This document shows positions 1 to 46,687 of a DNA stretch of 46,687 bases, piece by piece. The stretch comes from a virus. The DNA lies in the IMG/VR virus record IMGVR_UViG_3300027908_000010, positions 1 to 46,687 of that record. One strand, 5' to 3'. The notes under the pieces were generated by a model, which ran no database searches, was not told where the DNA came from, and saw only the letters and a program-made list of their open reading frames with translations. Position numbers and translations under genes: made by a program. The number at the start of each line of letters is the position of its first letter. Position 1 is the first letter of the stretch.

Positions 1-99
1 GTCTGACGGTTGCGGTATCACCGCGGCGGCTGGGCGGTGAGAAGCATAAGTGCTCGCTAAATATATTGCAATCTGATATATAATAATCCGATGGCTCGC
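1..99. repeat. Terminal direct repeat, copy 1 (identical to 46589..46687); most likely circular-assembly overlap
   Basis: nt 1..99 (gtctgacggttgcggtatcacc...taataatccgatggctcgc) recur exactly as the last 99 nt of the window. Confidence 0.97.
47..90 (+). promoter_or_regulatory. AT-rich putative promoter directly abutting the ATG at 91 (near-leaderless)
   Basis: TGaTATATAAT (74..84) resembles an extended -10 box and TTGCAA lies at 66..71. No Shine-Dalgarno precedes ATG 91. The -35 spacing is non-canonical, so this is weak. Confidence 0.3.
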
Positions 100-675
100 G
101 AGATCAAAGCGGAAGTTAAGCGCCGATTAGTCGGCAAAACACAGGCTATTCTTGCGCGAGAGCTAGGCGTATCAGCGCTTACAGTGCATCAAGCCTTGCA
201 CGGCAAAGTGAATCCCTCACCCAAGCTTCTTAAGGCTTTGGGCTATCGCAAGGTCGTAGTGTACGAGAAGGTTGAGAGAGCGGCCCCGTGCGAGCCTGCT
301 GTTAAGCCAAAGCCAGCCATTGGACTGTTCATTCCAGGTAATGAGGGCGCGCCTAGCTATAAACTCTCACCGCAGTTGGTGACGATCGCGCTCAAGTATC
401 AGGTTGCGCCCGGAGTTGAGTGGCCGCGGTTCTTGGCTGCATTGCCTGATCCTACGGACTTGGAGGCTGAGTGGACGCAGTGGTGTCTAGATGCCCGCCA
501 AACCGCTCCCAGAGCCCAAGGTAAGGCGATCGATGCTGAGCCAGCCTTAGAGGCATTGGGCGCACCTGGCGAGCTCTACAGCCATCTAAAGCCCATTCAG
601 CGTGGACCTGATCATCGGCCTGCGCCCTTGATGGGGAATGTGCATCCCGTCATTCCTGAGGAGCCGAAGCCATGA
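91..675 (+). CDS. HTH DNA-binding protein (Cro/XRE-like N-terminus plus unknown C-terminal domain); occupies the position of a late regulator
   Basis: 194 aa. The helix-turn-helix is GKTQAILARELGVSALTVHQALHG, followed by SPKLLKALGYRKVVVY, which parallels SPKGVLKFLGLEKRVTY in the 44704 ORF. ATGA overlap with the next ORF. Confidence 0.8.
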   Translation: MAREIKAEVKRRLVGKTQAILARELGVSALTVHQALHGKVNPSPKLLKALGYRKVVVYEKVERAAPCEPAVKPKPAIGLFIPGNEGAPSYKLSPQLVTIALKYQVAPGVEWPRFLAALPDPTDLEAEWTQWCLDARQTAPRAQGKAIDAEPALEALGAPGELYSHLKPIQRGPDHRPAPLMGNVHPVIPEEPKP

Positions 676-857
676 GCATGGGTTTGACACAAGATGAAAT
701 CCTTTCTGGCCGCGCGTCAGAGGAAACTAATAAGCGCATAGATTTGAAACTGCGGGTCGAGGCTATTGAAAAGCGATTAGGTCTGATCTTAGGTCCTCCA
801 ATGTGTCAACACGGGATCATTCGAGGTCTTTGCAAGAAATGTGATATTTATCAATGA
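672..857 (+). CDS. hypothetical small protein with C-terminal Cys knuckle
   Basis: 61 aa. ATGA-coupled to the upstream gene. C-terminus reads CQHGIIRGLCKKCD. Confidence 0.6.
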   Translation: MSMGLTQDEILSGRASEETNKRIDLKLRVEAIEKRLGLILGPPMCQHGIIRGLCKKCDIYQ

Positions 858-982
858 CCGATCATCAACAACGCGTTCGCACGGTCATTCAAGCCATGTT
901 TGGACTGGTCAAGCTTACGATGCTGTTCTCGGTTGTTTGGCTGCCTTGGGGGTGGGCAATCTACAAGGCTTTGCACGAATGA
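854..982 (+). CDS. small single-pass membrane protein (42 aa, below the ORF-track cutoff)
   Basis: Hand translation gives MTDHQQRVRTVIQAMFGLVKLTMLFSVVWLPWGWAIYKALHE. ATGA overlaps occur at both ends (854..857 and 979..982). This replaces the front of the 841..1167 track ORF. Confidence 0.45.
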   Translation: MTDHQQRVRTVIQAMFGLVKLTMLFSVVWLPWGWAIYKALHE

Positions 983-1167
983 CAGAAGCTCGATCACGCG
1001 CTCGAGCTGCCGCTCTCATGGTGAGGTTGAAAGATCTCGAAGAGCGATTGGAGAAGGTAGAGGCTAGGCTTACTCATCAAGAGTTCATCAGAGCGCTTGA
1101 TCTACCGAAGGTCTTGAATGTGGGAACGGTTGGGATAGCATCCATCGATGGCAAAAGACCGCGCTAA
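979..1167 (+). CDS. hypothetical coiled-coil protein (62 aa)
   Basis: The ATG at 979 is in frame with the 841..1167 ORF and forms an ATGA overlap with the 854..982 ORF. Sequence starts MTEARSRARAAALMVRLKDLEERLEKVEARL. Confidence 0.5.
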   Translation: MTEARSRARAAALMVRLKDLEERLEKVEARLTHQEFIRALDLPKVLNVGTVGIASIDGKRPR

Positions 1168-1558
1168 AGCTCAGCTTCCCGCAAGCTATAACGGCAGCTT
1201 CTTCAAAAGCCTCGACATCGAGTCAGCGCTCACCCAGAACGTCCAAGACAGACTCACTCAACTAACTCGAGAGCTTGGCGGCGATGAAGTCATGACGAGC
1301 GTGCGAATGTCTCACGTGCGTAACTACATCGCTCTGGGAGTGCTGATCGAGGGAATACTGCATGAGGCTTTGCATGGCCGTGAATACGATGCAGGAGTGC
1401 TCACACAGCTCATCAACACCGAGACAGGCATCGGACGCATCCTGGGGATGGAAAGGCGTCCCAGAGCTTTGGATGGCGTTCAGGATCATCTCAGGAAGCG
1501 CCGTCCTAGCGAGTCCAGACAGTCCGCGGCAGAAAGTCGTTCCTTGGCAGCAGCTTGA
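1148..1558 (+). CDS. hypothetical protein
   Basis: 136 aa ORF, ATG start, last gene before a 318-bp noncoding spacer. Function not recognisable. Confidence 0.6.
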   Translation: MAKDRAKAQLPASYNGSFFKSLDIESALTQNVQDRLTQLTRELGGDEVMTSVRMSHVRNYIALGVLIEGILHEALHGREYDAGVLTQLINTETGIGRILGMERRPRALDGVQDHLRKRRPSESRQSAAESRSLAAA

Positions 1559-1713
1559 TTAGCCGAGTACGTAGAATGGATCAGCTTATGCTTACGCCGA
1601 ACTGCGCATAATCGCCATTAAGTTAAATGGCAGCTATCAATGATATCAAGAGCTTAGCAAAATGGGATGGTCTGGCTGTCGTTCTTGGGATGGTTCGAGG
1701 CTTTCTGTCAGCT

Positions 1714-1849
1714 CAAAGGGGACCCTACTTCTGAGCCGCCTGGGCGGGAAAGGTTGGCCCTCCTTCTGAACCCTTTACCTCGTTCTGTGTATGCGTATGC
1801 ACTGACCAGCTAGCTCCAGAGCAGCTTGGGAAGTACAAAGGGGACCCTA
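1714..1849 (+). repeat. Two direct copies of CAAAGGGGACCCTA (1714..1727 and 1836..1849) in the noncoding spacer upstream of the packaging genes
   Basis: Exact 14-mer repeated 122 bp apart, both followed by (c)tctg. Read in different frames relative to local ORFs, so this is a nucleic-acid-level motif. Confidence 0.6.
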
Positions 1850-1876
1850 TCTGCCAAACCGATTCCAGGAGTCCCT

Positions 1877-2134
1877 GTGAGCCTCAATCTCGTAGAGCTA
1901 CCTCAGACTGACTTGCGGGACATAGCCTTGCAGATGAGGCGTATGGCGGACTGGGTAGAGAAGTCGGGACGCTCGGAGCTAAGCTGTATCTTCGTTCTGG
2001 GCAATGGTGATGGAAGTGTTAACGTTTACGGCTGGGGGACGCGCGTGAGTGCTTTGGAGGCTGCGGGGTGGCTTGCAAGAGCGCAAGCCAAGACCGCAGA
2101 GCCTGTCGAGCGGATTGGGACTGAGGCGGGATAA
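1877..2134 (+). CDS. hypothetical protein (85 aa from GTG 1877; the track ORF starts at TTG 1826)
   Basis: AGGAG at 1867..1871 lies 5 nt before GTG 1877. The upstream TTG start would place the 14-mer repeat inside the coding sequence. Confidence 0.55.
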   Translation: MSLNLVELPQTDLRDIALQMRRMADWVEKSGRSELSCIFVLGNGDGSVNVYGWGTRVSALEAAGWLARAQAKTAEPVERIGTEAG

Positions 2135-2215
2135 AGGAACTTTTTCTCGTGTCTGACACGCCGGAATCGATAAAGTGCCTGAACATTACAAAATCTTAAT
2201 CTTTGGGAGAGCGCC

Positions 2216-2707
2216 ATGACTGAAAGAACCGCGGGGGAGATTCTTCTCGCCCAACTCGAGTACGACTGTCAGGAAGCTAAGGAGGCAGTCATACGCGCGA
2301 TAGAGTCAGGATCCGTATCCGACCAAGCCGAAGCCTTTGAGAACCTCTCCATGAGGACGGTACAGCGCTGGTGGCTTTCCCGCATGGTGAAGGAGCCCGA
2401 GAAGCCCTTAGATGCTGCCGAGCTACGCCAGAGGCAGCAGGACCGGGCGTCCTCGTATGCTCTGTGCGCTCAGATCATCAAAGCCCGATCCGGCCCCATC
2501 GACCCCGAATCGTTACAGGTCAGCGTCTTGGGTCTCTCAGCCGAGATCAATGCCATCTGGGCGGTGCTGATAGATTCAGCCTTGGTGACGCAGAACGACC
2601 GCCATAACTACATGGACGGCTCGGCAACCGAACTCTACGGCCGGGTTCAAGGGATGGCGGCCAAAATAGTCATGCCGGGCAGTAATGGATCAAAGCTCGC
2701 CACTTGA
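2216..2707 (+). CDS. hypothetical protein; candidate small terminase subunit by position
   Basis: 163 aa. GGGAGAG SD before the ATG. Overlaps the TerL start by 23 nt. No diagnostic motif was seen. Confidence 0.4.
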   Translation: MTERTAGEILLAQLEYDCQEAKEAVIRAIESGSVSDQAEAFENLSMRTVQRWWLSRMVKEPEKPLDAAELRQRQQDRASSYALCAQIIKARSGPIDPESLQVSVLGLSAEINAIWAVLIDSALVTQNDRHNYMDGSATELYGRVQGMAAKIVMPGSNGSKLAT

Positions 2708-4256
2708 GCTCGGGGAGGCGATCCTAGGGTCTATTGAGGATCCGGAGCTATTCGGGGAGCATTTCCTTCCCCACGACACCTGGGGGCCGTGGAAGGTAGT
2801 GCTGAAGTGTTTGTTCGGCATTCCTCTTGAGGCGGGGGAGATGGAACTCTTCCAAGCCTCAACCGGCCGCACTACGCCATTCCAGAGCGCTCTCAGAGAA
2901 GCCTGGATCATGTGCGGCAGGCGTTCGGGGAAATCCAGAATCTTTGCCCTCATCGCGGTTTGCTTGGCGACCTTCAAGGACTACACGCCCTATCTCGCAT
3001 TGGGTGAGCGGGCATTGATTGTGGTGATTGCGGTCGATAAGGAACAAGCCGGAGTGATCTTTGGTTATGCCCAGGCATTGATCGAACACACACCGATGCT
3101 CCGAAGGATGGTCGAGCGGCAGGACACAAGCTCCATCGATCTTAACAACCACGTCGCCATTGAGGTGCGGGTTGCAAGCTACCGCTCGGTCCGAGGCCGA
3201 ACCCTTGCCGCAGCATTATGCGATGAAGTCGCCTTCTGGCGGGATGACACCTCGAAGAACCCTGCCGATGCCGTGATGCGCGCTCTGAGGCCGGGACTTG
3301 CGACTATCCCCGGTGCTCCCCTCTTGGTTGCATCCTCGGTCTATTCCAAGTTCGGGCTTCTTTACGATTCATTTGTGAAGTACTGGGGGCGGGAGAATTC
3401 AAACATCCTCGTGTGGAAGTCCGACACGAAGACGATGAACCCGACTTTCTCTCAGGAAGTGATCGACCGGGCGTATGAGGACGATGCCACAGATGCCGCA
3501 ACCGAGTATGGAAGCGAGTTCCGTACCGACGTCTCCGCATTCCTAAGCGATGAGGACGTGGATGCCTCGATCCAGCGGGACCGCAGATCCTTGCCGATGT
3601 CGATGTCCTTTAGCTACTTTGCCTTTACCGACCTGTCAGGGGGCAGGAACGATGCTGCGGCCTTGGGAATTGCCCATCAGGAGACAGGCGGGAGGATCAT
3701 TCTCGATCGGTTGGACTGGGTACTTCCTCCTTTCAACCCCGAAAAGGCTGTCGAGCAGTTTGCCCTTGTGATGTCAGGTTATGCTCTCTCCCGGGTGATC
3801 GGGGATGAATACGCCGCGGAGTGGGTCGTTCAGGCTTTTGCCAAGCACGGGATTGGCTATGAGCCTGCGGAGTACTCTAAGTCCGAAATCTATTCAGAAT
3901 GCTTGCCGCTCTTCACCGCAAGGTTAATTGAAATCCTCGACATCAAGCCCCTCGAGGGGCAACTGAGACAGCTTGAGAGACGTCCTCGCACAACCGGTCG
4001 GGACTCCATCGATCATCCCCGTGGGGGTCATGACGATTTGGCCAATGCCGCTTTAGGCGCGGCGTGGGTATGCGCACGTAGTGGTGCACAGGTGAATGAG
4101 CCGGGAAGGTCTAGCGTGACCCACGCTGAAACCCAATACGACGTGCTAGGACGAGAGAACTCCCCTCAACGCGAGCATCGGGTGCGGGGAACATTTCCCT
4201 ACCGAGACGATGGCGTATATGCTGCCGAGCGCCAATATGATCCTCTCTCACGCTAA
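2685..4256 (+). CDS. terL: terminase large subunit
   Basis: 523 aa. Walker A-like CGRRSGKS, Walker B-like AALCDEVAFW, C-terminal nuclease-like half. Lies upstream of the portal. Confidence 0.9.
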   Translation: MDQSSPLELGEAILGSIEDPELFGEHFLPHDTWGPWKVVLKCLFGIPLEAGEMELFQASTGRTTPFQSALREAWIMCGRRSGKSRIFALIAVCLATFKDYTPYLALGERALIVVIAVDKEQAGVIFGYAQALIEHTPMLRRMVERQDTSSIDLNNHVAIEVRVASYRSVRGRTLAAALCDEVAFWRDDTSKNPADAVMRALRPGLATIPGAPLLVASSVYSKFGLLYDSFVKYWGRENSNILVWKSDTKTMNPTFSQEVIDRAYEDDATDAATEYGSEFRTDVSAFLSDEDVDASIQRDRRSLPMSMSFSYFAFTDLSGGRNDAAALGIAHQETGGRIILDRLDWVLPPFNPEKAVEQFALVMSGYALSRVIGDEYAAEWVVQAFAKHGIGYEPAEYSKSEIYSECLPLFTARLIEILDIKPLEGQLRQLERRPRTTGRDSIDHPRGGHDDLANAALGAAWVCARSGAQVNEPGRSSVTHAETQYDVLGRENSPQREHRVRGTFPYRDDGVYAAERQYDPLSR

Positions 4257-4492
4257 TGGCTATTGAGATCAAGCCCTCTCACAAAGGACTTTTCCACAGA
4301 GATGTCGGGAAGTCTCCAGGCGCTAAGATCACATCCGCCGACATCGCCAAGGGCAAAGCCTCTTCAGATCCCGCCGAACGAAAGCGCGCCACCTTTGCCG
4401 CGAACGCTCGGAAGTGGAAGCACGGTAAGGGCAAGAAGAAGGTCGGTGAGGTCAATGCCAAGCATTCATCCAAACTCTACGGAGCAAAGTAA
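4256..4492 (+). CDS. small basic hypothetical protein
   Basis: 78 aa, Lys-rich (SHKGLFHRDVGKSPGAKIT...RKRATFAANARKWKHGKGKKK). TAATG junction with TerL. Confidence 0.6.
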   Translation: MAIEIKPSHKGLFHRDVGKSPGAKITSADIAKGKASSDPAERKRATFAANARKWKHGKGKKKVGEVNAKHSSKLYGAK

Positions 4493-4854
4493 TGGCTACC
4501 AGTCATGAGCCGGAACATCAGGAACACGTCACTCATACGAAGGTCGGTAGCGGCCACGGTCATCGTGAATCAGAAGTCTCTCATCCCGTAGACCAGTGGG
4601 ACCGTCCGCCTTATTCAAGCGAGAAGGTCTCCCAGCATGAAGGCACGATGAAACGCATCATGGCAGGCGGGGAGAACCGTCACGAAGGCCGCGGTGTCGT
4701 GATGGAGGATCCTGGCAAGAAGTCCGAGATGCGCGATTCTCCCGTTCCAGGACACGCCCAGAAGCCCGAAGAGGGCATCAGGAGCAAAGCCGGTAACGTC
4801 GCGCACTCCGAGGGCATGATCCCCGACCGATTCAATGGCGTCATGGAGCGGTGA
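4492..4854 (+). CDS. His/Glu-rich, probably disordered hypothetical protein
   Basis: 120 aa. TAATG junction upstream and GTGA junction downstream. Confidence 0.55.
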   Translation: MATSHEPEHQEHVTHTKVGSGHGHRESEVSHPVDQWDRPPYSSEKVSQHEGTMKRIMAGGENRHEGRGVVMEDPGKKSEMRDSPVPGHAQKPEEGIRSKAGNVAHSEGMIPDRFNGVMER

Positions 4855-5294
4855 TCCGCGAGGTATCACTCGCTACTGCCCGCGTCCTTTGCGAACACCT
4901 TCTAGCCGAGCATTACGAGGAGGTCGCGAAGTTCAAAGACGTCGCGGTCCTCAAACCCGACTGGGCGCGCTACAAAGAGGCTGAAAGGGAAGGACGACTT
5001 CTGATCCTCATCATCTGTGAGGGGAATCGCGGAATCGGGTACTCTGCGAACTTCCTGCAGATGAATCTGCACTATTCGGACCTTCTCTTTGCGCAAAACG
5101 ACGTTCTCTATCTCTCCCCAGAACACCGTAAAGGCGCACTCGGATACCGCCTTATCCTCGAGACCGAGAAGCGCGCCAAGGAACGCGGGGCGAAGCTGAT
5201 GCTCTGGCACACGAAGCCCCAAACGACCCTGGAAGCTCTCATGCCGCGGCTGTCGTATGAGATTTTGGACACCATCTGGGCGCGGAGACTTTGA
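4851..5294 (+). CDS. GNAT-family N-acetyltransferase-like protein
   Basis: 147 aa. LYLSPEHRKGALGYRLILETEKRAKERGAKLM fits the GNAT acyl-CoA-binding R/Q-x-x-G-x-G/A beta-alpha unit. Confidence 0.7.
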   Translation: MIREVSLATARVLCEHLLAEHYEEVAKFKDVAVLKPDWARYKEAEREGRLLILIICEGNRGIGYSANFLQMNLHYSDLLFAQNDVLYLSPEHRKGALGYRLILETEKRAKERGAKLMLWHTKPQTTLEALMPRLSYEILDTIWARRL

Positions 5295-5612
5295 GTGGGC
5301 TTCTCGATCGCTGGCGGTATTGGGTTATCGGGCGCTACCGCCTCAGCCGCAGGAGGCGCGATTGACGCGGTTGCAGCAGCAGGACTCTCAGCAGGATTAG
5401 GCGCAGCACTTGCCAAACGCCCCGCCCTTCCTCCCTCGCCAGTTCAGACAGCCGAGCAGTTGGGACAGGAGTCTCAGGCTGCCGACCTTGCCGCGCAGAG
5501 AAGGCAGTCCGTAGCTGGTGGCTTGGCTTCGACAGTAGGAACTTCAGGCGGTCAGGCTGGCGCTCTCTTAAATCCGACCAACCTCGGCCAACGAACGCTA
5601 CTCGGTCAGTGA
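5295..5612 (+). CDS. Gly/Ala-rich hypothetical virion-module protein
   Basis: 105 aa. GTG start directly after the GNAT stop. Lies immediately upstream of the portal. Confidence 0.55.
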   Translation: MGFSIAGGIGLSGATASAAGGAIDAVAAAGLSAGLGAALAKRPALPPSPVQTAEQLGQESQAADLAAQRRQSVAGGLASTVGTSGGQAGALLNPTNLGQRTLLGQ

Positions 5613-5615
5613 TTT

Positions 5616-7559
5616 ATGGCAGCAGGCCCAGACCTTAACCCGCTCAACTTTCCCGACGAAGGGACGCTTCTCGGCGCTGACCAAGGCCCCGGCTCTATCC
5701 CCGGCACCGACATGGGCGGGGCGAAGAAGAAAATCTACCAGAAGCGCGGGCAGATTGCGCTTCCCCTCAAAACAAAATACGAAGTTCTCAGAGGTCAGTT
5801 GGATCAGGAGCGCGAGAGCTGGCGCGCGCATATTCTCGACCTTAAAAATAACTTCCTGCCCTACCGCACAAGGTGGCTTGATGACGGTGGCTGGCCGAAT
5901 CTCGGCAACAAAAAGACGAACTACATCATCGATAACACGCCTCAGCTTGCAATCCGCACGCTGTCAGCCGGGATGATGTCTGGGGTTACAAACCCCTCTC
6001 GTCCCTGGATCCGCATCAAGACCCACGACAAAGCGCTTTATGAAGCCGATGGCGTTGCGATGTGGTGCGAGGCGGTGACGAATGCAACGCTCGACATGCT
6101 CGCCCGCTCAAACTACTACGACACGATGGAGCCGGTGTATCGGGAGTTGGGGACTTTCGGAACAGCAGCTCACGGCTGCTATGAGATGAAGTTTGATTCG
6201 AGAGAACCTGAAGCTCCTGTTTTGAACTTCGTCCCCTATACGTGGGGCGAGTACTGGATCAGGCAGGATTCACGGCAGCACGTCCACACCTTCATGCGGG
6301 TATTCAGGTGGACGGCGCGTCAGATCATTGAGAGATTCGTAGACGATCCTGAAAACCCCAATGACCCAAAGTGGAGAAATATCTCCCCGACCACGATTGC
6401 ACTCTGGCGTTCACGCATGGGCGAGCAGCGGATTGAGGTCGTTCATGTTCTTGAGCCGAATGAATATTACACCCCCGGCTCCCCGATGCCTTTGCACAGA
6501 AAATGCCGTTCGACTTTCTATGAGCGCGGCGGCAATCCCAATCAGGCGTTGGAGGTCTCGGGTTACTACCAGATGCCGGTGAAGGTTCCGCGATGGGATC
6601 TGAACTCCGATGACGCCTGGGGACATTCTCCGGCCATGGACTGCTTGGGAGATGCCAAATCTCTGCAGGTCCAGCAGAAACGAAAAGCCCAGGCGATCGA
6701 TAAGATGGTCGATCCGCCTCTCATTGGCGATGCGAATCTCAAGAAGACCCGCGTCTCCATGCTACCTGGAGATGTGACGTGGCTTGAAGGCGCGGCGTTG
6801 AACAGCTTCGGGCTGAAGTCCCTGTACGAAGTGAAGATCCAACTCGAACCGTTACTTGAGGACTGCAAGGACATGCGAGGGCGGATACAGGCTTCCCTCT
6901 ACACCGACGTCTTCCAGATGCTGAAGACGATGGGAGAAGAGCTGAAGTCCGGCATCACCGCAACCGAAATCCAGGCCCGAGTGCAGGAAAGAATCTTGGA
7001 GATGGGTCCGGTGCTGACAAGATTGAACAACGAACTCTACGAGCCGCAGATCGAGCAGGTTTTAGACATCGGTATGCGCCGCTCACGTTTGGCCTGGCAG
7101 TACCTGCAGGCGGGTAAGTCCGTTCCTAACGGGGTTGAGATGATTTTCCCTCCTCCGCCGAAAGCTCTGAAGGGAAAGCCCTTGCGGATCGAATATATCT
7201 CGATTCTCTCGCAGGCGATGAAAGCTCCCGAGGTTCAAGGTATTCAGCAACTCGCGACCTGGATATTGCAGACCGCTGGAGTCAAACCTGACGTTTTAGA
7301 CAAGTTCGACTTCGACAAGGCGGTTGATATTCTAGGAGACAGAATTCCCGTACCTCCCGAGATCATCATCCCGACCGCAGTTGCCGATAAGGTCCGCGCC
7401 AAACGCGCTCAGAACGCCCAAGCCCAGCAGGAGCAGTCCGCGGCATTGGAGAAGACGCAAGTCTCAGCTCAGGCGGCAAAGAATCTCGGAGCAGCCCCGC
7501 TAGGTCAGGGGAATGCTTTGGAACACCTGATGGGAGTGCAAGCCGGTGGCTCAGCGTAA
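5616..7559 (+). CDS. portal (head-to-tail connector) protein, T7 gp8-like
   Basis: 647 aa. The conserved stretch NFLPYRTRW...IIDNTPQLAIRTLSAGMMSGVTNPSRPWIRIKT is typical of podoviral connector proteins. Position follows TerL. Confidence 0.85.
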   Translation: MAAGPDLNPLNFPDEGTLLGADQGPGSIPGTDMGGAKKKIYQKRGQIALPLKTKYEVLRGQLDQERESWRAHILDLKNNFLPYRTRWLDDGGWPNLGNKKTNYIIDNTPQLAIRTLSAGMMSGVTNPSRPWIRIKTHDKALYEADGVAMWCEAVTNATLDMLARSNYYDTMEPVYRELGTFGTAAHGCYEMKFDSREPEAPVLNFVPYTWGEYWIRQDSRQHVHTFMRVFRWTARQIIERFVDDPENPNDPKWRNISPTTIALWRSRMGEQRIEVVHVLEPNEYYTPGSPMPLHRKCRSTFYERGGNPNQALEVSGYYQMPVKVPRWDLNSDDAWGHSPAMDCLGDAKSLQVQQKRKAQAIDKMVDPPLIGDANLKKTRVSMLPGDVTWLEGAALNSFGLKSLYEVKIQLEPLLEDCKDMRGRIQASLYTDVFQMLKTMGEELKSGITATEIQARVQERILEMGPVLTRLNNELYEPQIEQVLDIGMRRSRLAWQYLQAGKSVPNGVEMIFPPPPKALKGKPLRIEYISILSQAMKAPEVQGIQQLATWILQTAGVKPDVLDKFDFDKAVDILGDRIPVPPEIIIPTAVADKVRAKRAQNAQAQQEQSAALEKTQVSAQAAKNLGAAPLGQGNALEHLMGVQAGGSA

Positions 7560-7908
7560 CAAGAAGAACCTCGAGCACTTTGCCGATGAAGTCCCGGCGA
7601 TCGATAAAGCCCGCGCGCAGGAGGGCGTGGAACGGGATAACGAGCTTGGGGATATGCGCGGACTTCTCACCGATCTTCGGGTGCGCAAGCTCCTGTGGCG
7701 TATCATGGAATCAACCCAGATGTTTGTGGATCCGATGAACTCCAACTTCGGTGTGGTGGGCCACTCTTTAGGTCGCGCAGCGGTTGGTAAATGGCTCATG
7801 GGGGAGATCATCGAAGCCGATTGCAATGCGTGGCTCACCATGCAGATGGAGCATTACCAGCGACAGCTTGAAAAGGCAGCGCTAGACGCAGCAGGAGAGG
7901 ACGAGTAG
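7546..7908 (+). CDS. small conserved head-module protein (Bbp19-like by recollection)
   Basis: 120 aa. GTG start overlaps the portal end. Lies between portal and scaffold. Confidence 0.6.
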   Translation: MAQRNKKNLEHFADEVPAIDKARAQEGVERDNELGDMRGLLTDLRVRKLLWRIMESTQMFVDPMNSNFGVVGHSLGRAAVGKWLMGEIIEADCNAWLTMQMEHYQRQLEKAALDAAGEDE

Positions 7909-7920
7909 GCTTCGCGGCGT

Positions 7921-8622
7921 ATGGCCGACACTCCTACTGGCGAAAAACCAAACGAGCCTGCAGCGACACCTGCGGTTACACCCGCAGCGGCCCCCGTTAA
8001 GACTGACGCTACTCCTGCTGCCGTTCCGGCAGCGACACCCGCAACACCTGCCGCAGCGACCCCAGCTACGCCCGCTGTTGCTGCCGAACCTGCGAAGGCA
8101 GAACCGGCAAAAGCTGAACCCGCGAAAGCAGATCCAGCTAAAGCTGAAACGCCTCCTACTGACCCTGCGGTCTATGACCTGAAGGGCAAAGGTGGGCAAC
8201 CCGTAGACCCGGGACTGATGCAGACGATGCTCCCTGTCTTAAAAGAAGCCGGGATCACACCGAAAGCCGCACAGTCACTGGTCGATACGTTCAACGCCTA
8301 TCAGGCAAAGCTTCTCCCCGAGATCATGAATCGGGATCTTGAGACGCTGCGAAAAGATCCTGAATTGGGCCTGTTGAACTTCGGGCGCACGCAAGCGCGT
8401 ATTAATGATGCGCTGGCGGCTTTCAGCACCCCGGATGAGAGGAAAGTCCTAACGGAGATGGGCATCGCAAATAACCCGACACTGGTTCGGATGTTTCACC
8501 GCATTGGCACTGCAATGCAGGAACCTCCGCAGACCGATGCCGGGCCGCAGCCGCGCGCACCGAGAAGCACAGGAAACAAGCTTTACGGTGGCTCGGATCT
8601 CGTTTCGTCCAAACCCAGCTAG
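7921..8622 (+). CDS. scaffolding protein (Pro/Ala-repeat N-terminus)
   Basis: 233 aa. Lies between portal and capsid genes. Low-complexity TPA and AEPAK repeats are followed by a helical C-terminal half. Confidence 0.7.
   Translation: MADTPTGEKPNEPAATPAVTPAAAPVKTDATPAAVPAATPATPAAATPATPAVAAEPAKAEPAKAEPAKADPAKAETPPTDPAVYDLKGKGGQPVDPGLMQTMLPVLKEAGITPKAAQSLVDTFNAYQAKLLPEIMNRDLETLRKDPELGLLNFGRTQARINDALAAFSTPDERKVLTEMGIANNPTLVRMFHRIGTAMQEPPQTDAGPQPRAPRSTGNKLYGGSDLVSSKPS
8083..8148 (+). repeat. 15-nt coding tandem repeat (AEPAK x4.4) inside the scaffold gene
   Basis: The units are gcc gaa cct gcg aag / gca gaa ccg gca aaa / gct gaa ccc gcg aaa / gca gat cca gct aaa / gct gaa. Copies differ mostly at synonymous positions. 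Confidence 0.9.
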
Positions 8623-8632
8623 GAGTTAATTC

Positions 8633-9646
8633 ATGGCCACCGTCGGCGGCAACGTACTCACGATCACCGACTTCGCTCAACGCCTCGATCCGGATGGTAG
8701 TGTTCCCGATATCGCGGAACTCCTGAACGAGAAGAACGAAGTCCTCACCGACATGCTCTGGTGCGAGGGAAACCTTCCGACCGGCATGCGGACCACTCAG
8801 CGCACGGGTTTACCGAACGTCACTTTCCGCCTTCTCAACACCGGAGTTCAGGCGAGTAAATCGACGGTCGGCCAGATCGACGATGCCTGCTGCATCCTGG
8901 AAGGCTGGAGCGTCATCGACGAAAAGCTTGCTCAGTTGAACGGCAACGTCGAGGCTCTGCGGCTCTCGGAAGCAAAGCCCTTCCTCGAGGCGATGAACCA
9001 GCAGTTCGTCTCGACGCTCTTCTACGGCAATATCTTTGCCAATCCCGGTACATTCCTCGGCATGGCACCGCGGTACGGAGCCATCTCAGGAGCGGTGAAC
9101 CAGCAGAACATCCTCTCCCTCGCCGGGACTGGATCGACTTGCACTTCCATCTGGCTCATCGGCTGGGGGGAAGATACTATCTGCGGGATCTTCCCGAAGG
9201 CCACGAAAGCCGGGCTCTCTCATGAGGACTACGGCATTCAGACCGTTCAGGCACAGGCAGCAGGAGCTGCGGTAGGAATGACCTCGGGCTTCATGAGAGC
9301 CTATCAGGACCGATTCGTCTGGGAGCCGGGACTTGCCGTTCGTGATTGGCGGTACGCGGTGCGCATCGCGAACATCAACGTCAGCACCTTGGTTTCGAGC
9401 ATCACGACCCCGGACATCATCGCGGCCATGTCGCGAAGTCTGGATCGCCTGCCGACCTTGAAGGGCGTGACGCCAGTCTTCTACATGAACCGCACGCTCT
9501 ACTCGTTCATGAGGCTTCAGGGTTTGAACTACTCGAAGAACGCGATCACCGTTCAGCCGGCGCTCAATCAGTTTGAACTCGGATTCGAGGGCGTACCCAT
9601 ACGCCGGGTAGATCAGCTCTTGAACACCGAAGCGGCTATATCATGA
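8633..9646 (+). CDS. major capsid protein
   Basis: 337 aa. Follows the scaffold with a GGAG SD upstream. A strong intrinsic terminator lies one gene downstream, as expected for the most highly expressed module. Confidence 0.85.
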   Translation: MATVGGNVLTITDFAQRLDPDGSVPDIAELLNEKNEVLTDMLWCEGNLPTGMRTTQRTGLPNVTFRLLNTGVQASKSTVGQIDDACCILEGWSVIDEKLAQLNGNVEALRLSEAKPFLEAMNQQFVSTLFYGNIFANPGTFLGMAPRYGAISGAVNQQNILSLAGTGSTCTSIWLIGWGEDTICGIFPKATKAGLSHEDYGIQTVQAQAAGAAVGMTSGFMRAYQDRFVWEPGLAVRDWRYAVRIANINVSTLVSSITTPDIIAAMSRSLDRLPTLKGVTPVFYMNRTLYSFMRLQGLNYSKNAITVQPALNQFELGFEGVPIRRVDQLLNTEAAIS

Positions 9647-9734
9647 AATATCAACGATTTAGCGCGCAAAGCTAAAGGAGTTTATTACGTTCATAGATAA
9701 TGAAAACTGCTTTACGACGGGACCGAGTTCCCTG

Positions 9735-10244
9735 GTGACCCCAGGTTTTGTCCCGAGCCAGTCCTTGAACGGCTTCACCGCCGCAACGACTGCCCTCACC
9801 AACGTCATCGATTCAGGCCCATTGGGGGGCCAGAACACGATTGCTCCTGTCCCGAATGCGGGTCGGGATTTCGGCATGGGCTATCCGACGTGGCTGTATC
9901 TTTTGTTCGTCACAGCTCCAACCTCCGGTGGTGCGGCGACCATCGACATTCAGCTTGTCAGTTCCGCCGCGGCGAACCTCGGCACCCCGAATGTGATGCT
10001 CGATATCACCGGTGGCGCGCAGGCGTACAACGGCGGTAAGTTTGCCGCTCAGACGGCGTTTCGCTTTGCCATGCCGCGTTTCGGCCCGTATGTGGCGACC
10101 ATCAACCCGAATGGCTGGTTGCGCTACATCGGCATCAACTTCATCGTGGCGACGGCTGCACTCACTGGTGGATCAGTGATCGCATTCCTCACCCGCGACA
10201 TCCAGGACAACGTTCTGTATCAGGCCGGATTCACCCTTTCGTAG
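9735..10244 (+). CDS. capsid cement/decoration-like protein (Bbp16-like by recollection). The true start is probably upstream at a non-canonical codon (see findings).
   Basis: 169 aa from GTG 9735. The frame is open from 9663 and a strong AAAGGAG sits at 9674..9680. The N-terminal extension ITFIDNENCF looks native. Confidence 0.6.
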   Translation: MTPGFVPSQSLNGFTAATTALTNVIDSGPLGGQNTIAPVPNAGRDFGMGYPTWLYLLFVTAPTSGGAATIDIQLVSSAAANLGTPNVMLDITGGAQAYNGGKFAAQTAFRFAMPRFGPYVATINPNGWLRYIGINFIVATAALTGGSVIAFLTRDIQDNVLYQAGFTLS

Positions 10245-10277
10245 ACAGCGCTCTCCTCGATGCGTCCGCGAAACCTA

Positions 10278-10302
10278 GAGGGGGACAGCCCCCTCATTTT
10301 TT
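10278..10302 (+). terminator. Rho-independent terminator after the capsid/cement genes
   Basis: Stem GAGGGGG (10278..10284), loop ACAG, stem CCCCCTC (10289..10295), then A plus a T6 tract (10297..10302). Confidence 0.8.
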
Positions 10303-10311
10303 GGAGGCCCT

Positions 10312-10638
10312 ATGCTCGTTCGTGCAACCCAACGCGGTTTCTACAAGAGTCTTCGAAGCCCCGATGAGGTCTTCGAGGTTCCCGACCATCTTTACGCGGC
10401 AAGCTGGATGACGAAGGTTCCGACCGTTGCCGGTAAGCCTGTCGTCTCGCTCAATGTTCCTTCAGCCGGTGGAGTTCAGCCTACGGCAGTGAAGTCATTG
10501 AATGTTCCGACTCCCGCAGAACCTATTCTTGGCTTGCTTAAGAAAGATTCGCCGCCTTCCCCCGCTGCGCCGTTCGCGCCACGCCCGCGCTTCCCGCTCT
10601 TCGGGGATGAGACCCGAACTGGAGATAAGCTGCCATGA
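10312..10638 (+). CDS. hypothetical virion-module protein with an N-terminal QxG[FY]Y...F[ED] mini-domain
   Basis: 108 aa. N-terminus MLVRATQRGFYKSLRSPDEVFEVPD. GGAGG SD upstream. ATGA overlap with the next gene. Confidence 0.6.
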   Translation: MLVRATQRGFYKSLRSPDEVFEVPDHLYAASWMTKVPTVAGKPVVSLNVPSAGGVQPTAVKSLNVPTPAEPILGLLKKDSPPSPAAPFAPRPRFPLFGDETRTGDKLP

Positions 10639-11084
10639 CGATCCGGGTTCAGGCGACGCAAACTGGGTTCTATAACCAATACCTGCACGAAGCCGGGGAA
10701 GTGTTCGATCTCATCGACAACGACGATGGGACGATGCCTTTGCGGATGATCCAGACTCCTATCCTTGGGGAGGACAAGAAGCCGATCCCCGGAGAATTCA
10801 CCGAAGAGGTGTGGCTCGACAAGGAAGGAAATCCGATGCACCGCGACTTCGCTCCCGCAGAGGAAGAAGTGAAAGGCCGCGGCCAGTTCTTCAAGGGCGA
10901 GACTTTCAGGCACGGCTGGATGCGCCGCGTGCCCGATGACACCCCGTTAGGCATCTATCCTTACGACATCATGGCGGCACCCAATGCACCGGTTCAGAGG
11001 GTTGTGCGGCCCTCTACCGAGCCTCATAACGCCCCCCGCTCAACCCCGATCAAGGGCAAAGTGAGCCGTCAGATACGCGCATGA
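10635..11084 (+). CDS. hypothetical virion-module protein, N-terminal paralog of 10312..10638
   Basis: 149 aa. N-terminus MTIRVQATQTGFYNQYLHEAGEVFDLID. Confidence 0.6.
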   Translation: MTIRVQATQTGFYNQYLHEAGEVFDLIDNDDGTMPLRMIQTPILGEDKKPIPGEFTEEVWLDKEGNPMHRDFAPAEEEVKGRGQFFKGETFRHGWMRRVPDDTPLGIYPYDIMAAPNAPVQRVVRPSTEPHNAPRSTPIKGKVSRQIRA

Positions 11085-11713
11085 GAGGGATTGGCTTTCA
11101 AGCAGGAGACCCAACCGGGCACTACCGGATATCCCTTGCGACCGGCCTTCTGCCTGCTGCATTAGCTGCAGGTGCGCCGATCTTCTCCTGCCGGTTCTAC
11201 AACACCATCTTTACCCGAGCGCTTCTCCTGCGCCTTCGGATGCAGTTGACGGTTGTAACTCCTTTCACCGGTGCTCAGCAGATCGGGCTTCAGGCATTCA
11301 TTGCCCGCGCTTGGACTGCCGCGGACTCAGGTGGGAGTGCGGCGACCTTAACCGGCACCAACAATCAGCAGAACACCTTGGGGGATGTGGCCTCCATTGC
11401 CGACATGCGCATATCAGGCACTACCGCACTGACGGCGGGCACCCGTACTTTGGACGCCAATCCTTTCCTGCAGGTGACGGCAGCACAGACTCAAGCCGCG
11501 GCTTCTGCAGGCTTGGTGTCAGGCTCCAATGAGTTCCTGGTTTCATCCGATCAGCAGTTCCCGTTCAATTTCCGAAGCGGCTCCAAGACCGGGGATGCCG
11601 AAGGTATCGTGATTCAGTCGCCTGTTCTTTTCGGGGCGGCTGGGACTGCGGTGGCTTTGATCGAAATGGACTGGCTTGAGTACAGCTACGTCAGCGCACC
11701 CGGAGCCGATTGA
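11081..11713 (+). CDS. hypothetical structural protein
   Basis: 210 aa, ATGA-coupled, lies within the structural operon. Confidence 0.6.
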   Translation: MRGIGFQAGDPTGHYRISLATGLLPAALAAGAPIFSCRFYNTIFTRALLLRLRMQLTVVTPFTGAQQIGLQAFIARAWTAADSGGSAATLTGTNNQQNTLGDVASIADMRISGTTALTAGTRTLDANPFLQVTAAQTQAAASAGLVSGSNEFLVSSDQQFPFNFRSGSKTGDAEGIVIQSPVLFGAAGTAVALIEMDWLEYSYVSAPGAD

Positions 11714-12417
11714 GTGTGGGCGGCACTGTCCTTGATGCGTGGAATCTCTCGCTCTCGCGGCTCGATGTCGCGCAGCGCGTTCAGTCGCTGACCGAAAACT
11801 CAGTCCAAGCGGGAGCCTGTAACCAGTTCTGGGACCGCGCTCGCAAGCAAGTCCTCGAGCAGTGCTACTTTAGTTTTACGACGAAGGCCGCGGCGCTCGC
11901 ACTTCTCCTCGATCAGGAAACCCTGACCGCAACCTCTCAAATCATCTATCCAGGCTGGCGGTACATCTACTCCCGGCCTGACGATTGTCTCAAAGCCCAA
12001 TGCGTGACGACGCAGTTCGGCATCCGCGCCTACCCGAACATGTCCTACTGGTGGCAGAACAGTAACGTTACCTTCGGAACCCGCTGGGGGCCTTACCGAC
12101 CGCCGTGGAAAGAGTGCATGGATGAGGTGCAAAGCCCTCCTGGTCAGTCGATCGATATCCTGACCGATCAGGACGGGGCATGGCTCATCTACACGACAGA
12201 TCCTCCGAACGTCACCATCCTCTCCGAGACGCTTCTTGATTGTTGTGCGTGGAATCTCGCAACGATGATCGGGGGACCGATCTCAGCGAACCAGAAGGCG
12301 AAGGAAAACGCCATGAAGATGTTCCCGATGGCGCTCTCCCGAGCTTTAGCCCAGAACCTGAACGAGGAACAGCCCGACCCATACCCGGACAGCCCCAGTA
12401 TCCAGTGCAGGCTCTAA
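11710..12417 (+). CDS. hypothetical structural protein; candidate tail tubular A/adaptor by position
   Basis: 235 aa. TTGA overlap upstream. Lies directly before the 925-aa nozzle-like protein. Confidence 0.55.
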   Translation: MSVGGTVLDAWNLSLSRLDVAQRVQSLTENSVQAGACNQFWDRARKQVLEQCYFSFTTKAAALALLLDQETLTATSQIIYPGWRYIYSRPDDCLKAQCVTTQFGIRAYPNMSYWWQNSNVTFGTRWGPYRPPWKECMDEVQSPPGQSIDILTDQDGAWLIYTTDPPNVTILSETLLDCCAWNLATMIGGPISANQKAKENAMKMFPMALSRALAQNLNEEQPDPYPDSPSIQCRL

Positions 12418-15195
12418 ATGTTCGAAGAGCCGCTGTACCCCCATCAGCCAAGTTTCTCCAAGGGCGAAGTATCCCCTGATCTTTATGGGCGGGCAGACCT
12501 ACAGGCGTATTCCTCAGCTCTTCGCACCTCGCGAAACGCTTTCATCAAAACCGAAGGCTCTTGGAGCAACCGTCCGGGTACTCAATATCTGGGCAACGCG
12601 GTCAACGTCACGGCCAAAGGCTCGGTCCTCATTCCGTTCGTCTTCTCGACGACTCAGAGCTACGTGCTTGAAATCGGTGTGGGAACCGCTCAGATCTTTT
12701 CAGACGGTGCACTGATTACCACTCTTGCCGTGCCGTGGCTTCTGTCGGAGCTGCCTTTCCTGCGCTATACGCAGTCTGCCGATACCTTGACCGTAGTGCA
12801 TCCCAATCACGTACCGCGGCAAATCACCCGTACCAGCGCGAGTGTTTTCAGCATTGCCTTTTTTGCCTACACGAACGGTCCCTTCATTCCCCAGAACACC
12901 GATGGGACGACCTTGGTATCTGCTTCAGGAATTACCGGAACCGTAACGCTTACCGCAAGCTCTGCAATCTTCAATGCCAACCATGTCGGAGCTTTGTTCT
13001 ATCTTGAGCAGCAGGACATCACGCCCATCACTCCGTGGACTCCGGAGACCTTGTTCGAAACCCCGACTAATCCTGTGGGAGTGCTGACCTATTCGAACCT
13101 GAAGAACTACAAGTGTGTCGCGGTAAACTTAGCCGGTGGCGCTACGAGCTTTTCTACCGGCACCGTAGCGCCGGATCATACCTACGGTACCCAGTGGGAC
13201 GGAATCGGACAGGGACTTACTGGGCTTGCAGGAGACGTAGGAGTTGCCTGGCAGTTTCAGGACTTCGGTTACGGTGTCGTCAAGATCACAGGTTTCACTG
13301 ACTCCATGCATGTGACGGCGGTGGTGCAGCCGGTCATTCCGGGACAACCTGCTTTGTTGCCCGCAACGGTCGTCGGTCCTCGGGCGGTTGCTGAGGGACC
13401 ATTTACCTTTACAGGCGATGGTGTCACCACGACCTTTGGCCCGCTGACTGCCGCAAGCAGCACGGATCCCAATAGGTTCTTCGTCACTCTTGCCGGGGTT
13501 TACGATCAGCCTCCGAACTACACGATTACCGGGACCACCATTGTTTTCCTTTCTCCCCCAGGGAATGGAGTAGCTATTTCTGTCTCTCAGGTGAACGGTC
13601 TTTATGCGACGAGCTTCTGGGCTTTTGGAGCTTTCAGCCCGGATCAAGGCTACCCATCGACGGTGAGTTACTTTCCAGACCGCTTGATCTTTGCCGGTAC
13701 TCCCTCTCAGCCGGTGGGGGTTTTTGGCAGCCAGACGAGCCAGTACACGAACTTTGCCATCAGTAACCCGGTGGTGAACTCCGATGCCTTCACGATATTC
13801 CTGAACGCCCGGCAACTGAATTCCATCTGCGATTTGATCCCGCTGCAGGATTTGATTGTCGGTACGGCCAATATCATCTGGCGACTCTGGCCCGGAATCA
13901 ACGGCACGGCTTTGGGGCCTTTGTCGATCGATGCCACTCCCCAGGCTTTCGTGGGAGAGACTTCAAGCTGCGCTGCGGTCCTGTACGGGGATTCTGTGAT
14001 CTACGCCATCTATGGCGGACGGCGTATCCGGGATTTGATCTATCAGTTTCAGTTCGACAAGTACGTCGGAGCTGAGCTTACCGCTTACAGCAGGCATTTG
14101 GTTCCCTTCGGGACGTACATCGTGAAGATGGTGTATGCACCGGATCCCTGGGGGCAACTCTTCGCGCTACGCAATGACGGGGCGCTTCTCACCTGTACCT
14201 ATGTGCGGGATCAGCAGATGATTGCCTGGTCTCGGTGGGATACCCAAGGAACTTTTGAGGATATCTGCATCGTTCCCGAGAACAACTCCTACGCGCTTTA
14301 TCTTCTTGCCAACCGGACGATTCAGGGTAAGTCCGCCCGCTATGTCGAGAGGCTTAATCAATGGGAATGGGCGACGATCTACGATTATAAGTTCTCCGAC
14401 TGCTCCCTAACCTACGACGGTAGGAACACCTCTCAGGCTTTGATGGTGCTGACCGGGGGGACTACTTGGCAGGCGGGCGATACCGGAACTTTGACCGCGA
14501 CTTCAACTGCGGGCTGGACGAATTTTCAAGCCTCCGACGTAACCCTTGGAAATGCGATTCAGCTTTTCAACGGCGCGCAGACCGTGGAGGCTCGAGTCCT
14601 CATCATCGGCTACACTTCTCCCACGGTCGTGAGTGTGCGGTTTATCGATCCCATTCCGCCTGACTTACAGGCGCAGGGACTCATTACCTGGACGTTTGCG
14701 AGAACTTATTTCACCGGAGCGACCCAGCTTGCAGGCCAGATGGTAGCGGTGCTTGCGGACTCGAATGCGATCAGCGGCACGAACGGAGTGCCTGTTTTAC
14801 AGGTGGCGAATGACGGTAGTTTCACGCTTCCTAACCCCTGCGGAGTCGTCACCATTGGCCTTCAGTATTTCTCAGACCTTGAGACCTTGGCTTTGAATCA
14901 GCCGGGGATCGAGACTGTTCGGGAGAGAACGAAGGGCATGCCGGGAGTATTCTTGGACGTCCATGCAACCCGCGGGCTTTTGACGGGAACAGATTTCGTC
15001 AACATGAGCGGCATCAAGGAGCGTGCGTTTGAGACTTACCTGCAACCCACGAACCTGCAGGAAGGCATCATCACGAACCGCATCGATACGGATTTCTCGA
15101 CCGAGTGCCATATCTGTGTCCGGCAGCCTTACCCGTTGCCGGTGACGATTCGCATGGTGATTCCGTCCGTCAATGTGGGAGTGCCTGCAGGATGA
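12418..15195 (+). CDS. large tail structural protein (tail tubular B / nozzle-like)
   Basis: 925 aa. The N-terminus MFEEPLYPHQPSFSKGEVSPDLYGRADLQAYSSALRTSRNAFIKTEGSWSNRPGTQYLG matches the conserved start I recall for podoviral tail-tube B-like proteins. Confidence 0.7.
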   Translation: MFEEPLYPHQPSFSKGEVSPDLYGRADLQAYSSALRTSRNAFIKTEGSWSNRPGTQYLGNAVNVTAKGSVLIPFVFSTTQSYVLEIGVGTAQIFSDGALITTLAVPWLLSELPFLRYTQSADTLTVVHPNHVPRQITRTSASVFSIAFFAYTNGPFIPQNTDGTTLVSASGITGTVTLTASSAIFNANHVGALFYLEQQDITPITPWTPETLFETPTNPVGVLTYSNLKNYKCVAVNLAGGATSFSTGTVAPDHTYGTQWDGIGQGLTGLAGDVGVAWQFQDFGYGVVKITGFTDSMHVTAVVQPVIPGQPALLPATVVGPRAVAEGPFTFTGDGVTTTFGPLTAASSTDPNRFFVTLAGVYDQPPNYTITGTTIVFLSPPGNGVAISVSQVNGLYATSFWAFGAFSPDQGYPSTVSYFPDRLIFAGTPSQPVGVFGSQTSQYTNFAISNPVVNSDAFTIFLNARQLNSICDLIPLQDLIVGTANIIWRLWPGINGTALGPLSIDATPQAFVGETSSCAAVLYGDSVIYAIYGGRRIRDLIYQFQFDKYVGAELTAYSRHLVPFGTYIVKMVYAPDPWGQLFALRNDGALLTCTYVRDQQMIAWSRWDTQGTFEDICIVPENNSYALYLLANRTIQGKSARYVERLNQWEWATIYDYKFSDCSLTYDGRNTSQALMVLTGGTTWQAGDTGTLTATSTAGWTNFQASDVTLGNAIQLFNGAQTVEARVLIIGYTSPTVVSVRFIDPIPPDLQAQGLITWTFARTYFTGATQLAGQMVAVLADSNAISGTNGVPVLQVANDGSFTLPNPCGVVTIGLQYFSDLETLALNQPGIETVRERTKGMPGVFLDVHATRGLLTGTDFVNMSGIKERAFETYLQPTNLQEGIITNRIDTDFSTECHICVRQPYPLPVTIRMVIPSVNVGVPAG

Positions 15196-18050
15196 GAAAA
15201 ATCATCCTCGTGGCATCGAATGCCCCTCCGGGGCCGGTGGTTCCTCCCCCGCCGCCACCGATCTTTGCGCCCTCGCTCGTAGCGCAGGCGGTGGGGACTG
15301 CGATAGTGAATTTCACCGGTACCCCTCCAAGTCCTCCACCGACTCCTAGTACGTTTACGCTGCAGTTCGGGACTTCAACCTCCGGGCCTTTCTCGTCGAT
15401 CACGCAAACAAGTCCCAACTTCAGTGAGACCGGTCTTCTTCCGAGCACTCAGTACTTCGGTCGATTGAACTACACGACAACGGAAACCCCTCCGCGCACG
15501 AGTGCATGGTCCGCATTTGCCAATGCAACGACTGGGGCAACCCCTCCAATCCAGACCGGGATTCAATGGTATCCCGGCGACTACATGGGATTGGGATTGA
15601 CGAATGATCTGCCGACGCTCTTAGGCCAAATCGATCAAGTCGCATCGACTGCTCAGTCAACCGGTGCAGATGTCACTGGCATCTACCTCATCCAGCAATG
15701 GAACTGGATGGAGTTCGCGGAAGGGGTTTACACGCAAGGTTCCGGACTCTCAGCTCAGGGCATTGCAGCGATTCAGCAGATTTTGGCGAAGTGCGCAAGC
15801 TACGGCTTTCAACTCATTCTTGGTATCACGAGCAAAGTTTTCAGCACCAGTACTATCACGACAGATACTGCAACTCCGCCGTATTTTCAGACGACCAAAG
15901 ATTCAACCGGCGCGTTGCCGCTTTATTTGGTATCCACGAACATCAGCAGTACGGGTTATCTCGCCGCAATGGCGAAGAACTATGATTCTGTAGTCACACA
16001 GCGCCGCATTGCCTGGGCGAATGCCTACGGAAAAGCTTTTGACGGCCAGCCGTTCTTCTACGGTATCCGTGATTGCGATGAGACCTCAAGCGGTCTCTAC
16101 AACGGCGATCAGAATTACAATTTGCAGGTCGGGCAAATGTGCGGGGTCAATCCTACCGGAGGCGCGGTCTCTCCGACTTGGGGGACAGGATATCGCGCAG
16201 CCTTCCCGACGAGCTATATCAGCTACACCACGAACTTCATGAATGGGACGCCGGGAGTCACAACAACCCAGTTCCAAACACTTTTCACGAACTCTATCCC
16301 GCAAGCCATCGGTCAGGGAGGCCCGGACAGTTCGGCAAATCTTTCCCAGCCGAATGACATGCAGGTTTTCAACGGATATCTGGGCGGAATCGACTACCGC
16401 CTGCGTATTCCTTTCACTCAAGAATTACAGAGCATCCGCGGCGATCAGTCGGTTTCGATGCTGTCGGTGACGAACTTTTATTCGGTGAACGGCTCCCTCG
16501 CTCTCGGTGGCCAGTGCTTCCCCTCTCACCGTCTATGGGGTGTGTTCTTTGGTTCCCTGCCTGTCGCAGGAACGGGAGGGGCAACGATCACATGGAACCT
16601 GCAGAACGTCTGTCAGTTCCTTGCGACCTCGAAACCTCCAATCAACACGGTAAAGCCGACAAGCTACGCACCGATATTCAATTACTACATCGGCCCTTCG
16701 GGCAGTGATAGCAATCCTGGCACTCAGGCGAGCCCTTGGGCGCTGACAGCCATCAACACCAAGCAATCAACCTATGCGGGAAAGTCCGTAGGAGTGCTTC
16801 CGGGAACTTACAATTGTCTCTCCCTCGTCGGTGGAAGCTATACAGGGGACTTTTCGACCCCTGCATTCTTCATAGCCGGAGGAACTGCTACCTCTCAGAC
16901 CGTCATTCAATCTACGGTTGCGTTGGGAGCCATTCTTGACGGCGGCGCGAATGCGACGAACAACCCTAATGGGCAACCGTTGATCGGCAACGTCGGAACT
17001 GGATGCCAGTACATCACGCTCGACGGTTTTGAAATCAAGAACTGCTTTAACCGGGCGGTGTCATTCGGTGTGACGACAGAGGCTTTTGGTACTCAGCCGA
17101 CTCAATTGGCATCCGGCCTTCTCGTGCAGAACAACTACGTACACACGATCACGAATACGCTGCCTGCCGCCAACACGACCGCCATTACGGTCTACTCCTC
17201 GAACGGAGCAATTGTTCAGAATAACTATGTGACCGATATCCAGGACACTACGGTGCGCGGCGATGCGATTGAGATCTGGACCTCCATCAATAGCATCGTG
17301 CAGTACAACACGGTCATTGCTCAGGGCGTTGGGATGTATGCGGGGATAGTGAACAAGAATCAGTGGAACTGGAACAATACGATCAGGTTCAACTATATCG
17401 ACCTGACTCTTGCCGGTACTGGAGCCAATCAGGGCGGCATTGTGATGGATTCCAATGGCGCTGGGTCAACGGTAGACATTGCGAACAACAACATCGTGAT
17501 TGCGGATTATCCGGTAGGCTCGTATTTGATTGTGACCGGGGCTTTTCCAGCCTCAGTTAATCAGCAACGCTGGTTCAACAATACCTTCATTGGGATTCCG
17601 AACGAAAGCAACGTCGGCTTCTACCGGTTAGGTGCCCCCGGCACGATGACGTTCTTCAACAATATCTTTGTTCGTGGAACGGTTGGGTACAGGGGAGATG
17701 TGGATATCTCAGCAAGTGCTGCTGCGCTCATGGACTACAACTGCTATCCGGCCTCTCCCAAGCTTGGGTTGACGGCAGATGGAACGCAGAATAGCCCAGT
17801 AGTTTATAACTCGACTTCTGCTTTAGGCGCGGCGCTGCCAAGTGCTTGTGTGGGCAAAGAAGCTCATTCAATCATGACCAATACGCCGGGTTTTGTAATG
17901 ACAGGAACCTTGGCAGCGCAATATCAGTTGGCGAGCGGGAGCGCCGCACAAGGCAAAGGTAGCACCACAGGAACGACTGCCGGTGTTGCTACTGACATGG
18001 GCGCATGGGGGAATGGGGCTTTGAGAATAGGTTGTAACTTTACGCCATGA
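15192..18050 (+). CDS. multi-domain tailspike/depolymerase: Pro-rich linker, FN3-like domain, TIM-barrel-like glycosidase-like region, right-handed beta-helix
   Basis: 952 aa from ATG 15192 (ATGA overlap with the upstream stop). PPPPPPP linker. FN3-like TFTLQFGTSTSG...STQYFGRLNYTT. Beta-helix rungs NNYVHTITN, IVQNNYVTDIQD, NNTIRFNYIDL, NNNIVIADY, FNNTFIG, FFNNIFVRG. Confidence 0.8.
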   Translation: MRKIILVASNAPPGPVVPPPPPPIFAPSLVAQAVGTAIVNFTGTPPSPPPTPSTFTLQFGTSTSGPFSSITQTSPNFSETGLLPSTQYFGRLNYTTTETPPRTSAWSAFANATTGATPPIQTGIQWYPGDYMGLGLTNDLPTLLGQIDQVASTAQSTGADVTGIYLIQQWNWMEFAEGVYTQGSGLSAQGIAAIQQILAKCASYGFQLILGITSKVFSTSTITTDTATPPYFQTTKDSTGALPLYLVSTNISSTGYLAAMAKNYDSVVTQRRIAWANAYGKAFDGQPFFYGIRDCDETSSGLYNGDQNYNLQVGQMCGVNPTGGAVSPTWGTGYRAAFPTSYISYTTNFMNGTPGVTTTQFQTLFTNSIPQAIGQGGPDSSANLSQPNDMQVFNGYLGGIDYRLRIPFTQELQSIRGDQSVSMLSVTNFYSVNGSLALGGQCFPSHRLWGVFFGSLPVAGTGGATITWNLQNVCQFLATSKPPINTVKPTSYAPIFNYYIGPSGSDSNPGTQASPWALTAINTKQSTYAGKSVGVLPGTYNCLSLVGGSYTGDFSTPAFFIAGGTATSQTVIQSTVALGAILDGGANATNNPNGQPLIGNVGTGCQYITLDGFEIKNCFNRAVSFGVTTEAFGTQPTQLASGLLVQNNYVHTITNTLPAANTTAITVYSSNGAIVQNNYVTDIQDTTVRGDAIEIWTSINSIVQYNTVIAQGVGMYAGIVNKNQWNWNNTIRFNYIDLTLAGTGANQGGIVMDSNGAGSTVDIANNNIVIADYPVGSYLIVTGAFPASVNQQRWFNNTFIGIPNESNVGFYRLGAPGTMTFFNNIFVRGTVGYRGDVDISASAAALMDYNCYPASPKLGLTADGTQNSPVVYNSTSALGAALPSACVGKEAHSIMTNTPGFVMTGTLAAQYQLASGSAAQGKGSTTGTTAGVATDMGAWGNGALRIGCNFTP

Positions 18051-18769
18051 TCGCGTTGCGTTCATTCGTGGCTTTTGCGACCGGGTTCAATACCACCGTA
18101 AGCCCTGGAAGCATGCCTGCGGGCTGGCAACCCGGAGATGCTTTGATCTTCTCGACCTTCGACGATCAGGCCGCTAAGACTCAGAGCACGGCAGGCGGTG
18201 GAACTGGCGGCCCTTATCCCCTTCTCTCTCAGAACACGAATGCACAAGCGTGTAATCACTGGGGGCGCTTCGCGGTGTCCGGGGATTTGGTTCCGAGCTT
18301 CAGCATGAGCGGTTCAGCGAACCAAACCTGTATCCTCTCGGCCTGGACGGGAGTGGGGACGATGGGTTCTGCTGCCGGATATGACCGCGCGACCTCATCG
18401 ACCCAGCAGATTCTGTGTCAGTTGGGCGCACCGGTTACCCCGTCCGTTCCCGGTTGCGCCATCATTGCAGGCGGCTGCCGGGTAAAGACCTCAACTGGGG
18501 ATGGAGAGAGCGCGAACATCCTCACCAATTTCACGAAACTTGCCCAGAGCATCCCGAATGGGGCGACAGTGGCTGCGGTCCTGAACTACTGGATACAGAC
18601 GACTGCCGCAGCTTTCGGCAGCAGTGCCCAGACGACGACTATCGGGGATACGGCGGGGGATACTTCGGCCTCCTACATCCTCCTGACACCCGCTCTGCCT
18701 TCCAATCCGATGGTTCCTCAGCCGAAGAAACGGCGTATCTTCCTACCCATATTTTTCCCAAGGAGCTAG
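18047..18769 (+). CDS. hypothetical tail-associated protein
   Basis: 240 aa. ATGA-coupled to the tailspike gene. Confidence 0.6.
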   Translation: MIALRSFVAFATGFNTTVSPGSMPAGWQPGDALIFSTFDDQAAKTQSTAGGGTGGPYPLLSQNTNAQACNHWGRFAVSGDLVPSFSMSGSANQTCILSAWTGVGTMGSAAGYDRATSSTQQILCQLGAPVTPSVPGCAIIAGGCRVKTSTGDGESANILTNFTKLAQSIPNGATVAAVLNYWIQTTAAAFGSSAQTTTIGDTAGDTSASYILLTPALPSNPMVPQPKKRRIFLPIFFPRS

Positions 18770-18773
18770 ACCC

Positions 18774-19235
18774 ATGATTATCGACTGTGGCCAGGCGTAC
18801 ACCGCAACCGCGGATAACCTGTCCGTTCCGACAACGCCTTCCGCGCTCGATCTTCTGCAAGTGGTCGCGGGAAGCTTCCCAGTCCTCATTACGAGGATCT
18901 ACGCGAGCTGTTCTGTTGCCCCTACGGCATTCCAGCGCATCATCGCTCTGCGCCGCTCTACGGCCTCCACAGGCGGTGGTAGCGTCACTGTGAACCCGCA
19001 GGGTGCGGGAGGGCCGGCAGCGGGCTTTACGGTGAACTCCATCTGCACGACCTTGGGTACGGCAGGAGTGAATCTCGACAACCAGATCTGGGCGCAACCT
19101 GCTCCGTATCAGTTCGACCTCACGCCGCGGGGAATTCTCATTCCGGCGAGCGGGTTTTATTCGCTCTACCTGCCGGTCGCTCCCGGAACTTCCTATGCCG
19201 CGGACTTCACCATTGAGGCCATCGAAATCAAGTAA
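18774..19235 (+). CDS. hypothetical tail-associated protein
   Basis: 153 aa. AGGAG SD upstream. TAATG junction with the next gene. Confidence 0.6.
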   Translation: MIIDCGQAYTATADNLSVPTTPSALDLLQVVAGSFPVLITRIYASCSVAPTAFQRIIALRRSTASTGGGSVTVNPQGAGGPAAGFTVNSICTTLGTAGVNLDNQIWAQPAPYQFDLTPRGILIPASGFYSLYLPVAPGTSYAADFTIEAIEIK

Positions 19236-19906
19236 TGGAATGTACAGCATTAACGCTACGGAAGTATCCGCGGCGCGCGGTGCTGCTCACCATCTTTGCG
19301 CCGCAGAAACGCTATGCGCGGCTAGAGGCGATTGGCAGTCCCTTTCGCACCCTGAATTACATGCCGGTGTTCGTTCCTCACAAGCGCCATCGGTTCGATC
19401 CGTTCCTGTTCTTCACCTCCGCGCCTCCTGCAACCTTCACCGTCCCGAATGTGGTAAATCCTGGAGGGGTTCGCCAGACACAGGCCGAGGCGATTTTCCT
19501 CCTGAATGCGGCGGGGTTTCTTTCAACTCCGATCAATTTAGCTCCATCGCTTTCCGTGCCAGTTGGCTATGTGATTTCACAGTTCCCGACCGCAGGGACG
19601 GTGGTGAGTACTCCGAGCACGCCGGTTGCGCTTCTGGTGTCTTCGGGGCCTCCTGTTCTGACGCCGGTATGGGTAAAAGCCGTAACCCAAGGTTATTACA
19701 AAGGTATCTATCGGGAGATCGGGGATATCTTCGAGCTAGACAGCTTGAGCGATCTTTCAAGCTACCTTGTCGATCAGGTTCCGGGGACAGCGGACTCCCC
19801 AGTCTATGGCTGGATGATGCAGCTTCCCGGTAATCCCATGCCTATCTTGGGCTACTCCTCTCAGCAGCGAACAGGTTCCACCATGCCACGTCGGACCGTT
19901 TTGTAA
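19235..19906 (+). CDS. PASTA-domain virion-module protein with a C-terminal QxGYY...FE mini-domain
   Basis: 223 aa. FTVPNVVNPGGVRQTQAEAIFLLNAAGFLS...VPVGYVISQFPTAGTVVSTPSTPVALLVSSGPP fits the PASTA consensus. C-terminus WVKAVTQGYYKGIYREIGDIFELD. Confidence 0.7.
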   Translation: MECTALTLRKYPRRAVLLTIFAPQKRYARLEAIGSPFRTLNYMPVFVPHKRHRFDPFLFFTSAPPATFTVPNVVNPGGVRQTQAEAIFLLNAAGFLSTPINLAPSLSVPVGYVISQFPTAGTVVSTPSTPVALLVSSGPPVLTPVWVKAVTQGYYKGIYREIGDIFELDSLSDLSSYLVDQVPGTADSPVYGWMMQLPGNPMPILGYSSQQRTGSTMPRRTVL

Positions 19907-19907
19907 A

Positions 19908-20366
19908 GTGGGCTTCTCAACCCCACAAGCCGGGGGCGGGATGATTAGGGCGGGAGCCGATATTGCCGCAGGCGATACCCGCTCTAACCTCGAAAATGCC
20001 AATGCCGAAATCGCCTCCCAGCAGGCGAAGTCTGAAATGGCCTCCGGTGCTTATGGTGCAAACCTTGCCCGGCAGCGCGGAGCCAAGATCACCGGCCAGC
20101 AGGTCTCTGCTATTGGTGCAAACAATTTACAGCAGACCGGCACACCCTCTGCTGTCGTTGCCGATACCGCAAGAGCTTCCGAACAGAACGCCCTGCAAAC
20201 CCAGAATAACGCTTTAAGACGCGCATGGGGATTTGAGGTGCAAGGAGCATCCGATAAGGTTCAAGGGGATCTTGCCGAGCAAGGAGGTATCTTGAGTGGA
20301 ATAGGCTCCTTGGCGAGTGCTGGCGGCAGTATCTACCGCTATCAGAATGCACCTTCGGGAACGTAA
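19908..20366 (+). CDS. Gly/Ala/Gln-rich hypothetical virion protein
   Basis: 152 aa. GTG start 1 nt after the upstream stop. TAATG junction with the fibre gene. Confidence 0.55.
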   Translation: MGFSTPQAGGGMIRAGADIAAGDTRSNLENANAEIASQQAKSEMASGAYGANLARQRGAKITGQQVSAIGANNLQQTGTPSAVVADTARASEQNALQTQNNALRRAWGFEVQGASDKVQGDLAEQGGILSGIGSLASAGGSIYRYQNAPSGT

Positions 20367-21850
20367 TGGCTCAACGGCTTCTTCTCAATCCCGACACTCA
20401 AGAATGGGTCTATTACGGGGATCCGCTCTACACAACCCTGCAAGCTGCGGATGCGAACTTCACAGAGCTTTATAACGCAGACGGCCTTTTGCCTATCCCG
20501 CCTGGAACCCTTTTGGGCAATGCCTCGGGTGCAGCGGCTGTACCGGCCGCTATTACAGCGTTGCCTTTGGGAGTCAGTACTGCTGGCGGCTCCCCGCCGG
20601 TTGGGACTACAGACACTCAAACCCTCACCAACAAGACGCTTTTAAGCATTGGCAGCTCCACCGTCACAACGACCGATGGGTTAACTGCGACTCTTGCCGC
20701 GAGATTCGAGGATGTCACGACCATCACGGGGTTACCTGCTGCGCCATCCATTTCTGGACCTGAAATTTTCCCCGCCGTACAGGCGGGAAGCGATGTCAAA
20801 GTAACCGCGACGCAGATCGCGGCCTTTATACGCTCCCTTGGTGGAGCTTCTCCCTTTGCGAGCTGGGGCGTACCGGTCATCCTTTTGCCTTCAGCTTTCA
20901 TCGCCAATAACGGCGTCATCGTCATCGGTCAGGCTCCTTCAGGATCAGCAAACGTCACACTGAGCGCAACAAGTGGCACAGGAGTTACGGCAACATTCGG
21001 CGCTGCAACGCTCATTGGTTCCTCAGCCGATGTAGGTCGGGTACTGACGATTTTGGACTCAAGCACGTACCGTTATTTCACGGTCACGGGCAACAGCGGC
21101 AGTTCGACCACCATCTGTCAGGGCACGATTAGCGGCGGCACGCTGGGCACGATGACCTATGCCAATAGCCTCATTTGGTTGACTGGTCCTCCTTCGGGTA
21201 ACACGACGACTTTTTCAGGTCCACTGCCGACAATCTTTGCGAATTGCTATGTGTACCTTCCGGCTGGAGCGATAGCTACAGGTATTCCCGCAACCGGAGG
21301 CGCGGTTTATTACGCTCAATTCGTTTCAACTACCGTAGGGACAGTGTTCAATAACGTACTCTCAGGCATCCCGAGCTTGATCGGCTCTCCGACGCTATTT
21401 GCGACTACGAGTCCCGGCACCGGATATGCACAGAGTCAGCTCACTCAAACGCTCATCTCCATCAATATTCCAGCAGGCTCGATGGGGAACAATGGCGCTC
21501 TCATCTTCGACATCCCAGCCTCAAGCACGGATAACTCCGACACCATTCCCATGACGGCGACTTTCGGAGGTTCGCTCGTTGCGACAAACGGAGGCGCGAC
21601 ATCCTCTGGGGGCTCGCGCGGGGTGTTCCACAGGACAATCAGGAACATGGCATCTCAAGGGATACAGAATATGTTTCCCGCTACTGCCGGGGCGGTAGCC
21701 GATTCAGCCGCATCGACGATGGACCCGACTTTCACCCTTATCGACACGACCCAGGCACAGACGTTTGCTGTGACTTCCAGGCTCTTCACTTCCGCCATGG
21801 ATTACACCGTGATTTACGGCGGACGCATAGAACTTGATTACGCCGCATGA
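20366..21850 (+). CDS. tail fibre protein 1
   Basis: 494 aa. N-terminal module YGDPLYTTLQAADANFTELY is shared with the 22838 ORF. Fibre-type TDTQTLTNKTL motif. Ser/Thr/Gly-rich beta-rich body. Confidence 0.75.
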   Translation: MAQRLLLNPDTQEWVYYGDPLYTTLQAADANFTELYNADGLLPIPPGTLLGNASGAAAVPAAITALPLGVSTAGGSPPVGTTDTQTLTNKTLLSIGSSTVTTTDGLTATLAARFEDVTTITGLPAAPSISGPEIFPAVQAGSDVKVTATQIAAFIRSLGGASPFASWGVPVILLPSAFIANNGVIVIGQAPSGSANVTLSATSGTGVTATFGAATLIGSSADVGRVLTILDSSTYRYFTVTGNSGSSTTICQGTISGGTLGTMTYANSLIWLTGPPSGNTTTFSGPLPTIFANCYVYLPAGAIATGIPATGGAVYYAQFVSTTVGTVFNNVLSGIPSLIGSPTLFATTSPGTGYAQSQLTQTLISINIPAGSMGNNGALIFDIPASSTDNSDTIPMTATFGGSLVATNGGATSSGGSRGVFHRTIRNMASQGIQNMFPATAGAVADSAASTMDPTFTLIDTTQAQTFAVTSRLFTSAMDYTVIYGGRIELDYAA

Positions 21851-22827
21851 CCGACTTTATTGAAGCTACAGGTGCACGCTACGAGACATCGGGCAGCGTG
21901 ATCTATAGAACAGAAACTTCCGTCACAGCCAGTACAGCTACGTTGCTTGCGTACTTCAAAGCCATCAGCGGACAAAAAGTGTTGAGTGGACAACATGCCT
22001 ATGATGCTCTGGGAGGAACCCAGCTTCAGCAAATCAATCAGATCATTGCCGCAACGGGACAGGCGCCGGCGATTGTCGGGGTGTTTCTTTCGCGTCCGTT
22101 CAGCTCGTTTGATGAGAGTCAATCTGTTGCCACAGCTAATTACTGGCTTTCCCAAGGTGGGCTTGTTTTCGTGTCGATCGTGCCTGGGAATCCGAGCTTA
22201 GGCCCCGTGATGGAGCCAGGAGCAAGTCCCAGCACGACAGTTAACTTTGCCAACATCCTGATTCCAGCGACCACGGAATACAATAATTGGCAAACGTATC
22301 TTGCCCAGCTCGTAACCATTTTTAAGTCCATCAATGGTCCGGTGCTGTTCCGTCCCTTTCCAGAAGTCAACGAGACGTGGGGCTGGTGGCAGTCACAAGA
22401 TCCAGGAACTTTTATCACAATCTGGCAGCAGATGCATGCCTACTTGGCTACGAATGGCGTCAATAATGTGCTGTGGGTCTATAACGTAGGGTCGGATGAG
22501 TCCAATAACACGACCTACCTTGCCACTGGGTATGTCGATATTTTGAGCCTCGATGCCTATCCGCCCAATCCCGGTAACTTTGCTCATGTCATCGGACAGT
22601 TCCAGCAATTGGGATATCCGGTCATGTATGCAGAGATGGGCATGACTCCAGGCTCCCCTACGTTCTTTGGTGATAACAGTCAGCTTCTTGCAACGGTGCA
22701 GACATTTTCTCCATCAGTTTTCGCGGTGGTCGTTTGGGATGATAATGACGCGCTGCCGAACCAAAACGGCATGGGGGCATTTATGAGCAACCCCAAGATT
22801 GTCAATCGATCTGGCTTGCCGCATTAG
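21847..22827 (+). CDS. glycoside hydrolase family 26-like (beta-mannanase-type) enzyme
   Basis: 326 aa. FRPFPEVNETWGWWQ matches the GH26 acid/base motif (hEMNG-W-FWWG). YAEMGM fits the nucleophile Glu region. Confidence 0.75.
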   Translation: MTDFIEATGARYETSGSVIYRTETSVTASTATLLAYFKAISGQKVLSGQHAYDALGGTQLQQINQIIAATGQAPAIVGVFLSRPFSSFDESQSVATANYWLSQGGLVFVSIVPGNPSLGPVMEPGASPSTTVNFANILIPATTEYNNWQTYLAQLVTIFKSINGPVLFRPFPEVNETWGWWQSQDPGTFITIWQQMHAYLATNGVNNVLWVYNVGSDESNNTTYLATGYVDILSLDAYPPNPGNFAHVIGQFQQLGYPVMYAEMGMTPGSPTFFGDNSQLLATVQTFSPSVFAVVVWDDNDALPNQNGMGAFMSNPKIVNRSGLPH

Positions 22828-22837
22828 GAAAGACATC

Positions 22838-24373
22838 ATGAAATTTAAACCTCTTATTCTCTTGGTTTTTATTCCTTACGCATGGGGCCAGCAGCAGCTT
22901 CTCATCAGTCCGTACTCGCAAAAGGGCGTGATTTATAGCGATCCGCTCTATACGACTTTGCAGGGTGCAGATGCGAACTTCACCCAGATTTTTGGCTCTG
23001 GCATTGCGACAGTTCCATCTGCTGGGCAAATTCTTGTCGGTAATTCAGCAGGAACCGCTTATGTCCCGCGAGCTTTGTCGGGAGACTGCACGCTAAGTTC
23101 CATTGGTGTAATCACCTGTCCTACAGGGGGCAGCGGAACCGTTACAAACGTTGCGTTTAACGATGGTTCAACGACGCCGCTTTTTGTCATTACAGGCTCT
23201 CCTATCACGGCAAGCGGGACGCTGACGGAAACTCTTGCCACACAGCTTGCCAATCTGGTGTTTGCAGGACCCTCTACGGGTACAGCAACACAACCGGCTT
23301 TCCGTGCGCTGGTTGCTGCGGATATTCCCACTATTCCTTCAACCCAAATTTCGGGCTTGGGAACCCTTGCAACGCAGAGCGGCACCTTCTCGGGCACGAG
23401 TTCCGGCACCAACACCGGGGATCAGACGATCACCCTCACGGGCGATGTGACCGGATCAGGCACGGGTAGCTTTGCCGCGACCGTCAAGGGCATGAACGGC
23501 ACCTTGCTATCAAGTCTTAACACAGGACTTCTCAAGAACACGACTGGAACCGGTGTGCCGTCAATTGCGGTGGCAGGCACGGATTACCTCGCTGGCACTG
23601 CGCCTGTGAACATTCTCGGCGTGACCGGCACTGCGATTGCGATCAATGCAACCTCGCCTGACACAAATGGCACCGGTCTTAACATCAAGCTAGTCGGCGC
23701 TGCTGCAACTACAACGGGAGTAGGCGGTGCGGCAAATCAAACTGGCGGCGTGGGTTGTTGCTCTGGAGACGGCGGCAATGGCGGTCAGGTGGGCGGTACA
23801 GGTGGAGCGGGCAGCGGCACAGGTGCGGGAGGCGGGGCTAGTTGGACTGGCGGCGCGGGGGGAGCGACTGGTAATGGTGGCGCGATCGTTCTTACGGGCG
23901 GCGCGGGGGGCGCTACGTCGGGCAGCAGTGGTGGAGTCACGATCAAAGCTGGTGCAGCCGGTGGAGCTGGCACGCTCGGTTCCGTTGGCATTAATGTCAA
24001 CACCAATTCAGCGACCAATATTGGCACTGGCACGGATACGAGTCTTGTGACAATAGGCGGCGGCTCGAATGCTGTGACGGTCAACGCGACTACCCTTACA
24101 TTGCAGGGTGCAGCGTACAAGCCAGTTCTAACCGGCACCACGGGGAGCATTGGTGGGAGCGCACTTCTTGCAGGGGCATGCTCAACCGGTACTGTATCCA
24201 TCACTGGAGCCACAACGGGCATGGCCGTGGTGGCCACGCCGGTCACTTATCCCACTGCCGGAAACTTCTGGCAGTCGTATGTGAGTAGCGCAGGCGTCGT
24301 TACTGTGGCGGTGTGCGCGGCGGTTGCCGATACGCCCACGGCCTCAGTTTATAACGTCCGTATTATTCAATAG
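22838..24373 (+). CDS. tail fibre protein 2 with signal-peptide-like N-terminus and a Gly-rich block
   Basis: 511 aa from ATG 22838, with AGGAAAG 6 nt upstream. N-terminus MKFKPLILLVFIPYAWG-QQQ, then YSDPLYTTLQGADANFTQIF. Gly-rich block GGNGGQVGGTGGAGSGTGAGGGASWTGGAGGATGNGG. Confidence 0.75.
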   Translation: MKFKPLILLVFIPYAWGQQQLLISPYSQKGVIYSDPLYTTLQGADANFTQIFGSGIATVPSAGQILVGNSAGTAYVPRALSGDCTLSSIGVITCPTGGSGTVTNVAFNDGSTTPLFVITGSPITASGTLTETLATQLANLVFAGPSTGTATQPAFRALVAADIPTIPSTQISGLGTLATQSGTFSGTSSGTNTGDQTITLTGDVTGSGTGSFAATVKGMNGTLLSSLNTGLLKNTTGTGVPSIAVAGTDYLAGTAPVNILGVTGTAIAINATSPDTNGTGLNIKLVGAAATTTGVGGAANQTGGVGCCSGDGGNGGQVGGTGGAGSGTGAGGGASWTGGAGGATGNGGAIVLTGGAGGATSGSSGGVTIKAGAAGGAGTLGSVGINVNTNSATNIGTGTDTSLVTIGGGSNAVTVNATTLTLQGAAYKPVLTGTTGSIGGSALLAGACSTGTVSITGATTGMAVVATPVTYPTAGNFWQSYVSSAGVVTVAVCAAVADTPTASVYNVRIIQ

Positions 24374-24385
24374 GCGTGCTACAAG

Positions 24386-26635
24386 ATGGCGGTCGTCCCC
24401 AACGATGAAATTGCAACGACGGCCCAAGATCCTCTCCCTGGCCGTGCCTATCCGCGCTTCTCGGATGACGCTTCTCCCGCATCTTTCGGTGCGGGATTAG
24501 GCGAGGGAATAGAGAAAGCTGCCGGGGATTACGGTCAGGTTCAGCTTCAGCAGGCAGCCCAAGCCAAGCAGCTTCAGGACAAGGCGAATGCGGATGCGGA
24601 CCGGGTGCAAGCCGCAAACGCTACGACCCAGATCTCTCAGGCCCGTAACAGTATCCTTTTCGGCAAGGATGCCACAGACCCGAATGCGCCTCCCGATCCC
24701 ACAGCAGTTTACCGTCAGAGCGGCAAAGCTCTAGCGACTCTTCCCGCCGATGCAATGGACCGCTTCAACGGCGCGGCCGATGCGATCACGCAGGCTCTGC
24801 CACCGCATATCCAGTCGATGCTCGCTGAGCATGTGGCGGGGGAAAAGGACTCTTTCGACCTACAGGTTCACCGCTATCAGTTCGAGCAGAGTAACCGCGA
24901 GGCGACTGAAGCCTTCAACAACGCAGGCACTCAGGCGATAGCGGACGTGGGATTGAACTACCGCGATCCCGCAGCAACCCCACGAGCCTTTCAGATGATC
25001 CGAGCGGCCGGAGAATCATTAGCCGAGCAGGGCGGCAAGGATGCCCTTAAAGCCTATAACGATGGCGGGTACAGGAAGGACTTCGACAAGATTCTGGAGT
25101 CAGGCTTGGGCGGATTCCTCGCAGACAATAACGTTGCCGGTGCTCAGAGATATCTCAATCAGTACAAGGGCGAGCTTTCAGGCGGAGAGGTTCGCGAGAC
25201 CCTGCAGAACCGCATAACAGCCGCAGGGGATCGATTGGAAGCTAAGCAGAAGGAAGGGGCGCAGGATGCCTATCAGGACGCTCTGAAGGGTGCTCTGAAC
25301 GGTATACCGGGGTCAGACAGACTGGTGAGTGACGTACAGCTCCACGCCTTGCGACCCAATGACGTAGCGCGGCAGAGGCAGTTTTTGACCAACGCGATGG
25401 AAGCCGGTTCTTCCGAGAAGCGCTACGACACCATGACGCCCTCGGCTATCGATGCAGATCTCTCGGCAAAGAAGCCGACGACCGCCGCTCCAGGTCTTGC
25501 AAACGAGCTTGAATTATATAATTTGCAGCATCAGGCCGCGAAGAACAGTCTTGACCGCCGTGCTGCAGACCCTGCCGCATTTGTCTTAAGCACAGGCCAA
25601 GGCTGGCAACCGCTAGATCTTTCGAAGCCTCTCGCGTCTCAAGACACGACAGGGGCTTTGGCGCAGCTTAAGACCCGTGCGAATACGGCTCCCGATATCA
25701 GCGAGCGCTTGGGTGTGCCGGTCCCGCTTCTCTCGAAGTCTGAAAGTAAGGCGCTCGGTGGGCAGTTCGCCTCTCAAGGTCCTACGGGACAATTGAACCT
25801 TCTCACCGGCTTGCGACAAGGATTACCGACCGACGGAACTTATGAAAGCGTCCTGCATCAGATCGCGCCTTCATCTCCGGTCGCCGCGGTGGCTGGAATG
25901 ATGGTGGACCGTCCGACAGATCGAGCCGCACCGACTTGGTATAACCCAAAATTCTCAGCCGACCCACAGGTCGCACAGAGGATCCTCCAGGGTGAATCGA
26001 TCCTACGAGGCAAGGGCGAAGAGGCTGCCGGAACCGCAAATGACTCAGGGGTTTCGAAGAGTGGCTTTGCCATGCCTCCTGACAAGGAACTGATGCCTGC
26101 GTTCAAGAGTGCTGTTGGGGGCGATGGTTCCGATATGTTCAAGGGTCGGCCGCAGAGCGCAGAGCTTTACTACCGAGCCTATCGCGACTATTACGCCGCA
26201 GCAGCTTCCGAGAAAGGTAAATCGCTGGGTGAGTTCGATGCCGATATTGCGAAGGAGGCTGGAGATAAGATCTTCGGGCAAGATGGCGCGACGACATACA
26301 ACCACACGAACCTAGTCGTTCCTCATGGAATGGATCCGTCACGCTTTGAAGGCACGATGGATAAGGCCGTGCAAAGCTCTCTCTCGGATGCAGGCTACAA
26401 GCCGGGGCAGATTGCGGCTTTGAAGGAAATGCCTATCCGGGAAATCGGTCCTACGCTCGGGACTGGGCGGTATGTGATTACCAGAGATGATGGCTTACCG
26501 CTCAAGACCCCAGACGGCAAGGACACCGTGATTGTGGATCTTCATAAGCAGTTCTCTCGAGCTGCGGGGCCGATTGAAAGACCCTCCGCAGAAGCCCAGG
26601 CGGCTGTGGATAAACAGGTGGCTCAAGCGCCATGA
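24386..26635 (+). CDS. internal virion / ejection protein (large)
   Basis: 749 aa. First of three consecutive ATGA-coupled large ORFs, in the position of podoviral internal core proteins. Confidence 0.6.
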   Translation: MAVVPNDEIATTAQDPLPGRAYPRFSDDASPASFGAGLGEGIEKAAGDYGQVQLQQAAQAKQLQDKANADADRVQAANATTQISQARNSILFGKDATDPNAPPDPTAVYRQSGKALATLPADAMDRFNGAADAITQALPPHIQSMLAEHVAGEKDSFDLQVHRYQFEQSNREATEAFNNAGTQAIADVGLNYRDPAATPRAFQMIRAAGESLAEQGGKDALKAYNDGGYRKDFDKILESGLGGFLADNNVAGAQRYLNQYKGELSGGEVRETLQNRITAAGDRLEAKQKEGAQDAYQDALKGALNGIPGSDRLVSDVQLHALRPNDVARQRQFLTNAMEAGSSEKRYDTMTPSAIDADLSAKKPTTAAPGLANELELYNLQHQAAKNSLDRRAADPAAFVLSTGQGWQPLDLSKPLASQDTTGALAQLKTRANTAPDISERLGVPVPLLSKSESKALGGQFASQGPTGQLNLLTGLRQGLPTDGTYESVLHQIAPSSPVAAVAGMMVDRPTDRAAPTWYNPKFSADPQVAQRILQGESILRGKGEEAAGTANDSGVSKSGFAMPPDKELMPAFKSAVGGDGSDMFKGRPQSAELYYRAYRDYYAAAASEKGKSLGEFDADIAKEAGDKIFGQDGATTYNHTNLVVPHGMDPSRFEGTMDKAVQSSLSDAGYKPGQIAALKEMPIREIGPTLGTGRYVITRDDGLPLKTPDGKDTVIVDLHKQFSRAAGPIERPSAEAQAAVDKQVAQAP

Positions 26636-27969
26636 GCCTATTCGACGAACAGAATGCCGCGGAGTCGGATTACCTGGACGGTCCCGGCTTCACAGGCAAC
26701 GACATGCATCCTTCGACTTTCGAGGGACTGACCCCTATGACGCCTCTGAAGGGCGCATATTCCGGGGTAGCTGAAGGACTAGGGACGGTGGCTAAAGCCG
26801 CTCCAGGGGCTTTACAGTCGGCTGAGCGCTTCATTGCAGGGGTTCCGGACTCAGGACCCGACGAACCGTGGAAAGCGACCGCCGATGAGATGGCGGATAC
26901 GTTTGCTCAAACCGCTAAGGCTCAGGCGAAGTCCATGATGCCGGATCCTGAAGTGACGGGTTCCGGAACGAACCTCATCTTCGGCTTTGCGCATGCGGCC
27001 TCTCAGGCTATTGCCGCCACGGCAGTTACGAAGGACCCGATAGAGGCTGCCCCACTCTTCGGCTACCTGCAAGGCATGGGACATTACCGGGACCTGAAGG
27101 ACCAAGGGGTCGATGAGGACACCGCCGAGCGGGCGGGGAAGCTTGAAGGCTTACTCTCAGGAGCTTCGTTCCTGGCTCCTGCGGGCTTACCGGCGAAGTG
27201 GCTAGGGGAGATGACTCCTGCCATGCAGGCCGTCACCCAGCTCACCACGGGGGCTTCCGTGAATACCGGAGTCGGGATGGTCAGTCGGTATCTCACCGCG
27301 GACGCTTTGACCAAGGCGGGGTATCCGGAGCTTGCCGAACAGAATAAGGTCGGAGATGGCGAGGCGATCCTCGCAGACATGCTCTCCGGGGCCTTTTTCG
27401 GCGGCATGCACTTCTGGGCGGGTCATACCCAGACGATGGCTGATACCGCCAAAACCTTGGCCGAGGATGGGGTTCTAGACCCCGCCATCCGTGATGCTGC
27501 AAAGGTCGCACAGGACCAACGGGAGATGTCGATCGACCGCGCTCCAGGAGTGCCTGTGGATGCCCAAGCGGTCTCAGCTCACCATCAGGCTCTAGAGAAA
27601 GCTTTGGCCGATCTGGGACAGGACAAGCCCGTAGATTTCGACGACATGCATATCCTTGACGGAGCGACTTTCGCCCGCCAGCCGCAGGATGAGATTATCG
27701 ATGCTCACTCCCGAGCGATCATCCATCAGGAGTTCATGGATGCTGGGGTGCTGTCGGAGTCCTCCAAGGTCGATCAGTTGGATGCGGCATTGGAAGGCAA
27801 GTATACCGAGCGACCGGTGAAACCTTATGTTGGTGACGTGACCGTTCCCAAGGATGACGGCACCACGCAATCAGCCGAAGAGGCGACCGTTCAAGCCAAA
27901 GAGACAGCCGCGAACGACGAAACACCTCAGCTTTTGAAAGCAGCTTCCGACTGCGTAGGTCGCATATGA
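26632..27969 (+). CDS. internal virion / ejection protein
   Basis: 445 aa. ATGA-coupled on both sides. Confidence 0.6.
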   Translation: MSLFDEQNAAESDYLDGPGFTGNDMHPSTFEGLTPMTPLKGAYSGVAEGLGTVAKAAPGALQSAERFIAGVPDSGPDEPWKATADEMADTFAQTAKAQAKSMMPDPEVTGSGTNLIFGFAHAASQAIAATAVTKDPIEAAPLFGYLQGMGHYRDLKDQGVDEDTAERAGKLEGLLSGASFLAPAGLPAKWLGEMTPAMQAVTQLTTGASVNTGVGMVSRYLTADALTKAGYPELAEQNKVGDGEAILADMLSGAFFGGMHFWAGHTQTMADTAKTLAEDGVLDPAIRDAAKVAQDQREMSIDRAPGVPVDAQAVSAHHQALEKALADLGQDKPVDFDDMHILDGATFARQPQDEIIDAHSRAIIHQEFMDAGVLSESSKVDQLDAALEGKYTERPVKPYVGDVTVPKDDGTTQSAEEATVQAKETAANDETPQLLKAASDCVGRI

Positions 27970-30482
27970 GTATCCGTGAAGACTGCCGCGACTTCATGAC
28001 CGAGCAGTTGGGCCATGCGATCTCGGATAACAAGCTTGACGATATCGAAGCCCGTGTCAGTCGCAACATGCGCCAACTTGGACGGGAGGATCCTGAAGCC
28101 TGGCAGCAACTTCCCTATCACGAACGCGTACAGCAAGGCGCTGCCGCCGCCGCCAAGGAAATGGCGGAAGAGTTCAAGCAGCAGCAGTTCAGACTTCAGA
28201 AGCAGATCGAGGCTCACCAACGAATTGAGTCAGTCCTTGCTAGTGCGCCGGATCGCAAGGCTGGGGATAAGCTTAAAGCCGTCAGTCGTCTTGACGACTT
28301 TGACCCCCGCAGAGCCGAGTACACGAGCGCTCATTCATGGGCGCAGGCGATCCAGAAGGAAACATGGTCTGAGCTGATGCCGCTCTGGAAAGCGATGCCG
28401 GGGAACTTCTTTGGGCTTTTTGAAAACAAGGCTGGTCACGATGCGCTGTGGAAAGAGCTTCACCATGAAGACAGCGGCAACTCGACTGCCAAAGCAGGCG
28501 CTGCAGCGTGGCACAAAGTCATGGAAGAGAAGCGCCAGCGCATGAACGACGCAGGCGGCAATATCGGAAAGCTTCAGAACTACGACATGCCGCACCACAA
28601 CAGTCAGTCGCGAGTAGCCGCGGCCAAGATCGACAAGTGGACTGCGGATACGTTGCCTGAATTGGATCGCGCGCACTACATCAATCCCGATGGCTCTAGG
28701 ATGTCGAACGATCAGATGCACGAGTTTCTGGGACATGCGTTTGATTCGATCATTACTGATGGCCAGCAGGACAAGAATGAAGCTGGGAAGAATGTGGCAG
28801 GCCACGGAATAATTGCTGATCGGGGTTCAGCTCACCGGGCTTTGTTCTTCAAAGACTCCGACTCCCACGCTCGCTACAATGCAAAGTATGGGGAGAAGAG
28901 CTTGCCTAATCTTCTGCTCGGACACATTCGAGGGATCTCTCGCGATATTGCATTGACTGAACGGATGGGACCTAACGCCGAGAGAACCCACGACTTCTTC
29001 AATGACCGTGCGCTCTTGGATGAGCTGCGAGAATTCCCAGAAAAAGAAGCTTATCTAAGGTCCCAGCATAAATATAACCAAGCCTTGTTCGATAAGGTCG
29101 CTGGCAAAGAAGAGGTAGTGGACTCCCGCGTATCACGTATCGGGCAAGCCTTTCGTAACTGGCAAACTGGAGTCAAGCTCCCCAAGGTTGTTATCACGGC
29201 TCTGGGCGATGAATCAGGCATGGCGGCAACCGCCTATGCCAATCGAATCCCTTATGGGGCGATGCTGAGGAACGAATTACGCACTTTGAATCCTGCTGAT
29301 TCCACCGCTCGCGCTGCGATGCAGCATGCAAGCTTCGGACTGGAAACAACGCTGGGACACTTCAATCGCTGGGGACAGGAGGAATTTAATTCCTCATTCA
29401 CCGCAAAGCTTGCGAGCACCGTGATGCATCTGTCTGGCGCGGAGCGCATGTGGGCTGCCCGTCGCGCAGGGACTGCGGCAACTCTCATGTCCTCGATGGG
29501 AAGCCTCACTCGAAAGATCGACCACATCGACAAGCTCACTCAGGCCGATCACGGTGTCATCGCACAGAAAGGTATCACTGATAAGACTTGGCAGGTATGG
29601 AGACGCGCCGAGGTAGAAGATCAAGGTCCTGACCGACGCACCATCCTGACTCCTAAAGCTGTCTGGGCTATCCCCGATGAGAAGCTCAAAGATCTAGGAA
29701 ACCCCCGAGCGCTGAAACGTGAAGCTGTCACGCAGCTTCTCGCGCATGCCCACGAAGAGGCTGGGATGGGCGCAATGGATACAGGACCTCGGCAACAGGT
29801 TCGAGTTAATCTCGGAAGCCAGAAGGGAAGCTACGGAGGGGAAGCGTGGAGAGCCTTCAACCTCTTCCGGGGATACAGCTTCTCGATGATGATGAAGCAC
29901 TGGGGGCGTGCGGCAAACCAACCCGGTGTTTACGGGAAACTTCGGTACATGGCTCCCCTTGCCGTGTATGGAACGCTCATCGCTGCAGCGGGTAATCAGA
30001 TTCGGAACGTTATCTCAGGACAGGATCCTGACTCCATGAAAGACTGGCGGTTCTGGGGGAAAGCGATTCTGCGCGGTGGCGGGATGGGGTTCTTCGGAGA
30101 CTTCCTCTACAACGAAGCGACCCAGAACGACAACTCCCTGGCTGCGGGCTTGGGCGGTCCCGCGATGACTTCCCTTGAGGATATCTGGAACATCACAGGC
30201 AAAGCCGCCTTCAAGAAGGCCAAGGGCGAGAAGACCGACGAAGGGGCGAATGTCGTCAAGTTCCTACGCAATAACACCCCGATTCAAGGCATGTGGTATA
30301 CCCAAGCCGCCTTTGACCATATGCTCTGGAACCATATGCAAGAAGCAGCAAGTCCGGGTTATCTCTCGCGCATGCAATCCCGCGCCGCAACCTACGGGAA
30401 GCAGTACTACTGGCGTCCGCAGGACACGACTCCTTCCCGACCGCCTGACATGAAACGCGCCATAGAGAGGCCGTCCCGATGA
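27966..30482 (+). CDS. internal virion / ejection protein (largest)
   Basis: 838 aa. ATGA-coupled. I recognised no transglycosylase motif. Confidence 0.6.
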   Translation: MSIREDCRDFMTEQLGHAISDNKLDDIEARVSRNMRQLGREDPEAWQQLPYHERVQQGAAAAAKEMAEEFKQQQFRLQKQIEAHQRIESVLASAPDRKAGDKLKAVSRLDDFDPRRAEYTSAHSWAQAIQKETWSELMPLWKAMPGNFFGLFENKAGHDALWKELHHEDSGNSTAKAGAAAWHKVMEEKRQRMNDAGGNIGKLQNYDMPHHNSQSRVAAAKIDKWTADTLPELDRAHYINPDGSRMSNDQMHEFLGHAFDSIITDGQQDKNEAGKNVAGHGIIADRGSAHRALFFKDSDSHARYNAKYGEKSLPNLLLGHIRGISRDIALTERMGPNAERTHDFFNDRALLDELREFPEKEAYLRSQHKYNQALFDKVAGKEEVVDSRVSRIGQAFRNWQTGVKLPKVVITALGDESGMAATAYANRIPYGAMLRNELRTLNPADSTARAAMQHASFGLETTLGHFNRWGQEEFNSSFTAKLASTVMHLSGAERMWAARRAGTAATLMSSMGSLTRKIDHIDKLTQADHGVIAQKGITDKTWQVWRRAEVEDQGPDRRTILTPKAVWAIPDEKLKDLGNPRALKREAVTQLLAHAHEEAGMGAMDTGPRQQVRVNLGSQKGSYGGEAWRAFNLFRGYSFSMMMKHWGRAANQPGVYGKLRYMAPLAVYGTLIAAAGNQIRNVISGQDPDSMKDWRFWGKAILRGGGMGFFGDFLYNEATQNDNSLAAGLGGPAMTSLEDIWNITGKAAFKKAKGEKTDEGANVVKFLRNNTPIQGMWYTQAAFDHMLWNHMQEAASPGYLSRMQSRAATYGKQYYWRPQDTTPSRPPDMKRAIERPSR

Positions 30483-32836
30483 CCGTCGCTAATCAAGGCA
30501 CCTGGTTTCAGTACCTTGCGAACTCCGCCACAACCGCTTTCTCCTTCCCGAACAAGATCTTTCAGGCAACCGATCTTGCCATCACGCTCATCGCCGGGAA
30601 TGAAACCGCAGCCCAACTGAATTACGTCTTTGCCTACGTCTCAGGAAACACCTTCCAGAACACCGTCCTTGGACTGACCGCGACGGTGAGCAACGTCGAT
30701 GTGGATAGCGGGGCTTTGGTCACGTTCTCTGCTGCCCCGACTACGGGCTTTACGGTGGACCTCCGAACAGACACTCCGGACACCCAATCGACCTCCATCA
30801 AGAATCAAGGTCAATATCTCCCGGACATCATCGAAGAGGCTTTCGACCGGGCTACCCGTATCGTTCAGGACGCATTGCGCCTGACCTACACCTTCGGCAT
30901 ACACGGACCGGATAACGAATCAATCCCGTGGCCAGCCTTCCCGCCTCCTGCTCAGAGGCTGGGATTGACGGTCATGATGGATCCGGTGCAGGGATTGCCG
31001 ACACTGGGTACACCTGTTTCCCAGATGATTACTGCGGCACTCGTAGGGCAGTTCATCTTCCCGCCCCTTGCGGTTGAGGGAAGCTATCCAGTCGCTCTGC
31101 AATATCCTTACGGAAACGTTCTGCGCTACGGCATAGTCCCGAATAACTCAGGAGCCGCGACCAGTAATGCTCAGATCCTCTCCGGACTCCTGAATCCGAC
31201 CACGCTCTCCTATTCGGGAAAGATCGATTTCCCGAACACTACAGGTCAGGATGTCTATTCCTTCGCCTGTACGTCTGCGACGACAATCCAGATGCAGGGG
31301 GTGCAGTGGGAATTGAACGACTGCACGCTTGCGTTCTCAGGTACGTATGACCCGACTTGGAACGGCATCGCATTCATCCGTTTCATCCGTGATGTGACCA
31401 TAGAGAACGGCAGCATCTCGGTCAATTTCATCACGACCACCGAATCCAATTCCGGCATGGCCATATTGATCGGGAGTCGTTCTGGATATCCGTTTGGCCG
31501 ATGGCCTGCGGGGATATTCGATCAGGACAATCTCGTTGGAGCGACCCCGCCATTGCCCCCGATGGGGAATAGTGCCGTCCGCAACGTGCGCTTCACGTCC
31601 AATAACCCAAGCTCAAGCGGCCCCCCTGGAATCGTGATGATCCTTGGCGGTCTACGTGGAGTTGATGTTTCGAACAATTGGTTCAATGGCCAAGGCGTCA
31701 TTGAATCAGGGGTTTATTACGAGTTCGGCTTCGCGAGCACCAATGGGCAACCCGGTAATCAGGCGCTGTGGACTTCTTCACACATGTGCGCTTCGCGGTT
31801 CAAAGACAACGTCTGCACCAATATGCTCACCACCGGATCAACCGGCTCTGGCATTTCCCTTGTCGGTGCTCACAACTGTGTAATCGATGGTCTGATTGTC
31901 GATAGCGCTGTCAATCTCTTCACCTACAATCCCGGTGAGGCTTTGAACTACCGCCAATGGATTCCGACCGATGCGGAAGGGGGTAAACGCGGCATTCAAG
32001 TGCGTCGCGTCGTTGGAACCAACCTTTCAGGCATAGGCTTGGTGCTGGCGGGGTCGGAATCCTCTGCAGGAGGCTATCTCTCAGGCGCAGGATTGACCTC
32101 AGCTCAGCAAACCGAACTCATGGAGTTTGATGTCGATGGTTTTGCGTTGAATGCCGCGGGAGCCGGGATCAGCGTCACCGGTCCCTGCAGCATCCGAAAT
32201 GGCATCTGCGATTCTGCTACGGGTTCAGGCATCATCATTTCGGATGATTGCATTACATTCAGTATCGACCGTGTGAAGCTTTTGAATGCAGCGAGTTCCG
32301 GCTTGAAAGGCTTTGCCTCGGGTATCTGGCCGACTCCACGTTTGAAGATGGGCACGGTCAAGAACTCCCTCTTTGCCAATAACACCTCCATCGGCGCGAA
32401 CATGGTGAATTGCCAGTACGTGAAGTTCACCGCCTGCCAGTTTGGCTACGCGCTTTTACGTGATGGCGTTGCCGAGACCGTGCAAACTATCGGCATCAAC
32501 TGCACGGGCGGTGGGGTGTATGCGGAAGGCTGCTTTGGTGCAACGCCCAGCGGCTCGGGCCACGTGTACAACAACTCCGGCACGCTCACCAACTCCTGCA
32601 GCATCCAGGCCCCGCAGGGCGAGGTGACGATCGGTGGGACTTGGGACTTGAACTATGTGGCGCAGGCGACATCGACCGTCATCGGTTCAGCGGCAAGCGT
32701 CGTCAACACGGTCAACAAGTACGCGGGTCGCGAAGCGAACGACGTATCGAATCATCGAATCATGGTCGCCATTGGTCCGAACCCAACGGATGCATGGTGG
32801 GTGGCGGACGGCTCGACTTCGGTCACGCCTTCGTGA
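30479..32836 (+). CDS. tailspike protein with right-handed beta-helix (second depolymerase candidate)
   Basis: 785 aa. Fibre/spike-type N-terminal anchor (TAFSFPNKIFQATDLAITLI...IIEEAFDRATRIVQDALRL). Beta-helix rungs VRNVRFTSNN, VDVSNNWFNGQG, FKDNVCTN, HNCVIDGLIVDS, VKNSLFANN. Confidence 0.8.
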   Translation: MTVANQGTWFQYLANSATTAFSFPNKIFQATDLAITLIAGNETAAQLNYVFAYVSGNTFQNTVLGLTATVSNVDVDSGALVTFSAAPTTGFTVDLRTDTPDTQSTSIKNQGQYLPDIIEEAFDRATRIVQDALRLTYTFGIHGPDNESIPWPAFPPPAQRLGLTVMMDPVQGLPTLGTPVSQMITAALVGQFIFPPLAVEGSYPVALQYPYGNVLRYGIVPNNSGAATSNAQILSGLLNPTTLSYSGKIDFPNTTGQDVYSFACTSATTIQMQGVQWELNDCTLAFSGTYDPTWNGIAFIRFIRDVTIENGSISVNFITTTESNSGMAILIGSRSGYPFGRWPAGIFDQDNLVGATPPLPPMGNSAVRNVRFTSNNPSSSGPPGIVMILGGLRGVDVSNNWFNGQGVIESGVYYEFGFASTNGQPGNQALWTSSHMCASRFKDNVCTNMLTTGSTGSGISLVGAHNCVIDGLIVDSAVNLFTYNPGEALNYRQWIPTDAEGGKRGIQVRRVVGTNLSGIGLVLAGSESSAGGYLSGAGLTSAQQTELMEFDVDGFALNAAGAGISVTGPCSIRNGICDSATGSGIIISDDCITFSIDRVKLLNAASSGLKGFASGIWPTPRLKMGTVKNSLFANNTSIGANMVNCQYVKFTACQFGYALLRDGVAETVQTIGINCTGGGVYAEGCFGATPSGSGHVYNNSGTLTNSCSIQAPQGEVTIGGTWDLNYVAQATSTVIGSAASVVNTVNKYAGREANDVSNHRIMVAIGPNPTDAWWVADGSTSVTPS

Positions 32837-33072
32837 GCCGCGATGGACGGCCGCCCTATGACGATTACGAGGACGACCCGAATACGCGCATCGTGTATGT
32901 AAAATCTTCCAATGGAAACGGATGGAATTACTTCACCCAGGCTCTCATGGTGGCGCTTTTTCTCGCGGCGGGCGCGGTCATCTGGAATCTCTCAGGGGAG
33001 GTGCAGGTCCTCAAGTACAAATGTCCAAATCAGCCCCTCGAGCGCGGTTATGAATCTCCTAGACAGCCCTGA
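32833..33072 (+). CDS. small membrane protein (79 aa from GTG 32833)
   Basis: GTGA overlap with the tailspike stop. One TM helix, ALMVALFLAAGAVIW. The start codon is uncertain. Confidence 0.45.
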   Translation: MSRDGRPPYDDYEDDPNTRIVYVKSSNGNGWNYFTQALMVALFLAAGAVIWNLSGEVQVLKYKCPNQPLERGYESPRQP

Positions 33073-33349
33073 CGCAGTGCATGCCTCGGACGGCTCGCAT
33101 GTGCAGAGTGTGCGGCTTACCATGCCGCCAGCCAAGGACCTGATGATGGGCACAATCCTCGCTCTCAGCATCGTCATCAACATCTGGCTCATCTACGAAT
33201 ACCGGGACTTTCGTACTCAGGAGTGGCTGAAGAATAACGATCTCACGTTCTTCAAAACGAACGAATATGCGGACCTAAAAGCAAAGGTGCTCTCTCAGGA
33301 ATCTCTCATCAATTCATACGGGCTTAGGCAAGCCTGCAAGGAGAAATGA
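33050..33349 (+). CDS. membrane-anchored protein (99 aa from ATG 33050)
   Basis: Internal ATG of the 32912..33349 track ORF. TM helix MMGTILALSIVINIWLIY followed by a soluble tail. Confidence 0.45.
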   Translation: MNLLDSPDAVHASDGSHVQSVRLTMPPAKDLMMGTILALSIVINIWLIYEYRDFRTQEWLKNNDLTFFKTNEYADLKAKVLSQESLINSYGLRQACKEK

Positions 33350-33350
33350 A

Positions 33351-33545
33351 ATGTCCGGCGACGGTGGAATAATCGTAAGAAATGCAGCCATGCAAGGTCT
33401 GAAAGACCCTCTCGTTCACGGCGCTTTGCCGCCCGACATGGCGAAGAAGCTCGACGCCATCTTTGCGGCTGATCCGGGGACTTGGAATCCCCAGCAGTGC
33501 GCAAGCGTTGGTCAGGCCATGAAGTGGGCGCTCACGAATCTGTGA
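33351..33545 (+). CDS. hypothetical small protein
   Basis: 64 aa. GGAG SD upstream. Confidence 0.5.
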   Translation: MSGDGGIIVRNAAMQGLKDPLVHGALPPDMAKKLDAIFAADPGTWNPQQCASVGQAMKWALTNL

Positions 33546-33546
33546 T

Positions 33547-33900
33547 ATGCCGGACGCGAAAGGGCACGACAGCGTTACTCTGCGTGAGTACGTGGATATG
33601 CGCTTCGAGGCTTCCAAGGAAGCTATCAGTGCGGCTTTGTCTGCTGCCGACAGAGCTGTTGCAAAGGCTGAAATTGCGGTTGAAAAGCGCTTCGACAATA
33701 CAAACGAATGGCGCGGAACGGTCGAATCATTGCAACGTGATTATCCGACTCGCACGGAAACCAATCAAGCTTTTAGCACTATTGATGCAAAGCTCGACGT
33801 CCAACAAAAAATCATTTGGGTTGGGCTCGGGATCGTTCTGGCGGGACAGTTCTTTCTGGGTATCGCACTTGCCATAGTGCTGTTCTTTTTACGTAAATAG
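33547..33900 (+). CDS. tail-anchored coiled-coil membrane protein
   Basis: 117 aa. Helical N-terminal part and a C-terminal TM segment, IIWVGLGIVLAGQFFLGIALAIVLFFL. Confidence 0.6.
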   Translation: MPDAKGHDSVTLREYVDMRFEASKEAISAALSAADRAVAKAEIAVEKRFDNTNEWRGTVESLQRDYPTRTETNQAFSTIDAKLDVQQKIIWVGLGIVLAGQFFLGIALAIVLFFLRK

Positions 33901-33907
33901 AGGTTTT

Positions 33908-34099
33908 ATGATTCTTCTGATTCAAGTAGTCTGCGTGATCGCAGCCTTTGCTCTCGTGTATTGGTTCATTCAGTCGGTGAATCTCCCGCCGCCCATCAAG
34001 GCGCTGATCCTGTGCATCCTCGGACTTGTGGGTATCGTCATGATCTATAACTTTGCAGTCGGGGGGAACCTGGTCGCTGGACTACATCCAGTCCGGTGA
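33908..34099 (+). CDS. holin-like protein (two TM helices)
   Basis: 63 aa. TM helices LLIQVVCVIAAFALVYWFI and ALILCILGLVGIVMIYNF. GTGA overlap with the downstream enzyme gene. Confidence 0.55.
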   Translation: MILLIQVVCVIAAFALVYWFIQSVNLPPPIKALILCILGLVGIVMIYNFAVGGNLVAGLHPVR

Positions 34100-34542
34100 A
34101 CCTCCTTCTCACCCGTGGACCGCCAGCCGAAGACTGCACTCTCGGCAAGCTCAGCGTTACAAGCTATTCTTGGTACACGCTTGAGCCGCCGTGGCTTCCG
34201 GACCTCGATTACCTGGGCGGTACGCCGCTCCTATCCTGTGTGCCGCCCGGAGTGTATGCGCTCATCCCGCACGATAGCGTGAAGCACCCGCGCACCTTCG
34301 CCCTTTCGAATCCAGACCTTGGGGTTGTCGCATCCCCTGCATCCGACATGCGCGACGATGTGCTCATTCACTCAGGCAACGTCCTAGCCGACACCGAAGG
34401 CTGCATCATTCTGGGACTGCGGGATGGCATGATGTACGGGCAGGATGCGGTGTTGGAATCCCAGCCTGCGATAGCTGAATTCCGCATTGCTGTGCCTTGG
34501 GTTGAGGGGCATACTGTTTCCATTCTGGAGGCCACCGAATGA
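34096..34542 (+). CDS. DUF5675-like protein; candidate non-canonical endolysin (YkuD-like H...GC motif)
   Basis: 148 aa. CTLGKL...YTLEPPW...CVPPGVY...VLIHSGNVLADTEGCIILG. Flanked by membrane proteins on both sides. Confidence 0.6.
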   Translation: MNLLLTRGPPAEDCTLGKLSVTSYSWYTLEPPWLPDLDYLGGTPLLSCVPPGVYALIPHDSVKHPRTFALSNPDLGVVASPASDMRDDVLIHSGNVLADTEGCIILGLRDGMMYGQDAVLESQPAIAEFRIAVPWVEGHTVSILEATE

Positions 34543-34823
34543 ATGAGAACATCTTCCAGCAGGCTTGGGACTTTTGGATGTCGCATGGCACCAAGATCCT
34601 CGGCACCCTTTCCACGGTCGATATGGCGCTTCTGACGTTAAAGGCGCAAAGTCCGGAGATGTTCGGTTCTACCATGACGACATGGCTCACTATCGGTGGA
34701 GCGGTTCTCGGAGCCCTCACCATCCAGCGCGGCAATGCGAACACCAATGCCATCGCTACTGCGGTAGTCGCCAAGCAAGAATCTCAAGGACTTTCACCTT
34801 TGCAAGGATCTGTCAAACCATGA
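34539..34823 (+). CDS. membrane protein (two hydrophobic segments); holin/antiholin or i-spanin-like candidate
   Basis: 94 aa. Hydrophobic segments ILGTLSTVDMALLTL and WLTIGGAVLGALTI. ATGA-coupled on both sides. Confidence 0.55.
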   Translation: MNENIFQQAWDFWMSHGTKILGTLSTVDMALLTLKAQSPEMFGSTMTTWLTIGGAVLGALTIQRGNANTNAIATAVVAKQESQGLSPLQGSVKP

Positions 34824-35263
34824 AGTACCTTATCCTCCTGGCCGCTCTTACCCTCGCAGCCTCAATATCTAGCTGTGCAACCTTAGGCTCGATTACCGGC
34901 AATGCCGGTGCGGCGGAAACCGCCGTCATTGAGTTCTCGACTGCCAAGATCATAGAGAAGGAATCAGGCCCTGCAGCGCAGGCCGCAAAGGCTCTTGCTA
35001 TCAAGAACATCGCAACCGAGGTCAAGGGCGTGGCCTCAGGAAGTGCAACCCCTGCATCCTTGCTGGCGGTCGTAACCCCGTTCATCGCCAAGCTTCCGCA
35101 GTCGGACCAGATTCTCGCCAACATCCTAGTCGGGCAAATCGTGGCTGATCTGGGAGTGAAGGTGAATGCAAGTATTCTCTCGGCAGTGAACTCAGCCGCA
35201 GTCAGCGCAATCATGAATGACGTGATTTCGGCTTGTAACCTCTACATCCCTACTGCCACTTGA
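34820..35263 (+). CDS. lipoprotein (147 aa from ATG 34820)
   Basis: N-terminus MKYLILLAALTLAASISSC is a lipobox-type signal peptide. ATGA overlap with the upstream gene. Internal start of the 34565..35263 track ORF. Confidence 0.65.
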   Translation: MKYLILLAALTLAASISSCATLGSITGNAGAAETAVIEFSTAKIIEKESGPAAQAAKALAIKNIATEVKGVASGSATPASLLAVVTPFIAKLPQSDQILANILVGQIVADLGVKVNASILSAVNSAAVSAIMNDVISACNLYIPTAT

Positions 35264-35309
35264 TGCTCTCTGCCTAAATTGACTTAACCCAACACGCAAA
35301 GGAACTCAC

Positions 35310-35633
35310 ATGGCCAATGACATTCTCGTCGTAGTCACCCCTGTCTCCCCGCCGCCCCAGCTTCCCGGCACCGCCGCATTCGGCAAGGTGACCCTTGTCG
35401 TCACGGACGCCTCAGGAGCCGTACAGACGCAGTCTGTGACAGGCGTTGAGAACCCCCCTTACTCAGCCACCTTCACGAACCTTGCGGCCGGTGCAGGCTC
35501 TGTCGTGGCGACTTGCCTGGACGTTAATGGCGCGACCTTGGGTACGGCACTGTCCCAGGCGTTCACCACGGCTCCGGCGACTGGAGCGGGTACCTTTCCG
35601 CAGCCTGGATCCATTCAGGTCACTGCGGCTTGA
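35310..35633 (+). CDS. hypothetical beta-rich (Ig-like?) protein
   Basis: 107 aa. AAAGGA SD upstream. Last substantial + strand gene. Confidence 0.55.
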   Translation: MANDILVVVTPVSPPPQLPGTAAFGKVTLVVTDASGAVQTQSVTGVENPPYSATFTNLAAGAGSVVATCLDVNGATLGTALSQAFTTAPATGAGTFPQPGSIQVTAA

Positions 35634-35803
35634 ACGATCGGGACATCGACGGGAGATTGAAGCGGCTCGAGGAGCTGGTCTATCTTCTTGTCGATATCGC
35701 CCGCAGCGAGGGCCGGGACATCCACCGGCTCGAGCGGGAGTTTAAGGCAAGCCGAACATTTCCCCAGCCTGCCTCTATCTCTGTACGTCCTCTGAATCAG
35801 TAG
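35630..35803 (+). CDS. possible 57-aa coiled-coil ORF (TTG start), convergently overlapping the XRE gene end
   Basis: Hand translation gives LNDRDIDGRLKRLEELVYLLVDIARSEGRDIHRLEREFKASRTFPQPASISVRPLNQ. TTGA overlap with the upstream stop. Confidence 0.25.
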   Translation: MNDRDIDGRLKRLEELVYLLVDIARSEGRDIHRLEREFKASRTFPQPASISVRPLNQ

Positions 35804-36131
35804 GCGAGTAAGGCGCTTCCGATTTCAGAGCGGAACATAGCTCTGTGATCCAAGGTGAGGCAGTTCCAACTATAGGCAATCCGCCATAGAGCCGCTTCGG
35901 CCCTTCCGGCTTTGGGATCACTGAATCCAGCGGCACATTCAACACGATAGCTGAGCGCCATAGGAGGTCCACAGGCACGCGCTGACGGCCTTTCTCCAGA
36001 TTGGCATAGGTGGCTCGGGGAACTCCAATCGCCTTAGCAAGCGCCTCCTGCGTGAACCCACGGGCCTTGCGTTTGATGGTGAGCAAGATCCCGATTTCGA
36101 TCTGGAAGGCTTTGAGGTCGAAGTCAGCCAA
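35775..36131 (-). CDS. XRE-family HTH transcriptional regulator
   Basis: 118 aa. IKRKARGFTQEALAKAIGVPRATYANLEKGRQRVPVDLLWRSAIVL is a classic XRE HTH. Last gene of the leftward operon. Confidence 0.8.
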   Translation of the reverse strand: MADFDLKAFQIEIGILLTIKRKARGFTQEALAKAIGVPRATYANLEKGRQRVPVDLLWRSAIVLNVPLDSVIPKPEGPKRLYGGLPIVGTASPWITELCSALKSEAPYSPTDSEDVQR

Positions 36132-36318
36132 GGGTTTTCCGCTTTAGCAGTTGCTTAATGATCCAGATCAGATTGGGGAACGCATGCTCTGCATTCGGAC
36201 TGCCGCACAAGTCGCAATCGCCGTGCAGCTCTTTAGTGTCGGTGTGCTCTTCCCACGTCATCAGTCCCGGCCTATAGCACAGCGAGCAGACGCAGAAGCG
36301 GCCCAGAGGGTCTTTCAC
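36124..36318 (-). CDS. Cys-rich small protein
   Basis: 64 aa. GTGA-coupled. CVCSLC...CDLC. Confidence 0.5.
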   Translation of the reverse strand: MKDPLGRFCVCSLCYRPGLMTWEEHTDTKELHGDCDLCGSPNAEHAFPNLIWIIKQLLKRKTLG

Positions 36319-36611
36319 TTAGGCTCCGATTTCGATTTCACAGCAGAGCCTAGCGCTTCATTCAGTGCCTCAACGATGATCTTGGATGAGGTTTTGCGAG
36401 AATCCCAAGACCCCGTTTGAGTTGCCCCCACGATCCTCTCCAGGGCCGCGCGCAGGCGCGTGATCTCCTTGCCTTGGCGTTCGACCATCGCGGCTCCAAA
36501 ATTGCCACAATCGCAGCTAGGGCATATCCCCGGTCCTCCACACGATTGGTTGAAATACCGCAGCCCACATATCGTGCAGAGCATTCCGCCCGGAATTGTG
36601 TAGTCGTTCAT
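36315..36611 (-). CDS. Cys-rich (zinc-ribbon-like) small protein
   Basis: 98 aa. GGAG SD. CTICG...CGGPGICPSCDC, then a coiled-coil tail. Confidence 0.6.
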   Translation of the reverse strand: MNDYTIPGGMLCTICGLRYFNQSCGGPGICPSCDCGNFGAAMVERQGKEITRLRAALERIVGATQTGSWDSRKTSSKIIVEALNEALGSAVKSKSEPK

Positions 36612-36835
36612 TTAGGCTCCTGCGGCGGTACTGTCGGCACAATCTCCAAAGCCGACAACAACATTGTCTCTGTGTTCCGCCAACCTACGCTCGCTCTAGA
36701 CCAAGTCGCAAACGAGATTATGAATCCACAGAACCATTGCGCGCGCTCAAGATCCGGCAAGCAATCCACGTAGTCACGAGTACCCTGCAGGAATCTGATA
36801 GCGGCATCACAGCCTTGGTCGACTGGTGCTTTCAT
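36608..36835 (-). CDS. hypothetical small protein
   Basis: 75 aa. ATGA-coupled on both sides. Confidence 0.5.
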   Translation of the reverse strand: MKAPVDQGCDAAIRFLQGTRDYVDCLPDLERAQWFCGFIISFATWSRASVGWRNTETMLLSALEIVPTVPPQEPK

Positions 36836-37194
36836 TTAGGCGGTGTCGGTTCGTCACTGGGTCTTATCGGCCACACTTTGATTTCTGATGCTCCGAATTT
36901 GTACCCACAGTAAGGGCAAGGCGCAGACGGCCTTTCCAAGAAAAACCGCGCGCAGAAATGGCTCCCGCACTGCCATATAACGTGCTTCTCAGCGCCACGA
37001 AGCAAGTCTTCTAACGTTACAAACGTATGCCCAATATCTGGATATCGCTTGACCTCGTGGCCTTCCCATCGTTTCGCTCGAAGGCAGAAGCTTTTTCGGT
37101 CCGCCTCATAATGAAAGCATGGCGGACCAAGATTCATGACAACCTGGTCCCAATCGGCGTGGGAGGCAGCTTCGATTAACTGGTCCTTTGTCAT
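36832..37194 (-). CDS. Cys-rich hypothetical protein
   Basis: 120 aa from ATG 37194 (the track ORF starts at TTG 37209). C-terminus CGSHFCARFFLERPSAPCPYCG. Confidence 0.55.
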   Translation of the reverse strand: MTKDQLIEAASHADWDQVVMNLGPPCFHYEADRKSFCLRAKRWEGHEVKRYPDIGHTFVTLEDLLRGAEKHVIWQCGSHFCARFFLERPSAPCPYCGYKFGASEIKVWPIRPSDEPTPPK

Positions 37195-37201
37195 CTTGGC
37201 G

Positions 37202-37417
37202 TCACCCAAGCAAAGTATCGTATTTGATGCCGGTCGCGTCGTGGATTCGCACGAGCGTCACCACATCGCATCCCTTACCGGCTTCGATTCTGCATAGGGT
37301 CGCGGGGTTGACTCGCATCGAGCGTGCAAATTCCCGCAACCCAAGACACCGCAGCTCGCGAGCAAGTTTCATGGTCCTAGCGAGCTGTTCAGCCCATTGG
37401 TGCTGAGATGCGCTCAT
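37202..37417 (-). CDS. small XRE/Cro-like HTH protein
   Basis: 71 aa. LGLREFARSMRVNPATLCRIEAGK. Confidence 0.7.
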   Translation of the reverse strand: MSASQHQWAEQLARTMKLARELRCLGLREFARSMRVNPATLCRIEAGKGCDVVTLVRIHDATGIKYDTLLG

Positions 37418-37641
37418 ATGGTCTCTAGCGGCTCTGTGACGCCCAGCAGCTTCAGGATTTCCCTAGCTAAGGCCGCTTGGCTCGCATTGTCGGTATAGGC
37501 GTAATCGTACTGAATCTGGATGAAATCAAATGGTTCGCCCATACCCTCGTGCTGCATTTTGATGTGCACGGTTCCCATAAAGTCCTTCTCGACCCAGACA
37601 CGCTTGCCGTGCAGCTTCACAATTTTAGCTATTTCAACCAT
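37414..37641 (-). CDS. hypothetical small protein (75 aa from ATG 37641)
   Basis: The internal ATG avoids overlap with the upstream gene that ends at 37656. The longer Arg-rich extension to 37890 looks non-coding. Confidence 0.5.
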   Translation of the reverse strand: MVEIAKIVKLHGKRVWVEKDFMGTVHIKMQHEGMGEPFDFIQIQYDYAYTDNASQAALAREILKLLGVTEPLETI

Positions 37642-37655
37642 GACGCGAAGTTGAG

Positions 37656-38057
37656 TTATGACTGTGCCAGCGCCAACGGCGGCGGCATCGTCGGGATAGG
37701 AATGCCCGGATAGGGCTTCCGAAACGATGGCCCCTTCATCCACTGATTGCGAGCGAGAGCAGCGAGTTGCCCAAGATCGCCGCGCTGATATTCGTCCGCG
37801 TGTTCCTGGATATCCTCGATCAGCTCGTGTACGACCGTACCGCCGCATTCTCGCATCAGCCAGTCGGCCAGCACGGCGCAATGGCTGCAAACCCTATGGG
37901 TGCTCGCAGAGCCATCATAGACGCTATCGTGGCGCTCGTGAGGCTCGCCCACAAGGATGGTGCGGCGGCATTCCCCGCAGAGATGCTCGACGCGAGCGAC
38001 CGGAGTCGTCACGCAGTAGACGCTTGCGCGTTCGTCAGAGCCGTCAATCCGGCACAT
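37656..38057 (-). CDS. zinc-ribbon-like hypothetical protein (133 aa from ATG 38057)
   Basis: AGGAG SD before ATG 38057. HLCGECRR...RVCSHC. Confidence 0.6.
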   Translation of the reverse strand: MCRIDGSDERASVYCVTTPVARVEHLCGECRRTILVGEPHERHDSVYDGSASTHRVCSHCAVLADWLMRECGGTVVHELIEDIQEHADEYQRGDLGQLAALARNQWMKGPSFRKPYPGIPIPTMPPPLALAQS

Positions 38058-38082
38058 GTTTCGCTCCTGGGTTGTAATCGGT

Positions 38083-38268
38083 TCAGCCGATGGGGACGCA
38101 GATATAATGCTCGTTGTCGCCGTCGCCATCGATGATGTCGTGTCCCGCCTCTTGGCAGGCTGCGAGCGTGGTAAACGGCGGCGCATCGGTGTAGCGATAC
38201 TGTTTCTCGATTGTGCCCGCTGATGGGCCGCTTGACCAAAATAGAAAGATCCAAAGTACCCAAGTCAT
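38083..38268 (-). CDS. small membrane-anchored protein
   Basis: 61 aa. N-terminus MTWVLWIFLFWSSGP. ATGA-coupled upstream. Confidence 0.5.
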   Translation of the reverse strand: MTWVLWIFLFWSSGPSAGTIEKQYRYTDAPPFTTLAACQEAGHDIIDGDGDNEHYICVPIG

Positions 38269-38462
38269 TTCGGTTCTCCTGTGGGTGGGTTGTCTGGTGC
38301 TAACGTTCTAACAAGATCTTCGGCAGCGTCAAATTCGTTATTGGTGACCTTGCCTGCTGCGATCAAAATATTCCGCACTTTAATCGCATCGCCCACCTGT
38401 TTCTCAAGGAATTTTATGCGGTGGTGAGACTGAAGGTGCGGAACTCTCCTTTTACTTTCCAT
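38265..38462 (-). CDS. hypothetical small protein
   Basis: 65 aa. Ends in GEPK-stop, overlapping the next ATG. Confidence 0.5.
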   Translation of the reverse strand: MESKRRVPHLQSHHRIKFLEKQVGDAIKVRNILIAAGKVTNNEFDAAEDLVRTLAPDNPPTGEPK

Positions 38463-38485
38463 GTTCCCGTCCGTTTGACAATTGG

Positions 38486-38740
38486 TTAATTTTCGCCAAG
38501 GATCTTACGAATGCGCGCATGCGTGTCCATGCCCAAGCCGCCATTGTTATCTAGCTCTTTGAGCAGCGCTCGCCATTTTGGCTCTGGCGGGTCAGGGTCT
38601 TGCTCAGCTAAAAGCTCGCCCTCGCAGGACCAATACTGGGTGATGCGCCGCATGGGATCTTCCTGCGTACCTTTCCCGCGCACCGTAAGAGACGTGCGGA
38701 TCACTGGAATTATATAAACGTCTGTATTTGGTGCGCTCAC
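38486..38740 (-). CDS. hypothetical small protein
   Basis: 84 aa. GTGA-coupled upstream. Confidence 0.55.
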   Translation of the reverse strand: MSAPNTDVYIIPVIRTSLTVRGKGTQEDPMRRITQYWSCEGELLAEQDPDPPEPKWRALLKELDNNGGLGMDTHARIRKILGEN

Positions 38741-39009
38741 TTGGCCTCCGGTGTCGTTTGATCTTCGGGTTTGTCCGGCAGAACTTTATTCAGCCAGTCG
38801 CGCAGTGCGCGGGCCTCATGCACGTACATCCAATAGGCTCCGAGGAATAGGCACTGCCCTTGCACCTTGGCGCGTAGGCGCTCGAACGTTGGCGGCGAAG
38901 GGATACGCTCCTCAAAATGCAGGGAAAAGTCGTCTGCTTTGTTGAAGGTCTCCTCTCGTTTAGGTGCCTCATGACCGTCAGACATATGCCCGCAGTGCGT
39001 TGCGCTCAT
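38737..39009 (-). CDS. hypothetical protein (90 aa from ATG 39009)
   Basis: GGAGG SD and an ATGA overlap with the upstream gene's stop support the internal start MSATHCG. Confidence 0.5.
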   Translation of the reverse strand: MSATHCGHMSDGHEAPKREETFNKADDFSLHFEERIPSPPTFERLRAKVQGQCLFLGAYWMYVHEARALRDWLNKVLPDKPEDQTTPEAK

Positions 39010-39443
39010 GCCGCCTCCCATCTGAGTTTTTGCTGTAAAGGATGCTCGTCTGTGCGAGGCCGCGAACGTCGGGACCAACCTTTCTTCGTAGGCTTAGTCT
39101 TGCCTGTCACCTTGAAACCTGCGCCGCGTAAGCTCGCTCCGCTTTCTTCAACGAGTGTATAGGTAAGTACCTTGCGATAGCCCATTGCCGTTGCCACACG
39201 CACGCAGACGCGATACAGGAAGCTACAAGCGTTTGGAGTGCCATCGGTGCAGCACCGCCGGATTTCAACCGTATTGCCGTCCTGAAGCATCCTAGCGACC
39301 GGCATGGCTACAATCGCACAGCCCACGAATCTACCCTCATGCTCACAGCCCACAGCGAACAGCGCGCCCTGAATCTTCTTTTTCAGGTGGCGGTGATTCG
39401 CAGCCACGTAGGCGGTAGCAGCTCGTAGAGTCATAGGCTTCAC
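39006..39443 (-). CDS. small GNAT-fold protein of the XF1762 / Mom-like type (candidate DNA base-modifying acyltransferase)
   Basis: 145 aa. ANHRHLKKKIQGALFAVGCEHEGRFVGCAIVAMPVARMLQDGNTVEIRRCCTDGTPNACSFLY...YTLVEESGASLRGAGF matches the motif order I recall for this family (HxH ... vG.aivg.P.ar ... EirR ... NA.S ... tYt...E.G.SL.aaGf). Confidence 0.55.
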   Translation of the reverse strand: MKPMTLRAATAYVAANHRHLKKKIQGALFAVGCEHEGRFVGCAIVAMPVARMLQDGNTVEIRRCCTDGTPNACSFLYRVCVRVATAMGYRKVLTYTLVEESGASLRGAGFKVTGKTKPTKKGWSRRSRPRTDEHPLQQKLRWEAA

Positions 39444-39445
39444 GT

Positions 39446-39571
39446 TCAGTGCCGTCTCTCCGAGCTGTCACGCCACATCGCATTGCTGCGAGACCGGTAC
39501 AACCCGGCAGATCGGGCGGCGTTCCCCATTGGCCTGTGCTGCGTCATGTTGTTACGCTTGCATCGCTTCAT
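39446..39571 (-). CDS. possible 41-aa Arg-rich ORF that exactly fills the dam-GNAT gap
   Basis: Hand translation gives MKRCKRNNMTQHRPMGNAARSAGLYRSRSNAMWRDSSERRH. ATGA overlap with the dam stop, and it ends 2 nt before the GNAT GTG. The composition is also typical of chance ORFs in GC-rich DNA. Confidence 0.2.
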   Translation of the reverse strand: MKRCKRNNMTQHRPMGNAARSAGLYRSRSNAMWRDSSERRH

Positions 39572-40281
39572 GGTTTCGGTGTCACGGTTTGATCAGGTAA
39601 CACGCGCCCGTTGCCCTTGCACCGCGAGCACGTATACGAACTCAGGTGCGCACCGCCCGGACCTACCGGCCAGTGCGGTTCAATTTCACCCGTGCCACGG
39701 CAATTCGGACACTGGATCGTGCGCTGGTGCCAATCGATGCTGCTCACGGCTTCTCCGGCGGTTACACTGGGTCGCCAGACCTTCGCCCGGACGCCCAAAA
39801 GCTCACTGTCTAAAAGCGCGATCGCCATATCCTCGCCGTAGGCGCACAACACGATTCCGAAAGGCGGACACGTAACTTTGTCGCTCGAGGAAGCCCCCGG
39901 CCTGTGCCCGCGCTCGAAGTAGATGCGGCCTTTCAGGAATATCAGCGCTTGCGCGGCGTTCATGTAGTCCTGCAGGGCGTGCGTTTCGGTGCGCGCTGGC
40001 ATAAGCGCAATACCGTACCCGTGCTCGACCATTCGCTCGTACCATGGCCGCTTCCCTGAGAATGGCGGATTGAGCCACACAGCGCCTTGCCAGTCGGCTG
40101 TGAGGCCATTCTCAACCTTGGTCAGATGAACCTTCGCCGGGACTGACGACGGTGGAGCGCCTGGGCTGCACGGATCCAGATCGAAGGCGACGCCCAAGGA
40201 TTTGAACAGCCACGATGGTGTGTACCATTCATCGCTCTTGGGGCTAATGCCAGCGGTATCGAACAAATCTGCTTGTCTCAC
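39568..40281 (-). CDS. dam: phage-type DNA N6-adenine methyltransferase fused to a DnaJ-type CxxCxGxG zinc finger
   Basis: 237 aa. SDEWYTPSWLF...FDLDPC...WQGAVWLNPPFSG (NPPF motif IV). C-terminal CPNCRGTG...CSRCKGNG. Confidence 0.8.
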   Translation of the reverse strand: MRQADLFDTAGISPKSDEWYTPSWLFKSLGVAFDLDPCSPGAPPSSVPAKVHLTKVENGLTADWQGAVWLNPPFSGKRPWYERMVEHGYGIALMPARTETHALQDYMNAAQALIFLKGRIYFERGHRPGASSSDKVTCPPFGIVLCAYGEDMAIALLDSELLGVRAKVWRPSVTAGEAVSSIDWHQRTIQCPNCRGTGEIEPHWPVGPGGAHLSSYTCSRCKGNGRVLPDQTVTPKP

Positions 40282-40475
40282 TGACTCTCCGATGTTGCGC
40301 CGCTGCGCAAGCAGTGTGGGCGGGCTCTGACAGGGCTTGAGTACTTGCCCCTAGTTTCGCCTTGCAGGCGGGTGGCACTGTTAGTCGGGAACGCTGCACA
40401 TCCAGCAGCTCCGGACGTTACGTTTTGCGCCGTGGGGGATCTCGCCCGTTTCCTGAGTTTCCTGTCAGGGCCCAT
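40278..40475 (-). CDS. doubtful 65-aa Arg/Ser-rich ORF filling the gap upstream of dam
   Basis: GTGA overlap with the dam start. Low-complexity composition. Could equally be noncoding leader. Confidence 0.2.
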   Translation of the reverse strand: MGPDRKLRKRARSPTAQNVTSGAAGCAAFPTNSATRLQGETRGKYSSPVRARPHCLRSGATSESQ

Positions 40476-40480
40476 AACTT

Positions 40481-41189
40481 TTACCTAGGTTCCGGTGTTG
40501 CGCAGGAAGCGCGTCGTGCGATCGAGAGAAGCAAATCCCGAAACGCTAGCGGTGTACGGCTTGCCTCTTTGGGTTTCAGTCGTGGCAGTGGCGAATCGCC
40601 ATGGTTGGCGCAGTATGAAATCTGCGCAGTCGGCTCCGGCACCGACCAATCAAGGGATGGCGGCGTGCCGGGTCCAAAGAAATATAGCCACGTCAGCTTG
40701 CGCGCCTTGTGGCCGTACGCTCCCTGAGATACCTGGGCGACCCAGCCGCCGCAGATAGCCTTCACCCAGCCCGCTCGAGGAGGCCGTGGCAGGCCAAACT
40801 TCGGCCACGCATACGAGAAGGCCGGATGCTCAAGAACGCCTCCCCAGCGCCGTACGGCTGCGAGCGCGGCGGCAAAGCAACCGCCATCGTCACCCACCTT
40901 GTAGCCGTAGCGCTTCTGGATGATGTAGGCGAGCTGGCACCAACGAGAACACGGGGGGATGAGCGACTACGGGATGCGGCCCTTTGTAGGCTCTGGCGTC
41001 TCGATCGAGGGTCCACGGATGAACACCAGGGAGTCCGCAATACACACCGTCAGTTTCCACGAAAAGGGCAGCAACAATCGGCATATAGGTACATGGACAG
41101 TCGGATACGCAATCCCCATCGCCGCTATAGCCAGCGCCATTGCAATCCACGCACACCGGGTCAGGCAGGCACATTAAGCGATCATCCAT
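40481..41189 (-). pseudogene. Cys-rich N-terminus plus C5-cytosine-methyltransferase-like core (HPPC ... LEHP ... QxxYGHxAxKxT), interrupted by a +1 frameshift at a C6 run
   Basis: ORFs 40890..41189 and 40481..40897 join if one C of the run (G6 on + strand, 40953..40958) is skipped. The read-through is ...VVAHPP|CSRWCQLAYIIQKRYGYKVGDDGGCFAAAL... Confidence 0.7.
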
Positions 41190-41313
41190 TGTGACCAGTG
41201 CATACGCGCTTCAAATATCCGCAGCGCTGGCAGCGCGCAAAGTACGGGATGCCCAACTCATCAACCAGCGACCTATAGAACAGGTGGCCTTTGAACCAGC
41301 AGATCACTCGCAT
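41182..41313 (-). CDS. 43-aa zinc-ribbon-like mini-protein (below the ORF-track cutoff)
   Basis: Hand translation gives MRVICWFKGHLFYRSLVDELGIPYFARCQRCGYLKRVCTGHNG. The start shares one base with the upstream stop. Its end overlaps the next ATG (ATGGATGA). Confidence 0.4.
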   Translation of the reverse strand: MRVICWFKGHLFYRSLVDELGIPYFARCQRCGYLKRVCTGHNG

Positions 41314-41615
41314 CACGGCGCTGTCACCCGCTCTGGATGCCACGGGCATAGCTCCCATTCGCCTACTTCCTCGCGCTTGCGGTCGGCCTCGGGCGGTTTC
41401 TTCAGCTCAAGACAGTTATCGCAGGCCCAAGCTCTTTGGTATGTGGCCCAAGGCGGCGCGTCGATACACGGTAGGTCGAGTTCGTAGAACAGCCCGTCGC
41501 GGTCGATTGGATCGACGCTGATCACGGTGGTTTCCTTGCCAGCATAGTAATGCGGCTCCCCGTCGTAACAGCGGCAACTGCGCACGATGCAAACGTCGCC
41601 AACCTTGAATTTCAC
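41313..41615 (-). CDS. Cys-containing hypothetical protein
   Basis: 100 aa. GTG start with AGGAGA 7 nt upstream. Confidence 0.55.
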   Translation of the reverse strand: MKFKVGDVCIVRSCRCYDGEPHYYAGKETTVISVDPIDRDGLFYELDLPCIDAPPWATYQRAWACDNCLELKKPPEADRKREEVGEWELCPWHPERVTAP

Positions 41616-41642
41616 GGCTATTTCTCCTGAGTCACTTTCGCA

Positions 41643-41867
41643 CTAGGAGTGCGTCTCTCCAATATTTGTAAGCTCTTGCTTCCAAGCCTTCACGATCTCA
41701 TTCAGCTTTTCGCGTATGTACTGGATGTCGCTAGGGCGGTCGATGTTGATGACAGCTTCCCTAGGGTCGCCGGGGCCGCTGCTGTCCCTGAACGTCAGGG
41801 ACGCGCTAGACCACGACTTCTCGACGGTCACCAAAGCAACCTCGACCGTGACGCGCCTAGTTCTCAC
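41643..41867 (-). CDS. hypothetical small protein
   Basis: 74 aa ORF in the operon. Confidence 0.5.
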   Translation of the reverse strand: MRTRRVTVEVALVTVEKSWSSASLTFRDSSGPGDPREAVINIDRPSDIQYIREKLNEIVKAWKQELTNIGETHS

Positions 41868-42102
41868 GCGCCGCCCTATTCGCGTCGTTGCGCTCTATCT
41901 GCCGCAGCCTACGGGCGATCTCTTGTTCACCCTGCTTCTGGACAGGGGCATGACTGCGCCGCAGGCGGAAGCTCTTAGAGCGTCTGGCGAGCTGATGCTC
42001 AAAGCCGTTCACTCGATTGTTGACTTGGCTGAAGATGTCCTTCAGCAACGCCATGCCGGTCAGTATCTTGGCTTGGGCTTTCACTAAAATGCTGTTTTTC
42101 AT
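41857..42102 (-). CDS. hypothetical basic helical protein
   Basis: 81 aa, ATG start. Confidence 0.5.
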   Translation of the reverse strand: MKNSILVKAQAKILTGMALLKDIFSQVNNRVNGFEHQLARRSKSFRLRRSHAPVQKQGEQEIARRLRQIERNDANRAAREN

Positions 42103-42131
42103 GCGTGAATCACTCCGTCTCTAACAACAGT

Positions 42132-42507
42132 TCAACTGGCTCTCTTGAACACTTTGCTCGCTGGCCAATCTGCCGCGAGCATGAGGTCCTTCTGCACCAC
42201 AAGATAAAGCTCGTATTCGGTTCCGTAACGCTTGTTGAAGATCTTCCTGCCTGCAGCAATCGAGGCAGGAGTTCCTACTCCTCGCCAGAACTGCCTCTGC
42301 GGCTCGGTCCACTGTCCGCGGTGATGCCCGGCACACAGGGGCAGAGTAAATGCATGGCCTAGCCTGTGGCCGCGCAAGATGTGGTGGACCTCCGGAGGAA
42401 ACCCAATTCCAGTAGCGGAGGGACTCGATTCGACACGCCACGCACCCTAACTGCAGCATGCGGGTGAATCGTTCCTGCTCGGCACGGGTGGGTTTGGGGT
42501 GGTTCAT
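42132..42507 (-). pseudogene. HNH-type nuclease (Ref / DUF968-like CxxC...HH...PLCxxHH), split by a +1 frameshift
   Basis: Frame 1 from ATG 42507 reads MNHPKPTRAEQERFTRMLQLGCVACRIE... The +1 frame reads ...GIGFPPEVHHILRGHRLGHAFTLPLCAGHHRGQW... to the stop at 42132. The two halves of a single zinc/HNH motif therefore lie in different frames. Confidence 0.7.
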
Positions 42508-42830
42508 AGGTTTCCATGCCTGCGATTGGCGTTGCAGCTCCTCCAAACTTCCACAATCAGCTCCTCCGTCATTCGTTTGGCCTTGACCTTTTCGTGTTCG
42601 ATAATGGCCGTAACCAATTCACCTTCAGCCGCAATCACTCCCGGGGCAGCCTCAGCACTGGCTTTGCGAGCTTCCACACTGCCACTGAAGAGTGCGAAGT
42701 GCTTTGCTCGAGCCAACTTACAGCCGTACTCGCGTCTAGCGACGTTGCCCTTGAGTTCTGCAGCCAGCTCATCGGTCGATGAGAGGTATTCCAAGGCTTG
42801 GGAACAACGCTCTTCGGTCACGATGCTCAT
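42504..42830 (-). CDS. hypothetical helical protein
   Basis: 108 aa. ATGA-coupled on both sides. Confidence 0.6.
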   Translation of the reverse strand: MSIVTEERCSQALEYLSSTDELAAELKGNVARREYGCKLARAKHFALFSGSVEARKASAEAAPGVIAAEGELVTAIIEHEKVKAKRMTEELIVEVWRSCNANRRHGNL

Positions 42831-43063
42831 CGCACAGAAGCCTCAAGTCCGGAATCGTCAATGTCACGATAAGGCTGCGGCGGTCCCACAGCAGCCTCAA
42901 TCGCCTCCTCCAAGTCCGTGTGAAGCCAGTTGCCGGGATCGCTCTGCACAAGCTTCAGCAAATGGCAAAGTCGTTCAATTTCAGCCAGAGGCTTAAAACC
43001 GCACTTCTGGCACGAAGGCGGGTCGTACAAGGACGCGAGCCAATGATGCTTGCAGTTCTTCAT
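42827..43063 (-). CDS. Cys-containing small protein
   Basis: 78 aa. CKHHW...CQKCG. Confidence 0.5.
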   Translation of the reverse strand: MKNCKHHWLASLYDPPSCQKCGFKPLAEIERLCHLLKLVQSDPGNWLHTDLEEAIEAAVGPPQPYRDIDDSGLEASVR

Positions 43064-43839
43064 CGCGTGAAGCTCGGATCAAAGTTTCTGCGAAATTTCC
43101 ACAGCGCCAGCAAATGCTGGAACGGGATAAAGTGATTGGTGTCGTCGTCCCATTCGTGCGGATAGATGAGGCCCGGAACCGTGGAGCTGATGAAGAGGTT
43201 GATTTTCTTCACCCAAGGCTTACCGGCAGCTTCTGCTTGGCACCACAACTGCATCGCATGCTCTGGGTAAGCAAAGGTCTTATCCGGCATGGCTTTGAAG
43301 TCTTTGCACTTGAAATCGATCACGGCCTCTTCGGAGTGAAGATCGAGCTTGCAGCCATAGCCTGATGGGTGAGCGAAACTCTGCTCGGCATGCCACTTCT
43401 GAACCTTGGGGAAGCGGCAGAGGATCCAAGACACGACCGGCATCACGTAGGGCTTATGCTCTTCGGATACCGCCTGGCCTTCGTAATAGCCTTGAATGGC
43501 TGCGTGAAGCTCTGTGCCGCGATTACGCGCCTTATCAGCCTGAGCCCCTGCATCCACCTTGGCGCGGGTGATAAACGCTTCCAGCGTCTCTCCTTCGATC
43601 CTGGGGAGGGTCATCGAGGCGAGGTACGCCTGATTGATGAGCCATTGAGTGAGCTGAGGTTTAGCCTCAAGCTGAGCAATAGCCGAAAACCCCGGTACAA
43701 GTCCGAGCTTTCTGGCGTCCCGCAGAGTGCAAGGACGCATCTTGCCGTTAGAACCCAGAATTTCGTAAGCGGCTGAGCCATCCTGGCGATACCAGTGCTG
43801 GGATTCGCTTGCGAGGCCAGTTGTGACTTGAGCGTCCAT
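43060..43839 (-). CDS. PD-(D/E)xK exonuclease (YqaJ/lambda-Exo or Cas4-like recombination nuclease)
   Basis: 259 aa. GTELHAAIQ ... KLDLHSEEAVIDFKCK is a D...(D/E)xK arrangement. Adjacent to the SSB gene. Confidence 0.7.
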   Translation of the reverse strand: MDAQVTTGLASESQHWYRQDGSAAYEILGSNGKMRPCTLRDARKLGLVPGFSAIAQLEAKPQLTQWLINQAYLASMTLPRIEGETLEAFITRAKVDAGAQADKARNRGTELHAAIQGYYEGQAVSEEHKPYVMPVVSWILCRFPKVQKWHAEQSFAHPSGYGCKLDLHSEEAVIDFKCKDFKAMPDKTFAYPEHAMQLWCQAEAAGKPWVKKINLFISSTVPGLIYPHEWDDDTNHFIPFQHLLALWKFRRNFDPSFTR

Positions 43840-44228
43840 CAGAACGGAATATCGTCGTCGAATTCGTTGTCGGTCGCGACTTCCTCTTTCGGAGGAGGGG
43901 GAGGTTTCGGGCCAGCCTTCGGCGTTCGAAGGCGCAAGCCCCCGACGATCTTTCCGCCAAAGCTCACGTTCGGATCCACGTAGACTTTGACCTTGTTGCC
44001 GATCCAGTGGTCAGTGTCATCGCCATACGCCTGCTCGAGCACGCGGATGGTCGTCATATTCATCGCCATGCCCTTGGCCTCTTCCTTGAAATAGAGGACC
44101 CATTTCTGGTCGCCCTGGTCTCCAGACATGTCTTCGAGCTTGACCGATTTAATGGTCATCACCCGGTCTTCGTCGAAGTCCTCCTTGCGCAGGAACTTGC
44201 TGACGATCATTTCGCTTACCTTTGGCAT
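43839..44228 (-). CDS. ssb: single-stranded DNA-binding protein with a host-SSB-like acidic tip
   Basis: 129 aa from ATG 44228, with GGGAGGA SD. Gly/Pro linker PKAGPKPPPPPKEE. The C-terminus NEFDDDIPF carries the DDDIPF tip found at the E. coli SSB C-terminus. Confidence 0.75.
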   Translation of the reverse strand: MPKVSEMIVSKFLRKEDFDEDRVMTIKSVKLEDMSGDQGDQKWVLYFKEEAKGMAMNMTTIRVLEQAYGDDTDHWIGNKVKVYVDPNVSFGGKIVGGLRLRTPKAGPKPPPPPKEEVATDNEFDDDIPF

Positions 44229-44362
44229 ACATCCTCCCGTATTCGTAAATCCATCATGTCGAGCCACGCCAAGTAGGCGGGATCGGAATCAAGTTGTGCG
44301 CGCTCTTCCTCGTAGCGCTGCTGCTCGTTCTCTTCCTGCTGCCGCCAGTCCGCTCCGCTCAT
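44216..44362 (-). CDS. possible 48-aa acidic mini-protein
   Basis: Hand translation gives MSGADWRQQEENEQQRYEEERAQLDSDPAYLAWLDMMDLRIREDVCQR. It overlaps the ssb start and carries its SD. Confidence 0.3.
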   Translation of the reverse strand: MSGADWRQQEENEQQRYEEERAQLDSDPAYLAWLDMMDLRIREDVCQR

Positions 44363-44445
44363 GAGAACGGACTCCAAAGGACGATAGCGAAGCCCAAGAT
44401 TGCGCAGAAGAAGGTGAAATAGGTCAGAAGCGTGTCTTTATCCAC
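44359..44445 (-). CDS. possible 28-aa single-TM peptide
   Basis: Hand translation gives VDKDTLLTYFTFFCAILGFAIVLWSPFS. GTGGATAA overlap upstream and TCATGA overlap downstream. Confidence 0.25.
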   Translation of the reverse strand: MDKDTLLTYFTFFCAILGFAIVLWSPFS

Positions 44446-44635
44446 GGGTCACCTCTTCGAAGAAAGCATCCACCTCGGCCATCTGCAGCCGCAGTTGCTC
44501 GGCTTTGCAGCGCAGGGGACGCATTTGAATGTTGAGCTTTGCCAGTTCGTACTGCATGTCCGCCCGGTATTCGATGAGCGCCTGGCGCTCTGCGATGTCT
44601 AAGGTGACTGCTGCCATAAGTTGTGCTGCGCTCAT
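44438..44635 (-). CDS. first leftward gene: 65-aa coiled-coil protein
   Basis: ATG 44635 (MSAAQLMAAV...) lies 2-3 nt past the predicted leftward transcription start. The longer track ORF would run through the promoter region. Confidence 0.5.
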   Translation of the reverse strand: MSAAQLMAAVTLDIAERQALIEYRADMQYELAKLNIQMRPLRCKAEQLRLQMAEVDAFFEEVTRG

Positions 44636-44703
44636 GGAAGATACGATATACGCGCTTCTGCGAATGTTGTCAAATTTATGCGAAATGACGTAACATCGGA
44701 CGC
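44636..44703. promoter_or_regulatory. Divergent back-to-back promoters sharing one -35 element, flanked by TGCGAA(A)TG repeats
   Basis: Rightward: TTGTCA (44667..44672), 18 nt spacer, TAACAT (44691..44696), ATG 44704. Leftward: TTGACA (complement of 44668..44673), 17 nt spacer, TATATC (complement of 44645..44650), ATG 44635. Repeats TGCGAATG (44659..44666) and TGCGAAATG (44679..44687). Confidence 0.55.
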
Positions 44704-44949
44704 ATGGTAGACCCAATAGAGCTTCTACGACAACGCCTCGAGGGCCATTCGCAGCGAGAAATTGCACGCGCGGCTGGGGTTTCGGACTCTCACTTGAGCG
44801 ACATTTTAAGCTGTCGCAGGAGCCCCAAGGGGGTTTTGAAGTTCTTGGGTTTAGAGAAACGAGTCACATATCACTACGCAAATGGATCTGTATCTCAACG
44901 AGGAACTCATCGGGCGCGTATCTCCCGAGGGGATCGTCGTGGAGCTTGA
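44704..44949 (+). CDS. Cro-like HTH regulator, first rightward gene
   Basis: 81 aa. GHSQREIARAAGVSDSHLSDILSCRR is an HTH. No obvious SD. Confidence 0.75.
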   Translation: MVDPIELLRQRLEGHSQREIARAAGVSDSHLSDILSCRRSPKGVLKFLGLEKRVTYHYANGSVSQRGTHRARISRGDRRGA

Positions 44950-45051
44950 AATGGACTTTCTGTGCTGGCCTGCGCTTGCGATTCTTGCTTGTGCGGCGCG
45001 ATGTCCCGCACCATAATCGCTATCGGCGGCTTACCGTGACTGATCCTCACG

Positions 45052-45094
45052 GGACAGCCGAAAACCAATCGCCCGGTTGCCGCCGTCCTTTTTT
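45052..45094 (+). terminator. imperfect hairpin plus T6 tract between the cro-like and initiator genes (tR1-like candidate)
   Basis: GGACAGC (45052..45058) pairs with GCCGTCC (45082..45088) with one mismatch, followed by T6 (45089..45094). The loop is long (23 nt). A second hairpin, CCGTGA/TCACGG, lies at 45034..45052. Confidence 0.3.
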
Positions 45095-45117
45095 CGGGCG
45101 ACTGGATAGGCGGTTGA

Positions 45118-45618
45118 GTGAGCATTCAAGCGATGGCTTGGGCCATCGAACAGCAGGACATATTAGAATCAGGTGCAAGGCACCTTTTGCTGTGTCTGTG
45201 CAATTACGCCGACCAGAACGGCGATTCGATCTTCCCTTCCACCAAACGCCTCAGCCGGGACACAGGAATGGACCGGCGCACTGTACAGCGTCACCTTCGC
45301 AGACTCGAAAAGAGCATTCTCATCGTGCGCAGTAATGCAGCCATTGTGGTAGCTCAGATACGCCGCGGCGACCGCCGTCCAATGTGCTATCGAGTCGTTA
45401 TGACGGGGCGGCATAATGCCACCCCGTTGATAGTACGGGGCGGCAGTAGTGCGCCTACGGAGCGGCATGTAGGTACATCACCGGGCGGCGTATTGCCGCC
45501 CGATCCGTCATCTGAACCGTCAATTAAACCTCGGAGCGTTTTACAAAACGATCCGGACTCTGAGAAGAACTTCCTGAGATTCCTTGAAGAGCTTGACGGC
45601 AAAGTGGTGAAGCAATGA
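45118..45618 (+). CDS. replication initiator-like winged-helix protein (lambda O analogue)
   Basis: 166 aa, GTG start. AMAWAIEQQ...GARHLLLCLCNYADQNGDSIFPSTKRLSRDTGMDRRTVQRHLRRLEK is typical of phage wHTH replication/DnaD-like proteins. The iteron array lies in its low-complexity middle. Confidence 0.7.
   Translation: MSIQAMAWAIEQQDILESGARHLLLCLCNYADQNGDSIFPSTKRLSRDTGMDRRTVQRHLRRLEKSILIVRSNAAIVVAQIRRGDRRPMCYRVVMTGRHNATPLIVRGGSSAPTERHVGTSPGGVLPPDPSSEPSIKPRSVLQNDPDSEKNFLRFLEELDGKVVKQ
45403..45497 (+). repeat. Four ~18-bp iteron-like direct repeats (candidate origin of replication)
   Basis: ACGGGGCGGCATAATGCC (45403), ACGGGGCGGCAGTAGTGC (45435), ACGGAGCGGCATGTAGGT (45457), ACCGGGCGGCGTATTGCC (45480). 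Spacings are 32, 22 and 23 bp. A more AT-rich stretch follows (caattaaacc...gttttacaaaacgat). Confidence 0.6.
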
Positions 45619-45896
45619 CCGAAGTACAGCTTGAAGGGCTACTCGATTGGTTCATTCGCAAAAACCTCTTACCTGCAGAACCTCGAGCGTACTACCGTGA
45701 CATTTACCGCACGGCTTGCCGCGGACTCACGACTGAAGAACTCAAGGCTGGGTGTTGCGCGGTGCAGAAGAAGCATTTTCCGAAAGCTCCGCACCCACTG
45801 ACCTTCAAAGCTCTTTGCCTTGGGGAATGGCAGCCAGCAACCCACGAACAGGCGAAGAAGCACATTCAGGCCATGAGAAAGGCTATTAATCCATGA
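45615..45896 (+). CDS. short lambda P-like protein (candidate helicase-loader remnant)
   Basis: 93 aa. TEELKAGCCAVQKKHFPKAPHPLTFKALC parallels lambda P GMRVARRQNRPFLPSPGQFVAWC as I recall it. ATGA-coupled to the initiator gene. Confidence 0.45.
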   Translation: MTEVQLEGLLDWFIRKNLLPAEPRAYYRDIYRTACRGLTTEELKAGCCAVQKKHFPKAPHPLTFKALCLGEWQPATHEQAKKHIQAMRKAINP

Positions 45897-46141
45897 ACGA
45901 GCAAATCAACTGGGTACCGTTGCCTCGAAAGCGGCCGAAGAAGGTAAAGCTTCCTGATGCTTTGGAGCGCGCAGAACGGCTAATCGATTGGTACCGAGCG
46001 AACAAGCCAGATATTGCGCGCATTGCCGTTTCAGAAAGCTACTACAGGTCCTTCGAGGAGGGGGTAGGAACATACGGAATTCGTCTTACAAGTGCTGGTT
46101 TGGTGTGGCGCGATTTTCTTCTTTACGTAGCTCCAACATGA
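45893..46141 (+). CDS. hypothetical protein
   Basis: 82 aa, ATGA-coupled. Confidence 0.55.
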   Translation: MNEQINWVPLPRKRPKKVKLPDALERAERLIDWYRANKPDIARIAVSESYYRSFEEGVGTYGIRLTSAGLVWRDFLLYVAPT

Positions 46142-46224
46142 ACCGCTATGGCTTCCTTGCCACTCTGGCTGCTTTTGCTCTGGTGGTGGCGATGATCGTG
46201 AGCTTGGTGAGGGGCTGTTCGTGA
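46138..46224 (+). CDS. possible 28-aa single-TM peptide
   Basis: MNRYGFLATLAAFALVVAMIVSLVRGCS. ATGA overlap upstream and GTGA overlap downstream. Confidence 0.35.
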   Translation: MNRYGFLATLAAFALVVAMIVSLVRGCS

Positions 46225-46628
46225 TTACGCTCACCATTCCAGAAGCCACCCCCAGTGCCAATGTCACGCTGTGGGCACATTGGGCGGTCAAGGCGCGGTT
46301 AAGGAAGAAATGGGCATGGCTGGTGCGGGTTGCGAAGTTAAACGCCCAGATCGCTCCAGAATCGCTCCTGGGGGCATCGGTGAGAATTGACCGATACGGC
46401 AAGAGGCAACTCGATCACGATAACTTCGTTGCGGGATGCAAGAGTCTGGTCGATAGCTTGGTCGCTGAGAAGCTCATTGCCGGGGATAACCCAGATCAGG
46501 TGACGATCACGTACCTGCAGCACAAGGGCAGTCCAGGGCATACGGTAGTAACGATCATGAAGAACCGGGCCGCCCCGTCAGGTGATGAGTCTGACGGTTG
46601 CGGTATCACCGCGGCGGCTGGGCGGTGA
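46221..46628 (+). CDS. rusA: RusA-like Holliday junction resolvase
   Basis: 135 aa. RQLDHDNFVAGCKSLVDSLVAEKLIAGDNPDQV matches the RusA D-x-DN...K...D-x-L...DD/N catalytic region. The 3' end runs into the terminal repeat. Confidence 0.8.
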   Translation: MITLTIPEATPSANVTLWAHWAVKARLRKKWAWLVRVAKLNAQIAPESLLGASVRIDRYGKRQLDHDNFVAGCKSLVDSLVAEKLIAGDNPDQVTITYLQHKGSPGHTVVTIMKNRAAPSGDESDGCGITAAAGR

Positions 46629-46687
46629 GAAGCATAAGTGCTCGCTAAATATATTGCAATCTGATATATAATAATCCGATGGCTCGC
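46589..46687. repeat. Terminal direct repeat, copy 2 (identical to 1..99)
   Basis: Exact 99-nt match to the window start. Contains the last 40 nt of rusA and the first 9 nt of the 91..675 gene. Confidence 0.97.

Follow-up and report, generated by a model that had tools for sequence, protein, structure and literature searches.

Three neighbouring genes related to base-modifying enzymes in a soil phage, one of them frameshifted, are probably independent accessory genes

The Mom protein of phage Mu is a GNAT-fold, Gly-tRNA-dependent N6-carbamoylmethyl-adenine synthase, whose hijacking of Gly-tRNA was shown recently (PMC13219725). It requires no partner enzyme from the phage, residues R111, S124, D149 and R151 are essential, and an HTH-like insertion spanning residues 175–209 is needed for its activity (PMC13219725). 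A second group of enzymes relevant here comprises the C5-cytosine methyltransferases (C5-MTases; PF00145), including M.HhaI, M.HaeIII and DNMT3, which are 320 aa or more in length. A much smaller protein, Gp8 of the Rhodobacter microvirus Ebor, was named a putative (DNA) methylase by HHpred (E 2.3e-8); only 1.6% 5mC calls were obtained for Ebor DNA, and the methylation observed was not assigned to Gp8 by the authors (PMC11980548). Finally, many phages encode members of the Dam family (PF05869/TIGR01712), in which the motifs EWYTP, DLDPC and NPPF recur.

Proteins that belong to these groups or resemble them are encoded side by side in the DNA examined here. The window is the 46,687-nt record IMGVR_UViG_3300027908_000010, which contains the roughly complete genome (~46.7 kb) of a tailed soil phage, with rightward structural genes at ~1–33 kb and a leftward early operon at ~33–45 kb. 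Three consecutive minus-strand ORFs of this early operon, separated by short spacers and termed genes 1, 2 and 3 in the order of transcription, had been read in a preliminary description as enzymes that might jointly specify a compound or novel DNA hypermodification. The ORF list bears out their coordinates and strand (Table 1). The 90-aa ORF that follows gene 3 gave no PHROG or Pfam match but is also called as a gene in L001, and the 58-aa ORF upstream of gene 1, whose stop is overlapped by the gene 1 ATG (ATGGATGA), gave no match in a Pfam search. We consider it probable that the three genes are independent accessory genes of anti-restriction type that lie next to each other in the early operon of this phage.

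Table 1. Positions of the genes and sequence features discussed, numbered along the window.
Feature	Position	Strand	Basis
58-aa ORF	41182..41358	-	stop overlaps gene 1 ATG
Gene 1, phrog_12600 family, frameshifted	41189..40481	-	ORF list, PHROG
Cys-rich N-terminal extension of gene 1, 35 aa	41085..41189	-	ORF sequence
Six-C run, frameshift site in gene 1	40953..40958	-	His-Pro-Pro-Cys codons
Gene 2 Dam domain, residues 1–180, NPPF	39742..40281	-	Pfam PF05869, phrog_111
Gene 2 C-terminal tail, residues 181–237, two CxxCxGxG	39568..39741	-	motif repeats
Gene 3, XF1762-family GNAT	39006..39443	-	NCBIfam NF045478, phrog_1384
90-aa ORF	38737..39009	-	ATG overlaps gene 3 stop (ATGA)

Gene 3 is a short homologue of Mu Mom. 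Its product, of 145 aa if translation begins at GTG and 142 aa if it begins at the ATG at 39434, matches the NCBIfam family XF1762_fam (NF045478) over its full length, with residues 1–143 aligned to positions 2–143 of 143 (E 3.5e-51; 172.8 bits versus a cut-off of 50 bits). It also matches phrog_1384, annotated as 'Mom-like', which is the PHROG that includes Mu Mom. An AF2 model (pLDDT 87.5) has the GNAT fold, and of its listed Foldseek matches Mu Mom (8bv8) ranks first by TMq (0.77); ranked by E-value, generic GNATs such as RimI, PaiA and phosphinothricin acetyltransferases come first. Comparison of the XF1762 and Mom profiles by hhalign yielded an E-value of 2.7e-11 and a probability of 97.3% over 151 columns. 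The Pfam model for Mom (PF25680) does not match gene 3 at E<=10, and relatives score 24.7–29.3 bits on it (cut-off 27.1). The assignment to an XF1762/Mom-like group of GNAT proteins that had been proposed is thus upheld by the family match, the PHROG and the modelled fold, and the homology of gene 3 reaches beyond ordinary acetyltransferases to Mom itself.

The likeness to Mom extends to part of its catalytic apparatus. In the profile alignment H14, R60 and S71 of gene 3, all invariant in XF1762, correspond to H58, R111 and S124 of Mom. In contrast, the place of Mom D149 is taken by the invariant Leu94 and that of R151 by Glu96, with an invariant Glu97 three residues past the D149 position, and the HTH-like insertion 175–209 is missing from the XF1762 protein (142 aa, versus 241 aa for Mom). 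The gene 3 model has ~23 low-confidence basic residues between its last two strands, and the protein ends at residue 142; this conserved basic loop of ~23 residues occupies the site of the DNA-binding insertion of Mom. The signatures HHRHH and W.R..R.R.D.HP.Q.K.RWE belong to gene 3 and not to Mom. In phage phi1026b of Burkholderia, whose XF1762 protein gp66 is 47% identical to gene 3, the gene overlaps that of a 434-aa DNA methyltransferase, whereas here the gene lies 124 nt downstream of the Dam–zinc-finger gene. Homologues of gene 3 in mycobacteriophages carry the label 'acetyltransferase' from SEA-PHAGES annotators. Judged by its family, gene 3 would most likely move an acyl or aminoacyl group from acyl-CoA or an aminoacyl-tRNA to a nucleic-acid base, and its product need not equal that of Mom.

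Gene 2 matches the Pfam Dam family (46.8 bits, E 3.4e-12; cut-off 28.1 bits), as had been proposed from its NPPF motif, which lies within VWLNPPFSGK; EWYTP and DLDPC are also shared with the family. It further matches phrog_111 (E 4e-34), is labelled an orphan MTase by PADLOC, has homologues in 802 phage records, and scores 31.4 bits on the TIGR01712 equivalog model, below the cut-off of 97.05. Family membership suggests that gene 2 encodes an AdoMet-dependent N6-adenine DNA methyltransferase, which would methylate phage DNA and so block restriction that is sensitive to m6A.

The protein differs from the listed Dam homologues by its C-terminal tail, which carries two exact CxxCxGxG repeats, CPNCRGTG and CSRCKGNG (residues 190–197 and 219–226; ~39601–39714). 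The Pfam model DnaJ_CXXCXGXG (PF00684) scores 27.0 bits on this tail (E 5.6e-6), under its cut-off of 32.7 bits, and Anti-TRAP matches it at E 5.2e-5. DnaJ itself has four such repeats; the two in gene 2 would be enough for one DnaJ-type zinc centre. Among the 120 closest Dam homologues listed, the tail is found only in this phage's own cluster. The other 119, most of them 167–190 aa long, are 67–79% identical to gene 2, align over 68–76% of it, and have no zinc-finger Pfam domain; the tail also has no match in 240 related loci. The fusion is therefore as unusual as had been suspected. This lineage-specific tail would supply one zinc centre, which, we speculate, may add a contact with DNA or with a partner.

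The phage family of gene 1, which is very large and uncharacterised, consists of ~190-aa proteins; its >8000 homologues (2256 clusters at 50% identity) range from prophages in many phyla to microviruses of 6 kb. Both parts of the frameshifted gene match phrog_12600, at profile positions 3–45 (E 2.4e-16) and 59–197 (E 4e-37). Ebor Gp8 is a member of the same family (E 1.6e-34) and, like gene 1, keeps AALF, RDAR.Y.G, AHPPC, GGVLEHPA, GHRA.K.T and ERTP; unlike gene 1, it is intact, 163 aa long and has no Cys-rich extension. The motifs that had been picked out from the sequence alone, HPPC, LEHPA.S, Q..YGH.A.K.TWL and TP..F, are real; among their residues are those invariant in the family, C45, E85, Q120, K129, T131 and P178 (P0001 numbering). 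C45 of HPPC and E85 of LEHP are invariant across 67 diverse members that are 41–59% identical.

A possible relationship of this family to C5-MTases is suggested by structure comparisons. For the AF2 model of the gene 1 protein (pLDDT 90.6), the best 50 Foldseek matches in the PDB are all C5 DNA MTases, at E-values of 9e-3 or worse and a TMq of ~0.38, and matches in BFVD are mostly C5-MTases. The predicted fold is, weakly, C5-MTase-like. Sequence searches found no counterpart, as the repaired protein has no Pfam match at E<=10, the 67 diverse members have zero Pfam matches and the family profile has no match among PDB sequences. Pairwise comparisons with C5-MTases gave z values of 0.3–1.3, which are not significant, and hhalign of the family profile against a profile of 49 C5-MTase sequences was likewise not significant (probability 2%, P ~0.02). 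In the collinear alignment that hhalign gave, the paired motifs are PC, D.(R)G.(L)F, E(N/H)(V/P) and YG...R/K. Gene 1 shares with C5-MTases the Cys of PC, the Glu of E-x-P and a YG followed by a basic residue at HhaI-like spacing: Cys to Glu is 40 residues in gene 1 and 38 in the verified sequence of M.HhaI, and Glu to YG is 38 residues in both.

Other hallmarks of C5-MTases are absent from gene 1. Where the FxGxG loop of motif I was sought, the protein reads AALFVETDGVY, with no GxG. The distance from F8 to C45 is 37 residues versus 63 in M.HhaI; as the motif I-to-IV segment is ~26 residues shorter, gene 1 lacks motif II as well as helices A and B, and in the model strand 1 leads to strand 2 without an intervening helix. 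The family consensus VDPW includes a possible motif-III-like Asp, which is His in this phage. No target-recognition domain (TRD) was found, with ~35 residues in its place between the TWLYFFG strand and the TP..F helix at the C-terminus. The view of gene 1 as a C5-MTase-like protein that lacks motif I has thus held at the level of the family, and its structural matches in the PDB are DNA methyltransferases, not proteins of a non-nucleic-acid family. Based on the model, members of the family would be small enzymes that stand alone and carry a C5-cytosine methyltransferase catalytic core. The family occurs in microviruses of 6 kb, in which it is the sole modification gene, and this argues that the protein works alone. 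In intact relatives, Cys45 would attack the pyrimidine C6 and Glu85 would protonate N3.

In the phage examined here this core is interrupted. Gene 1 is split into ORFs at 41189..40890 (99 aa) and 40897..40481 (138 aa), and the cause is an extra C inside the HPPC codons: deletion of one C from 40953–40958 (CAT CCC CCC GTG) restores a continuous protein of 235 aa that reads ...AHPPCSRWC... through this region. In a metagenome contig that is 93% identical (L243), the run has five Cs and gene 1 is intact; the frameshift noted in the preliminary description is real. The six-C allele is also present in an independent ENA assembly, which is 100% identical across 12.4 kb, and a truncated 94-aa gene 1 product is found on each of the five contigs recorded for this phage. 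The six-C allele also persists in a second variant, P0002, which differs slightly; there, the nearly invariant Val at position 75 of the repaired protein (V40 in P0001) is replaced by Leu.

The Cys-rich N-terminus that had been remarked upon exists as ORF sequence (C7, C13, C16, C27, C31 and C33), but the family does not conserve it: most homologues lack the extension and start at the equivalent of M36, and homologue P0060 has a different CxxC...CxxC extension. Relative to L243, the extension carries three substitutions, all synonymous in the gene 1 frame. It is lineage-specific.

We suggest that the 1-nt insertion in the catalytic codons recently inactivated gene 1 in this phage, and that residual expression would at best be low, through +1 slippage of tRNA-Pro on CCC-C. 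Alternatively, the frameshift might be decoded by ribosomes that shift +1 on CCC-CCC-G, where tRNA-Pro would pair anew with the overlapping CCC, so that the full-length HPPC protein is made and gene 1 is functional, if perhaps down-tuned. CCC-C is a site at which tRNA-Pro is prone to shift by +1, and such a shift on the C-run would give back exactly H-P-P-C. The allele occurs in every assembly of this phage, and its persistence in P0002 also fits a gene that is tolerated and decoded by slippage; moreover, the halves are 98% identical to the intact relative in protein versus 93% in DNA. Against programmed decoding, nothing that would stimulate a shift, for instance a stop codon or a rare one, follows the slip site, where the next zero-frame codon is an ordinary CCC; the other family members examined are all unshifted, the nearest relative simply has five Cs, and the substitution at the nearly invariant Val in P0002 may hint at relaxed constraint. 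We regard decoding as improbable and favour the inactivation of gene 1.

A broken gene 1 bears on the proposal that the Dam protein, the Mom-like GNAT and the catalytic-Cys protein jointly build a compound or novel base, or that Dam licenses the GNAT as in Mu. All three proteins are related to base-modifying enzymes, and their genes share one operon and one orientation, separated by short spacers. The proposal nevertheless fares poorly when homologues are surveyed within ±5 kb (160 gene 1 loci and 80 XF1762 loci). XF1762 lies near gene 1 homologues in 3/160 loci and Dam in 4/160; around XF1762, gene 1 and Dam are each present in 2/80. Pairwise co-occurrence is thus ~2–3%, and among the loci examined only this phage has all three genes together. 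The closest relatives of the Dam and XF1762 genes lie in different neighbourhoods. Gene 1 homologues do adjoin XF1762 or Mom homologues directly in a few loci (L139, L225, L229 and L017), and some MTase is found within 5 kb in 37/80 XF1762 loci (46%) versus 33/160 gene 1 loci, directly adjacent and co-oriented with XF1762 in ~10 of them; yet the class of this MTase varies (C5, N6_N4, MT-A70 or Dam). Gene 1 homologues in microviruses have no partner genes, and Mom needs none from its phage (PMC13219725). Nor is there a sign of Mu-like coupling to Dam: gene 3 lacks a com-like regulator, the 124-nt spacer upstream of it has one GATC where a Dam/OxyR-type GATC cluster was sought, and the GATC frequency of the genome is not unusual. 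A joint pathway is very improbable on these grounds, and the compound hypermodification unit and Mu-like regulation that had been envisaged are not sustained. What stands is that three predicted enzymes of base-modification type, at the family level, lie side by side; they do not form a conserved module. The genes appear to be separately mobile accessory genes from catalogued families whose products would act independently, their adjacency being due to chance.

It could also be argued that genes 1 and 3 do not modify DNA at all, XF1762 being an ordinary acetyl-CoA-dependent acetyltransferase of a protein, small molecule or tRNA, and gene 1 a non-catalytic binder or decoy, or a protein that acts on RNA. 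The generic GNATs that head the Foldseek list by E-value, the Leu in place of Mom D149, the loss of the long insertion and the SEA-PHAGES label would fit such a role for XF1762; for gene 1, the missing AdoMet loop and TRD and the few 5mC calls in Ebor DNA, with no enzyme assigned (PMC11980548), point the same way. This reading has to contend with the profile-level homology of XF1762 to Mom, the retention of the R111 and S124 equivalents, the top TM-score of Mom, the conserved basic loop at the site of its DNA-binding insertion and the enrichment of XF1762 beside DNA MTases. An invariant Cys and Glu in 67 diverse gene 1 family members are likewise hard to explain for a non-enzyme. We judge it rather unlikely, and retain the interpretation of three independent anti-restriction-type genes.

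For the locus itself, the result is mostly deflationary: a three-enzyme hypermodification pathway is unsupported, and one of the genes is broken. The two less familiar families are of wider interest. XF1762 is a widespread half-size Mom homologue that keeps two Mom catalytic residues in the absence of the DNA-binding insertion, and phrog_12600 has thousands of members with the Cys/Glu core of C5-methyltransferases and no recognisable AdoMet site. That XF1762 so often lies near a DNA MTase gene points to a possible, looser functional link with DNA methylation. A bolder conjecture, which we consider rather unlikely, is that both the XF1762 'mini-Mom' proteins and the ~190-aa C5-MTase-like proteins perform new nucleic-acid chemistry. 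XF1762 may attach a different group to a DNA base, with a non-Gly aminoacyl-tRNA or acyl-CoA as the possible donor, and the C5-MTase-like proteins may carry out a Cys-dependent reaction at pyrimidine C5 with an unusual cofactor or little sequence specificity. If this is true, the recurrent adjacency of XF1762 and DNA methyltransferases could reflect a real two-step logic. Either family could bring a new DNA modification or anti-restriction tool to those known from phages.

The window appears to hold a more or less complete genome of a tailed phage. It matches a soil-metagenome contig of 46.7 kb (ENA ERZ923594) with 100% identity across the 12.4 kb fetched, and the contig of this phage was also assembled at JGI and Logan. 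A rightward module carries the terminase, portal/adaptor, major head and tail genes, and in a leftward early operon numerous small ORFs with no assigned function accompany genes for a cI-like repressor and a RecA-dependent nuclease. The three genes named in the preliminary description were confirmed, and the families proposed for them (C5-methyltransferase-like, Dam with a zinc finger, and XF1762/Mom-like GNAT) proved accurate. All three lie inside the early operon in the same orientation, and their start and stop signals overlap with small neighbouring ORFs. Two of these ORFs, of 58 and 90 aa, appear from their overlaps to be translationally coupled to gene 1 and gene 3 respectively. The region matched no GenBank phage at the nucleotide level, no tRNA genes were found in the window, and the single PADLOC call on the window was an 'orphan MTase', corresponding to gene 2.

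Coordinates of features in the window and in loci of relatives
Feature	Source	Position (strand)	Remarks
Structural module	window	~1-33 kb	rightward
981-aa ORF	window	15105-18050 (+)	structural module; no PHROG match at E<=1e-5
494-aa ORF	window	20366-21850 (+)	structural module; no PHROG match at E<=1e-5
Early operon	window	~33-45 kb	leftward
90-aa ORF	window	38737-39009 (-)	ATG overlaps gene 3 stop (ATGA); no family match
Gene 3	window	39443..39006 (-)	XF1762-family GNAT
Gene 2	window	40281..39568 (-)	Dam with zinc-finger tail
Gene 1	window	41189..40481 (-)	phrog_12600
Six-C run	window	40953-40958	within gene 1
Two bases differing in P0002	window	40959-40972
58-aa ORF with CxxC	window	41182-41358 (-)	stop overlaps gene 1 ATG (ATGGATGA); no family match
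RecA-dependent nuclease, 81 aa	window	42132-42377 (-)	PF16786 per precomputed annotation; phrog_1588
Mom homologue and gene-1-family gene	L017 (IMGVR_UViG_3300005435_000386)	about 1.2-1.9 kb and 2529-3284
Ebor Gp8	L162	3986-4477
XF1762 gene and 434-aa MTase gene	L266 (phi1026b)	2989-4733	genes overlap
J-domain protein and Dam	L267	2879-4064
Loci with gene-1-family copies	L159, L160 (NZ_NHSK01000074)	12.9-23.5 kb and 76.0-86.6 kb	Rhodoplanes elegans scaffold

It had also been proposed that the trio forms an integrated island specifying a DNA hypermodification. We retrieved 160 loci around gene-1 homologues (80 viral and 80 genomic) and another 80, all viral, around XF1762 homologues; flanks of at most 5 kb per side were then scanned with profiles. 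Pairings of the three families occur in only two to four loci each, and the proposal was not borne out. Clustering of the neighbours of gene-1 homologues revealed no fixed partner, the commonest being an N6_N4 methylase, SSB, DnaB, RusA and integrases, and the closest relatives of the gene 2 Dam and of gene 3 lie in differing neighbourhoods. Given this rare co-occurrence, the lack of a fixed partner and the differing neighbourhoods, the trio is a local coincidence in a variable accessory region and not a conserved system.

Families found within 5 kb of gene-1 and XF1762 homologues
Neighbour	Gene-1 loci	XF1762 loci
XF1762	3/160
Gene-1 family		2/80
True Mom homologue	1/160	0/80
Dam family	4/160	2/80
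C5-MTase	6/160	23/80
N6_N4 MTase	26/160	13/80
MT-A70	6/160	3/80
Any DNA MTase	33/160	37/80
Zinc-finger tail	0/160	0/80

A single pattern recurs: XF1762 is loosely associated with DNA methyltransferases as a whole. A co-oriented methyltransferase gene of varying class directly adjoins the XF1762 gene in about 10 of the 80 loci, and in Burkholderia phage phi1026b the two genes overlap. This association supports a DNA-related role for XF1762 but gives no support to a coupling of Dam and Mom in particular. Gene 3 is not preceded by a GATC cluster of the Mu type, and the GATC frequency in the genome is ordinary, with no depletion. DUF5131 (PF07505) lies within 3 kb of the XF1762 gene in seven loci (among L163-L242, n=80), as does, in 7/80 loci and mostly directly upstream, a 267-aa protein carrying the PP-loop-like motif SLGAGVQSS. 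Among the few loci that pair the C5-MTase-like family with a Mom-type GNAT is L017, where a long true Mom homologue (213 aa, E 6e-60 versus Mu Mom) is encoded just upstream of a gene-1-family gene.

Gene 3 belongs to the XF1762 family along its full length (NCBIfam, E 3.5e-51), with homologues in phi1026b (gp66), Mycobacterium abscessus prophages and Streptomyces phage Samy that are annotated as 'Mom-like' or 'acetyltransferase'. Its AF2 model (pLDDT 87.5) is a GNAT for which Mu Mom (8BV8) gives the top TM-score (0.77) and ranks fifth by E-value. The XF1762 profile did not find Mom among PDB sequences, and hhalign gave just a weak match to Mom on its own; the sole working comparison, with a 9-sequence Mom profile, gave a probability of 97% and an E-value of 2.7e-11. 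In Mu Mom, R111, S124 and R151 are each essential, as is the HTH-like insertion (residues 175-209), and alanine mutants of H58 and D149 are drastically and greatly reduced, respectively (PMC13219725). In the profile alignment, H58, R111 and S124 correspond to invariant H14, R60 and S71 of gene 3. D149, conserved in the nine Mom-family sequences aligned, is replaced by Leu94 and R151 by Glu96, and a conserved basic loop of ~23 residues (113-135), modelled with low confidence, takes the place of the insertion. This combination of retained and altered positions argues that XF1762 is a homologous yet distinct 'mini-Mom'. A nucleic acid is a plausible target.

Gene 1 gave no match in single-sequence and profile searches against Pfam, NCBIfam and PDB sequences. 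Its family is very large (>8000 word-sharing homologues; 2256 clusters at 50% identity). The PDB matches of the gene 1 AF2 model (pLDDT 90.6) are solely C5-cytosine DNA methyltransferases, as are most BFVD matches; these fold matches are weak (best E 9e-3, TMq ~0.38). Residues invariant in 67 diverse family members include Cys45 (HPPC), Glu85 (LEHP), Gln120, Lys129, Thr131 and Pro178 (numbered as in P0001; L243/P0001 is the intact close relative), and the invariant residues are spaced like motifs IV, VI and VIII of M.HhaI. Pairwise Smith-Waterman comparison with M.HhaI scored no better than shuffles, and hhalign of a shallow gene-1 profile with M.HhaI alone or a 6-sequence profile returned just a spurious 12-residue match. 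A richer 49-sequence C5-MTase profile produced the expected collinear motif pairing, but this was marginal and carried no statistical weight. Unlike C5-MTases, gene 1 lacks the FxGxG loop, motif II, the helices around them and the target-recognition domain. We conclude that gene 1 is predicted to specify a divergent mini-enzyme on a C5-MTase catalytic core; it is not a demonstrable PF00145 member.

Members of this family occur in prophages across many bacterial phyla, in isolated Ralstonia, Pseudomonas and Caulobacter phages, and in 6-kb microviruses. Gp8 of Rhodobacter microvirus Ebor is a clear member (E 1.6e-34); its label 'putative DNA methylase' derives from an HHpred match, and its authors could assign no methylation to it (PMC11980548). 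Other small genomes with members are Tortoise microvirus 37, a Ciona-associated microvirus and Xanthomonas phage fSU1 (10.9 kb). As the family is found in Microviridae and in fSU1, it can function without any phage partner gene. Most homologues begin at the equivalent of M36 and are ~190 aa long, so the Cys-rich extension in the window is lineage-specific. Fusion partners of long members (one NUDIX, one HNH-AP2) were uninformative. Rhodoplanes elegans carries two copies ~63 kb apart with the same match statistics, which probably reflect two related prophages or a duplication.

In the window, gene 1 falls into a 99-aa and a 138-aa ORF, which overlap by 8 nt and match consecutive stretches of phrog_12600. 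Removal of one C from a six-C run restores a single 235-aa protein containing AHPPCSRWC, and in L243, with 93% DNA and 98% protein identity to the window, the run is five Cs long and the gene is intact. A sequencing error was rejected as the source, since independent short-read-style assemblies agree; this evidence is at the level of assemblies. An independent assembly also has the six-C allele, and all five contigs recorded for this phage carry the truncated product. A +1 slip by tRNA-Pro at CCC-C would bring back HPPC, but beyond the slip-compatible C-run there is no further sign of programmed frameshifting. The intact five-C relative and the recurrence of the six-C allele instead argue that the lesion is real and recent, and that gene 1 is, by these comparisons, a fresh pseudogene. 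P0002, from a near-identical phage variant and, like P0001, linked to no recorded contig, shares the frameshift and differs at two nearby bases. One consequence is that Val75 (numbered in the repaired protein), a position that hardly varies in the family, becomes Leu; another is that an alternative-frame stop is lost, so that the gene caller reports a chimeric 219-aa protein.

The N-terminal ~180 residues of gene 2 belong to the phage Dam family of N6-adenine methyltransferases, contain NPPF and score above the Pfam cut-off. In the C-terminal ~55 residues, CxxCxGxG occurs twice without mismatch, which would suffice for a single zinc centre; the Pfam matches there to DnaJ and Anti-TRAP are sub-threshold. 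Among the 120 closest Dam homologues listed, whose Dam domains show 67-79% identity, the tail is confined to this phage's own cluster; alignments to the others, most of 167-190 aa, span just 68-76% of gene 2. At least 80% of the query is covered in 2 of 802 phage records, and the tail had no match across 240 related loci. The exact repeats and this restricted distribution argue that the fusion is real and unusual. In locus L267, a J-domain protein (PF00226, 211 aa) is encoded in overlap with the start of a 77%-identical Dam without a zinc finger; it was rejected as the origin of the fusion because it has no CxxCxGxG motif or zinc finger.

All three genes add new members to catalogued families, gene 2 with its rare zinc-finger fusion and gene 1 as an apparent pseudogene. 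The interest that remains lies not in this locus but in the chemistry carried out across the XF1762 and phrog_12600 families.
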